This document shows, one piece after another, positions 1-64,000 of a stretch of DNA of 64,000 bases (positions within the stretch are counted from its first letter, which is position 1; every line of letters starts with the position of its first letter). Position numbers and translations under genes: made by a program. The stretch is taken from the NCBI RefSeq assembly GCF_003334815.1, contig NZ_QOWO01000005.1. One strand, written 5' to 3'. Below the pieces are notes generated by a model. That model was not told the DNA's origin. It worked only from the letters and a program-made list of their open reading frames with translations, and ran no database searches. This DNA is from Escherichia coli (GTDB taxonomy: Bacteria; Pseudomonadota; Gammaproteobacteria; Enterobacterales; Enterobacteriaceae).

Positions 1-32423: not shown

Positions 32424-33035
32424 TTGAACATGCCAATGACCGAAAGAATAAGAGCAGGCAAGCTATTTACCGATATGTGCGAAGGCTTACCGGAAAAAAG
32501 ACTTCGTGGGAAAACGTTAATGTATGAGTTTAATCACTCGCATCCATCAGAAGTTGAAAAAAGAGAAAGCCTGATTAAAGAAATGTTTGCCACGGTAGGG
32601 GAAAACGCCTGGGTAGAACCGCCTGTCTATTTCTCTTACGGTTCCAACATCCATATAGGCCGCAATTTTTATGCAAATTTCAATTTAACCATTGTCGATG
32701 ACTACACGGTAACAATCGGTGATAACGTACTGATTGCACCCAACGTTACTCTTTCCGTTACGGGACACCCTGTACACCATGAATTGAGAAAAAACGGCGA
32801 GATGTACTCTTTTCCGATAACGATTGGCAATAACGTCTGGATCGGAAGTCATGTGGTTATTAATCCAGGCGTCACCATCGGGGATAATTCTGTTATTGGC
32901 GCGGGTAGTATCGTCACAAAAGACATTCCACCAAACGTCGTGGCGGCTGGCGTTCCTTGTCGGGTTATTCGCGAAATAAACGACCGGGATAAGCACTATT
33001 ATTTCAAAGATTATAAAGTTGAATCGTCAGTTTAA
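32424..33035 (+). CDS. lacA: Galactoside O-acetyltransferase (hexapeptide family)
   Basis: TTG start at 32424 (TTG AAC ATG CCA ATG ACC = MNMPMT...) gives 203 aa; the upstream part of the 220-aa ORF is REP sequence. Confidence 0.93.
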   Translation: MNMPMTERIRAGKLFTDMCEGLPEKRLRGKTLMYEFNHSHPSEVEKRESLIKEMFATVGENAWVEPPVYFSYGSNIHIGRNFYANFNLTIVDDYTVTIGDNVLIAPNVTLSVTGHPVHHELRKNGEMYSFPITIGNNVWIGSHVVINPGVTIGDNSVIGAGSIVTKDIPPNVVAAGVPCRVIREINDRDKHYYFKDYKVESSV

Positions 33036-33046
33036 ATTATAAAAAT

Positions 33047-33140
33047 TGCCTGATACGCTGCGCTTATCAGGCCTACAAGTTCAGCGATCTACATTAGCCG
33101 CATCCGGCATGAACAAAGCGCAGGAACAAGCGTCGCATCA
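33047..33140. repeat. BIME/REP palindromes between convergent lacA and cynX
   Basis: gcctgatacgctgcgcttatcaggcctacaagttcag...gccgcatccggcatgaac...gcgtcgcatca; last unit overlaps the cynX stop. Confidence 0.8.
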
Positions 33141-34292
33141 TGCCTCTTTGACCCACAGCTGCGGAAAACGTACTGGTGCAAAACGCAGGGTTATGATCAT
33201 CAGCCCAACGACGCACAGCGCATGAAATGCCCAGTCCATCAGGTAATTGCCGCTGATACTACGCAGCACGCCAGAAAACCACGGGGCAAGCCCGGCGATG
33301 ATAAAACCGATTCCCTGCATAAACGCCACCAGCTTGCCAGCAATAGCCGGTTGCACAGAGTGATCGAGCGCCAGCAGCAAACAGAGCGGAAACGCGCCGC
33401 CCAGACCTAACCCACACACCATCGCCCACAATACCGGCAATTGCATCGGCAGCCAGATAAAGCCGCAGAACCCCACCAGTTGTAACACCAGCGCCAGCAT
33501 TAACAGTTTGCGCCGATCCTGATGGCGAGCCATAGCAGGCATCAGCAAAGCTCCTGCGGCTTGCCCAAGCGTCATCAATGCCAGTAAGGAACCGCTGTAC
33601 TGCGCGCTGGCACCAATCTCAATATAGAAAGCGGGTAACCAGGCAATCAGGCTGGCGTAACCGCCGTTAATCAGACCGAAGTAAACACCCAGCGTCCACG
33701 CGCGGGGAGTGAATACCACGCGAACCGGAGTGGTTGTTGTCTTGTGGGAAGAGGCGACCTCGCGGGCGCTTTGCCACCACCAGGCAAAGAGCGCAACAAC
33801 GGCAGGCAGCGCCCACCAGGCGAGTGTTTGATACCAGGTTTCGCTATGTTGAACTAACCAGGGCGTTATGGCGGCACCAAGCCCACCGCCGCCCATCAGA
33901 GCCGCGGACCACAGCCCCATCACCAGTGGCGTGCGCTGCTGAAACCGCCGTTTAATCACCGAAGGCATCACCGCCTGAATGATGCCGATCCCCACCCCAC
34001 CAAGCAGTGCGCTGCTAAGCAGCAGCGCACTTTGCGGGTAAAGCTCACGCATCAATGCACCGACGGCAATCAGCAACAGACTGATGGCGACACTGCGACG
34101 TTCGCTGACATGCTGATGAAGCCAGCTTCCGGCCAGCGCCAGCCCGCCCATGGTAACCACCGGCAGAGCGGTCAACAGGGCAGCCACGCTAAAGCTCATT
34201 CCGCTCGCCTGGCGCAATTGCGGTAGCAGTGGCCCGACGGAGGTGAGCAGTGGTCGCATATTAAGACCAATCAGCACCAGTACCAGCAGCAT
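33138..34292 (-). CDS. cynX: Cyanate transporter (MFS)
   Basis: ORF track 33138..34319; start MLLVLVLIGLNMRPL at 34292 gives 384 aa. Confidence 0.88.
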   Translation of the reverse strand: MLLVLVLIGLNMRPLLTSVGPLLPQLRQASGMSFSVAALLTALPVVTMGGLALAGSWLHQHVSERRSVAISLLLIAVGALMRELYPQSALLLSSALLGGVGIGIIQAVMPSVIKRRFQQRTPLVMGLWSAALMGGGGLGAAITPWLVQHSETWYQTLAWWALPAVVALFAWWWQSAREVASSHKTTTTPVRVVFTPRAWTLGVYFGLINGGYASLIAWLPAFYIEIGASAQYSGSLLALMTLGQAAGALLMPAMARHQDRRKLLMLALVLQLVGFCGFIWLPMQLPVLWAMVCGLGLGGAFPLCLLLALDHSVQPAIAGKLVAFMQGIGFIIAGLAPWFSGVLRSISGNYLMDWAFHALCVVGLMIITLRFAPVRFPQLWVKEA

Positions 34293-34324
34293 CGTGAACG
34301 TCTTTTGATGGTTGCGCATGGCTG

Positions 34325-34813
<489 letters not shown>

Positions 34814-34825
34814 TTAAAAATAAGG

Positions 34826-35485
34826 TTACGCTGCGGTCGGTTGGCGTAGCGGTATGGCACAAACGCGAGGATTAGCGGCCAGTGGCACAAACTGGCGGGT
34901 TGCGCCGTCAAAAGCTGCGATGCTGCCGCTTTCAATGTCGTAGACCCAGCCGTGCAGGGCGATCCGCCCCTCTTCGAGCGCCAGGCGCACCGATGGATGA
35001 GTTTGCAAATTAGCCAACTGAGCAATGACGTTTTCACGTACCATCGCCGCAGCTTTTGACGGTAAATCGGAATGCGGGCGCGCCTCATTAACGACGCGGG
35101 CTGAATCGGCATAACGCAGCCAGTGGGAGACGGCAGGCATATGGTCCATGCACTGACAGCTGGCAATGGCGGTCATCGCGCCACAGTTGGAATGACCACA
35201 AATCACAATGTCAGATACCCGAAGCGCAGCGACGGCATACTCCACCGAAGCAGAAACGCCACCGGGTTCCGGCCCGTAGGAAGGGACGATATTGCCCGCG
35301 TTGCGAATAACGAACAGATCGCCAGGCTCACGTTGCGTCACCAGCTCAGGGACCAGACGGCTGTCGGAGCAGGAGATAAAAAGTGTGCGCGGGCTTTGCT
35401 GTGTCGCCAGCTGTTTAAACAAGGCTTCCCGCTTCGGAAATGCCTCGCGCTGGAATTTAAGGAATCCATCAATAATCTCTTTCAC
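34826..35485 (-). CDS. cynT: Beta-class carbonic anhydrase
   Basis: 219 aa; CSDSR and HxxCG zinc-ligand motifs. Confidence 0.95.
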
Positions 35486-35593
35486 CGTTAACCTCTGTCT
35501 GTCTCTGGAATGAGAGGCAGACTACTCGCCGATTGTCATAAGGTAAAAGTCTCATTTATGATGAGTTCCATTGGATTTACTTATAGGTTGCGA

Positions 35594-36493
35594 ATGCTCT
35601 CTCGACATATCAATTATTTTCTTGCCGTGGCTGAACATGGCAGCTTCACCCGTGCCGCCAGTGCGTTGCACGTCTCCCAACCTGCGCTTTCCCAGCAGAT
35701 TCGCCAGTTAGAGGAGAGTTTAGGCGTGCCGCTGTTTGACCGTAGCGGGCGAACGATTCGTCTCACTGATGCAGGAGAAGTCTGGCGACAGTACGCCAGC
35801 CGGGCGTTACAGGAACTGGGGGCGGGTAAACGGGCGATTCATGATGTTGCCGATCTGACGCGAGGATCGCTGCGTATCGCCGTCACCCCCACCTTTACGA
35901 GCTACTTTATCGGCCCCTTAATGGCGGATTTCTATGCGCGCTATCCCAGCATCACGCTCCAGCTACAGGAAATGTCGCAGGAGAAAATCGAGGATATGCT
36001 TTGCCGCGACGAGTTGGACGTTGGGATTGCCTTCGCGCCTGTGCATTCGCCGGAGCTGGAGGCAATTCCTTTACTGACAGAAAGTTTAGCGTTAGTCGTG
36101 GCGCAACATCATCCGCTGGCCGTCCATGAACAGGTGGCGTTGAGTCGCTTGCATGATGAAAAACTGGTCCTGCTCAGCGCGGAATTTGCCACCAGAGAGC
36201 AAATTGACCACTACTGCGAGAAAGCGGGGCTACATCCACAGGTGGTCATTGAGGCGAACTCAATTAGCGCGGTTCTGGAGCTGATTCGCCGCACTTCCCT
36301 TTCCACATTGTTACCAGCAGCGATTGCCACACAACATGACGGGCTTAAAGCTATTTCTCTTGCCCCGCCACTACTGGAGAGAACGGCGGTTTTGTTGCGG
36401 CGGAAAAATAGCTGGCAGACAGCCGCCGCGAAGGCATTTTTGCACATGGCGTTGGATAAATGCGCGGTTGTTGGCGGAAATGAATCACGGTAG
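35594..36493 (+). CDS. cynR: LysR-family activator of the cyn operon
   Basis: ORF track 35510..36493; start [41 protein letters not shown] at ATG 35594 gives 299 aa; divergent from cynT. Confidence 0.9.
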
Positions 36494-36520
36494 CCGCTGA
36501 CACAGGTCTGCGGCTGGAAT

Positions 36521-36602
36521 TGCCTGATGCGCTACGCTTATCAGGCCTACGAGTTCAGTGCTCTACGTAGGCCGGATAAGGCGTTCACGCCGCATCCGGC
36601 AT
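36521..36602. repeat. BIME/REP palindromes between cynR and codA
   Basis: gcctgatgcgctacgcttatcaggcctac...gtaggccggataaggcgttcacgccgcatccggc. Confidence 0.8.
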
Positions 36603-36629
36603 AAACTAAGCTCGCTGTAACCCAGTCGT

Positions 36630-37913
36630 TCAACGTTTGTAATCGATGGCTTCTGGCTGCTCCAGATATACGGTGGTTTGTGCCGGTTGTGTGCTGGCAA
36701 TCACCTTGCCGCCACGTACCGAATAACGTACCGGAACCTGACGGCGCAGCGCATCAAACCCATTTTCAGCCGGCAGGATAATCAGGTTGGCGCTGTTTCC
36801 GGCGGCAATGCCGTAATCCTGCAAATTCAACGTCCTTGCGCTGTGGTGGGTGATTAAATTCAGGCCATCGTTAATCTGCCCGTAGCCCATCAACTGGCAA
36901 ACATGCAGCCCCATATGCAGCACTTGCAGCATATTCGCCGTTCCCAGCGGATACCACGGATCGAAGACATCATCGTGACCAAAGCAGACGTTAATGCCGG
37001 ACTCCAGCATCTCTTTAACGCGCGTGATGCCGCGACGTTTTGGATACGTATCGAAACGTCCTTGCAGATGAATATTGACCAGCGGGTTGGCGACAAAGTT
37101 AATACCGGACATTTTCAGCAAGCGGAACAGGCGTGAGGTATACGCCCCGTTATAGGAGTGCATTGCCGTGGTGTGGCTGGCGGTGACTCGCGCGCCCATG
37201 CCTTCATGGTGCGCCAGGGCAGCAACGGTTTCGACAAAGCGCGACTGCTCGTCATCGATCTCATCACAGTGAACGTCGATGAGACGGTCGTATTTTTGCG
37301 CCAGGGCGAAGGTTTTATGCAGCGACTCCACGCCGTATTCACGGGTAAATTCAAAATGCGGAATCGCCCCCACTACATCTGCCCCTAAGCGTAACGCCTC
37401 TTCCAGCAACGCTTCACCGTTGGGATACGACAAAATCCCTTCCTGAGGGAAGGCGACGATTTGCAGATCAATCCACGGCGCGACTTCCTGCTTCACTTCC
37501 AGCATTGCTTTCAGCGCAGTTAGCGTTGCATCCGAAACATCGACATGGGTACGCACATGCTGAATGCCGTTGGCAATCTGCCATTTCAGCGTTTGCCATG
37601 CGCGTTGTTTCACATCGTCATGGGTTAATAACGCTTTGCGCTCGGCCCAGCGTTCAATGCCTTCAAACAGCGTGCCGGACTGATTCCAGTTCGGTTGTCC
37701 GGCGGTTTGCGTGGTGTCCAGGTGAATATGTGGCTCCACAAACGGCGGTATAACTAAACCTTGTTCGGCATCCAGGCTGTTTTCAGTTATGGGCATCACG
37801 CCGGATTGCGCATCAATGGCGCTGATTTTTCCGTCCTGCAGATGAATCTGCCACAGCCCCTCTTCGCCTGGTAACCGGGCGTTAATAATTGTTTGTAAAG
37901 CGTTATTCGACAC
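36630..37913 (-). CDS. codA: Cytosine deaminase (amidohydrolase superfamily)
   Basis: GTG start at 37913 ([16 protein letters not shown]) gives 427 aa; metal-binding HIHLD motif. Confidence 0.95.
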
Positions 37914-39162
37914 TGTTAGCCTCCACATGCGTCATTGCTGCTGTCGTTTTACGATTCAAAATCGGGTTAAGGATCAGATAGCTCAGCGCGCCACCTAATA
38001 CCGCGTTGACCGGAACAATTCCCGGTAACCAGTGGCCTGCAGCAATCCCCAAGGCGACCGCCAGAATCGCCACCCAATTGACACTCATCATACGCGTGGT
38101 CGCAAAGTGCTCATAGCGGCGACGGTTCATCAGATAGTCGGCGATGATCACGCCACCCACTGGAGGAATAGCTGCCGAAAGGAAGGTCAACCAGCCGACA
38201 AAATTGTTATACAGCCATAATGCGCAGACCGTACCGATAATACCGTTGATTACCGAAAGGGTTTTGCTCGACATCCCGGTAATGTTGGCGAAACCTAAAC
38301 CCGACGCATAGAGTGCGTTATCGTTGGTGGTCCAGATATTCAGCCCCAGCACCACAATCGCAGGCAGCAGCAGGCCCTGAGCAATCATCACATCAGAGAT
38401 ATCCGCCATGCCCAGTGCCGCAGCGCCCGCTGCACCGAAAATAAACATCAACGAGTTGCCGAGGAAAAAGGCCACCATCGCCACCAGCACCGCCAGTTTG
38501 GCATTGCGACCAAACCGGACAAAGTCAGCGGTGAGCGTACCCGCACTGATAAATGACCCCACAACCAGCGCCAGCGCGACATTGAAATCTAACGGTTGTG
38601 CGGGAACGACCGCTTTTAATGCGTCCAGGCCGCCCATGCCGTTAACAGCCAGCCACACGGAATAACCGCCCAGGCAGGCGATAGCCGGAACCGCAATCAC
38701 CGAAAGAACCGTCAGCGCCGAAATGCCAAAAAAGACGGTGACGGTCATCAGTAAACCGGAAACGGCAATCAGCAAATTAATATCCAGCCCGGTTGCCTTA
38801 CCCACCGGAATGGCAAACATCGCCACACCGACGCCAAACCAGCCAACCTGAGTTCCGCCCAGTAGCAGTGAAGGCAGCCATGAGCCTTTAACACCAAACG
38901 AGAAGCGAGCAAGAAGATGAGTGGTCAGGCCGGTTTTTGCGCCAATGTAACCGAGAAATGAAGTGTAAATACCGAGGAGAAGATTACCGATGAGAACTGC
39001 GAGGAAGAAATCATGATAGCTAAGACCGGTTCCGAGAGTGCCGCCGGTCCACATACTGGCGGAAAAGAAGGTTAATCCCAGCATGACGAACGTCAATGCC
39101 AATACCCCTTTCCGCGCCGACTGCGGGACTGGCCCCTGGCTAAAGTTGTTATCTTGCGACAC
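37903..39162 (-). CDS. codB: Cytosine permease
   Basis: 419 aa, GTG start; 11-nt overlap with codA start. Confidence 0.95.
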
Positions 39163-39228
39163 GAAATTCCCCCTTTTTGCTGTTTGAAACCCAAAAAATC
39201 CGCCGCATTCTATTCATCTGAAGATAAA

Positions 39229-39244
39229 AAGCAATCGTTTTCGT
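39229..39244 (-). promoter_or_regulatory. Candidate PurR box upstream of codB
   Basis: Minus-strand ACGAAAACGATTGCTT matches the PurR palindrome consensus ACGCAAACGTTTGCGT at 13 of 16 positions; about 70 bp upstream of the codB start. Confidence 0.4.
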
Positions 39245-39314
39245 GGGGAAATATATTTTTTATATGAATGAGTGCAAAAAGGTGGGGGAAAAATTATCGG
39301 TGTAAAAACAGTGG

Positions 39315-39486
39315 GTAGGCCTGATAAGACGCGTCAGCGTCGCATCAGGCATCTGAGCATGGTGTCGGATGCGACGCGAGCGCCTTATCCGACCTACGGT
39401 TCAGGTCCGTAGGCATGATAAAACGCGTCAGCGTCGCATCAGGCATCGGCACACAGTGCCGGATGCACCGCGCGACGCATCCGACA
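39315..39486. repeat. BIME: several REP palindromes between codB promoter region and prpE 3' end
   Basis: gtaggcctgataagacgcgtcagcgtcgcatcaggcat...gtcggatgcgacgcgagcgccttatccgacctac... repeated. Confidence 0.85.
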
Positions 39487-39491
39487 ATAAC

Positions 39492-41378
39492 CTACTCTTC
39501 CATCGCCTGGCGGATCTGATCCAACGACGCAGGATCATCAATGGTCGTCAGATCTCCAGGATCGCGTCCTTCGCAAATCGCCTGGATCGTGCGGCGCAGC
39601 ATTTTTCCGGATCGCGTTTTTGGCAATTGCGAGACAAACCAGACGTGCGCCGGGCGGCCAAAGTTGCCAATCTGGCTGTCCACCAGCGCCATAATCGCCT
39701 TCTCTTGCGAGTGCGCCACATCACGATCTTCCAGACTGTCGCTCTCTTTCGGAATGACAAACGCCACCGCCACCTGCCCTTTCAGCGCATCTTTCACCCC
39801 AACCACCGCCACTTCGGCAACGCCCGGATGGCTGGAGATACTCTCTTCAATCTCGCGCGTCCCCAGCCGATGCCCGGCAACGTTAATTACATCGTCAGTG
39901 CGCCCGAGAATAAAGTGATAACCGTCAGCGTCACGGATGCCCCAGTCAAAGGTGGCGTACACCGGGCGGGAAAACAGCGACCAGTAAGTCTTCACAAAGC
40001 GGCCGTCGTCGCCCCAGATGGTCTGAATACACCCCGGCGGCAGCGGCCCTTCCACCACCAGCATCCCTTTCTCGTTGACGCCACACGGTTCGCCGGTGAC
40101 TTCATTAAGCAACTGCACGTTATAGCCATACATCGGCACACCGGGGCTTCCCAGACGCGTCGGCCTGTCGTCCAGACCGCGAGCAATCGCCATAATCGGC
40201 CAGCCGGATTCGGTCTGCCAGTAGTTGTCGATGACCGGCACATCCAGCGTATTGCTCACCCAACTGGCGGTCGGCTCGTCCAGCGGTTCTCCAGCCAGAT
40301 AGAGCACTTCCAGCGACGAGAGATCGTGTTTGCGAATTTCAGCGGTAGGGAATTTTTTCAGCACGCGAATGGCGGTCGGCGCTGAGAACATCCGGCTAAC
40401 CTGATATTTCTCGACGATTTTCCACCACACGCCGCAGTCCGGCCAGGTCGGCAATCCTTCGTAAACGATAGTCGCCATCCCCGCCAGCAGCGGCGCGTAA
40501 ACGATATACGAATGCCCCACCACCCAGCCGATATCCGATGCGCAAAAGAACACGCTGCCCGCTTTGCCGCCAAAAATGGTGTCCATCGAGGTCGCCAGCG
40601 CCACCGCATATCCGCCGACGTCACGCTGCACGCCTTTAGGTTTGCCGGTCGTGCCGGAAGTGTAGAGAATGCAGGAGGTTTCGTTGGATTCCAGCCACGC
40701 CACCGGTACCCGCGCGCCGATGTGTTGATGGCGCAACGACGCGAAATCGACATCCCGCCCGCTGACGCGCGCCATTTTCGCCAGCCCGCGATCCACCAGC
40801 AAAACATGGCGTGGCTGGTGCTGCGCCTGACTTATCGCATCGTCGAGCAATTTTTTATAGGGAATGATTTTGCCACCGCGCGCTCCGGCATCAGCCGAGA
40901 CAATCAGCACCGGTTTAGCGTCATCAATTCGCGCCGCCACGCTGTGCGAGGCAAATCCACCAAACACCACCGAGTGAATAGCGCCAATGCGCGCGCAGGC
41001 CAGCAGAGTAATATGCGCTTCGGCAATCATCGGCATATACACCAGCACCCGATCGCCGCGCTGCACACCCAATGAACGCAACATTGAGGCCACCGCGTTC
41101 ACTTCGTCATGCAGCTGACGAAAGGTAAAGGTGCGCTCTTCTTCTGTTTCCGAAGAGACGGCAATCAGCGCCAGCGCCTCTGGCTGTTTCTCCAGCCAGC
41201 GGTCGATGGCGTTGTGGCACAAGTTGGTTCGGCCTTCACAAAACCAACGGGCAAACGGCGGATTGCTGTGATCGAGCGTTTGCGTAAAGGGCGTCTGCCA
41301 GTCAATACGCCGGGCCTGCTCGGCCCAGAACTGCTCCGGTTCGTTAATCGAACGCTGATAAAATTCGCTAAAAGACAT
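39492..41378 (-). CDS. prpE: Propionyl-CoA synthetase
   Basis: 628 aa acyl-CoA synthetase; AMP-binding motif YTSGTTGKPKG. Confidence 0.95.
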   Translation of the reverse strand: MSFSEFYQRSINEPEQFWAEQARRIDWQTPFTQTLDHSNPPFARWFCEGRTNLCHNAIDRWLEKQPEALALIAVSSETEEERTFTFRQLHDEVNAVASMLRSLGVQRGDRVLVYMPMIAEAHITLLACARIGAIHSVVFGGFASHSVAARIDDAKPVLIVSADAGARGGKIIPYKKLLDDAISQAQHQPRHVLLVDRGLAKMARVSGRDVDFASLRHQHIGARVPVAWLESNETSCILYTSGTTGKPKGVQRDVGGYAVALATSMDTIFGGKAGSVFFCASDIGWVVGHSYIVYAPLLAGMATIVYEGLPTWPDCGVWWKIVEKYQVSRMFSAPTAIRVLKKFPTAEIRKHDLSSLEVLYLAGEPLDEPTASWVSNTLDVPVIDNYWQTESGWPIMAIARGLDDRPTRLGSPGVPMYGYNVQLLNEVTGEPCGVNEKGMLVVEGPLPPGCIQTIWGDDGRFVKTYWSLFSRPVYATFDWGIRDADGYHFILGRTDDVINVAGHRLGTREIEESISSHPGVAEVAVVGVKDALKGQVAVAFVIPKESDSLEDRDVAHSQEKAIMALVDSQIGNFGRPAHVWFVSQLPKTRSGKMLRRTIQAICEGRDPGDLTTIDDPASLDQIRQAMEE

Positions 41379-41417
41379 AATGCTCTCCTGTTGAACTTAC
41401 GCCTTACCGCCGTTTAC

Positions 41418-42869
41418 TTAAATGACGTACAGGTCGAGATACTCATTGACCGGCATCTGTTCCAGGCGAGCTCTGTCGAGAGAAACCTCCAGAATGCGCT
41501 GCTGTTGGCGAGTCGGGAACTGGCGCGCGAGATTGATTTTGAATTTATCGACCAGTTTCGGAATACCATCCTGACGGCGGCGAGCATGACCAATGGGGTA
41601 CTCCACCACCACTTCTTCAAATCGTGTGCCGTCGGTGAACTCAAGGGTAATGGCATTGGCGATGGCGCGTTTTTCCGGGTCGTGGTAGTCAGCGGTAAAT
41701 GCCGGATCTTCAAAGCAATTGATCTTCTCGCGCAGGGCGTCAATGCGTTTATCTTGCGCAACGTTGTCCTCGTAATCTGCCGCCGTTAAGCGCCCGAATA
41801 GCAGCGGGATCGCCACCATGTACTGAATGCAGTGATCGCGGTCTGCCGGGTTATTGAGCGGCCCTTTTTTGTCGATGATGCGAATACAGGCTTCGTGGGT
41901 GCGAATGGTCACTTTTTCGATATCCGCCGCCGTTTTGCCTGCTGCCTGCATCTGTTCATAGAGCGTCATCGCTGCTTCAACTGCCGTCTGGGAGTGGAAC
42001 TCCGCCGGGAAGGAGATTTTGAACAGCACATTTTCCATAACGTAGGAACCGTACGGGCGCTGGAAGCGGAACGATTCACCTTTAAAGGAGACGTCGTAGA
42101 AGCCCCACACCGGCGCAGTCAGGGCTGACGGGTAACCCATTTCGCCCGTTTTCGCCATCAGTGCCAGACGTACCGCGCGGGAAGTGGCATCGCCCGCCGC
42201 CCAGGATTTACGCGTGCCGGTGTTCGGCGCATGGCGATAGGTGCGCAGCGACTGACCGTCCACCCACGCCAGCGAAACGGCGTTGAGAATTTCCTCGCGG
42301 GTCAGGCCGAGCATTTCGGCGACCACGGCGGTGGAAGCCACTTTCACTAACAGAACGTGGTCGAGGCCGACGCGGTTAAAGGAGTTTTCCAGCGCGATGC
42401 AGCCCTGAATTTCATGGGCTTTGATCATTGCGGTCAGCACCTGTTTCATGGTCAACGGCGCTTTGCCGCTGGCGACCGCGTTGCGCGAAAGCCAGTCCGC
42501 CGTTGCCAGAATGCCGCCGAGGTTGTCGGAAGGATGGCCCCACTCCGCCGCCAGCCAGGTATCGTTGAAATCGAGCCAGCGGATCATCGCGCCGATGTTA
42601 AATGCCGCCTGGACGGGGTCGAGCTGGAACTGAGTTCCGGGGACGCGCACGCCGTTGGGTACGACGGTGCCGGGAACAATTGGCCCCAGCAGTTTTTTAC
42701 AGGCCGGGTATTCGAGAGCTTCCAGACCGCAGCCGAGCGTGTCGAGCAGGCAGTAATGTGCGGTGTCGTAGGCCACTTTAGAGCTGATTTCGTAGTTCAT
42801 GACGTAATCGACGATATCAACGATTTCACGATCAAATTCCGGGCGGATGTTGTTGATTTGAGCTGACAT
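41418..42869 (-). CDS. prpD: 2-methylcitrate dehydratase
   Basis: 483 aa ORF. Confidence 0.95.
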
Positions 42870-42902
42870 TGGGTACGTTTCCTTATTGTTATTCGTAGAG
42901 GT

Positions 42903-44072
42903 TTACTGGCGCTTATCCAGCGCGACAAACGGGCGGTCTTCCGGTCCAACATAATTGGCGGAAGGACGGATAATTTTGTTGTCCTGACGTTGTTCGATAA
43001 TGTGCGCCGCCCAGCCGGTGACGCGGGCGATAACAAACAGTGGTGTGAACATCTCGGTGGGAACGCCCATCATGTTGTAGGAAACAGCAGAGAACCAGTC
43101 GAGATTGGGGAACATCTTTTTGCTCTCCCACATCACCGTTTCCAGGCGATCGGCGATGTTGTACATCTTCAGCGAGCCGCCTTCCTGCGAGAGCTGCTTC
43201 GCCACACGTTTAATCACCTGGTGGCGCGGGTCAGCGATGGTGTAAACCGGATGACCAAAACCAATGACCACTTCTTTGTTTTCCACGCGCTTGCGGATAT
43301 CTGCTTCGGCTTCGTCCGGCGTTTCGTAGCGTTGCTGGATCTCCAGCGACACTTCATTCGCCCCGCCGTGTTTTGGCCCGCGCAGTGCGCCAATCGCGCC
43401 AATAATCGCGGAATACATATCAGAGCCGGTGCCCGCAATCACCCGACTGGTAAAGGTGGAGGCGTTAAACTCGTGTTCGGCGTACAGCACCAGCGAGATA
43501 TGCATCGCCTTTTCCCAGCTTTGCGATGGCTTTTCGCCGTGCATCAGATGCAGGAAGTGACCGCCGATGGAGTCGTCATCGGTTTCCGGTTGGATGCGTT
43601 CGCCGTTGTGGCTGTAGTGATACCAATAAAGGAGAATCGAGCTAAGCGACGCCAGCAGTTTGTCGGCAATATCCCGCGCGCCAGAGACGGTATGCCCCTC
43701 TTTTTCTGGCAGCGTGCAGCCGAGCGCGGAAACACCGGTGCGCATAACATCCATCGGGTGCGACGCCGCCGGTAAGGCTTCCAGCACGGTACGCACGTTA
43801 GCCGGTAAACCGCGCAGGGCTTTCAGTTTCGTTTTGTAAGCGGCGAGTTCGTCACGGGTCGGCAGTTTGCCGTGGATCAGCAGATGCGCCACTTCTTCAA
43901 ATTCGCAATGTTTCGCCAGATCAAGAATATCGTAGCCGCGGTAATGCAGGTCATTGCCACTTTTACCCACGGTGCAGAGCGCCGTATTGCCCGCCGGAAC
44001 GCCAGAAAGTGCCACAGATTTTTTCGGTTTAATGACATGGGTACTGTTTTGCAGGATCGTTGTGTCGCTCAT
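42903..44072 (-). CDS. prpC: 2-methylcitrate synthase
   Basis: 389 aa citrate-synthase family. Confidence 0.95.
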
Positions 44073-44112
44073 GTTGTCCTCGTCATTGTTATCATTTGTA
44101 GGGTCGAGATTG

Positions 44113-44392
44113 TTGTCGGATGCGACGCTATGCGTCTTATCCGACCTACAGTTCAGTTCACCCCGTAGGCCTGATAAGTCGCGTCAGCGGCGCATCAGGC
44201 ATCGGTTGTCGGATGCGACGCTATGCGTCTTATCCGACCTACAGTTCAGTGCACCCCGTAGGCCTGATAAGTCACGTCAGCGGCGCATCAGGCATCGGTT
44301 GTCGGATGCGACGCCATCCGTCTTATCCGACCTACAGTTCAGTGCACCTCGTAGGCCTGATAAGTCGCGTCAGCGACGCATCAGGCATCGGC
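44113..44392. repeat. BIME: three tandem ~93-bp REP-containing units inside the prp operon (prpB-prpC spacer)
   Basis: Three near-identical copies of gtcggatgcgacgctatgcgtcttatccgacctacagttcagtgcaccccgtaggcctgataagtcgcgtcagcggcgcatcaggcatcggtt. Confidence 0.9.
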
Positions 44393-44418
44393 TGTCGAAT
44401 ACAATCAACGGGCGTTTT

Positions 44419-45309
44419 TTATTTCACCTGGCTACGGGCAAACAGGTTGTCGAGCTTCTCTTCGTACTGGTAGTAGTTGATGCTTTCGTACAGCTCGTTG
44501 CGGGTCTGCATGGTGTCGATGACGCTTTTCTGCGTGCCTTCCTGGCGCAGGACGTTGTAGACATGTTCAGCGGCGCGGTTCATGGCGCGGAACGCTGAAA
44601 GTGGGTACAGCGCCATTGCGACATGGGCGCTGCGTAATTCGTCGGTGGTAAACAGCGGCGTGGCACCAAATTCGGTGATGTTGGCGAGGATCGGCACCTG
44701 CACCGCATCGGCAAACTGGCGGTACATGGCGAGTTCGGTAATCGCCTCCGGGAACAACATCTCGGCACCCGCTTCAACATAGGCCTGCGCACGCTCGATC
44801 GCCGCATCCAGCCCCTCTACCGCCAGAGCATCGGTGCGCGCCATGATCACAAAATCAGGATCGGTTTTCGCATCCACCGCCGCGCGGATCCGATCCACCA
44901 TCTCTTCTTTCGAGACGATCGCTTTATTCGGACGATGACCGCAGCGTTTCGCACCAACCTGATCTTCAATATGCAATCCTGCCGCACCGGCTTTAATCAT
45001 CGATTTCACGGTGCGCGCCACGTTAAAGGCCGAAGAACCAAAACCGATATCCGCATCCACCAGCAGCGGCAGCGAACAAACGTCGGTGATACGGCGAATG
45101 TCGGTCAGCACATCATCAAGGGTAGAAATACCGAGATCGGGCAGCCCCAGCGAACCTGCCGCCACGCCACCGCCAGAAAGATAAATTGCCTGATATCCGG
45201 CACGCTGCGCCAACAGCGCATGATTAGCGTTGATGGTGCCAACAATCTGCAATGGATTTTCTTTAGTCAGTGCAGCGCGAAACGCTTTACCTGGAGAGTG
45301 TAGAGACAT
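44419..45309 (-). CDS. prpB: 2-methylisocitrate lyase
   Basis: 296 aa ORF. Confidence 0.95.
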
Positions 45310-45355
45310 AGCCCATCCTTTGTTATCAACTTGTTATTTGCGTTGATAAAGACAA

Positions 45356-45371
45356 AGCAAGGGGTGTGCCA
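45356..45371 (-). promoter_or_regulatory. Sigma-54 (-24/-12) promoter of prpBCDE
   Basis: Minus-strand TGGCAC-ACCCC-TTGCT (plus strand agcaaggggtgtgcca); predicted start about 35 nt upstream of the prpB ATG; PrpR is a sigma-54 activator. Confidence 0.8.
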
Positions 45372-45547
45372 CAATTGCCTTAATAAAATTAAATGTTTAA
45401 TTTCAATTTGTTAGAGATAAAGTCATGAACTAATCCGCAAATATGCGTTTCAGTTAACGTTTCAGGCAATGTTTCACCGCGTTTCATTGCAACAATTATG
45501 AAACAAGACTAAACCCAATATTCGGTTTCTTAACTTTGCGGTGCGCT

Positions 45548-47134
45548 ATGGCACATCCACCACGGCTTAATGACGACAAACCGGTTATCTGGACGGTATC
45601 TGTAACGCGCCTGTTCGAGCTGTTTCGCGATATCAGCCTCGAGTTTGATCACCTGGCGAACATTACCCCTATTCAGCTTGGCTTTGAAAAAGCAGTGACC
45701 TACATCCGCAAGAAACTGGCAAACGAACGCTGTGACGCCATCATCGCGGCTGGCTCTAACGGCGCGTACCTGAAAAGCCGCCTGTCAGTGCCAGTTATTT
45801 TGATTAAACCGAGCGGCTACGATGTGTTACAGGCACTGGCAAAAGCCGGAAAACTCACCTCTTCTATCGGCGTTGTCACCTATCAGGAAACCATTCCAGC
45901 GCTGGTGGCGTTTCAAAAAACCTTTAATTTGCGCCTCGACCAACGTAGCTACATTACCGAGGAAGACGCACGCGGGCAGATTAACGAGCTAAAAGCTAAC
46001 GGCACCGAAGCGGTGGTCGGCGCAGGGCTGATTACCGATTTGGCAGAAGAAGCCGGAATGACCGGAATTTTTATCTATTCCGCCGCCACCGTGCGCCAGG
46101 CGTTCAGCGATGCGCTGGATATGACGCGCATGTCGTTACGCCATAACACTCACGATGCCACCCGCAACGCCCTGCGTACTCGTTACGTGCTGGGCGATAT
46201 GCTCGGTCAATCACCACAGATGGAACAAGTACGGCAGACTATTTTGCTGTATGCCCGCTCCAGTGCGGCGGTGTTGATTGAGGGGGAAACGGGGACGGGC
46301 AAAGAGCTGGCGGCCCAGGCGATTCATCGGGAATATTTTGCCCGCCACGATGCGCGACAGGGCAAAAAGTCGCATCCGTTTGTTGCCGTCAACTGCGGGG
46401 CGATTGCCGAATCGCTGCTGGAAGCAGAACTGTTTGGCTATGAGGAAGGGGCGTTTACCGGCTCGCGACGCGGAGGTCGCGCCGGGCTGTTCGAAATTGC
46501 CCACGGCGGTACGCTGTTTCTGGATGAGATTGGCGAAATGCCGCTACCTTTGCAGACCCGGCTGCTGCGGGTGCTGGAAGAAAAAGAGGTCACCCGCGTC
46601 GGCGGGCATCAGCCTGTTCCGGTAGATGTACGGGTCATTAGCGCCACTCACTGCAATCTGGAAGAAGATATGCAGCAAGGACGTTTTCGCCGTGATCTGT
46701 TTTATCGGCTGAGTATTTTGCGTCTGCAATTGCCACCACTGCGCGAGCGGGTGGCGGATATTCTTCCGCTGGCGGAAAGCTTTTTGAAAGTGTCTCTGGC
46801 GGCGCTCTCCGCCCCATTTTCTGCTGCATTACGCCAGGGGTTACAGGCAAGTGAAACTGTGCTGCTGCACTACGACTGGCCAGGCAATATTCGTGAACTG
46901 CGCAATATGATGGAACGACTGGCGCTGTTTTTAAGTGTGGAACCGACGCCGGATTTAACGCCGCAGTTTATGCAACTGCTACTGCCGGAACTGGCGCGCG
47001 AGTCGGCGAAAACTCCCGCTCCACGCTTACTGACACCACAACAGGCACTGGAGAAATTTAATGGCGATAAAACAGCAGCGGCGAATTATTTAGGCATCAG
47101 CCGGACGACGTTCTGGCGGCGGCTGAAAAGCTGA
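45548..47134 (+). CDS. prpR: Sigma-54-dependent activator of the prp operon
   Basis: ORF track 45536..47134; start [15 protein letters not shown] at ATG 45548 gives 528 aa; Walker [15 protein letters not shown] motif, C-terminal HTH. Confidence 0.9.
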
Positions 47135-47136
47135 AC

Positions 47137-47169
47137 TGCCGAATGCAGCGCGAACGCTTTATCCGGCAT
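47137..47169. repeat. REP-like palindrome between prpR and yahO
   Basis: tgccgaatgcagcgcgaacgctttatccggcat. Confidence 0.55.
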
Positions 47170-47231
47170 AAATTTCAATAGATGATCACCGATAAACTTA
47201 CGCATCGGAGATGTTTACATAGGATTCAGAA

Positions 47232-47507
47232 TTACTTCTTCTTATAAATATTTGCCGTGCCGTGGATCTTATTGTCAGTTTGACCGGAGGTCAGTACCAA
47301 CACATCAGCCCCTTTTTCATCCGCTTTTTTGATCAAATCTTCTTTTGCATCTGCAGTCGACATTTCATTGCTGGTTGAAATATCACCTATTTTTTCATAC
47401 TGCGATTCAACTTTTTCAAATTCCGCTTTGGTCATCAATTCAGCGGCATAGACATTGGTAACGGCTAACGCTAACGCACCGACTAACATTTTAGAGATTA
47501 TTTTCAT
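47232..47507 (-). CDS. yahO: DUF1471-family small periplasmic protein
   Basis: 91 aa with signal peptide [22 protein letters not shown]. Confidence 0.8.
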
Positions 47508-47653
47508 ATTACGGCTCCAGAGTTGTTATCACACTATCACCCACCCACATTATTGGGTTGATTAATAATTAGTTCAGTCAGGGCATAAACGCCAGTAACC
47601 GGAAATAAGACACTTTGTGATCTCTCTCGCACCCGATTATTTTTGGTAGAAAT

Positions 47654-48325
47654 ATGATGCAGTTAGTTCACTTATTTATGGATGAAATCACTATGGATCC
47701 TTTGCATGCCGTTTACCTGACCGTAGGACTGTTCGTGATTACTTTTTTTAATCCGGGAGCCAATCTCTTTGTGGTAGTACAAACCAGCCTGGCTTCCGGT
47801 CGACGCGCAGGGGTGCTGACCGGGCTGGGCGTGGCGCTGGGCGATGCATTTTATTCCGGGTTGGGTTTGTTTGGTCTTGCAACGCTAATTACGCAGTGTG
47901 AGGAGATTTTTTCGCTTATCAGAATCGTCGGCGGCGCTTATCTCTTATGGTTTGCGTGGTGCAGCATGCGCCGCCAGTCAACACCGCAAATGAGCACACT
48001 ACAACAACCGATTAGCGCCCCCTGGTATGTCTTTTTTCGCCGCGGATTAATTACCGATCTCTCTAACCCGCAAACCGTTTTATTTTTTATCAGTATTTTC
48101 TCAGTAACATTAAATGCCGAAACACCAACATGGGCACGTTTAATGGCCTGGGCGGGGATTGTGCTCGCATCAATTATCTGGCGAGTTTTTCTTAGTCAGG
48201 CGTTTTCTTTGCCCGCTGTGCGTCGTGCTTATGGGCGTATGCAACGCGTTGCCAGTCGGGTTATTGGTGCAATTATTGGTGTATTCGCGCTACGCCTGAT
48301 TTACGAAGGGGTGACGCAGCGGTGA
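47654..48325 (+). CDS. yahN: LysE/RhtB-family amino-acid exporter
   Basis: 223 aa hydrophobic ORF. Confidence 0.8.
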   Translation: MMQLVHLFMDEITMDPLHAVYLTVGLFVITFFNPGANLFVVVQTSLASGRRAGVLTGLGVALGDAFYSGLGLFGLATLITQCEEIFSLIRIVGGAYLLWFAWCSMRRQSTPQMSTLQQPISAPWYVFFRRGLITDLSNPQTVLFFISIFSVTLNAETPTWARLMAWAGIVLASIIWRVFLSQAFSLPAVRRAYGRMQRVASRVIGAIIGVFALRLIYEGVTQR

Positions 48326-48341
48326 GCAGATAATTTACTCT

Positions 48342-48587
48342 CTACGTAATCAACCTGATTTGCCGAATCACGGCCATCGGCGATGATAGCCCCCGTAATG
48401 CGTGGTCCTTATTTCCGATAAGTTTACTTGAGTCTTTAGCTTCCCATTTCAGCCCACTCTCCCCTGTGTGGGCTTTTTTCATTGGTCTGCCCCATCCTGA
48501 ATAGCCAAACAATGGCAATGTTCCACTTTGCAGGGATGATAATAAGGGGATCTGATTCAGAAGAGTTTTGAAAAGTTGGACCGCCAT
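48342..48587 (-). CDS. yahM: Small uncharacterised protein
   Basis: ORF track 48342..48617; start at internal Met (MAVQLFKTLL) gives 81 aa; no recognisable motif; weak call. Confidence 0.5.
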   Translation of the reverse strand: MAVQLFKTLLNQIPLLSSLQSGTLPLFGYSGWGRPMKKAHTGESGLKWEAKDSSKLIGNKDHALRGLSSPMAVIRQIRLIT

Positions 48588-48999
48588 CGAGGCCTCGAAC
48601 CCCGTACCATACAACAATCCTGGTTGTCGTCTGCTCTTCCTGATGAGCTAATGGCGGTTTTTGATATGAGCCTTACAGCATATTTTCTGTCAGGCTTGAG
48701 TGCGATGCGTAAGATACAGAAAAGACCCCACGCAAACATGATGGAATTATGATTTTTTTCATATGAATGTCAACCAACACATTCACAAAACATCTGCATG
48801 AGATCATTTTTTATACACCGCATGGCTGCGAAACCACTACTGGTGCTTTTTTAAGCGAAGTGTCGCCGATCACAACAAAATATCGGCGAAAAAAGAGATG
48901 GAATGCCAGTTGGCATACAGATATACAGATGAAATGATTACCTGCATTGCGATTCACTCTCAGGTGGAATAACAACTTGCAGGTGGAACCCTTTCTGAA

Positions 49000-49815
49000 C
49001 TAAAGAGTGTAGCGGATTTTAACGTGCTTATTTACAGGATAATATCTGTCACCTAATTCCTGCACTCTATTAGATATCCATTCATTTAATCGCGCATCAT
49101 CTCTGTATGTTTTTACGTCCAGAACAGAGAGCAATAACATCACCAGTGATTCAGGAAAAACAGGGTAGATATTTTTTAAGTGTAATAATAATCCATGCGC
49201 AAGCGCCTGCTTAATGGGCGCGTCTGTCTCCGGAATAGACGACATTTCGCGAAGCCATTTTTCCACATGCATACACTCTTTCCCTTTAGGGAAAATTCTC
49301 AGCAAAGGCATATGGTATTCAAGAAGAATACATTTGCAATCTGTTCGCACTGAATCGATAAACTGCACTAATTTCTTAAGCCCGGTAAAGCGTCCAGCCT
49401 GCACGTTTGCTTTAATATCAAGAAACGCATCATCCTGGTCATATACCCAAACTGTCCCTTTTTGATTTTCAAGTATGTGAAAAACAAACTTAACCGGGTG
49501 ATCAGGGTAATCCATCCAGTCATAAAATCCAGGGAAATCATTAAACTGCACATTTATGGTGAGTGCGTTATCGTCTGACCACTCACAGTCTCGTACGGCA
49601 GCCATGAGATGAATGAGTTTGTCGTCATCGACTAAATCATCACGACAATCATAAGGATAATCATAATATTGTTTAATCAAAACCTTGAATATATCGACAC
49701 AGGAAACCAGGGAGCTTTTGATATCCTCTGGTAACTGATTGTTTTTAACCGTATTAAGTATGCTTTGTTGCGTATATGGCATCAAATTATTGTGCGGAGC
49801 TTTTAATGATATCAT
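49000..49815 (-). CDS. yahL: Uncharacterised 271-aa protein in an AT-rich segment
   Basis: 271 aa ORF; visibly lower GC than neighbours; no motif I recognise. Confidence 0.7.
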   Translation of the reverse strand: MISLKAPHNNLMPYTQQSILNTVKNNQLPEDIKSSLVSCVDIFKVLIKQYYDYPYDCRDDLVDDDKLIHLMAAVRDCEWSDDNALTINVQFNDFPGFYDWMDYPDHPVKFVFHILENQKGTVWVYDQDDAFLDIKANVQAGRFTGLKKLVQFIDSVRTDCKCILLEYHMPLLRIFPKGKECMHVEKWLREMSSIPETDAPIKQALAHGLLLHLKNIYPVFPESLVMLLLSVLDVKTYRDDARLNEWISNRVQELGDRYYPVNKHVKIRYTL

Positions 49816-49984
49816 CGCGATCTCTCTTAAATAAAAATAAACGTCGCAGATAATAAAGCTCTGATTAAACCAGGCACTATCAGAAATCGCTCATAACTAA
49901 CGTGTGAAGTATTGTGTACTGGAGGGCGTTAATTTAACAATTTAAATTTACGTTATAGGTTTTACTGCTACTTTGATATTATTT

Positions 49985-50018
49985 CGCTCTCCTTAACTAA
50001 AAAGTTAAGTGGAGAGCG
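49985..50018. other. Near-perfect 14-bp-stem hairpin between yahK and yahL
   Basis: cgctctccttaact-aaaa-agttaagtggagagcg; about 40 nt downstream of the yahK stop; no flanking U-tract. Confidence 0.4.
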
Positions 50019-50057
50019 AAGTTAATATGTTAAACCACAAGGTATTTATTAATTTTT

Positions 50058-51107
50058 TCAGTCTGTTAGTGTGCGATTATCGATAACAAAACGATATTTC
50101 ACATCACCGCGCAGCATTCGCTCATAGGCTTCATTAATTTGATCGGCCCGAATCATCTCTATATCAGCCACGATGCCATGTTCGGCGCAAAAATCGAGCA
50201 TCTCCTGAGTTTCTGGAATGCCGCCAATCATAGAACCGGCTATCGCACGGCGTTTCATGATCAGGTTGAAAACTTCCGGCGATTTATGCGGTGTCGCAGG
50301 CGCACCAACCAGCGTCATGGTGCCATCACGCTTCAGCAAGGTGGTAAAATCGTCGAGATTATGTGGCGCAGCTACTGTATTCAAAATGAAATCGAAACTC
50401 TTCAGATGAGCCGCCATCTCATCGGCATTGCGTGAGTTAACAACTTCATCGGCCCCCAGGGCTTTTGCCGCTTCGCGTTTTGCCTCAGAAGTGGTAAATG
50501 CCACCACATGTGCCCCCATCGCGTGGGCCAGCTTAATCCCCATATGTCCCAGACCGCCGATGCCGACCACGCCCACTTTTTTACCCGGCCCGGCCTGCCA
50601 GTGACGTAGCGGCGAATACGTGGTGATCCCTGCACACAACAAAGGAGCCACCGCCGCCAGCTGCTCTTGCGGGTGACGAATACGCAGAACATATCGCTCA
50701 TGAACGACGATCTGTTGTGAGTAGCCGCCCAGAGTATGGCCCGGTTCGTCCGGCGTCGGCGAGTTATAGGTGCCGGTCATGTGATCACAGTAGTTTTCCA
50801 ACCCGTCTTCACACTCTTCGCAATGTTTACAACTGTCGACAATGCAGCCGACACCGACCAGATCGCCCGGCGCATATTTTTCTACCTGATCACCAACGGC
50901 TACCACACGCCCCACAATTTCATGACCCGGCACGCAGGGGTAAACCGTCCCCGCCCACTCGGAACGGACCTGGTGGAGAGCGGAATGGCAAACGCCACAG
51001 TAAGCGATTTCGATTTTGACATCATTCGGTCCCGGTTCACGCCGGGTGATATCCATCGGTTCAAGTGGTTGTTTAGCGGAATATGCACCAACAGCTTTGA
51101 TCTTCAT
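50058..51107 (-). CDS. yahK: NADPH-dependent aldehyde reductase (zinc alcohol dehydrogenase family)
   Basis: 349 aa; GHEIVG zinc motif, GIGGLGH Rossmann motif. Confidence 0.9.
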   Translation of the reverse strand: MKIKAVGAYSAKQPLEPMDITRREPGPNDVKIEIAYCGVCHSALHQVRSEWAGTVYPCVPGHEIVGRVVAVGDQVEKYAPGDLVGVGCIVDSCKHCEECEDGLENYCDHMTGTYNSPTPDEPGHTLGGYSQQIVVHERYVLRIRHPQEQLAAVAPLLCAGITTYSPLRHWQAGPGKKVGVVGIGGLGHMGIKLAHAMGAHVVAFTTSEAKREAAKALGADEVVNSRNADEMAAHLKSFDFILNTVAAPHNLDDFTTLLKRDGTMTLVGAPATPHKSPEVFNLIMKRRAIAGSMIGGIPETQEMLDFCAEHGIVADIEMIRADQINEAYERMLRGDVKYRFVIDNRTLTD

Positions 51108-51483
51108 TGTGTTTACTCCTGATTAGCTATGTGTATTTGGCAACGCCTGATATGTCATCGCGGCAAAACGCGTCCATTGAATATAGCCAATATTTAAACC
51201 ACCCGATCCAGCCCCAACATGCCGCGAGCCTGAATGAAACAGAGCAGCAACGTTCCCCATAAGGCGAGCGCCTGTAAGTGTGATATTTGCTATCTGTAAA
51301 AGACTAAAATCGGCAAAACTGATGATCTTTTCACGTAGACAAATAGTTATCTACACAACGTCAATAAGGGCATATTCCTCAAAGATAATGTCCATTTCTG
51401 CCGACACACTCATATTCAGATTGCCCCACTCCCTGGGGCTTAAATCTCTTACTATTCACCGTTGCAGGCGTTTCAAATGCGCA

Positions 51484-52866
51484 TCAACCTGCCACACTCC
51501 CCCACACCAGTTGCCCTTTATGGAACGTTGCGGTTCTCGGCGAGATACGCGCCACCGCCTCGGCGGAACAGGAGGCGTCCACCAGCACAAAGCTGGCGTC
51601 ATCCTGCGCTTTTGGCCATACACGCTCGCCTTTTTCATTCAGCGGCAATACATCGCCAGTGGCTAAAAACAGCGAGCGGGAGAGGTTCTGTTCGTTAGGA
51701 CGAATATAGAGCTGCGCGTACAGATTGGCTTTTTCCAGCATGTCGCCCAGACCATAAGGCGACCAGTGGTCGATAACGCTGTCAGTGCCAGTCATCACTT
51801 TTACGCCTTTGTCGTGCAACTGTTTGAGCGGCATATGCAGCGTGCCAATCGGCACCGTCGAGGCGATAGAAATTTGTTGCACCACCATCCGGTTCGCCAG
51901 TTCATCTACCTGTTGCTCGTTGAGCGTTGCCAGCGCAAAGGCGTGACTGATGGTCAGCTTGCCCTTCAGCTGTGGCGTTTTCTCTACCGTTTCAACCATA
52001 TAATTGATGGCTGCCACGCCTGCCGGAGTGGTTTCGTGCAGGTGAATATCGACGCCTTTGTCGTAGTCCAGCGCAATCTGGAACATGGTGTCGAGGGATT
52101 TTTCCATCGCGCCATCAACACTGGTCGGGTCCAGGCCGCCGACGTAATGCGCCCCCGCCTGCATCGCTTCACGCATTAAAGGTTCAGATTTCGACAGCAG
52201 CAAACCGTGCTGCGGGAAGGCGACGATTTCACACTCAAAGCCCGCCTGACGTCGCGCCAGCACCGCCTGCAAATTTTGCAGATTTTTCAGGCCGGAAACC
52301 GGTTCGATATTGCAGTGGCTGCGGGCAATGGTGGTGCCTTTCGACTGCAATAAATCAATCAGTTTTTCTGCCCGCTCCTGAGTGTACGGTTGCAGTTCCG
52401 GCAGCATTTTCTGCTCGAGTTTGATCATGTCCTGGATGGTGGTGCCTGCCGGACGATTGAGCGAGCGCCACGGCCCGCCGTAAAAGGTTTTGTCGAGATG
52501 AATATGCATGTCGCGGGTGGTGGGCAGCATCAGCTTACCGCCAGCGTCATAGTGCGGCAGCGTGGCGTCCGGATGCAGCTTGTTCTCGCGCAGGGCGACA
52601 ATTTTGCCGTCCTGAATCTCCACGGTCTGGCGCGCCGTGCGGGTCTGCACCGCCACGCCATTTTCGTAGTCAAAACCGGTTTCCAGCAGCACGTTATCGA
52701 GATAGTAATGCGGGTCAGTGATTTTCATGGTGTTGTTCGCTTCGCAGTTTAGGGTGCCAGCTACCGCCGCATGGGCGAGCGGCACAGAGGTACCAAACAG
52801 CGCGGCGGCGGTGACCATCTTACCGCTCTGGCTCAGAAATTCACGGCGGCTATTGCTTTCTTTCAT
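51484..52866 (-). CDS. yahJ: Amidohydrolase-superfamily deaminase-like protein with twin-arginine signal peptide
   Basis: 460 aa; N-terminus SRREFLSQSGKMVTAAALFGTSVPLAHA (Tat motif); HIHLD metal-binding motif shared with CodA. Confidence 0.85.
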   Translation of the reverse strand: MKESNSRREFLSQSGKMVTAAALFGTSVPLAHAAVAGTLNCEANNTMKITDPHYYLDNVLLETGFDYENGVAVQTRTARQTVEIQDGKIVALRENKLHPDATLPHYDAGGKLMLPTTRDMHIHLDKTFYGGPWRSLNRPAGTTIQDMIKLEQKMLPELQPYTQERAEKLIDLLQSKGTTIARSHCNIEPVSGLKNLQNLQAVLARRQAGFECEIVAFPQHGLLLSKSEPLMREAMQAGAHYVGGLDPTSVDGAMEKSLDTMFQIALDYDKGVDIHLHETTPAGVAAINYMVETVEKTPQLKGKLTISHAFALATLNEQQVDELANRMVVQQISIASTVPIGTLHMPLKQLHDKGVKVMTGTDSVIDHWSPYGLGDMLEKANLYAQLYIRPNEQNLSRSLFLATGDVLPLNEKGERVWPKAQDDASFVLVDASCSAEAVARISPRTATFHKGQLVWGSVAG

Positions 52867-52875
52867 CTTACGTCC

Positions 52876-53826
52876 TTACGTTTTAATAATATGAGTGCCC
52901 GTTTCGCCGCGCAGCGCCGCAGGCAGGCATTCCGGCGTGGTGATAATCACTTCTTTGCCGCCTTGTTCTAAAAATGTCAGGCTGGCGATGATTTTTGGCA
53001 ACATGCTGCCGGGCGGGAAATGCCCTTCCTGCATATAGCGGGTCATGGTGGCAATATCCACCCGATCGAGCGCCTGCTGCTGCGGTTTGCCAAAGTGAAT
53101 ACACACTTTTTCGACGCCAGTGGTGATCACAAGAATGTCGGCGTGAATTTCACGGGCCAGCAGCGCGGTAGAGAGATCTTTGTCGATAACCGCGTCCACG
53201 CTTTGGTAATCTCCCGCGTCAGTACGCACTACCGGAATTCCACCGCCGCCCGCGCCAATTACGACAAAACCTTGTTGGATCAGCGCTTTAATGGCAGGTG
53301 CTTCGACAATACGTTTCGGTTCCGGCGAGGCGACCACGCGGCGATAGCCCCGCCCGGCATCTTCAACAAAACACCAGTCAGGGTTTGCCTTTTGTAATTC
53401 GTCACGCTGGCTGTCACTAAAGAATGCGCCGATGGGCTTGGTGGGATGGGCAAAACCTGGATCGTTTTTATCCACTTCCACCTGAGTCACCACGGTGACG
53501 GCTTTCTTCTCGCCGTGACGCGCCAGCCGGTTATTCAGCGCCTGTTGGATCAGATAGCCGATGCCGCCCTGCGTATCTGCCACACAGTTCGCCAGCGGCG
53601 TTAAGGGCAGCCCTTCGCGCTTGTGGGCAATCTCCGCACGGCGTAAATCCAGCCCGACCTGCGGCCCGTTGCCGTGGGTCAGCACAATGTCGTAATCGGA
53701 AGCCAGCATTTCCAGCACCGTATCGGCGACGGCTTTCACCGCCTCCGCCTGATGCTCAATCGACTGGCTGGCGTTATCTTTGATAATGCTGTTGCCACCA
53801 ATGGCAACGACCACAAGCTCTTTCAT
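52876..53826 (-). CDS. yahI: Carbamate kinase-like protein
   Basis: 316 aa; N-terminal VVVAIGGNSI motif typical of carbamate kinases. Confidence 0.88.
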   Translation of the reverse strand: MKELVVVAIGGNSIIKDNASQSIEHQAEAVKAVADTVLEMLASDYDIVLTHGNGPQVGLDLRRAEIAHKREGLPLTPLANCVADTQGGIGYLIQQALNNRLARHGEKKAVTVVTQVEVDKNDPGFAHPTKPIGAFFSDSQRDELQKANPDWCFVEDAGRGYRRVVASPEPKRIVEAPAIKALIQQGFVVIGAGGGGIPVVRTDAGDYQSVDAVIDKDLSTALLAREIHADILVITTGVEKVCIHFGKPQQQALDRVDIATMTRYMQEGHFPPGSMLPKIIASLTFLEQGGKEVIITTPECLPAALRGETGTHIIKT

Positions 53827-53873
53827 GTTGTTATGTCCGCTACAGAGGGTGATGGGGTTATGACCAACGCCAG

Positions 53874-53958
53874 AATGCCTGATGCGCTACGCTTATCAGG
53901 CCTACAGATTCTTGCGCCATTCGTAGGCCGGATAAGGCGTTCACGCCGCATCCGGCAT
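53874..53958. repeat. BIME/REP palindromes between yahG and yahI
   Basis: gcctgatgcgctacgcttatcaggcctacag...gtaggccggataaggcgttcacgccgcatccggcatgaac. Confidence 0.8.
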
Positions 53959-53969
53959 GAACATGTAGG

Positions 53970-64000: not shown

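Follow-up and report, generated by a model that had tools for sequence, protein, structure and literature searches.

The PUR box upstream of Escherichia coli codBA is an established PurR operator

The 16-bp sequence ACGAAAACGATTGCTT, which lies on the minus strand at positions 39229-39244 of the 64-kb stretch of E. coli DNA analysed here (the window) and reads AAGCAATCGTTTTCGT on the plus strand, is an established PurR operator. We consider it very probable (roughly 95%) that this is the operator through which PurR represses codBA, most likely by keeping RNA polymerase off the -35 element. A preliminary description of the site, made from the DNA sequence, had called it a candidate PurR operator in the codB promoter region, consistent with purine-responsive control of cytosine uptake and deamination. 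That PurR interpretation is correct and had already been established, in that the site, the regulator and the physiological logic are all to be found in the literature and in RegulonDB; the word 'candidate' is therefore too weak.

Sequence and statistical strength of the box

The 16-mer sits in the 329-bp intergenic spacer between codB and prpE, and the GTG start codon of codB (39162) lies 66 bp downstream of it. Many E. coli genomes, that of K-12 MG1655 among them, match the 601 bp surrounding the site at 100% identity, and the RefSeq annotation of the identical K-12 region names the flanking genes as codB (cytosine permease) and prpE. On the prpE side, a 64-nt unit that contains inverted repeats of the GCCTGATAAGACGCG.../GCCGGATGC... 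type occurs twice at positions 39315-39486; the copies lie 94 bp apart and have diverged to 84% identity. Judged from these repeats, this is a REP/BIME-like cluster. It fills the interval from the codB promoter to the stop codon of prpE and explains why BLAST placed the 601-bp query at many additional sites in each genome (median 9). The window itself comes from a non-K-12 E. coli, since a roughly 200-bp segment comprising the 3' end of cynR and a REP-like element is present as a single copy (window 36493-36630); the same segment is tandemly duplicated in the K-12 MG1655 record (1395-1730), in which the annotation labels the second copy a partial hypothetical pseudogene. Apart from this duplication, the window is 99.9% identical to MG1655 over about 8.6 kb.

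Compared with the ideal palindrome ACGCAAACGTTTGCGT, ACGAAAACGATTGCTT is mismatched at positions 4, 10 and 15, so that the match of 13 out of 16 positions given in the preliminary description was counted correctly. However, the mismatch count by itself has no significance in 64 kb. A consensus search allowing up to three mismatches found one match in the window against 0.5 expected, and at least one such match was present in 42 of 100 shuffled windows. For a motif that is degenerate at several of its positions, as that of PurR is, mismatch counting is too crude.

The matrix scan for PurR sites that had been proposed together with the candidate was carried out with a leave-one-out weight matrix, built from the 27 other PurR motifs in Table 1 of Cho et al. 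2011 (PMC3159470) with the codB site excluded. The codB box scored 22.1 bits, for which the exact p is 1.9e-8 per position; a score this high is expected 0.0024 times in the window and about 0.18 times in the E. coli genome as a whole. The value falls in the upper half of the training sites, which range from 12.0 to 25.4 bits. Indeed, the three palindrome mismatches coincide with weakly constrained positions of the motif: among the 27 sites, A occurs more often than any other base at position 4 (11/27) and ranks second at position 10 (10/27), while T at position 15 is rare (2/27 published PurR sites). Counting mismatches to an idealised palindrome thus undervalues true sites, whereas a weight matrix of known sites separates the codB box cleanly from background.

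The matrix scan revealed no second PurR site in the codB-prpE intergenic region. The next independent match in the window, AGGACAACGGTTTCGT at 22927-22942, reached 14.4 bits, a score at which 0.54 matches are expected. We rejected it as a second PurR site, since its score is at chance level and it is absent from the published ChIP peaks (PMC3159470). By offset from MG1655, it falls in the mhp gene region.

Published evidence and promoter layout

Cho et al. 2011 print the identical 16-mer, at MG1655 354,064-354,079, as the PurR ChIP-chip motif of codB-codA (PMC3159470), which bears out the operator reading of the preliminary description. In the same study, the codB-codA peak (354,056-354,323) had a log2 value of 1.41 in the presence of adenine and no peak was seen in its absence, a behaviour that fits the binding of corepressor-loaded PurR. 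Expression of codB dropped 34.5-fold upon addition of adenine, codA and codB both responded to deletion of purR, and the two genes are among the 23 scored as directly repressed by PurR (PMC3159470). The purine-responsive control of codBA suggested from the sequence had, in other words, already been published as purR- and adenine-dependent expression of codB and codA. The enrichment at codBA was moderate, at 1.41 as against 2.08 for the pur genes (PMC3159470). The reported peak is also narrow and lies off-centre relative to the motif. If, as we assume, codB starts at 354,146 in MG1655, the proximal end of the published motif is 67 bp away from it, in agreement with the window.

Cho et al. refer to codBA as a 'newly found' member of the PurR regulon (PMC3159470); the title of an earlier paper by Andersen, Kilstrup and Neuhard (1989; pmid 2673119) already names purR in the regulation of codA. 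The RegulonDB evidence paper rates the PurR site of codBA as having strong evidence, without cross-validation to 'confirmed' (PMC3548332), because there is only one strong type of evidence. We found no footprint or operator-mutation experiment at codBA in the accessible literature.

Shin and Murakami (PMC7039003), citing Qi and Turnbough 1995, give the initially transcribed region of codBA as 5'-ATTTTTTG. Within the intergenic region this string is unique, being found at 39199-39192 of the minus strand, and +1 was set at A39199 for all promoter positions. On this basis the features of the locus are as follows.

39251-39265, minus strand: NAC-like ATA-N9-TAT element ATATAAAAAATATAT, at -66 to -52 with its centre at -59; from sequence.
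39229-39244, minus strand: PurR operator (PUR box) ACGAAAACGATTGCTT, at -45 to -30, with the central CpG at 39237/39236; from sequence, matrix, ChIP identity and conservation.
39229-39234, minus strand: putative -35 hexamer TTGCTT, at -35 to -30, formed by the promoter-proximal 6 bases of the box; from its spacing, 16 bp upstream of TAGAAT.
39207-39212, minus strand: -10 hexamer TAGAAT, at -13 to -8; from sequence and conservation.
39192-39200, minus strand: start-site region G-ATTTTTTG, with the transcription start(s) and the T6 tract; a unique string, placed by the quotation in PMC7039003.
39168-39174, minus strand: Shine-Dalgarno-like AGGGGGA upstream of the codB GTG; from sequence, a GGAG-type block being conserved in the alignment.
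37903-39162, minus strand: codB, cytosine permease, the first regulated gene; open reading frame with its GTG start at +38, and RefSeq annotation of the identical K-12 region.
36630-37913, minus strand: codA, cytosine deaminase, the second gene of the operon; open reading frame, and annotation 1731-3014 of the MG1655 record mapped by constant offset.

The box is therefore in the codB promoter region, as the preliminary description had placed it, and covers -45 to -30, ending 66 bp before the codB GTG. It also has the general character of a PUR box. These sites are 16-bp imperfect palindromes of the form ACGNAAACGTTTGCNT with a central CpG step, a pattern that ACGAAAACGATTGCTT follows at 22.1 bits. 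They lie in the promoter or 5' region of a nucleotide-metabolism unit, typically at the -35 or -10 element, and the codB box covers TTGCTT upstream of codB and codA. Finally, they are conserved in orthologous promoters of species that have the same regulator, which is the case here for 28/29 Enterobacterales and 9/10 Pasteurellales.

TTGCTT matches TTGACA at 3 of 6 positions, TTGCTT and TAGAAT together match at 8 of 12, and a consensus promoter scanner made no call there. The scanner called instead a promoter-like pair, TTTGCA-17-TATATT (39278 to 39250, minus strand), which overlaps the NAC-like element. We rejected this pair as the codBA promoter and regard it as a coincidence of consensus, given that both the published start ATTTTTTG and the conserved block lie downstream. 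Transcription from the pair would initiate inside the PurR box, and we found no evidence of its use.

Two further inputs have been associated with this promoter. We take the start-site switching in the start region to be between its G and its A. Similarly, ATA-N9-TAT is presumed to be the NAC consensus and -59 to be the position of the NAC site at codBA, both of which reportedly come from Muse et al. 2003. The element ATATAAAAAATATAT (39251-39265) is probably the Nac activation site of codBA, and the 18-genus alignment gave no conservation of it outside E. coli. Nac activates both codB and codA (PMC9853098), and UTP-sensitive start-site switching with reiterative transcription at the T6 tract of the codBA start region is described in general terms in PMC7039003.

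Conservation and alternative readings

Scanning one genome per species for CodB gave 80 loci, which belong to Enterobacterales, Pasteurellales, Vibrionales and a few others, and at each of them the 350 bp preceding codB were scored with the leave-one-out matrix, using a threshold of at least 15 bits. A site above threshold was present 57-67 bp before the codB start codon at 28/29 loci in Enterobacterales (median best score 20.8 bits) and at 9/10 in Pasteurellales (20.2 bits). For comparison, control windows of the same size taken from the coding sequence of codB reached 15 bits at 2/39 loci; shuffled upstream regions did so anywhere in 23 of 15,400 cases and at the 57-67 bp distance in 0. In Vibrionales, about 15 of 36 loci had a site of at least 15 bits (15 to 21 bits), at about 100-105 or 312-315 bp upstream; being variable in score and position, these sites were left out of the conservation support. 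The PurR-like sites of Vibrio and Photobacterium form two position classes, of which the distant one may belong to a divergent neighbouring gene.

Not only the box but also its setting is conserved. The layout of box, 16 nt, TAnnAT (the -10 element), 7 nt and A plus T6 or T7 is identical in 33/37 loci; the 16-nt spacer beside the box varies freely, in contrast to the fixed box, -10 element and start region. The -35/-10 spacing and TAnnAT are kept in each of the 28 Enterobacterales loci that have the box; in the 18-genus alignment the -10 columns T72, A73, A76 and T77 are invariant, as is the T-run of the start region across genera. Within E. coli, the divergent species representative differs from the window at about 20 of 168 upstream positions but at 0 of 16 in the box.

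The box positions that are invariant in the 18-genus alignment (3, 5, 6, 8, 9, 11, 12, 13, 14 and 16) are those richest in information in the E. coli regulon motif. Indeed, the information per position in the orthologous boxes correlates with that in the 27 regulon sites (Spearman rho 0.85, p = 3e-5). This pattern argues that PurR binding itself, and not just a promoter hexamer, is under selection.

E. coli CodB shares 94% identity with its counterpart in Hafnia paralvei, where the PurR box is identical and the spacing is 65 bp. Identity to Proteus is 84-85%, and only 82-84% to Citrobacter and Salmonella, which are closer relatives and have a spacing of 58 bp. These comparisons hint that the E. 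coli codBA locus, promoter included, was exchanged horizontally.

Since the promoter-proximal 6 bases of the box are the -35 hexamer, conservation of the proximal half could in part reflect the -35 role, and we considered whether the block might be conserved only as a core promoter (the -35 element with its upstream contact region), PurR binding being incidental or irrelevant to expression. One position does suggest a promoter constraint. Position 15 of the box (39230), the fifth base of the -35 hexamer, is T, A or C but never G in the 37 orthologous codB boxes, whereas G, the regulon consensus, is found in 18/27 of the other PurR sites. A joint constraint imposed by the -35 hexamer may explain why G is absent. 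However, the distal half of the box, ACGAAAAC (-45 to -38), lies outside the -35 element and is equally invariant at the PurR contacts, including the central CG, and the pattern of free and fixed positions tracks the PurR motif, as the above correlation indicates. Moreover, expression of codB and codA is altered in a purR deletion (PMC3159470). Conservation as a promoter alone is consequently very unlikely.

We also considered whether the site might mainly be used by a different member of the LacI family whose operator is similar, namely a paralogue of PurR, for example RbsR or CytR. LacI-family operators share a central CG and a palindromic layout, and the accessible literature yielded no in vitro PurR footprint at codBA. 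Nevertheless, the ChIP signal was obtained with tagged PurR and was dependent on adenine, deletion of purR alters codBA expression (PMC3159470), and the box scores in the upper half of genuine sites on a matrix specific to PurR. We accordingly give a paralogue very little weight. Least probable of all is that the box resembles the PurR palindrome by chance and regulates nothing, since, although a match with up to three mismatches is expected 0.5 times per 64-kb window, the matrix score, the published ChIP-chip peak and purR-dependent expression (PMC3159470) and the fixed position of the box across two orders of Gammaproteobacteria effectively refute it.

The codB operator may be doubly constrained, as a PurR half-site and as a -35 element. 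It is possible, and we suggest it only tentatively, that it belongs to an ancient module of ~50 bp that integrates purine and UTP signals and in which the operator is held below maximal affinity.

Repression of codBA and its relation to other operators

The results presented above are compatible with a model whereby purines act on codBA at the step of initiation. When hypoxanthine or guanine is plentiful, a corepressor-loaded dimer of PurR, a member of the LacI family, would bind the imperfect palindrome ACGAAAA-CG-ATTGCTT. In the crystal structure of PurR with hypoxanthine and the purF operator (Schumacher et al. 1994), the hinge helices are said to open the minor groove at the central CpG. 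PurR bound at -45 to -30 would then shut sigma-70 RNA polymerase out of the promoter by steric exclusion, competing with region 4 of sigma-70 and with the C-terminal domain of the polymerase alpha subunit for the same DNA. Because the operator covers -45 to -30, including the -35 hexamer, competition with polymerase is the most economical mechanism, and occlusion of the -35 element, rather than a block at a later step, is most likely the basis of codBA repression. PurR motifs generally lie at -35 or -10 elements, and Cho et al. conclude that such sites repress initiation (PMC3159470).

The purine signal would be combined, on the same roughly 70-bp promoter, with activation by Nac under nitrogen limitation (at about -59), and UTP-sensitive start-site switching with reiterative transcription at the G-A-T6 start region would provide a third input. 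As the box lies between the Nac site and the core promoter, we speculate that PurR may also interfere with activation by Nac.

The closest counterparts of the codBA site are the pur-regulon operators that lie over core promoters (purF, purT, purMN, purHD, purC and others). They have the same ACGNAAACGTTTGCNT palindrome, central CpG and -35/-10 location, and share with codBA corepressor-dependent occupancy and repression of initiation, the latter being inferred for codBA. However, these operators govern purine synthesis, whereas that of codBA regulates pyrimidine salvage and nitrogen scavenging through cytosine uptake and deamination. The proximal half-site of codBA is also weaker (AAGCAATC in place of ACGCAAAC), and its ChIP signal is the lower of the two (1.41 versus 2.08). 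In function, codBA resembles carAB, pyrC and pyrD, where one PUR box in the promoter region likewise places pyrimidine metabolism under purine cross-control. The difference here is one of evidence: the carAB, pyrC and pyrD sites are backed in RegulonDB by classical footprints or mutations, while codBA has a single strong evidence type (PMC3548332).

The roadblock operators of purB and purR share repressor and motif with codBA but are situated inside the transcribed or coding region and block elongation (PMC3159470), in contrast to the codBA box, which is upstream of +1 and over the -35 element. The upp-uraA and pyrBI promoters have in common with the G-A-T6 start region of codBA a T-tract mechanism, UTP-sensitive reiterative transcription. 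A mechanism of this type senses UTP at the start site, independently of the PurR box, and belongs to a neighbouring part of the codBA promoter.

Mildly new in this analysis are the absence of G at position 15 and the fixed spacing of the PurR box, -10 element and T-tract as a module across two orders. The codBA site seemingly still lacks classical footprint or mutational confirmation, and the fixed architecture offers a precise design for such an experiment. The regulation itself is of the textbook kind rather than a discovery: an excess of purines shuts down the uptake and deamination of cytosine, alongside other pyrimidine genes.

Follow-up and report, generated by a model that had tools for sequence, protein, structure and literature searches.

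A tandem BIME-2 array between prpB and prpC of Escherichia coli: structure, variation in unit number and a possible role in prp mRNA decay

BIME-2 elements are composed of z2 and y REPs placed in inverse orientation and joined by a short S linker (Ton-Hoang et al. 2012, PMC3333891, summarising Gilson/Bachellier). When transcribed, REPs and similar stem-loops block PNPase and RNase II, so that stable 3' ends form at them, and BIMEs can also bring about attenuation that depends on Rho (PMC6061677, with reference to Newbury 1987, Khemici and Carpousis 2004 and Espeli 2001). The REP doublet is thought to be the unit that is mobilised or amplified by a single-copy REP-associated tyrosine transposase (PMC3116915, PMC3333891), and E. 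coli K-12 carries one gene of this kind, TnpA_REP (RAYT; PMC3333891). HU binding and nucleoid condensation have been shown only for the products of REP325 (PMC4550694).

The prpBCDE operon requires sigma-54 and PrpR (PMC5566544), and its transcript is polycistronic under aerobic conditions (Simonte 2017, as cited in PMC7360682). In MG1655, prpC is co-regulated with prpB across an array of four repeat units (PMC4512719). The induction of prpB, determined by qRT-PCR, exceeds that of the downstream genes (Pobeguts et al., PMC7360682). Post-transcriptional control of prp via RNase R, possibly at these repeats, is attributed to Simonte 2017 by PMC7360682; as the same work is summarised in PMC5371410 and PMC10240344, RNase R hydrolyses the prpBCDE mRNA and an rnr mutant gains anoxic propionate use. 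MG1655 and an isolate from Crohn's disease do not have the same number of prpB-prpC repeats (PMC7360682). Both the strain-variable repeat number and a post-transcriptional role are already in print, as is the suggestion that repeat number is linked to strain differences in propionate use. The additions made here are modest: a quantified polymorphism of 0 to 5 units, and the observation that prpB is followed by unrelated palindromic elements in other lineages.

The array described below lies in a 64,000-nt stretch of a phylogroup A, K-12-like E. coli genome, referred to as the window. It is a canonical BIME-2, with pairs of y and z2 REPs that alternate in orientation, stand in tandem and are extragenic.

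Structure of the prp operon and of the array

The prp operon is read from the - strand of the window. Its first gene, prpB, encodes 2-methylisocitrate lyase (44419..45309; NCBIfam NF008455, 561 bits against a cut-off of 353) and is followed by prpC for 2-methylcitrate synthase (42903..44072; NCBIfam NF009006, 719 bits) and by the distal genes prpD (41418-42869) and prpE (39492-41378), which match the NCBIfam equivalogs TIGR02330 and TIGR02316. The prpR gene is divergent from prpBCDE, and all five prp genes score far over the NCBIfam equivalog cut-offs. A pattern scan revealed a sigma-54 type promoter, TGGCACACCCCTTGCT, at 45356..45371 on the - strand, 46 nt upstream of the prpB ATG; this was the sole match, and no such site was found in the prpB-prpC spacer. 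A consensus scan of the - strand of the spacer found neither a sigma-70-like promoter nor an intrinsic terminator.

From the stop codon of prpB to the start of prpC the spacer measures 346 bp; the array lies wholly inside it and is extragenic. Tandem Repeats Finder (TRF) described it as a repeat of period 93 with 3.1 copies, 95% matches and a score of 523 at 44112..44397, the top-scoring array of the window. The array, which would be transcribed on the - strand with prpBCDE, was delimited by TRF, by an in-register listing of the units and by the Rfam family naRNA4. The units occupy 44112-44204, 44205-44297 and 44298-44390, and a degenerate partial y-REP head, GCTGTCGAATACAA, closes the array at 44391-~44404. 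There are 2 mismatches between units 1 and 2, and 5 between unit 3 and either of them. The initial annotation had placed three near-identical REP-containing units of about 93 bp between prpB and prpC, and TRF, the unit listing and the REP scan all confirmed this.

A fuzzy scan for REP tails showed that each unit pairs a y-type REP with a z2-type REP of inverse orientation. The y-type REPs are found on the + strand at 44114-44149, 44207-44242 and 44300-44335; they represent a variant, TGTCGGATGCGACGC...TTATCCGACCTAC (in full TGTCGGATGCGACGCTATGCGTCTTATCCGACCTAC), that ends in CTAC, and on the mRNA strand they are read GTAG-first. The z2-type REPs, TGCCTGATGCGCCGCTGACGCGACTTATCAGGCCTAC (TGCCTGATGCG..CTTATCAGGCCTAC), are located on the - strand at 44165-44200, 44258-44293 and 44351-44386. 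Orientation alternates strictly along the array, and CTAC (+) or GTAG (-) is present in all six REPs. Linkers of 15 nt join the REP tails and linkers of about 7 nt their heads; these lengths are compatible with S and s. A search for inverted repeats with a 9-nt seed detected none in the array, because the REP stems are interrupted too often.

The features shared with described BIME-2s are (i) the alternation of y and z2, (ii) GTAG or CTAC beside each imperfect palindrome, and (iii) a tandem, extragenic arrangement with a copy number that varies among strains at a given locus; the tail-to-tail linker of 15 nt appears comparably short. There are also differences. In the outer stem of the prp y REP, GCCGGAT...ATCCGGC is replaced by GTCGGAT...ATCCGAC, where the change on one side is compensated on the other, and the inner stem is similar to the one of z2. 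The head-to-head linker of about 7 nt is shorter than that of REP325 and of the BIME-2s nearby, which has 13 nt. The naRNA4 model (RF02564) scored 63.1, 57.7 and 35.1 bits on the - strand across the three units, so that one of the three exceeds the gathering threshold of 59.5 bits; on this best unit the Y-l-Z2 model aligned end to end. Since the family was built on the Y-l-Z2 unit of REP325, a match on the prp array means just a BIME-2 unit. The opposite strand of the array scores as well (55.9 bits), which indicates that the model detects generic BIME-2 sequence and not a specific gene.

In RNA structure prediction, which the initial annotation had proposed as a check, each REP is predicted to fold alone into a stable hairpin. 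On the mRNA strand a single y REP gave -17.7 kcal/mol (z=-4.2) and a single z2 REP -21.5 kcal/mol (z=-3.3), while the whole 366-nt spacer RNA gave -150.3 kcal/mol (z=-7.7), with the six REPs forming separate hairpins. The hairpins carry no U-tract. The first REP stem begins 32 nt downstream of the prpB stop codon, and the ribosome-binding site of prpC (GAGGA), about 38 nt past the last REP, is predicted to be unpaired in the fold of the spacer.

When 16 distinct units, drawn from 8 alleles, were compared, variation was rarer in the stems: it affected 7 of the 56 paired columns versus 17 of 37 unpaired ones (Fisher P=5e-4). Pairing is kept in 97.8% of the cells, yet covariation in the stems of these 16 units was not above that of shuffled controls; the test is uninformative because the units are too alike (95% identity). 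The stems are conserved, and the cause could equally be RNA function, DNA function, recognition by the transposase or the recent common origin of the units.

Unit number and the prpB-prpC junction in other genomes

Unit number in E. coli was determined with a query consisting of the two flanks only, which matched 5,222 records in 5,220 of 5,426 complete genomes. Unit classes were assigned from the flank-to-flank distance in 59 records, sampled at regular intervals along the ranked list of the 5,222; the unit counts refer to this sample, and repeat collapse during assembly is possible in individual records. A span of 544 bp, corresponding to no unit, was found in 23 of the 59 records (about 39%), and a span of 655 or 659 bp, corresponding to one unit, in 16 (27%). 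Three units (846 bp) were present in 3 records (5%), four units (939 bp), the class of MG1655, in 15 (25%), and five units (1032 bp) in 2 (3%). The proportions of the sample recur in the identity bands of the full search, where 2,051 records at 90-95% identity represent the gapped no-unit class. Alignment of class examples showed that the prpB-prpC spacer of the no-unit allele has 44 bp and is REP-free.

MG1655 carries four units in a spacer of 439 bp, the window three in 346 bp, and K-12 GM4792 likewise three. Unit number follows flank identity, that is, lineage, with occasional shifts of at least one unit inside a lineage. The comparison of the 93-bp unit across strains, which the initial annotation had recommended, consequently describes a polymorphic locus with 0, 1, 3, 4 or 5 units. 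The range of 0 to 5 units among the sampled genomes indicates that the array is dispensable and changes over time.

The window is 100% identical to GM4792 over 701 bp around the array and 100% identical to LR-64-2 over window positions 1-25000, and neither genome is collinear with the window throughout. In whole-window blastn, the window differed from GM4792 in lacking IS2 and IS3 copies and in its intact lacI-lacZ junction. REP overlaps with yaiL, lacA and cynX and a lacI-lacZ fusion, seen on a map based on GM4792, were recognised in the same search as artefacts of that map. LR-64-2 departs from the window beyond 25 kb, where yahJ contains a phage remnant and the prp array has 4 units. Three REP sites other than prp are shorter in the window than in GM4792, by 201, 199 and 184 nt. 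These further length differences point to REP arrays, along with IS elements, as the principal structural variables, and as what chiefly sets near-identical E. coli genomes apart in structure in this region. The array also has a value for annotation, as it accounts for spurious ORFs and for differences in assembly length at the prp locus.

Beyond E. coli, the genomes of 80 species supplied prpB loci whose prpB-prpC spacers were examined. In E. albertii there are 7 REPs, with the y/z2 type and the flanks as in E. coli, and one unit is present in a cryptic Escherichia clade; the presence of REPs at this junction in both indicates that the insertion is older than E. coli. The REPs of Citrobacter species, one or two in number, belong to another subtype; there are two REPs in Salmonella arizonae and diarizonae, and a remnant is left in Kluyvera. 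In Salmonella arizonae/diarizonae, several Citrobacter and Kluyvera the stop codon of prpB is the TAG of the REP's own GTAG (a distance of 0 nt), and PrpB is 4 residues shorter where its stop lies in this motif. The spacer is short and unstructured, or missing, in Pseudocitrobacter, Shimwellia, Providencia and Xenorhabdus. Morganella psychrotolerans carries an unrelated long palindrome of -40 to -58 kcal/mol (2 of 4 Morganella loci, both M. psychrotolerans), and in Janthinobacterium a GC-rich hairpin stands right after prpB in 9 of 12 loci. Judged from these sequences, palindromic elements have settled at the prpB-prpC junction several times independently. Their recurrence after prpB is compatible with selection for a hairpin and also with a junction that is a permissive landing site.

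Other REP sites in the window

The REP-tail scan located 24 REPs at 8 loci within the window. Two loci besides prp are tandem BIME-2s: one of 4 REPs with period 100 at 16957..17163, between the convergent frmB/fghA and yaiL, and one of 5 REPs with period 101 at 19104..19366, between mhpE and mhpT, which has two units fewer than K-12 GM4792. Directly after prpE, at 39315..39486 on the - strand, a second BIME of the prp locus forms a BIME-2-like array of z2, y and z2 REPs with a 13-bp REP-like hairpin that begins 5 nt past the prpE stop codon; naRNA4 scores 71.6 bits at this site. Pairs of a z1 and a y REP, not in tandem, occur at 36521..36602 between the convergent cynR and codA and at 53874..53958 between yahG and yahI. 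The latter BIME is longer in K-12 and in LR-64-2, where an ORF, 'yahH', is called through it. One intact z1-like REP with degenerate y and z2 remnants is found at 33039..33140 between the convergent lacA and cynX. Finally, a single y-variant REP on the + strand at 32364..32401, in the lacY-lacA spacer 9 nt past the lacY stop, is a second intra-operon REP that was absent from the initial list. That list had named six further BIME sites; REPs are present at all six, although two of these are single z1+y pairs and one consists mostly of remnants.

In the literature, the number of annotated REP elements in the genome is 355 (PMC4550694), and 584 REPs of types y, z1 and z2 are counted in K-12 (PMC3333891). 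For 64 kb of a 4.64 Mb genome the expectation is 4.9 loci and 8.05 REPs. The 8 loci observed do not differ significantly from it (Poisson P=0.12); the 24 single REPs are a 3-fold excess over 8.05, with a P value that is inflated because REPs are clustered. The REP density of the window is therefore mildly high and not unusual, and the unusually high density of BIMEs claimed at the outset finds no support at the level of loci. The accompanying statement that BIMEs flank most operons is valid for multigene operons, about 7 of 10 of which have REPs, located at the 3' end; it does not extend to transcription units in general, where about 9 of roughly 33 are concerned (own count).

The initial annotation was also correct in ascribing spurious ORFs to BIMEs. 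A period of 93 nt equals 31 codons, and for this reason + strand ORFs of 117 aa (44120-44473) and 214 aa (43954-44598) run through the prp array. In other strains, PGAP calls a 179-aa 'hypothetical protein' within the 5-unit allele and 'YahH' within the yahG-yahI BIME of LR-64-2. In MG1655 the locus numbering jumps from b0331 (prpB) to b0333 (prpC), skipping b0332, from which we infer that an ORF once called between the two genes was later withdrawn.

Possible roles of the prp array and comparison with known systems

The general behaviour of transcribed REPs suggests a regulatory effect of the prp array. The reading favoured here, which is considered probable with moderate confidence, is that the BIME-2 array is co-transcribed with prpBCDE and acts as a modulatory barrier to RNA decay, which would favour PrpB, be sensitive to RNase R and be tuned by the number of units. 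Transcription would start at the sigma-54 promoter upstream of prpB, and the six REPs would form independent stable hairpins on the prp mRNA. The hairpins would stop the 3'-to-5' exonucleases PNPase and RNase II, leaving clearance to RNase R or the degradosome. The prpB segment would then outlast the prpCDE segment, possibly with some Rho-dependent attenuation in addition, and the outcome would be more PrpB than PrpC, PrpD and PrpE and a control point sensitive to RNase R. The strength of the barrier would be set by the unit number, from 0 to 5 among strains. The spread and amplification of such arrays is ascribed to the one REP-associated tyrosine transposase of the host and to slippage or unequal recombination between units; the changes in copy number at prp could stem from replication slippage or unequal recombination just as well as from the transposase.

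Some evidence runs counter to the decay barrier. The stems of the 16 distinct units showed no covariation above the shuffled controls. In MG1655 microarrays the fold changes of prpB and prpC were 17.0 vs 30.8 and 15.8 vs 17.6, values that are ratios and not absolute levels, and these ratios reveal no drop from prpB to prpC (PMC4512719). The operon moreover works with the 44-bp REP-free spacer in the no-unit class. As about 39% of the sampled genomes are without the array, any role must be modulatory and not required.

The same observations feed the main rival of the decay barrier, in which the array is a neutral or selfish repeat without regulatory consequence, tolerated in a non-coding spacer and drifting in copy number through slippage or the activity of the transposase. 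Such a repeat could well be missing from about 39% of genomes and range from 0 to 5 units across the sample; it could vary even among K-12 records (3 units in GM4792, 4 in MG1655), and three further REP arrays do differ from the K-12 length by 184 to 201 nt. The absence of a covariation signal among the 16 distinct units and the fold changes of prpC in MG1655, which are not below those of prpB (PMC4512719), point in the same direction. Nevertheless, neutrality is regarded as doubtful, since exonucleases should be hindered by any stable hairpin of a transcribed spacer, regardless of how it arose (PMC6061677). The published qRT-PCR, with prpB above the downstream genes (PMC7360682), the implication of RNase R reported through PMC5371410, and the unrelated palindromic elements at the same junction in several genera also speak against it.

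The decay barrier can be extended to a stronger proposal, which is speculative and judged unlikely: that the structured spacer after prpB is a selected control, tunable by unit number, on the PrpB:PrpCDE ratio, on RNase R sensitivity and on the use of propionate by a strain, and that lineages converged on it because an excess of PrpB limits toxic 2-methylcitrate/2-methylisocitrate. If this were true, unit number would contribute to strain differences in propionate lag, in anoxic growth and in the propionate responses of adherent-invasive E. coli (AIEC). Should unit number adjust the prpB/prpCDE balance or the sensitivity to RNase R, it would offer a simple natural source of strain differences in propionate metabolism. 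The prp operon serves as an inducible expression system and is relevant to propionate tolerance in the gut.

An action at the level of DNA, independent of the prp mRNA, is rated as improbable. The array would in that case be a strong gyrase site or a cruciform serving supercoiling, or would take part in nucleoid contacts through HU and naRNA. Gyrase cleavage is over-represented in BIME-2s, mainly in y REPs, and is independent of transcription; however, just a subset of BIME-2s is cleaved, and the prp locus is not named among them (PMC6379681). Cruciform bridging by naRNA4 and HU has been reported (PMC4550694), and Y-l-Z2 matches to naRNA4 occur on both strands of the prp array, one of them above the gathering score, but the model represents a generic BIME-2 unit and a match to it is silent on function. 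The presence/absence polymorphism also speaks against a structural requirement. A role of the DNA and a role of the RNA are compatible with each other.

Translational down-regulation of prpB, in which a REP near the stop codon stalls ribosomes and leads to cleavage of the mRNA and tmRNA tagging (Liang, Rudd and Deutscher 2015), has very little probability in Escherichia. According to the summary in bioRxiv 10.1101/2024.07.17.603846, the mechanism needs a REP at most 15 nt from the upstream gene; with 32 nt between the prpB stop and the REP it is not expected for Escherichia prpB and was rejected on this distance. The requirement agrees with the distance of 0 nt at prpB of Salmonella arizonae/diarizonae, several Citrobacter and Kluyvera, and with the hairpin 5 nt past the prpE stop and the REP 9 nt past the lacY stop in the window. 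The mechanism may apply to prpE and lacY here and to prpB in Salmonella and Citrobacter. The last reading, that the array encodes a protein, is practically negligible and was rejected: the + strand ORFs of the window and the 179-aa PGAP product of the 5-unit allele do exist, but these ORFs are periodic read-throughs of a 31-codon repeat, lie antisense to the prp operon, scale in length with unit number and are gone in no-unit alleles, and b0332 is skipped in MG1655.

Compared with known systems, the prp array resembles REP325/naRNA4 (RF02564; Qian et al. 2015, PMC4550694) in its tandem Y-linker-Z2 units; REP325 has six units and is co-transcribed from the upstream gene. In contrast to REP325, with its 77-bp units and a U motif, the prp array is formed from 93-bp units with a shorter linker. 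The doublet of REPs that makes up its unit measures about 90 nt, as in the REPIN-RAYT system (Bertels and Rainey 2011, PMC3116915; TnpA_REP, PMC3333891); the transposase gene lies outside the 64-kb window. The prp array is non-autonomous repetitive DNA of the REP/REPIN class.

The identification of the repeat as REP/BIME is right, and the role proposed for it in stabilising upstream mRNA and modulating polarity, which matches general REP behaviour and published hints, is partly supported; as the presence or absence of the array across strains shows, the operon functions without it and the role is not essential. The REP stabiliser of malE-malF (Newbury et al. 1987, as cited in PMC6061677) differs from the prp array, which is larger (6 REPs) and absent from many strains. 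As that citation presents the malE-malF case, the two have in common REP hairpins that separate the first gene of a catabolic or transport operon from its distal genes, and in both a longer-lived upstream segment, and with it differential expression within one transcript, would be expected.

Length variation of BIMEs and their annotation as genes

The alignment of the window with the K-12 genome GM4792 (about 99.9% identical) revealed that the large differences between them relate only to BIME length changes and IS elements. Three REP loci other than the prpB–prpC array are shorter in the window than in GM4792: mhpE–mhpT (19121–19362) by 201 nt, cynR–codA (36410–36615) by 199 nt and yahG–yahI (53874–53957) by 184 nt. 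The window lacks the IS3 copy by which the autotransporter gene yaiT is interrupted in K-12, and likewise the IS2 copy close to yaiP/yaiO (the sites without these copies lie at ~4112–4115 and ~13226–13231), and in the matching genome LR-64-2 the autotransporter ORF is unbroken (locus 2664–5570).

Two protein-coding calls of the PGAP pipeline consist purely of BIME sequence: the 179-aa “hypothetical protein” WP_001526095.1 within the five-unit prp array of another E. coli genome (L008, 498–1037), and “protein YahH” (WP_001295687.1) within the yahG–yahI BIME of the LR-64-2 region (L090, 25301–25597).

REP elements near lacY and prpE and their variant stem

A single y-variant REP (32364–32401), absent from the initial annotation, occupies the lacY–lacA intercistronic spacer and is a second intra-operon REP. 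Its stem begins 9 nt behind the lacY stop codon, inside the 15-nt limit of the proposed model in which REPs down-regulate translation (Liang, Rudd and Deutscher 2015). The promoter-proximal end of the BIME located 3' of the prp operon is formed by a REP-like hairpin of 13 bp (39447–39486; GUCGGAUGCGUCG..CGGUGCAUCCGGC), which is devoid of the GTAG tail and begins 5 nt beyond the stop codon of prpE.

An outer stem unusual for y-REP, GTCGGAT...ATCCGAC, is common to four adjacent REP loci within 12 kb (32364–32401, 39362–39397, 39447–39486 and 44114–44335); all remaining y REPs of the window possess the canonical GCCGGAT...ATCCGGC. Local spread or gene conversion is a possible cause of this clustering.

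The prpB–prpC junction in other genera

The TAG within the conserved REP GTAG serves as the stop codon of prpB in Salmonella arizonae and diarizonae, several Citrobacter and Kluyvera (loci L011, L018, L027, L028 and L012, at about 2376–2400 in each), and PrpB is four residues shorter at its end there than its counterparts from Escherichia and Pseudocitrobacter. The 3' end of prpB appears to have been re-made by REP insertion in these loci. The junction is occupied by non-REP elements in both Morganella psychrotolerans, whose spacer (L061, L075) contains a long palindrome of 136–187 nt, and Janthinobacterium, where a GC-rich hairpin lies directly 3' of prpB in nine of the 12 loci (including L052 and L056); both are unrelated to REPs.

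Upstream of prpC, the motif CCCTAC(A) is present in Escherichia, Citrobacter, Kluyvera, Salmonella, Pseudocitrobacter and Shimwellia, independently of REPs, being seen with and without them. It is located 31 nt 5' of the prpC start codon in the window (44099–44104, minus strand) and at the same distance in 21 loci of L009–L030, L077 and L082; in one Pseudocitrobacter locus the distance is 30 nt. In Providencia, a similar CCCCTACAAGGA adjoins the ribosome-binding site. The motif resembles a REP tail and also the CC^TAC core at which TnpA_REP, the REP-associated tyrosine transposase, cuts.

Follow-up and report, generated by a model that had tools for sequence, protein, structure and literature searches.

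The minus-strand motif at 45371–45356 of the window (the whole 64,000-nucleotide stretch of Escherichia coli DNA that was analysed) is the already-described sigma-54 promoter PprpB of E. coli prpBCDE, and as such it was already known. We assign a probability of roughly 0.95 to the reading that PprpB is a sigma-54 (RpoN)-dependent −24/−12 promoter activated by PrpR. Published experiments have shown that sigma-54 occupies this exact E. coli sequence both in vivo and in vitro, and in Salmonella they have shown dependence on rpoN, PrpR and IHF, together with co-activation by 2-methylcitrate.

The motif reads TGGCACACCCCTTGCT and matches TGGCAC-N5-TTGCW at 11 of 11 specified positions, with TGGCAC at 45371–45366, ACCCC at 45365–45361, TTGC at 45360–45357 and T at 45356, which bears out the correctly spaced minus-strand TGGCAC-N5-TTGC claimed in a first-pass annotation of the window. 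Its GG and GC doublets are exactly 10 bp apart, as the −24/−12 class requires, and if the start is at 45345 they fall at −25/−24 (45370–45369) and −13/−12 (45358–45357), respectively. The motif is on the same strand as prpB, and 46 nt separate its last base from the prpB ATG at 45309, in line with the 'about 45 bp' given before. The same annotation placed it 'downstream' of the divergent prpR, whereas it actually lies upstream, 176 nt from the prpR ATG (45548) and within the 238-bp intergenic region shared by prpR and prpB, a matter of loose wording and not of substance. The names prpB and prpR held as well, since the identities of prpR and prpBCDE were assigned with NCBIfam equivalog models and every match was far above the cut-off. 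From the spacing of the motif, transcription of prpBCDE is predicted to start at about 45345, which coincides with the start predicted in PMC4591121, 36 nt from prpB. The features of the locus are collected in Table 1.

Table 1. Features of the prpR–prpBCDE locus, in window coordinates
Feature	Position	Strand	Basis
Sigma-54 promoter core TGGCAC-N5-TTGCT	45356..45371	−	Sequence match, ChIP-seq site OS01, conservation
Predicted prpBCDE transcription start (±2 nt); 5' UTR of ~36 nt	45345	−	Placed 12 nt downstream of the C of the −12 GC
Shine–Dalgarno AGGA, 6 nt before the prpB ATG	45316..45319	−	Read from the sequence; conserved in Escherichia and Citrobacter
Candidate PrpR enhancer (UAS), five GTTTCA/TGAAAC half-sites, −102 to −159	45447..45504		Half-site scan, published consensus CGTTTCATGAAACG
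A/T-rich spacer, candidate IHF bend site, −42 to −68	45387..45413		One-mismatch IHF-consensus matches
Conserved palindrome TTATCAAC-N11-GTTGATAA, spanning the predicted start and early leader	45321..45349		Sequence, allele and species comparison
prpB, methylisocitrate lyase, first gene of the operon	44419..45309	−	NCBIfam NF008455, 561 bits against a cut-off of 353
prpC	42903–44072	−	NCBIfam equivalog
prpD	41418–42869	−	NCBIfam equivalog
prpE	39492–41378	−	NCBIfam equivalog
prpR, sigma-54-dependent enhancer-binding activator, divergent from prpBCDE	45548..47134	+	NCBIfam equivalog, domains

The experimental basis for the promoter is found in the literature. In Table 1 of Bonocora et al. (2015; PMC4591121), the sigma-54 ChIP-seq site OS01 of E. 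coli MG1655 is listed with the motif GTGGCACACCCCTTGCT and a FAT of 17; it points towards prpB, the predicted start lying 36 nt before that gene, and its 17-mer is identical to the window sequence. The main text of the same paper gives the EcoCyc status of the prpB promoter as 'P', that is, predicted. In agreement with the in vivo site, Shimada et al. (2021; PMC8743547) reported an in vitro gSELEX peak of the RpoN holoenzyme at 347864, in the prpR/prpB spacer. According to the main text of PMC4591121, prpB was not up-regulated when sigma-54 was overexpressed, which is to be expected, because PrpR is inactive under those conditions. In Salmonella, the orthologous site TGGCATAGCCTTTGCTTT was enriched 11-fold in ChIP-chip, and prpBCDE expression in the presence of a supplied promiscuous activator was 45-fold higher in the wild-type than in an rpoN deletion mutant (PMC3844500). 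As summarized in reviews of Palacios & Escalante-Semerena (2000, 2004), Salmonella prpBCDE requires prpR, ntrA (rpoN) and ihf, and PMC4987338, citing the 2004 study, names 2-methylcitrate as the co-activator of PrpR and gives its enhancer consensus as CGTTTCATGAAACG. For E. coli prpB, we found neither start-site mapping nor expression data from an rpoN mutant in the accessible literature.

These data also bear on how the promoter had been described. The word 'textbook' is justified for the core positions and not for the site as a whole, whose PSSM score of 9.47 is modest, mid-to-low among the sites in the excerpts of Tables 1 and 2 of PMC4591121. The view that the site represents expected biology and no novelty is correct, as the identical E. 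coli site is already listed in that paper. Enhancer-dependent transcription by PrpR, likewise proposed in the first-pass annotation, is supported by the OS01 17-mer, the gSELEX peak, the sigma-54 domain of PrpR and the half-site cluster upstream of the promoter.

PrpR carries the domains PrpR_N, Sigma54_activat (AAA+, 1.4e-65), AAA_lid and HTH_8, with a Walker A motif GETGTGK at residues 245–251 and a sigma-54 contact loop GAFTGS at residues 301–306, one residue off the canonical GAFTGA. The GAFTGS loop is common to PrpR of Escherichia, Citrobacter, Photorhabdus, Herbaspirillum and one Burkholderiaceae MAG, and GAFTGA is found in the PrpR relatives from the other Betaproteobacteria examined and from Xanthomonas.

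Upstream of the promoter, the five half-sites of the candidate enhancer are packed into 58 bp, compared with 0.047 expected per 70 nt, and form the densest such cluster of the 64-kb window. They include a split palindrome, GTTTCAT-N10-ATGAAAC, at 45481–45504, and three half-sites in the same orientation spaced 12 bp apart. Equivalent clusters were present in all related loci examined, and in Citrobacter and Photorhabdus they carry the contiguous palindrome GTTTCATGAAAC, which matches the published PrpR enhancer consensus. A contiguous palindrome of the GTTTCATGAAAC/CGTTTCATGAAACG type was not found in E. coli or E. albertii, where only the 10-bp-split form and the 12-bp-spaced half-sites occur. 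Judging from the half-site sequences, PrpR would occupy this cluster in E. coli. The E. coli prp system has been reported to be roughly threefold weaker, and we infer that this weaker PprpB may be related to the lack of a contiguous palindrome.

Between the enhancer and the promoter, the IHF consensus (WATCAANNNNTTR, with an A/T-rich flank) gave one-mismatch matches only, and the A/T-rich tract in which they lie is a putative IHF site; the sole exact match in the region is located at +10 to +22, downstream of the predicted start. The best match to a CRP box (TGTGA-N6-TCACA) near the enhancer had four mismatches, and a three-mismatch match in the regulatory region overlapped the prpR start codon, so that no convincing counterpart of the CRP site reported by Lee et al. 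(2005) was located there. A Cra box was not matched in the regulatory region at up to five mismatches.

Taken together with the published work, these elements suggest a mechanism in which the RNA polymerase–sigma-54 holoenzyme would sit on TGGCAC-N5-TTGCT as a closed complex unable to open by itself, while PrpR, encoded by the divergent gene, would bind the GTTTCA/TGAAAC half-sites ~100–160 bp upstream. The N-terminal domain of PrpR would sense 2-methylcitrate, produced from propionate via PrpE and PrpC, upon which PrpR would oligomerise, and an IHF-assisted bend in the A/T-rich spacer would bring it to the polymerase. Through ATP hydrolysis and its GAFTGS loop, PrpR would then remodel sigma-54, and transcription would begin at about 45345, with 36 nt remaining to the prpB ATG.

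The conservation of the promoter was evaluated across taxa in species-representative genomes scanned once with PrpR, which gave 15 loci with full-length PrpR relatives, 11 of which had prpB in the fetched DNA; Salmonella was absent from the 80 loci that the comparison returned. All 11 of these other loci, from E. albertii, two Citrobacter, two Photorhabdus, five Burkholderiales (including Oxalobacteraceae) and Xanthomonas massiliensis, had a match of at least 10/11 to TGGCAC-N5-TTGCW on the prpB strand, 40–59 nt from the prpB start, against a background of one other match of at least 10/11 in the 143,668 strand-bases of those loci. This positional conservation, which extends over Gamma- and Betaproteobacteria, rules out chance as the origin of the motif. 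At the Herbaspirillum autotrophicum locus (L011), the PrpR-type activator is divergent not from prpB but from an 864-aa aconitase-like gene, probably acnD, which is preceded by an 11/11 sigma-54 motif (L011 2756–2771, minus strand), indicating that the pair of promoter and activator travels with differing gene orders of the methylcitrate pathway. Neither prpB nor the motif was present within the flanks of two Janthinobacterium loci and one truncated Massilia locus.

Within E. coli, AATTGTGGCACACCCCTTGCTTTG was invariant in five divergent alleles with identities as low as 95.7 %, while the positions just upstream of it were variable. The 351 bp around the motif are 100 % identical to those of strains E2865, O103:H2 and O111:H8, and among 5,426 complete E. 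coli genomes, 5,220 carried this region and 206 lacked it entirely. When 40-nt megablast queries were compared, the promoter was found in 2781 genomes at ≥99 % identity and in 32 at 90–95 %, compared with 2628 and 240 for the adjacent spacer, a small difference that constitutes weak evidence, as the comparison needs a 28-nt exact word and about 1,000 genomes therefore drop out. The aligned alleles are more informative on conservation than these counts.

Several side observations were made in these surveys. Nine of 5,223 prpR–prpB spacer matches were on records labelled as plasmid. In E. coli RM8082 (L082, NZ_CP043825.1 348849–353887), a natural deletion has removed prpR and the whole promoter region, so that yahO is directly followed by a 5'-shortened prpB (852 nt), and this strain should consequently be unable to induce prpBCDE. 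Allowing one mismatch in the motif yielded a single further site in the 64-kb window, TGGCGCATCGCTTGCT at 11303–11318 (plus strand, 10/11), in sense orientation inside an ORF of 223 aa (11205–11876). This sequence is absent from the main text of PMC4591121, including its Tables 1 and 2, and given this and its location within an ORF it is probably a chance match.

We considered whether the prpB motif could itself be a chance or non-productive sigma-54 site, a kind common in E. coli, with prpBCDE really transcribed from a CRP-activated sigma-70 promoter, and regard this as extremely improbable. An exact TGGCAC-N5-TTGC occurs once in the 64-kb window, where ~0.25 are expected, and since at least one was found in 21 of 100 shuffles, the match alone is not significant window-wide. 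Moreover, no transcript is known for many of the sigma-54 ChIP sites, according to the main text of PMC4591121, and a CRP dependence of PprpB is attributed to Lee et al. (2005) in papers that cite that study. However, the motif sits on the right strand and at the right distance in the 238-bp spacer that adjoins the gene of a dedicated sigma-54 activator (for the intergenic region, counting the correct strand only, simple arithmetic gives an expectation of ~5e-4), and its position is kept in the 11 distant taxa described above. The genetics and arrays from Salmonella also argue against a sigma-70 promoter under CRP control, and no sigma-70-like promoter for prpB or prpR passed a consensus scan of 45250–45620.

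An added role, compatible with sigma-54-dependent transcription of prpBCDE, would be that the parked closed complex, by its occupancy, also dampens transcription from prpR, whose divergent promoter would overlap PprpB. The two promoters have been described as overlapping and divergent (PMC9452892), the sigma-54 holoenzyme occupies the site without activation according to the main text of PMC4591121, and at glmY and glmZ, overlapping sigma-54 and sigma-70 promoters are known to compete (PMC3844500). Nevertheless, with no sigma-70 match in the scan, the overlap of the prpR promoter with 45356–45371 is putative, and we consider such damping improbable.

One further element of the locus is the palindrome that spans the predicted start and early leader. 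The arms of TTATCAAC-N11-GTTGATAA lie at 45349–45323, and they were invariant in the five E. coli alleles while the loop varied; in E. albertii and Citrobacter, ATCAAC/GTTGAT was retained, with 10–12 positions in the loop. The plus strand has TGTTA-N6-TGTTA at 45321–45336, which occurs nowhere else in the 64-kb window (0.14 expected), and 45324–45336, within the palindrome element, matches the IHF consensus exactly. Both TGTTA repeats share bases with a palindrome arm and with that consensus. Such repeats, at an 11-bp spacing, make up the ArcA box. For the spacer that precedes prpR, an ArcA box of at least 15 bits was predicted by Park et al. (2013), who saw no ChIP peak there and whose arcA comparison of expression showed prpR to be 2.9-fold higher. 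We put forward, tentatively and as a rather unlikely reading, that the element at approximately +10 to +25 is an operator just downstream of the sigma-54 promoter, with phosphorylated ArcA as the likeliest binder and IHF as an alternative. If so, binding there would stop propionate oxidation under anaerobic conditions, by preventing open-complex formation or early elongation, by repression of prpR, or by both. An RNA hairpin formed by the palindrome was rejected as the main explanation, since a transcript that begins at 45345 would include no more of the left arm than CAAC, and the minimum-energy fold makes no use of it; a hairpin would be viable if the true start were at least 4 nt further upstream.

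The confirmed promoter leaves current understanding unchanged, and PprpB is already in use in the pPro expression vectors (Lee & Keasling, 2005) and in propionate biosensors. It anchors the annotation of the prp locus as one sigma-54 promoter, one enhancer, a divergent prpR and a four-gene operon. As modest additions, we note the cross-phylum conservation in position of the promoter and enhancer wherever a PrpR-type activator is present, and the conserved palindrome.

Compared with known systems, the window, which derives from another E. coli strain, shares with prpBp of E. coli K-12 (OS01) the 17-mer, the flanking genes and the predicted 36-nt leader, and the promoter itself shows no difference. 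The locus resembles that of Salmonella enterica LT2 in its divergent prpR, its −24/−12 element, its upstream GTTTCA/TGAAAC enhancer and, putatively, the involvement of IHF, whereas the core is TGGCAT-AGCCT-TTGC in Salmonella and TGGCAC-ACCCC-TTGC in the window, and the palindrome that is contiguous in the published Salmonella consensus and in Citrobacter is split by 10 bp in E. coli. With classical enhancer-dependent sigma-54 promoters that loop with the help of IHF, such as glnHp2, nifH and Pu, it has in common GG and GC doublets 10 bp apart, activator sites ~100–160 bp upstream and an A/T-rich spacer, here with a putative IHF site. It differs from the classical systems in the activator, since PrpR senses 2-methylcitrate through PrpR_N in place of a receiver, GAF or V4R domain, and its contact loop is GAFTGS in place of GAFTGA.

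Follow-up and report, generated by a model that had tools for sequence, protein, structure and literature searches.

The region between yahK and yahN of Escherichia coli appears to be a composite of three different things, namely the protein-coding gene yahL, an RNA transcription unit, and two byproduct open reading frames (ORFs), yahM and xtpA. Taken as a whole, this is the best explanation of the observations made here, with a probability of roughly 0.6. Purifying selection is strongest on an unannotated tRNA-like RNA, and the sequence comparisons point to this RNA gene as what selection maintains.

Organization and Composition of the Locus

The window, which is the whole 64,000-nucleotide stretch of DNA that was analyzed, contains an E. 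coli K-12-like yahJ–prpR region in reversed orientation. In the original prediction, yahL and yahM were described as a low-GC segment encoding two proteins, and both genes were placed correctly. The following features were found in and around this segment (48342-49815).

49816..50057, minus strand: AT-rich yahK–yahL spacer and yahL upstream region, recognized by composition and kept in B2-type genomes without the yahL ORF (ST95, L004)
49000..49815, minus strand: yahL, 271 aa, which behaves as a real protein-coding gene; Escherichia-restricted ORFan, GC 0.388
48987..49821, no strand: 835-bp segment missing in B2-type E. coli, junction read in L004
48746..48773, minus strand: predicted sigma-70 promoter, TTGACA-16-CATAAT, 11/12
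48658..48739, minus strand: leader of the tRNA-like RNA, 82 nt, with two predicted hairpins
48577..48657, minus strand: tRNA-like gene, 81 nt, recognized by ARAGORN, a minimum free energy (MFE) cloverleaf, phage homology, and invariance
48557..48739, minus strand: xtpA (b4845), 60 aa, annotated in NC_000913.3
48342..48587, minus strand: yahM, 81 aa, an ORF with no protein-level constraint
48326..48481, plus strand: yahN 3'UTR and intrinsic terminator, hairpin at 48431-48481

The segment has a GC content of 0.412, compared with 0.520 for the whole window, and falls within the lowest 5% of 1474-nt windows when the 64 kb are scanned. There are three more patches with values this low. The block of low GC in fact spans about 48700-50057 and consists of yahL (GC3 0.39) and its flanks, including the yahK–yahL spacer (0.318). 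For comparison, yahK, yahJ, and prpR have values of 0.534, 0.563, and 0.553. The yahM ORF (0.467, GC3 0.50) is close to yahN (0.494) and is not unusual. The GC profile thus upholds the claim of an AT-rich segment for yahL and its upstream spacer and not for yahM. Long AT-rich non-coding spacers had also been proposed on both sides. The one at 49816-50057 was found as described, and the one at 48588-48999 (GC 0.427) holds a promoter, xtpA, and the tRNA-like gene, which itself has a GC content of 0.568.

yahL Is Maintained as a Protein-Coding Gene

Codon comparisons indicate that yahL is a genuine, fast-evolving, and selectively maintained protein gene in AT-rich DNA. Its dN/dS is 0.167 against the lineage L007, and within E. 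coli there are 16 synonymous and 11 non-synonymous changes (pN/pS 0.175), values that are those of a protein gene under purifying selection. Its dS against a deeply diverged lineage (0.665) is close to that of the flanking genes yahK (0.62) and yahN (0.70), and therefore any transfer must be ancient. It is likely that yahL settled between yahK and yahN before the deepest split sampled and was then lost several times.

A search of 1.84 billion representative proteins returned only Escherichia copies of YahL and one paralogue of 26% identity that sits in another island. YahL, YdjO, and YjfZ have been listed as conserved signature proteins of E. coli and Shigella (PMC11057252). The searches performed here agree that YahL is specific to this group and has no assigned function. 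They differ in that the protein is not universal and also occurs, at 79% identity, in a deeply diverged Escherichia lineage in addition to the paralogue. The gene is present in 4,022 of 5,426 complete E. coli genomes and absent from about 1,150 of them (about 21%, counted as genomes covering only 52% of the query) via the 835-bp deletion. The deletion removes the yahL ORF and a few flanking bases, with an imperfect 9-nt repeat (TTAAGAGAG / TTCAGAAAG) at its borders, and its junction was read in the ST95 (B2-type) strain L004. yahL is also absent from E. albertii, Escherichia sp. E1V33, and two further Escherichia lineages. The distribution of yahL is therefore patchy, and the yahM region is inherited separately from it.

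The prediction that neither YahL nor YahM contains a recognizable domain was borne out. The best Pfam match of YahL (SDH_protease, i-E 0.0028) is not significant. No match was found in NCBIfam, PHROGs, PADLOC, or the PDB sequence profile search, and tblastn against 50,697 phage records gave no hit. The AF2 model has a pLDDT of 46.9 and was built from a 5-sequence alignment, the sole one available; with Foldseek, PDB and AFDB50 yielded only YahL itself or matches with E > 0.1, and the structure search is therefore uninformative. Kinship with YjiC, a DUF2686 protein that adjoins the YahL paralogue, was considered and none was found. The paralogue (P0020) adjoins invasin and SseC-type genes, and this one locus provides a lead that YahL could be a T3SS effector.

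Horizontal acquisition, as originally suggested, is consistent with the foreign-looking composition of yahL, its patchy, accessory-type distribution, and the phage-derived DNA in the adjacent spacer. A recent arrival is contradicted by the dS values. No mobility genes or identifiable donor were found for an acquired islet, and the yahL block is bordered by neither repeats nor a target-site duplication beyond chance-level AT-rich matches.

A tRNA-Like Gene Lies Between yahL and yahM

ARAGORN calls a tRNA-like gene at 48577..48657 (minus strand), the sole one within the 64 kb. It has a 7-bp acceptor stem, a D arm, a T arm, and an encoded UCCA 3' end, together with the canonical tertiary nucleotides U8, A14, G18G19, and the T-loop UUCGA. 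Its MFE fold is a cloverleaf (z-score only -1.9), so that the cloverleaf, a T-loop of the UUCRA type, G18G19, and CCA of a canonical tRNA are all present. The anticodon arm is non-canonical. In the MFE fold it consists of a 7-bp stem and the 6-nt loop CCAGGA. The 7-nt loop forced by ARAGORN (CAGGAUU) has A33 and U37, and the D stem is then set apart from the anticodon stem by 5 nt where 1 is normal. A 5-bp anticodon stem and 7-nt loop with U33 and a purine at 37 are thus lacking. The Rfam tRNA model (RF00005) gave no match at E <= 1 in 4.5 kb or at E <= 10 in 201 nt. In the literature that could be searched, neither xtpA nor a tRNA-like gene at this position was described, and phage tRNAs with 6-nt anticodon loops did not appear either.

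The gene is preceded by a putative promoter, TTGACA-16-CATAAT, which matches sigma-70 at 11 of 12 positions and whose hexamers are shared among Escherichia lineages. The transcription start is predicted near 48739 (MG1655 about 345,252). The yahM promoter has been reported to be active, with IHF as a repressor (bioRxiv 10.1101/2025.05.13.653802). The 82-nt leader is moderately conserved (82-99% identity), and RNAalifold finds in it one base pair with compensatory changes and several others that are preserved by a change on one side. The possibility that the leader is a decayed ileZ tRNA was rejected, as its local alignment score was no better than that of shuffles.

Among six deep Escherichia lineages, 1 of 81 columns varies in the tRNA-like gene, compared with 31 of 82 in the leader (Fisher p = 6e-10). 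All 81 nucleotides are identical in K-12, B2, L007/L018, E. albertii, E1V33, L081, and L082, and yahN has a dS of 0.23-0.89 among the lineages compared. The lone change, found in O157:H7, converts a G:U pair of the T stem to G:C. Since the element is invariant in Escherichia, its own helices receive no support from covariation. Of the 5,426 E. coli genomes, 5,167 carry the unit, compared with 4,022 for yahL. Its surroundings are not conserved in the same way. On one side, the flank may be yahK-yahL, yahJ, or a SNF2-helicase gene depending on the lineage; on the other, the yahM sequence may be present, unalignable, or absent. Whatever the other flank, the unit is convergent with yahN and within 40-250 nt of it in every Escherichia lineage.

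The tRNA-Like Gene Has Phage Relatives

Phage sequences match the element at 74-86% identity (E = 4e-17 to phiP27), and this homology is confined to about 85 nt. The relatives occupy the argN position within the ileZ-argN-argO clusters of phiP27, mEp460, Stx2a phages, and a phage-like plasmid. The sequence homology indicates that the gene is phage-derived and descended from an argN-type member of the tRNA clusters of lambdoid phages.

The argN-type genes of these lambdoid and Stx phage clusters, among them variants from phiP27, mEp460, and phage-like plasmids that are unannotated or labelled 'tRNA-OTHER', have a 7-bp acceptor stem, a D stem, a T arm, and a UCCA end identical to those of the Escherichia gene. 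The phiP27 and plasmid variants also share the extra bases GAAGAGCAGACGACA…GTTGT that replace the normal anticodon arm. The two differ in location and equipment. The phage cluster has Q on one side and the lysis or stx genes on the other, with tRNA-Ile2/Met(CAT) and tRNA-Arg on either side of the argN position, whereas the Escherichia copy is solitary on the chromosome, has yahL and yahN as neighbours, lies outside any prophage late region, and has its own promoter and leader and no Arg anticodon. Its central arm, ACGACAA-CCAGGA-TTGTTGT, occurs in none of 50 viral contigs.

Related genes of the 'tRNA-???' type with 6-nt loops were found in about 50 viral contigs, always between tRNA-Met(CAT) and tRNA-Gly/Arg/Thr. 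Across the family alignment the acceptor, D, and T arms hardly vary and were partly fixed by the search patterns, so the alignment says nothing about covariation. Solitary copies in other genera have no integrases nearby. The relatives in phiP27 and L044 have broken T stems and look decayed, and the family may therefore include pseudogenes.

Two known types of RNA or gene resemble this element. The species 1 and species 2 RNAs of phage T4 are stable, non-decoding, tRNA-like RNAs inside phage tRNA clusters. By description, they are similar in having tRNA-like ends, in not decoding, and in occurring among phage tRNA genes; they are longer, and the Escherichia element is fixed in a bacterial chromosome. 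The K-12 pseudo-tRNA fragments ptwF, pawZ, and pauD are partial duplicates of the 3' part of host tRNAs that arise on integration and lie at prophage ends. They are likewise phage-related, tRNA-derived, non-decoding sequences in the K-12 chromosome. Unlike those fragments, which flank integrase-bearing prophages, the Escherichia element is full length, has a promoter, and has no adjacent prophage or duplicated partner.

yahM and xtpA Do Not Behave as Protein Genes

The reading frames of yahM and xtpA appear to evolve without constraint, and functional proteins are probably not made from them. The changes in yahM comprise 0 synonymous and 11 non-synonymous substitutions, including a Q12* nonsense change in O157:H7. 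The frame is shifted in the B2 strain L078 and broken in L007/L018, and the ORF is absent from E. albertii, E1V33, L081, and L082. xtpA is overprinted on the leader and the tRNA-like gene and is not conserved as an ORF. Its codon 4 is a TAG in L007/L018, E. albertii, and L081, its start codon is lost in L082, and a 1-nt deletion shifts its frame in E. coli L079/L016. Neither ORF shows the purifying selection of a protein gene, and YahM and XtpA had no significant match in Pfam, NCBIfam, PHROGs, or PADLOC. XtpA is named a putative transcriptional regulator in RefSeq and UniProt; the basis of this name was not traced and might be experimental. Most genomes of E. coli sensu stricto carry both frames intact, and on the comparative data YahM may still be translated in K-12.

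The open frame of yahM extends to a TTG at 48617, and its annotated start codon lies inside the 3' acceptor strand of the tRNA-like gene. The C-terminal two-thirds are antisense to the terminator and 3'UTR of yahN. On the strand opposite yahM, the terminator hairpin (GCCCAC…GTGGGC followed by T6) falls within the bounds of this ORF. The yahN 3'UTR has a weak terminator-like match in Rfam and is 84% identical to that of E. albertii, with the changes in the hairpin confined to the loop. The yahM and xtpA frames would thus exist because the RNA gene and the antisense yahN 3'UTR lie there.

Possible Roles of the tRNA-Like RNA

The promoter, the 82-nt leader, and the 81-nt tRNA-like RNA probably form an independent transcription unit between yahL and yahM. 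Its primary transcript would start near 48739. RNase P would then remove the leader, and 3' processing would expose the encoded CCA. No terminator was found downstream of the tRNA-like gene on its own strand, so transcription would also run antisense into the yahN terminator region. The anatomy, homology, selection pattern, and distribution of the gene are observations; processing and stability are inferred, as is any role in trans. The product would be a stable, L-shaped RNA with the 'top half' of a tRNA (acceptor, T, and D) and an anticodon arm unable to decode. Since this arm cannot decode, the best guess is a non-decoding tRNA mimic, to which a factor that recognizes the acceptor/elbow half could bind and which could serve that factor as ligand, decoy, or carrier. 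A fuller version of this proposal can be offered tentatively, and it is less likely than not to be correct. In it, a phage tRNA-cluster gene domesticated by Escherichia has become a core, invariant, non-decoding tRNA mimic whose promoter is under IHF control. On the chromosome it would represent a so far undescribed 6-nt-loop 'tRNA-???' family, which is widespread in the tRNA clusters of temperate phages and also occurs in other Enterobacterales as solitary genes. Its acceptor/elbow half would be the part that acts in trans, perhaps as a carrier or a decoy when phage and host, or toxins and tRNAs, are in conflict, and yahM and xtpA would be byproducts.

The conserved unit could instead act in cis or at the DNA level, which is considered unlikely. 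In one version, its strong, unterminated promoter would send antisense transcripts into yahN, as an excludon controlling this amino-acid exporter, in keeping with the constant, convergent proximity to yahN. The yahM-yahN pair has been scored as a convergent excludon (PMC12288877). Antisense interference, however, needs a promoter and not 81 invariant bases. Alternatively, the tRNA-like sequence could be an attB site, as the sequence right after the CCA differs abruptly between lineages in the manner of tRNA integration sites. Yet there is no integrase, island, or second tRNA 3' copy nearby. The 3' 27-mer, allowing up to 3 mismatches, has a single match in the 64 kb, and apart from IS insertions the site is uninterrupted in the 5,167 E. 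coli genomes, with no island located here.

It is more doubtful still that the element is an inert relic of a lambdoid prophage and that XtpA, YahM, or both are the functional products of the spacer. Phage homology, the non-canonical anticodon arm, and the failure of the Rfam tRNA model would be expected of a relic, and both ORFs are annotated as well as intact in most E. coli. A relic should drift, yet all 81 positions are fixed at dS values up to 0.89. The upstream part that belongs to xtpA has acquired stops and frameshifts, and the downstream part that belongs to yahM has been replaced or lost. Because both frames are broken in some lineages, dual coding cannot explain the invariance of the 81 nt there.

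The original idea that yahL and yahM arrived by horizontal transfer as an islet of two proteins, serving defence or acting like a toxin-antitoxin pair, is very improbable: low GC, ORFan proteins, a patchy yahL, and the up-regulation of the yahM transcript in STEC adhering to epithelial cells (PMC7649339) speak for it, but YahL, YahM, and XtpA match no such family, mobility genes and meaningful flanking repeats are missing, yahM is unconstrained, and the two genes, with a promoter and an RNA gene between them, are not one inherited, transcribed unit, as B2 keeps the yahM region without yahL and other lineages without both keep the tRNA-like gene.

Implications

The reference annotation of the best-studied bacterium lists yahL, yahM, and xtpA as three uncharacterized proteins, of which yahL alone shows the behaviour of a protein gene. 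If qPCR detection of E. coli is based on YahL, it will miss about one fifth of complete genomes, those with the arrangement read in the ST95 (B2-type) strain. What transcriptomic and promoter studies record as 'yahM' is probably the tRNA-like transcript. If this RNA is functional, a non-decoding tRNA mimic would be added to the E. coli core genome. It would also be tied to a recurrent, unexplained member of temperate-phage tRNA clusters, which would make the role of these odd phage tRNA-like genes testable in K-12.

Locus Layout and Base Composition

The ORF listing and megablast place the segment 48342-49815 in the yahJ-yahK-yahL-yahM / yahN-yahO-prpR region of Escherichia coli, in reversed orientation (MG1655 coordinate = 393,991 - window coordinate). 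The features considered here are:

49000-49815, minus strand, yahL
48557-48739, minus strand, ORF xtpA, overlapping the leader and the tRNA-like gene
48577-48657, minus strand, tRNA-like gene of 81 nt (ARAGORN)
48342-48587, minus strand, yahM

The original prediction placed yahL and yahM in low-GC DNA. This holds for the segment, with a G+C of 0.412 against 0.520 for the whole window, in the lowest 5% among equal-sized windows of the same 64 kb. The AT-richness resides in yahL (0.388, GC3 0.39) and the yahK-yahL spacer (0.318), and not in yahM (0.467, GC3 0.50), which is comparable to yahN (0.494). For comparison, yahK has 0.534, yahJ 0.563, and prpR 0.553. Equally AT-rich patches occur at about 3650-6500, 10100-12300, and 60350-62500 (1474-nt windows, G+C 0.38-0.43), thus the yahL block is not unique within the window. 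The G+C of yahO (47232-47507) is also 0.388. Neither the two genes nor their low GC is new or remarkable. The 412-nt interval between them (48588-48999) had been described as non-coding, and it was found to hold a promoter, an RNA gene, and the ORF xtpA (b4845 in the current K-12 record).

Nearby, a sub-threshold Rfam match to naRNA4, a REP-type repeat, lies between prpR and yahO (47095-47168, minus strand; 28.6 bits, where the gathering score is 59.5). The ST95 genome examined has prpR (L004 220-1806) annotated as a pseudogene interrupted by a stop codon.

A tRNA-Like Gene with Phage Kin

The 81-nt gene is the sole tRNA-like gene in the window. It possesses a perfect 7-bp acceptor stem (CCGCCAU/AUGGCGG), U8, A14, G18G19, a 4-bp D stem, the T-arm loop UUCGAGG, and an encoded UCCA end, and its minimum-energy fold is the cloverleaf. 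The anticodon arm is abnormal, with a 7-bp stem, a 6-nt loop (CCAGGA), and additional bases past the D stem. The Rfam tRNA model did not match the gene, even at E = 10.

Megablast and blastn identified as its kin the gene at the center of the ileZ-argN-argO tRNA clusters in lambdoid and Stx phages, with 74-86% identity confined to the element. The nearest matches, in phiP27, mEp460, and a phage-like plasmid, are unannotated or labeled 'tRNA-OTHER' and have a non-canonical insertion in common with the Escherichia gene. The central arm of the Escherichia gene was found in none of the viral copies. Pattern scans revealed relatives in about 50 viral contigs (L026-L075), many from temperate phages, always flanked by tRNA-Met(CAT) and tRNA-Gly/Arg/Thr. 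ARAGORN reports these as 'tRNA-???' with a two-base anticodon (6-nt loop). Throughout the family the acceptor, D, and T arms are invariant and the anticodon arm is variable. Solitary chromosomal relatives were found amid ordinary genes in Pseudocitrobacter, where the copy adjoins cytochrome bd-II-like genes, and in Brenneria/Affinibrenneria, Citrobacter youngae, and Salmonella diarizonae (loci L015, L017, L019, L020, and L022-L024); no integrases were seen near them. On this sequence kinship, the tRNA-like gene in the yahL-yahM interval is of phage origin.

Promoter and Conservation

A promoter, TTGACA-16-CATAAT (48773-48746), lies 82 nt upstream of the tRNA-like gene. An independent reporter study found an active, IHF-repressed yahM promoter (bioRxiv 10.1101/2025.05.13.653802). 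No terminator was found downstream of the gene on its own strand.

Conservation was assessed with ten sequences from six deep lineages: K-12/B2/O157/other E. coli, the deeply diverged L007/L018, E. albertii, Escherichia sp. E1V33, and two further lineages, L081 and L082. Pairwise yahN dS in this set is 0.23-0.89. Only 1 of 81 columns varies in the tRNA-like gene, whereas the leader varies at 31 of 82 (Fisher p = 6e-10). The sole change in the gene, in O157:H7, converts a T-stem G:U to G:C. The promoter hexamers are near-invariant across the Escherichia lineages compared, and hairpins in the leader are maintained through one compensatory and several one-sided changes.

The surroundings of this unit of promoter, leader, and tRNA-like gene differ by lineage. 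Its 5' neighbor is yahK-yahL, yahK alone, yahJ, or a SNF2-helicase gene. Downstream, E. coli has 250 nt of 'yahM' sequence before yahN, E. albertii and E1V33 have sequence that cannot be aligned, and in L081 and L082 only about 40 nt separate the unit from yahN. The unit was present in all Escherichia lineages compared and nothing was found at the corresponding site in Citrobacter and S. bongori, which argues that it was acquired once, beside yahN, in the Escherichia stem. From these comparisons, it is the RNA gene that selection preserves, and not the ORFs.

The ORFs yahM and xtpA

The start ATG of yahM lies within the acceptor 3' strand of the tRNA-like gene (ATGGCGGTCCA), and the T-arm GAGG is a fortuitous Shine-Dalgarno. 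Over its final two-thirds, yahM runs antisense to the yahN 3'UTR and its terminator hairpin (48431-48481, plus strand). The six E. coli alleles of yahM differ by 11 non-synonymous substitutions, one of them Q12* in O157:H7, and by no synonymous ones, and the ORF is frameshifted in one B2 strain. In L007/L018 the frame is broken by indels of +4, -1, and -1 despite 85-92% DNA identity, and the sequence is missing from the remaining Escherichia lineages compared. As for xtpA, codon 4 is TAG in L007/L018, E. albertii, and L081, the ATG is lacking in L082, and two E. coli strains carry a 1-nt deletion. Since both ORFs are disrupted or missing across lineages, the comparative data lend no support to yahM and xtpA as functional proteins; expression in K-12 is possible. 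Neither product matched any family, and nothing in the literature and databases searched explained the name 'putative transcriptional regulator XtpA'.

In E. coli and E. albertii (yahN dS 0.89), the yahN 3'UTR (about 105 nt) and terminator (48326-48481, plus strand) share 84% identity, with changes in the terminator hairpin restricted to the loop. They are deleted in E1V33, L081, and L082. The region is organized like a 3'UTR-derived small RNA.

yahL

Presence across strains, raised for both ORFs by the original prediction, is patchy for yahL (4,022 of 5,426 complete genomes at >=80% query coverage); the tRNA-like unit occurs in 5,167 of 5,426. In about 1,150 genomes, e.g., ST95, yahL is removed by an 835-bp deletion (49821-48987) whose ends are the imperfect repeats TTAAGAGAG and TTCAGAAAG. 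Because both AT-rich flanks are still present, this absence is a secondary loss. yahL is wholly absent from E. albertii, E1V33, and two further lineages. Insertions of IS1, IS5, IS3, and ISApl1 recur in or beside yahL and yahM in several E. coli (H1, H4, H22, and H56), which would fit an AT-rich block that tolerates insertion.

Against L007/L018, yahL has a dS of 0.665, on par with yahK (0.62) and yahN (0.70), and a dN/dS of 0.167, compared to 0.03-0.05 for its neighbors. Within E. coli there are 16 synonymous and 11 non-synonymous differences (pN/pS 0.175). The low dN/dS and the dS matching the flanks indicate a translated, constrained gene that is long resident at the locus and evolves several-fold faster than its neighbors.

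YahL lacks recognizable domains, as anticipated, with no match among Pfam, NCBIfam, PHROG, PADLOC, and PDB-sequence models, or among phage records by tblastn. A defense or toxin role for the ORFs is unsupported, with PADLOC, PHROG, and Pfam/NCBIfam models all unmatched. With exhaustive phmmer against 1.84 billion representatives, the only hits were Escherichia fragments and variants and a single full-length protein of 26% identity (P0020; E = 3.5e-11), which also comes from an E. coli strain. The P0020 gene (L005 8001-8828) sits between yjiH and an island encoding an invasin/intimin-like protein, a TPR_3 class-II chaperone-like protein, and an SseC-type translocon, which hints weakly at a possible link of the family to type III secretion. 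Another protein, P0013 (236 aa, on a 2-kb contig), joins 74 YahL residues (74% identity) to response-regulator receiver and Hpt domains and is probably a chimera created by assembly or gene calling. AlphaFold2, run on the five sequences available, gave a poor model (pLDDT 46.9; a C-terminal helical part alone reaches 62-78), and fold searches were empty. yahL is a real gene without an assignable function.

Possible Role of the RNA

The anatomy, phage ancestry, promoter, extreme sequence constraint, and convergent overlap with yahN are established for the RNA gene. RNase P would cleave a transcript starting at about 48739 where the acceptor begins on the 5' side, and the transcript's 3' end would be trimmed to CCA. 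The product would be a stable L-shaped RNA unable to decode, which may act as a tRNA 'top-half' mimic recognized by some tRNA-binding factor. Such mimicry is the likeliest mode of action, because the family keeps the acceptor, D, and T arms and leaves the anticodon arm free to change. Alongside this, the unit may also act in cis by antisense transcription into yahN, and yahM-yahN is listed as an excludon by ExcludonFinder (PMC12288877). However, antisense transcription leaves the 81 invariant bases unexplained.

The locus can be reinterpreted as holding a phage-derived tRNA-like gene that is invariant and unannotated, on which the unconstrained ORFs yahM and xtpA are overprinted. No precedent was found in the literature searched, and one may exist beyond it. 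We rate the gene as belonging with tRNA-like RNAs and phage tRNA-cluster genes.

Follow-up and report, generated by a model that had tools for sequence, protein, structure and literature searches.

Protection of Rho-dependent RNA 3' ends by stem-loops is reportedly a hypothesis of Peters et al. 2012. The closest class described since is that of Dar and Sorek 2018 (PMC6061677), in which all but one of 144 Rho-dependent transcripts end precisely right after stable stem-loops without a U-tail, with a mild enrichment of C over G downstream and with trimming that depends on PNPase/RNase II. The palindrome analysed here, which lies downstream of the Escherichia coli gene yahK, shares with this class a stable stem-loop lacking a U-tail, a 3' end a few nucleotides after the stem, bicyclomycin-sensitive read-through, a downstream bias of C over G (in the K-12 type) and a location at a weakly expressed gene. 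It differs from the class in the shortness of its C-rich tract, part of which B2-type strains lack, and in a stem that is long (14-16 pairs, ~22 with an A/U extension) and whose upper half is rich in A and T; furthermore, exonuclease trimming was shown for the published class, whereas at yahK it is proposed by likeness.

Two other kinds of hairpin are comparable in part. With intrinsic terminators the yahK hairpin has in common a terminator-like size and energy, a position just past a stop codon and a 3' end 5-7 nt after the stem, but it has neither a U-tract (2 U in 8 nt) nor an upstream A-tract, and it lies in a Rho-sensitive region. REP/BIME elements are likewise extragenic palindromes, which in transcripts impede 3' exonucleases and confer stability on the mRNA upstream of them; however, they are GC-rich, conform to a consensus and number in the hundreds per genome, whereas the yahK palindrome is unique and unrelated to them in sequence. 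Its membership in REP/BIME was ruled out by the presence of one copy per genome in 5089 genomes. Since the pattern at yahK matches that of Dar and Sorek, the hairpin is best read as the protective stem-loop of a Rho-terminated transcript, and the palindrome thus probably acts as RNA, in the yahK sense, at the 3' terminus of the yahK message.

Position and fold of the palindrome

The palindrome was located in the window, by which we mean the whole stretch of 64,000 nucleotides that was analysed. Coordinates were converted to those of MG1655 by the relation that window position x corresponds to MG1655 343933 + (50058 - x). The features that define the locus are the following:

50058..51107, minus strand: yahK coding sequence, NADPH-dependent aldehyde reductase (from the list of open reading frames and the MG1655 annotation, b0325)
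49985..50018, minus strand: core stem-loop in the yahK 3' UTR, equal to MG1655 343973-344006, with the RNA-sense sequence CGCUCUCC-AC-UUAACU UUUU AGUUAAGGAGAGCG (from sequence, fold and single copy)
about 49976..50028, minus strand: extended helix with A/U-rich flanks (AUAUUA..UUCG / CGAA.UAAUAU), ~22 pairs with two bulges
49000-49815, minus strand: yahL coding sequence (from the list of open reading frames and the MG1655 annotation)

Read on the plus strand, the hairpin is CGCTCTCCTTAACT-AAAA-AGTTAAGTGGAGAGCG (window 49985-50018), in which a left arm of 14 nt, a loop of 4 nt and a right arm of 16 nt form 14 pairs and leave a 2-nt bulge, TG on the plus strand and AC on the yahK-sense strand. 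It lies 39 nt 3' of the yahK stop and 169 nt 5' of the yahL start, in an interval for which the MG1655 record carries no annotated feature. The RNA was predicted to fold with -17.1 kcal/mol from the plus strand and -17.5 kcal/mol from the minus strand, values matched by none of 200 dinucleotide-preserving shuffles on each strand (z = -6.1 and -5.8, respectively). A 76-nt context folds with the extended helix, at -24.0 kcal/mol on the minus strand and -25.0 kcal/mol on the plus strand. The original prediction, made from the letters of this DNA, of a strong hairpin with a 14-bp stem downstream of yahK is borne out by the sequence, by a fold z-score of about -6 and by the distance of 39 nt from the stop codon.

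No T-run follows the stem on either strand, the tail being AAATAATATC in the yahK sense and AAGTTAATAT on the other strand; the first 8 nt past the stem contain 2 U on the sense strand (tail AAAUAAUAUC) and 3 U on the other, and a terminator scan of 49500-50400 returned 0 sites. The U-rich tract of 7-8 nt that comes straight after the GC-rich stem of an intrinsic terminator is therefore missing, and the hairpin, as in the class of Dar and Sorek, is not followed by a uridine-rich tail. Both the tails and the scan agree with the earlier statement that this is not a classical intrinsic terminator.

In absolute numbers the window has no shortage of equally stable hairpins: of 31983 segments of 36 nt across it, 98 fold at -18 kcal/mol or below, and REP elements account for many of these. 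What sets the yahK hairpin apart is its surroundings, the 200 bp with the least GC in the region (~31%). Among the remaining hairpins of the window, those with the lowest energies (-20 to -22 kcal/mol) belong to clusters with sequences of the type GCCGGATAAGGCG... and GCCTGATAAGACGCG..., at these positions:

16959-17152, 19165-19360, 36571-36606, 39319-39354, 44111-44390 and 53927-53962: REP-type palindrome clusters

A further observation concerns the other side of the stem. A 19-codon open reading frame, MLNHKVFINFFSLLVCDYR, runs antisense to the yahK 3' end (window 50027-50086, plus strand), and a GGAG within the hairpin arm lies 12 nt 5' of its start. A gene with its ribosome-binding site in the stem was considered and rejected: all four of its four substitutions are nonsynonymous, and the frame is shifted in the ZH193 type, a common lineage. 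The 19-codon frame is probably not a gene.

Transcript ends and the Rho-sensitive region

Published Term-seq data place RNA 3' ends directly at the hairpin. Supplementary file 1 of Adams et al. 2021 (PMC7815308) lists a 3' end at MG1655 344013 (+) for cells in LB at OD 2.0, with a mean of 1132 reads, and another at MG1655 344011 (+) for cells in M63 at OD 0.4, with 745 reads. The flanks printed for both ends are identical to the minus strand of the window, and for the other strand the tables of the same study give no 3' end close to the hairpin. The features added by these data, together with the tract discussed below, are:

49978 (= 344013) and 49980 (= 344011), minus strand: mapped steady-state RNA 3' ends, 7 and 5 nt past the closing G-C pair of the stem
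49942 (MG1655 344049 +), minus strand: peak of a Rho termination region (Adams et al. 2021, Supplementary file 2)
49902..49928, minus strand: C-rich, G-poor tract CGCCCUCCAGUACACAAUACUUCACAC, a candidate Rho-loading (rut) segment

The steady-state 3' ends thus have a stable stem-loop (-17.5 kcal/mol) immediately upstream, at 5 and 7 nt. Mapping of 3' ends had been proposed as a check on the palindrome, and in the published Term-seq the ends do occur at the hairpin, on the yahK-sense strand. Together with the Rho region 43 nt downstream, these ends favour one of the options that had been offered for the palindrome, that of an RNA-stability or 3'-end element.

Both ends carry the label 'orphan' in the published table (PMC7815308). 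None of the four supplementary files of that study contains the word 'yahK', so no 3' end was assigned there to yahK in any condition, and the TERMITe and SMRT-Cappable-seq tables have no entry for the yahK 3' locus. The Term-seq signal at the hairpin is near the low end of the dataset of Adams et al. and no end was called in LB at OD 0.4; because of this, the 3' end itself received no Rho score or intrinsic-terminator score. The ends probably belong to yahK transcripts.

The peak of the Rho region lies 43 nt downstream of the hairpin and is bicyclomycin-sensitive, with a Rho score of 3.61 (p = 1.8e-5) that is based on few reads (PMC7815308). Reads upstream and downstream of it numbered 32 and 24 without bicyclomycin, and 83 and 225 with bicyclomycin (PMC7815308). 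Read-through therefore rises under inhibition of Rho in the published data alone, at low read counts and with a downstream window that spans yahL, and we regard the support from this rise as moderately strong. As the 800-nt downstream window spans the AT-rich yahL, the effect of bicyclomycin could also reflect new transcription that is unmasked instead of read-through.

The base composition past the hairpin differs between the K-12 and B2 types. C exceeds G in a tract 55-85 nt past the hairpin, and the 30-nt window at MG1655 344064 contains 11 C and 3 G. Over the first 90 nt past the hairpin the ratio of C to G is 17:9 in K-12 and 13:13 in the B2 type, and alignment places an 11-nt deletion inside the C-rich tract of the B2-type genomes, of which there are about 1000. 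The yahK-yahL spacer of the B2 type also carries about a dozen SNPs.

We propose the following sequence of events, modelled on the published class. RNA polymerase would pass the yahK stop codon and transcribe through the hairpin, after which Rho would load on the untranslated C-rich, G-poor RNA just past it and terminate diffusely in the yahK-yahL spacer or early in yahL; Rho would accordingly act downstream of the hairpin and not at it. The 3'-to-5' exonucleases, which are PNPase and RNase II in the published model, would then trim the RNA back until halted by the stable stem. The expected outcome is a defined 3' end with a tail of 5-7 nt and a yahK mRNA shielded from further decay, so that the stem-loop may prolong the life of this mRNA.

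The alternative that survives best is that the hairpin is itself a weak, non-canonical intrinsic terminator, which dislodges the polymerase at the A/U tail (AAAUAAU), perhaps with help from NusA/NusG, and for which Rho is a mere back-up. The 3' ends at 5 and 7 nt past the stem lie at about the canonical release distance, the tail consists of A and U throughout and would form a weak RNA-DNA hybrid, and mixed or transitional terminators are discussed by Dar and Sorek 2018 (PMC6061677). In at least two relatives, Salmonella bongori and an Enterobacter species, the yahK homologues end in hairpin-plus-T-run terminators, which makes a decayed U-tract conceivable at this locus. Hairpin-driven release in E. 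coli, however, normally requires a U-tract for efficiency, and such a tract is missing here; the first 8 nt hold just 2 U, the terminator scan was negative, and the bicyclomycin-sensitive read-through is called right at the site. On balance, release by the hairpin itself is unlikely. Another conceivable source of the 3' ends is RNase III, which could cleave the long stem.

The listing of the ends by Adams et al. bears on a second alternative. They appear in the '5' UTR of yahL' table as 'upstream ORF, -163/-165, yahL', and by the rule of that study such ends were retained only where a mapped start site lies 21-200 nt upstream (PMC7815308); some of the RNAs may therefore start elsewhere than at the yahK promoter. 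A transcript from the last ~200 nt of yahK or from the spacer could then end at the hairpin, either as the product of premature Rho-dependent attenuation of yahL, which is AT-rich and probably foreign, or as a small stable RNA from the yahK 3' region. The promoter-like hexamers that such a transcript would use are present in weak form only, e.g., GTGAAA-15-GATAAT with a start near MG1655 343922, whereas no Cappable-seq start site maps to the plus strand between v3 coordinates 343676 and 344175 and a standard promoter scan found no promoter near the hairpin. Moreover, the genomes without yahL keep the hairpin, and a scan of 2 kb against Rfam 15, judged by E-value, gave chance matches only, the best being mir-87 at 19.5 bits against a gathering threshold of 49. 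A search of the literature, including reports on Hfq, ProQ or bicyclomycin, found no report of a yahK 3' UTR RNA. A yahL leader or short RNA is thus an improbable source of the ends, and the protective stem-loop of the yahK transcript is the reading that we carry forward.

Distribution, natural alleles and the yahL polymorphism

Of 5426 complete E. coli genomes, 5089 have the palindrome, at a single locus and in one copy per genome. An absence of transcript ends and of conservation had been named as the findings that would speak against the original prediction, and both are contradicted, by the Term-seq ends and by this distribution. A search for the palindrome elsewhere in the genome, also proposed with that prediction, revealed no second copy; within the window there is none with up to 3 mismatches, and the phage collection and viral contigs contain none. 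Thirteen plasmid matches carry the same chromosomal sequence and comprise large E. coli records from laboratory cell cultures and chromosome-sized records; we read the large plasmid records with the palindrome as F-prime-type. A metagenome scan from which the E. coli flank was excluded returned one contig, in which an IS1 end stands directly against the stem of this same locus. A mobile, repeated or MITE-like element was therefore ruled out by the single copy, by the lack of phage and viral matches and by the identity of the locus in the plasmid and metagenome matches.

Among the matches listed for yahK homologue loci of other genera, which are distant genera, none has the palindrome, and the closer yahK relatives outside E. 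coli have another gene context. The palindrome is thus confined to the yahK 3' flank in Escherichia. YahK proteins are 96-99% identical among E. coli; the next relatives are 85-91% identical (Franconibacter, Pseudescherichia, S. bongori) and stand in different gene contexts, and homologues of 80-83% identity are found in Pseudomonas and betaproteobacteria. As judged from these comparisons of sequence, the patchy distribution of YahK suggests horizontal spread.

Two IS1 junctions were seen at the hairpin. In strain SCAID WND1-2022 an IS1-family junction lies in the hairpin loop and yahK is replaced (2531-2545 of the extracted locus), and in the metagenome contig a second, independent junction places the IS1 terminal repeat against the base of the stem (1-50). 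This could reflect a target preference or coincidence.

The E. coli records fall into four natural forms of the hairpin:

3952 records: K-12 form, with the 2-nt bulge
547 records: PMV-1 form, with equal arms and a 2x2 internal loop
133 records: perfect 14-bp stem
about 411 records: perfect stem with a C-to-U change in the flank that lengthens the stem (ZH193 type), a count derived from the class of 90-95% identity, in which ZH193 alone was inspected

The sense RNAs of the four alleles, ended at the mapped 3' end, fold with -19.6 to -28.7 kcal/mol. All alleles fold strongly on both strands and neither strand is favoured. The stem varies by indels only, and no stem substitution was seen among the alleles, so that no covariation signal is obtainable. 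Template switching at quasi-palindromes can yield such indels in the absence of selection, and the allele changes, being of this kind, are therefore no proof of selection. In appearance the alleles resemble quasi-palindrome 'correction', from the bulged stem to the perfect 14-bp stem, to which the C-to-U change in the ZH193 flank adds another pair. The records sampled suggest that each allele is tied to a particular spacer haplotype.

A divergent Escherichia lineage, in which YahK is 97% identical and the gene order is the same, carries yahL together with a hairpin of the K-12 form, and the bulged form with yahL therefore looks ancestral. The 65-nt extended hairpin of this lineage shows 0 changes against ~9 in the rest of the 245-nt spacer; with ~2.4 changes expected, 0 observed and one outgroup, the conservation of the hairpin relative to its flanks is not statistically significant.

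The gene yahL is a clean presence/absence polymorphism of 835 bp (window 48987-49821), made up of the coding sequence and flanks of 13 bp and 6 bp. The B2-type genomes PMV-1, ZH193 and AVS0285 lack it and keep the hairpin, and the junction, GGTGG|CTCTC, has no obvious flanking repeat. Because the divergent Escherichia lineage has yahL, its absence is probably a deletion. The edge of the indel is 164 bp from the hairpin. This distance, and the retention of the hairpin in genomes without yahL, speak against the suggestion that the palindrome is a boundary element beside the low-GC yahL segment; of the original interpretation, the parts that took the hairpin for a non-terminator and a possible RNA element held, and the boundary part did not.

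A role at the DNA level, as the operator of a dimeric regulator, a cruciform or a boundary signal beside the low-GC segment, would suit the near-perfect dyad symmetry, the location in the region's 200 bp of highest AT content and the holoenzyme binding found nearby by genomic SELEX (though with its peak inside yahL), but it is very unlikely given that the site has a single copy in E. coli and recurs in no genome, that the 2-nt insertion in one arm between common alleles shifts the spacing of the half-sites, which a rigid dimeric operator would tolerate poorly, that the yahL indel edge is 164 bp away and that the sole strand-specific evidence is at the RNA level.

The SELEX peak itself, for the RpoH, RpoF and FecI holoenzymes, was reported inside yahL (Shimada et al. 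2017, PMC5493296). It corresponds to window ~49550 (old MG1655 coordinate 343660), and the AT-rich yahL attracts RNA polymerase in vitro. On the far side of yahL, xtpA (b4845, a putative transcriptional regulator) is annotated at MG1655 345252-345434, overlapping the start of yahM, and should correspond to about window 48557-48739 on the minus strand. In that neighbourhood Adams et al. call a strong Rho region inside yahM, at 345585, and list an RNA 3' end at 345390 (PMC7815308).

Meaning for yahK and for protective stem-loops

Two further roles of the hairpin can be imagined in which it does more than shield the end of the yahK message. One would be to form the 3' terminus of a discrete short RNA whose start lies near the end of yahK; the other would be to serve as the structured portion of a gate, dependent on Rho, that controls read-through into the AT-rich, variably present yahL. 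Taken jointly the two are improbable; if either were true, the level of read-through or of stability would depend on whether the allele is bulged, has the internal loop or is perfect.

As a protective stem-loop, the yahK hairpin is a further and so far unannotated example of a well-described class, for which the raw 3'-end data are already public, and it alters no concept. A transcript end that elsewhere is just an 'orphan' in a published table, and is unannotated in genome records, would thereby be assigned to yahK, which serves in the metabolic engineering of aldehydes and alcohols. Among protective stem-loops that lack a U-tail at Rho-dependent ends, the hairpin would be one more clean, single-copy and non-REP case, and its natural alleles, with their graded stem strength, are usable for testing how stem stability relates to mRNA 3' ends.

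Follow-up and report, generated by a model that had tools for sequence, protein, structure and literature searches.

The yahJ gene of this Escherichia coli very probably encodes the precursor of an amidohydrolase of the CodA/AtzC type, which carries a conserved 33-residue twin-arginine (Tat) signal peptide and is predicted to be periplasmic after export. The gene lies in the 64,000-nucleotide stretch of DNA analysed here (the window), whose sequence resembles that of E. coli K-12 and in which yahJ and the preceding gene yahI are each 100% identical to those of strain MG1655. The initial annotation had located the signal at positions 52756-52866, which are codons 1-37 of YahJ on the minus strand (the strand had been left out), and the N-terminus quoted there, MKESNSRREFLSQSGKMVTAAALFGTSVPLAHAAVAG, matches the reverse-complement translation of 51484-52866 exactly. 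The Tat motif, hydrophobic stretch and AxA site that it described are all found within these 37 residues, as SRREFL, an uncharged stretch of 17 residues and AHA. The gene and the parts of its N-terminal region are located as follows.

51484-52866, minus strand: yahJ coding sequence, encoding the 460-residue precursor of a Tat-signal-bearing amidohydrolase (open reading frame and translation; the annotated yahJ of MG1655)
52768-52866, minus strand: predicted Tat signal peptide, residues 1-33 (MKESNSRREFLSQSGKMVTAAALFGTSVPLAHA), with length, uncharged stretch and hydrophobicity within the range of 18 known E. coli Tat signals
52834-52851, minus strand: twin-arginine motif S6-R7-R8-E9-F10-L11 (sequence; conservation in 80 distinct N-termini)
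52777-52818, minus strand: h-region, residues 17-30 (MVTAAALFGTSVPL; sequence)
52768-52776, minus strand: predicted signal peptidase I site A31-H32-A33, with cleavage after A33 (sequence and conservation)
52717-52767, minus strand: variable linker of the mature protein, residues 34-50, preceding the folded domain, which begins near H53

The twin-arginine motif of YahJ is more than a chance occurrence. Residues S6-R7-R8-E9-F10-L11-S12 agree with the consensus S/T-R-R-x-F-L-K at six of seven positions, the window has 460 ATG-started candidate N-termini, for which only some 0.04 occurrences of the strict pattern [ST]RR.F[LIVM] are expected, and among these candidates YahJ alone combines the strict motif with 13 or more uncharged residues in a row. 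Measured against the 18 known E. coli Tat signals, that of YahJ is typical in its length (33 residues versus a mean of 32.7), in its uncharged stretch (17 residues versus a mean of 18.2) and in the mean Kyte-Doolittle value of that stretch (1.31 versus 1.22 +/- 0.23); Sec signals are typically shorter than Tat signals. Conservation among 80 distinct orthologue N-termini is concentrated at the motif (R7 1.00, R8 0.99, F10 1.00, L11 0.93) and at the cleavage site (A33 0.97, A31 0.78), and averages 0.36 over linker residues 34-50 versus 0.79 over residues 51-130. Of 120 close homologues, 119 retain RR, and RRxF[LI] can be read at nearly all of 83 species loci, which extend to 61% identity and include Rhizobiales. 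AlphaFold2 confidence (pLDDT) averages 40-51 across residues 1-40 and stays low up to about residue 47, and the signal peptide therefore lies outside the fold. A lipoprotein was ruled out: the residues before C41 (T-L-N) form no lipobox, and C41 itself is conserved in only 46%.

Those established Tat substrates of E. coli that carry no complex redox cofactor (such as AmiA, AmiC, SufI, CueO and EfeB) resemble YahJ in the S/T-R-R-x-F-L motif, in an h-region of moderate hydrophobicity and in an A-x-A site, and the AHA ending is common to YahJ, DmsA, YedY and EfeB. YahJ differs from the established substrates in that its passenger is an enzyme of the amidohydrolase superfamily and in that it has no basic residue in the c-region. 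YahJ would fold in the cytoplasm, where it would probably acquire its Fe or Zn ion; TatBC would recognise S-R-R-E-F-L, the folded protein would cross the inner membrane, and signal peptidase I would cleave after A31-H32-A33, leaving a periplasmic enzyme on a flexible 17-residue linker.

The c-region bears on a different route, in which the signal would be dual-pathway or mainly Sec-dependent and YahJ would arrive unfolded in the periplasm and take up its metal there; we consider this unlikely. Sec avoidance typically, though not obligatorily, involves a basic c-region residue or a positively charged early mature region, and YahJ has neither: the signal lacks Lys and Arg over its last eight positions, the net charge of the mature start AVAGTLNCEANN is -1, and the early mature protein is acidic or neutral. 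YahJ is reportedly among the E. coli Tat signal peptides tested by reporter fusions by Tullman-Ercek and colleagues (J Biol Chem, 2007), and many of these signals are said to send reporters via Sec as well if the mature N-terminus lacks a positive charge. Against a Sec route stand the near-invariance of RR and F10 in more than 80 species, a constraint that would be unexpected of a Sec signal, and an h-region hydrophobicity typical of Tat signals.

The Tat signal of YahJ as such is known biology, and there is nothing new in it. YahJ figures in published compilations of Tat substrates of E. coli, and has done so since genome-wide predictions were made in the early 2000s; its assignment to the amidohydrolase family is standard annotation. 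The reality of a Tat-type signal, the kinship of YahJ with CodA and the signal-less state of CodA are either published already or evident from the sequence itself. Two listings of YahJ as a predicted Tat substrate both derive from TATFIND/TatP predictions (PMC3027627; PMC7549933), and the competitive index of an ExPEC delta-yahJ mutant was 0.70 (p = 0.022; PMC7549933). The accessible full-text literature yielded no experiment that directly demonstrates Tat dependence of full-length YahJ.

The nature of the enzyme can be approached through its active site, for which CodA, encoded in the same window, offers a first comparison.

36630-37913, minus strand: codA, cytosine deaminase with a GTG start, the cytoplasmic relative named in the initial annotation
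52489-52506, minus strand: H121-I-H123-L-D125-K126, HxH metal ligands and AtzC-type Lys (alignments)
52210-52212, minus strand: Q219, putatively substrate-binding by equivalence to CodA Gln156 and AtzC Gln160 (invariant in a 61-sequence alignment; roles from PMC4577212)
52033-52044, minus strand: H275-L-H277-E278, comprising the third metal ligand, an AtzC-like His and a CodA-like catalytic Glu (alignments; equivalences from PMC4577212)
51943-51945, minus strand: H308, equivalent of the catalytic His246 of CodA and of His249 of AtzC (alignments)
51781-51783, minus strand: D362, the metal-ligand Asp equivalent to CodA Asp313 and AtzC Asp303 (invariant in the 61-sequence alignment)

YahJ matches the Pfam domains Amidohydro_3/Amidohydro_1 and the NCBIfam model PRK06846 (712.7 bits versus a cut-off of 447), which begins at residue 49 and so leaves the signal peptide uncovered. 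Its AlphaFold2 model (pLDDT 91, pTM 0.87, residues 1-47 disordered) has the (beta/alpha)8 barrel with a small beta domain built from N- and C-terminal segments, and Foldseek matched it to 6nbo, AtzC and CodA with TM scores of 0.89, 0.85 and 0.75. Across 61 family members, CodA included, H121, H123 and D125 are invariant, as are H275 and D362, and H308 is at least 90% conserved; the H249A mutant of AtzC had undetectable activity (PMC4577212). By these alignments the CodA/AtzC catalytic set (H121, H123, Q219, H275, E278, H308 and D362) is complete in YahJ, which is predicted to be a mononuclear-metal amidohydrolase of superfamily subtype III with hydrolase activity.

The metal-site motif that YahJ was said to share with CodA is present in both proteins, as DMHIHLDKT (YahJ residues 119-127) and PHIHLDTT, and the two align with 26% identity over 323 residues (E = 9e-22). 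CodA likewise proved to be signal-less, with its HxH at residue 62 versus residue 121 in YahJ and no N-terminal extension. The description of CodA as 'paralogue-like' holds insofar as the two are related, but the wording is loose, since YahJ is nearer to AtzC-type enzymes: its PDB sequence matches are 6nbo at E = 1.9e-43, AtzC at about 5e-30 and CodA at about 1e-16. YahJ and CodA belong to one superfamily subtype and agree in every metal ligand as well as in the catalytic Glu, His and Gln; codA, unlike yahJ, accompanies the gene for the CodB permease and encodes no signal peptide, and the CodA specificity residues Thr66 and Asp314 are replaced by Lys126 and Ser363. YahJ was accordingly rejected as a cytosine deaminase orthologue, its scores being 67-101 bits versus NCBIfam cut-offs of 403-483. 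The best matches in sequence and fold are AtzC, an N-isopropylammelide isopropylaminohydrolase (PDB 2QT3, 4CQB), and the AtzC-like Burkholderia protein 6NBO, with which YahJ shares HxH, the His and Asp ligands, the catalytic His, Gln, a stacking Trp and the equivalents of Lys65 (K126, aligned with Thr66 in CodA) and His219 (H277). Four of the five AtzC pocket residues (Lys65, Gln160, His219, Asn304 and Trp309) are matched in YahJ (K126, Q219, H277 and W368); identity is only 22-28%. YahJ differs from these enzymes in having Ser363 in place of Asn304, in retaining the CodA-type Glu E278, in its genomic context and in its N-terminal extension, which has no counterpart in the solved chains (390-423 residues, beginning near HxH). 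YahJ would most likely remove an amino or alkylamino group from a planar N-heterocycle by hydrolysis.

Within the family, the Tat signal is, by sequence comparison, an add-on confined to a minority, most relatives being signal-less proteins of about 400 residues. A Tat-like N-terminus occurs in 7 of 86 full-length representatives of 50%-identity clusters (about 8%), and in these the HxH lies about 50 residues later (median position 118 versus 64).

Beyond export, the function of YahJ may be sought among its neighbours, which in the window comprise the following.

52867-52878, minus strand: junction of the yahI stop and the yahJ ribosome-binding site (...ACG TAA GGA CGT AAG ATG)
52876-53826, minus strand: yahI, carbamate kinase family (NCBIfam PRK12352, 648.9 bits; 38% identical to AllK/YbcF)
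53970-55389, minus strand: yahG, DUF1116/AllG family, split into two overlapping open reading frames by a 1-bp insertion at 54874, where T7 stands in place of T6, either as a true frameshift or as a homopolymer sequencing error
55389-56936, minus strand: yahF, FdrA/AllF family (NCBIfam PRK06091, 487.7 bits; 38% identical to AllF)
56926-57789, minus strand: yahE, DUF2877/AllH family (annotation; 25% identical to AllH/YlbF, E = 1e-9)
57829-58434, minus strand: yahD, ankyrin-repeat protein without a signal peptide, the first gene of the cluster (annotation, profile match)
59281-60213, plus strand: yahB, LysR-type regulator, divergently transcribed and travelling with the cluster (annotation, locus comparison)

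The Shine-Dalgarno sequence of yahJ (AAGGA) overlaps the yahI stop codon, with an in-frame spacer of 9 nt, no terminator-like or promoter-like site was seen on the minus strand at the yahI-yahJ junction, and yahJ is translationally coupled to yahI. Initiation at the internal M47, which would give a cytoplasmic isoform, was ruled out: the amino acid sequence of residues 1-33 is conserved, and the junction of Shine-Dalgarno sequence and ATG suits the upstream start. YahI has no signal peptide and is therefore cytoplasmic by inference. The Pfam families AllF_N, AllG and AllH match orthologues of the yah cluster proteins, intact MG1655 YahG is 45% identical to AllG/YlbE, and homologues of AllF, AllG, AllH and carbamate kinase are encoded together beside yahJ, their activity as a module being predicted. 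The allH, allF, allG and allK genes of the anaerobic allantoin branch of E. coli are paralogues of yahE, yahF, yahG and yahI (25-45% identity); the all cluster, in contrast to the yah cluster, has no Tat-exported amidohydrolase at its end and has a different gene order, and yahG is frameshifted in the window.

Among 72 species loci, 39 have yahJ directly after yahI, in the arrangement yahD-(E)-F-G-(P)-I-J; in 7 yahD is the sole cluster gene kept with yahJ, and in 26, Xenorhabdus (77-83% identity) among them, yahJ stands alone. No other neighbour stays with yahJ as often as yahD, which is present in all 39 full-cluster loci and in the 7 yahD-yahJ loci. A role for YahD as a YahJ-specific partner (chaperone or hitchhiker) is nonetheless unsupported, as yahD is also the first gene of an island copy that has no yahJ, and yahD is missing from 26 loci with yahJ. 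Thirty-two of the 39 full clusters encode, between yahG and yahI, a highly conserved membrane protein of 515 residues (82-88% identity), which the sources name a xanthine/AGZA permease. In its model, this protein adopts the 7+7 inverted-repeat transporter fold seen in UraA, SVCT1, SLC26 and AzgA, and its placement is by fold comparison, the Pfam, NCBIfam and PDB sequence searches having given no match. The complete DEFGPIJ operon is present in Citrobacter werkmanii or C. braakii and in Enterobacter cloacae. The transporter is absent from E. coli K-12 and from the window, where the REP-filled yahH occupies its place and tblastn found no remnant of its gene. As a separate observation, some yahJ copies of E. 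coli are plasmid-borne, and at least some of these, with 100% identical yahJ, lie on large plasmids of K-12 or cell-culture strains; we take these plasmids to be F-prime plasmids with the lac region.

The loss of the permease, the REP-filled yahH, the frameshifted yahG and the shortened yahJ alleles of some E. coli strains (414-434 residues) give the cluster an eroded look, and it is counted among the uncharacterised y-ome genes (PMC11551758). It could be argued from this that the N-terminus of YahJ is no working export signal in E. coli, the gene being cryptic or decaying or the segment an uncleaved membrane anchor, so that active YahJ would not be soluble in the periplasm. This we regard as very improbable, given that 5032 of 5426 complete E. 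coli genomes carry 80% or more of the length of yahJ, that the signal and its A-x-A site are conserved in permease-less lineages as well, and that C41 is not preceded by a lipobox.

The initial annotation had joined the periplasmic deaminase and the cytoplasmic carbamate kinase in a two-compartment pathway, an idea that can plausibly be inferred. Spelled out, periplasmic YahJ would act on an external N-heterocycle, the product would be imported, and a ureido intermediate would be split with phosphate by the AllFGH-like YahEFG into carbamoyl phosphate, from which YahI would yield ATP, CO2 and NH3; we hold this reading to be possible, short of probable. It is consistent with the yahI-yahJ junction and gene order, with the transporter-fold protein of the full clusters, and with the identities of YahF, YahG, YahE and YahI to AllF, AllG, AllH and AllK (38, 45, 25 and 38%), AllFGH being an oxamic transcarbamylase (PMC11326118). 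It is weakened by the missing transporter in K-12 and the window, by the frameshift in yahG, by the 7 species loci that keep yahD alone with yahJ and the 26 in which yahJ is solitary, and by the E. coli island copy, which has yahD-E-F-G-permease-I without yahJ, although IS remnants follow.

Alternatively, YahJ could be independent of YahEFGI, with yahB (LysR), yahD and yahJ forming a self-contained periplasmic deaminase module for the detoxification or scavenging of a compound, into which the carbamoyltransferase/kinase cassette was inserted between yahD and yahJ in some lineages; this, too, we rate as conceivable rather than likely. In the Class B loci of Pragia, Erwinia and Cedecea, a LysR gene, yahD and yahJ occur without yahEFGI, and yahD and yahJ overlap by 8 nt in Erwinia; the same two genes form the two ends of the larger cluster. 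The solitary yahJ loci fit as well, and in a Serratia clade at 62% identity the neighbours of yahJ are an isochorismatase-family hydrolase and an AraC/FtrA-type regulator. The independence of YahJ is opposed by its tight coupling to yahI in 39 of 72 loci and by the permease-yahI-yahJ order, which is conserved over several orders of Gammaproteobacteria; together these are hard to explain without a shared function.

More tentatively still, YahJ may be the periplasmic entry enzyme of an uncharacterised catabolic route for an N-heterocycle or ureide, encoded by an ancestral operon yahD-(E)-F-G-permease-I-J of which the K-12 cluster would be a decayed remnant that has lost its transporter. Besides the 7+7 inverted-repeat transporter, which matches no Pfam family, this operon would encode a carbamoyltransferase like AllFGH and a carbamate kinase that yields ATP. 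For the function of these y-ome genes of E. coli, a concrete starting point is offered by the Tat add-on found in roughly 8% of family clusters, the AtzC-like active site and the transporter that is present in most full clusters and lost in K-12. The comparative picture suggests that Citrobacter or Enterobacter would be better suited than K-12 to functional tests.

The stretch at 52756-52866 corresponds to codons 1-37 of a minus-strand open reading frame (ORF), whose translation gives a 460-aa protein beginning MKESNSRREFLSQSGKMVTAAALFGTSVPLAHAAVAG, the same sequence as quoted in the initial annotation. The yahJ-yahI region is 100% identical to that of E. coli K-12 MG1655, and the ORF, annotated as 'amidohydrolase family protein', is therefore yahJ. 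Of 5426 complete E. coli genomes, ~5030 contain the region. The two amidohydrolase genes compared here are:

51484-52866, minus strand: yahJ, Tat-signal amidohydrolase gene
36630-37913, minus strand: codA, cytosine deaminase gene, GTG start

Among the window's 460 candidate N-termini beginning at ATG, ~0.04 occurrences of the strict motif [ST]RR.F[LIVM] were expected by chance, and YahJ was the sole candidate combining it with an uncharged run of 13 residues or more. Set against the 18 E. coli Tat signal peptides that PMC7549933 prints, the signal of YahJ is mid-range: it is 33 residues long (mean of the set, 32.7), with an uncharged stretch of 17 residues (mean 18.2) and a mean hydrophobicity of 1.31 (1.22 +/- 0.23), and its AHA ending is shared with DmsA, YedY and EfeB. 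Among 80 distinct orthologue N-termini, conservation is 1.00 at R7, 0.99 at R8, 1.00 at F10, 0.93 at L11 and 0.97 at A33 (position -1), then averages 0.36 over the following 17 residues and returns to 0.97-1.00 from H53. The RR pair is kept in 119 of 120 close homologues, and RRxF[LI] in nearly all of 83 species loci, Rhizobiales included, at identities down to 61%. In the AlphaFold2 model (pLDDT 91, pTM 0.87), the chain is disordered up to about residue 50 and confidently placed thereafter. Together, the rarity of the motif, the likeness to Tat signals, the conservation pattern and the modelled disorder give the N-terminus the classic marks of what would be a cleavable signal, a linker and then a folded domain. 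The Tat motif claimed in the initial annotation is thus confirmed, and is solid by statistics and by evolution.

The core of this finding, a predicted Tat signal on YahJ, is already known. Following Dilks et al. 2003, PMC3027627 includes the gene (b0324 yahJ, 'putative deaminase') in its list of predicted Tat substrates of E. coli, and the same 33-residue signal was predicted with TatP in a study in which an ExPEC delta-yahJ mutant showed a mild competitive defect (competitive index 0.70, p = 0.022; PMC7549933). For the wider family, 1.84 billion cluster representatives were searched and only 167 clusters were found at E <= 1e-30; a convincing RR or RK signal occurs in just 7 of the 86 full-length representatives. 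In these seven the HxH lies ~50 residues later (median position 118 vs. 64), and the remaining representatives begin directly at the YxLxNVRLExGF strand, so the export signal is an add-on of a minority clade that is fixed in the YahJ clade. When Tullman-Ercek and colleagues surveyed the Tat signal peptides of E. coli with reporter fusions in 2007, YahJ was reportedly among those tested. A separate clade of Tat-signal YahJ relatives, at 62% identity, occurs in Serratia marcescens (locus L064, 9932-12943) and related loci. There, genes for a LysR protein and a CynX-family transporter lie 5' of the yahJ relative, and on its 3' side are genes for an isochorismatase-family hydrolase, which weakly matches nicotinamidase, BiuH and RutB models, and for an AraC/FtrA-type regulator. 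These loci contain no yah genes.

As for the enzyme itself, the HIHLD site said to be common to the two proteins is present in both, the PHIHLDTT of CodA standing where YahJ has MHIHLDKT, and their alignment spans 323 residues with 26% identity (E = 9e-22). YahJ matches Pfam Amidohydro_3 and Amidohydro_1, and scores 712.7 bits (cut-off 447) against NCBIfam PRK06846, a model that begins at residue 49. A cytosine deaminase assignment was rejected, the score falling far under the NCBIfam cut-offs for that activity. The closest solved proteins by sequence are the AtzC-like Burkholderia structure 6nbo (E = 1.9e-43), the N-isopropylammelide isopropylaminohydrolase AtzC (~5e-30) and then CodA (~1e-16), and Foldseek with the YahJ model ranks them identically (TM 0.89, 0.85 and 0.75). 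Across 61 family members, CodA among them, H121, H123, Q219, H275 and D362 are invariant, and H308, K126, H277 and W368 are conserved in at least 90%. When mapped to AtzC and CodA numbering (PMC4577212), Lys65 and His219 of AtzC are kept as K126 and H277, and Glu217 of CodA as E278, whereas Ser occupies the position of AtzC Asn304 and CodA Asp314, such that the pocket exactly matches neither enzyme. By these residues, the predicted pocket of YahJ is of the kind in which a planar N-heterocycle would be bound beneath a lid formed by Trp.

The neighbours of yahJ are yahD (ankyrin repeats, no signal peptide), yahE, yahF, yahG and yahI. YahF, YahG, YahE and YahI are 38%, 45%, 25% and 38% identical to the allantoin-branch proteins AllF, AllG, AllH and AllK, respectively, of which AllFGH is a three-gene oxamic transcarbamylase that takes oxalurate to carbamoyl phosphate (PMC11326118). 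By this resemblance, the cytoplasmic Yah proteins plausibly split some ureido compound with phosphate and harvest ATP. YahF is 40 residues shorter than AllF, and YahG residues 12-53 match the C-terminal AllF segment 513-554 (29% identity, E = 4e-4; YahG at locus L001 12249-13667, AllF at locus L085 7235-8902), which suggests that a small segment may have moved between subunits of the two paralogous systems, YahF/YahG and AllF/AllG. At the minus-strand yahI/yahJ junction, ACG TAA GGA CGT AAG ATG, 9 nt separate the yahI stop from the yahJ start, which is in the same frame (52867-52878). Since the Shine-Dalgarno of yahJ overlaps the yahI stop and no terminator-like site was found between the genes, yahJ is predicted to be coupled to yahI. 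Eighty species loci and three more were fetched, and architecture was counted in those whose upstream flank reached 8 kb or more.

Gene architecture in 72 yahJ loci (P, 515-aa transporter-fold protein gene)
yahD-E-F-G-P-I-J: 18/72
yahD-F-G-P-I-J (without yahE): 14/72
yahD-E-F-G-I-J with yahC (E. coli type): 7/72
yahD-J only: 7/72
yahJ alone: 26/72

In some species lacking yahEFGI, yahD (window 57829-58434) lies directly upstream of yahJ (loci L003, L004, L043, L044 and L048), and in Erwinia overlaps it by 8 nt. The gene yahC (window 58692-59189, DUF1097 membrane protein) and P never share a locus (L005-L084), P being absent from 7/7 yahC loci and yahC from every P locus.

A pathway linking periplasmic YahJ, a transporter and cytoplasmic YahEFG/YahI predicts a transporter gene between the cytoplasmic-enzyme genes and the periplasmic-enzyme gene, and P, which sits between yahG and yahI in most non-E. 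coli clusters, fits (L002 7300-8847, and the corresponding place in some 35 further loci, L008 7461-8984 among them). It encodes a polytopic membrane protein, 82-88% identical across loci and genera, that is called a xanthine/AGZA permease in sources; Pfam, NCBIfam and PDB sequence searches gave no match. Its homologues, among the matches listed, include proteins at 64-72% identity in Brevibacillus, Paenibacillus and Bacillus, assigned by sources to Firmicutes. The model (pLDDT 82.5) resembles the 7+7 inverted-repeat transporters SVCT1, UraA, SLC26 and AZG (AzgA) at TM ~0.5, and P looks like an uncurated transporter family on this structural prediction. However, E. coli K-12 and the window lack P, with no remnant in the window by tblastn, and at least a third of species have yahJ but not the cassette. 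We therefore rate the linked pathway about equal to the alternative that YahJ works independently of the YahEFGI cassette, each having somewhat less than an even chance. Of the earlier interpretation, the predicted export and the homology hold. The two-compartment pathway is a plausible, unproven idea, and the case for it is weaker in E. coli K-12 in particular.

Where other species carry P, E. coli K-12 and the window have a REP-filled yahH, described as 'filled with REP23 sites' (PMC11551758). The window has one REP-containing unit of ~84-93 bp in this yahI-yahG interval (53874-53957); MG1655 has three tandem copies, with 'yahH' annotated inside the repeat. The yah region otherwise differs from MG1655 by a handful of SNPs and a 1-bp insertion at 54874 (seven T vs. 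six), which splits yahG (53970-55389, minus strand; DUF1116/AllG family) into two ORFs, 195 and 290 aa long, that overlap. Over this stretch, the best match among the 5426 complete E. coli genomes (99.9%) is also one base shorter, so the insertion is either a frameshift particular to this strain or a sequencing error in the homopolymer. YahI-YahJ fusion ORFs of 677-780 aa in a few assemblies (proteins P0003-P0005 and P0008) would place the Tat signal inside the polypeptide, and probably reflect an error or mutation at the stop codon. Shortened yahJ alleles of 414-434 aa at 89-93% identity in several E. coli strains (proteins P0009-P0035) retain a complete signal peptide and may have arisen by truncation or internal deletion. 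A second, diverged cluster copy (L086, E. coli GCA_002918075.1, contig MKWX01000034.1, 4107-14393) carries yahB, yahD, E, F, G, the transporter and yahI, 53-93% identical to the K-12 cluster, without yahJ, adjoining the aerobactin iuc genes and with transposase remnants at its end.

For the biology of the cluster, a tentative and rather unlikely reading is that YahJ would front an uncharacterised N-heterocycle/ureide catabolic operon that has decayed in E. coli and is still whole in Citrobacter, Enterobacter and Providencia.
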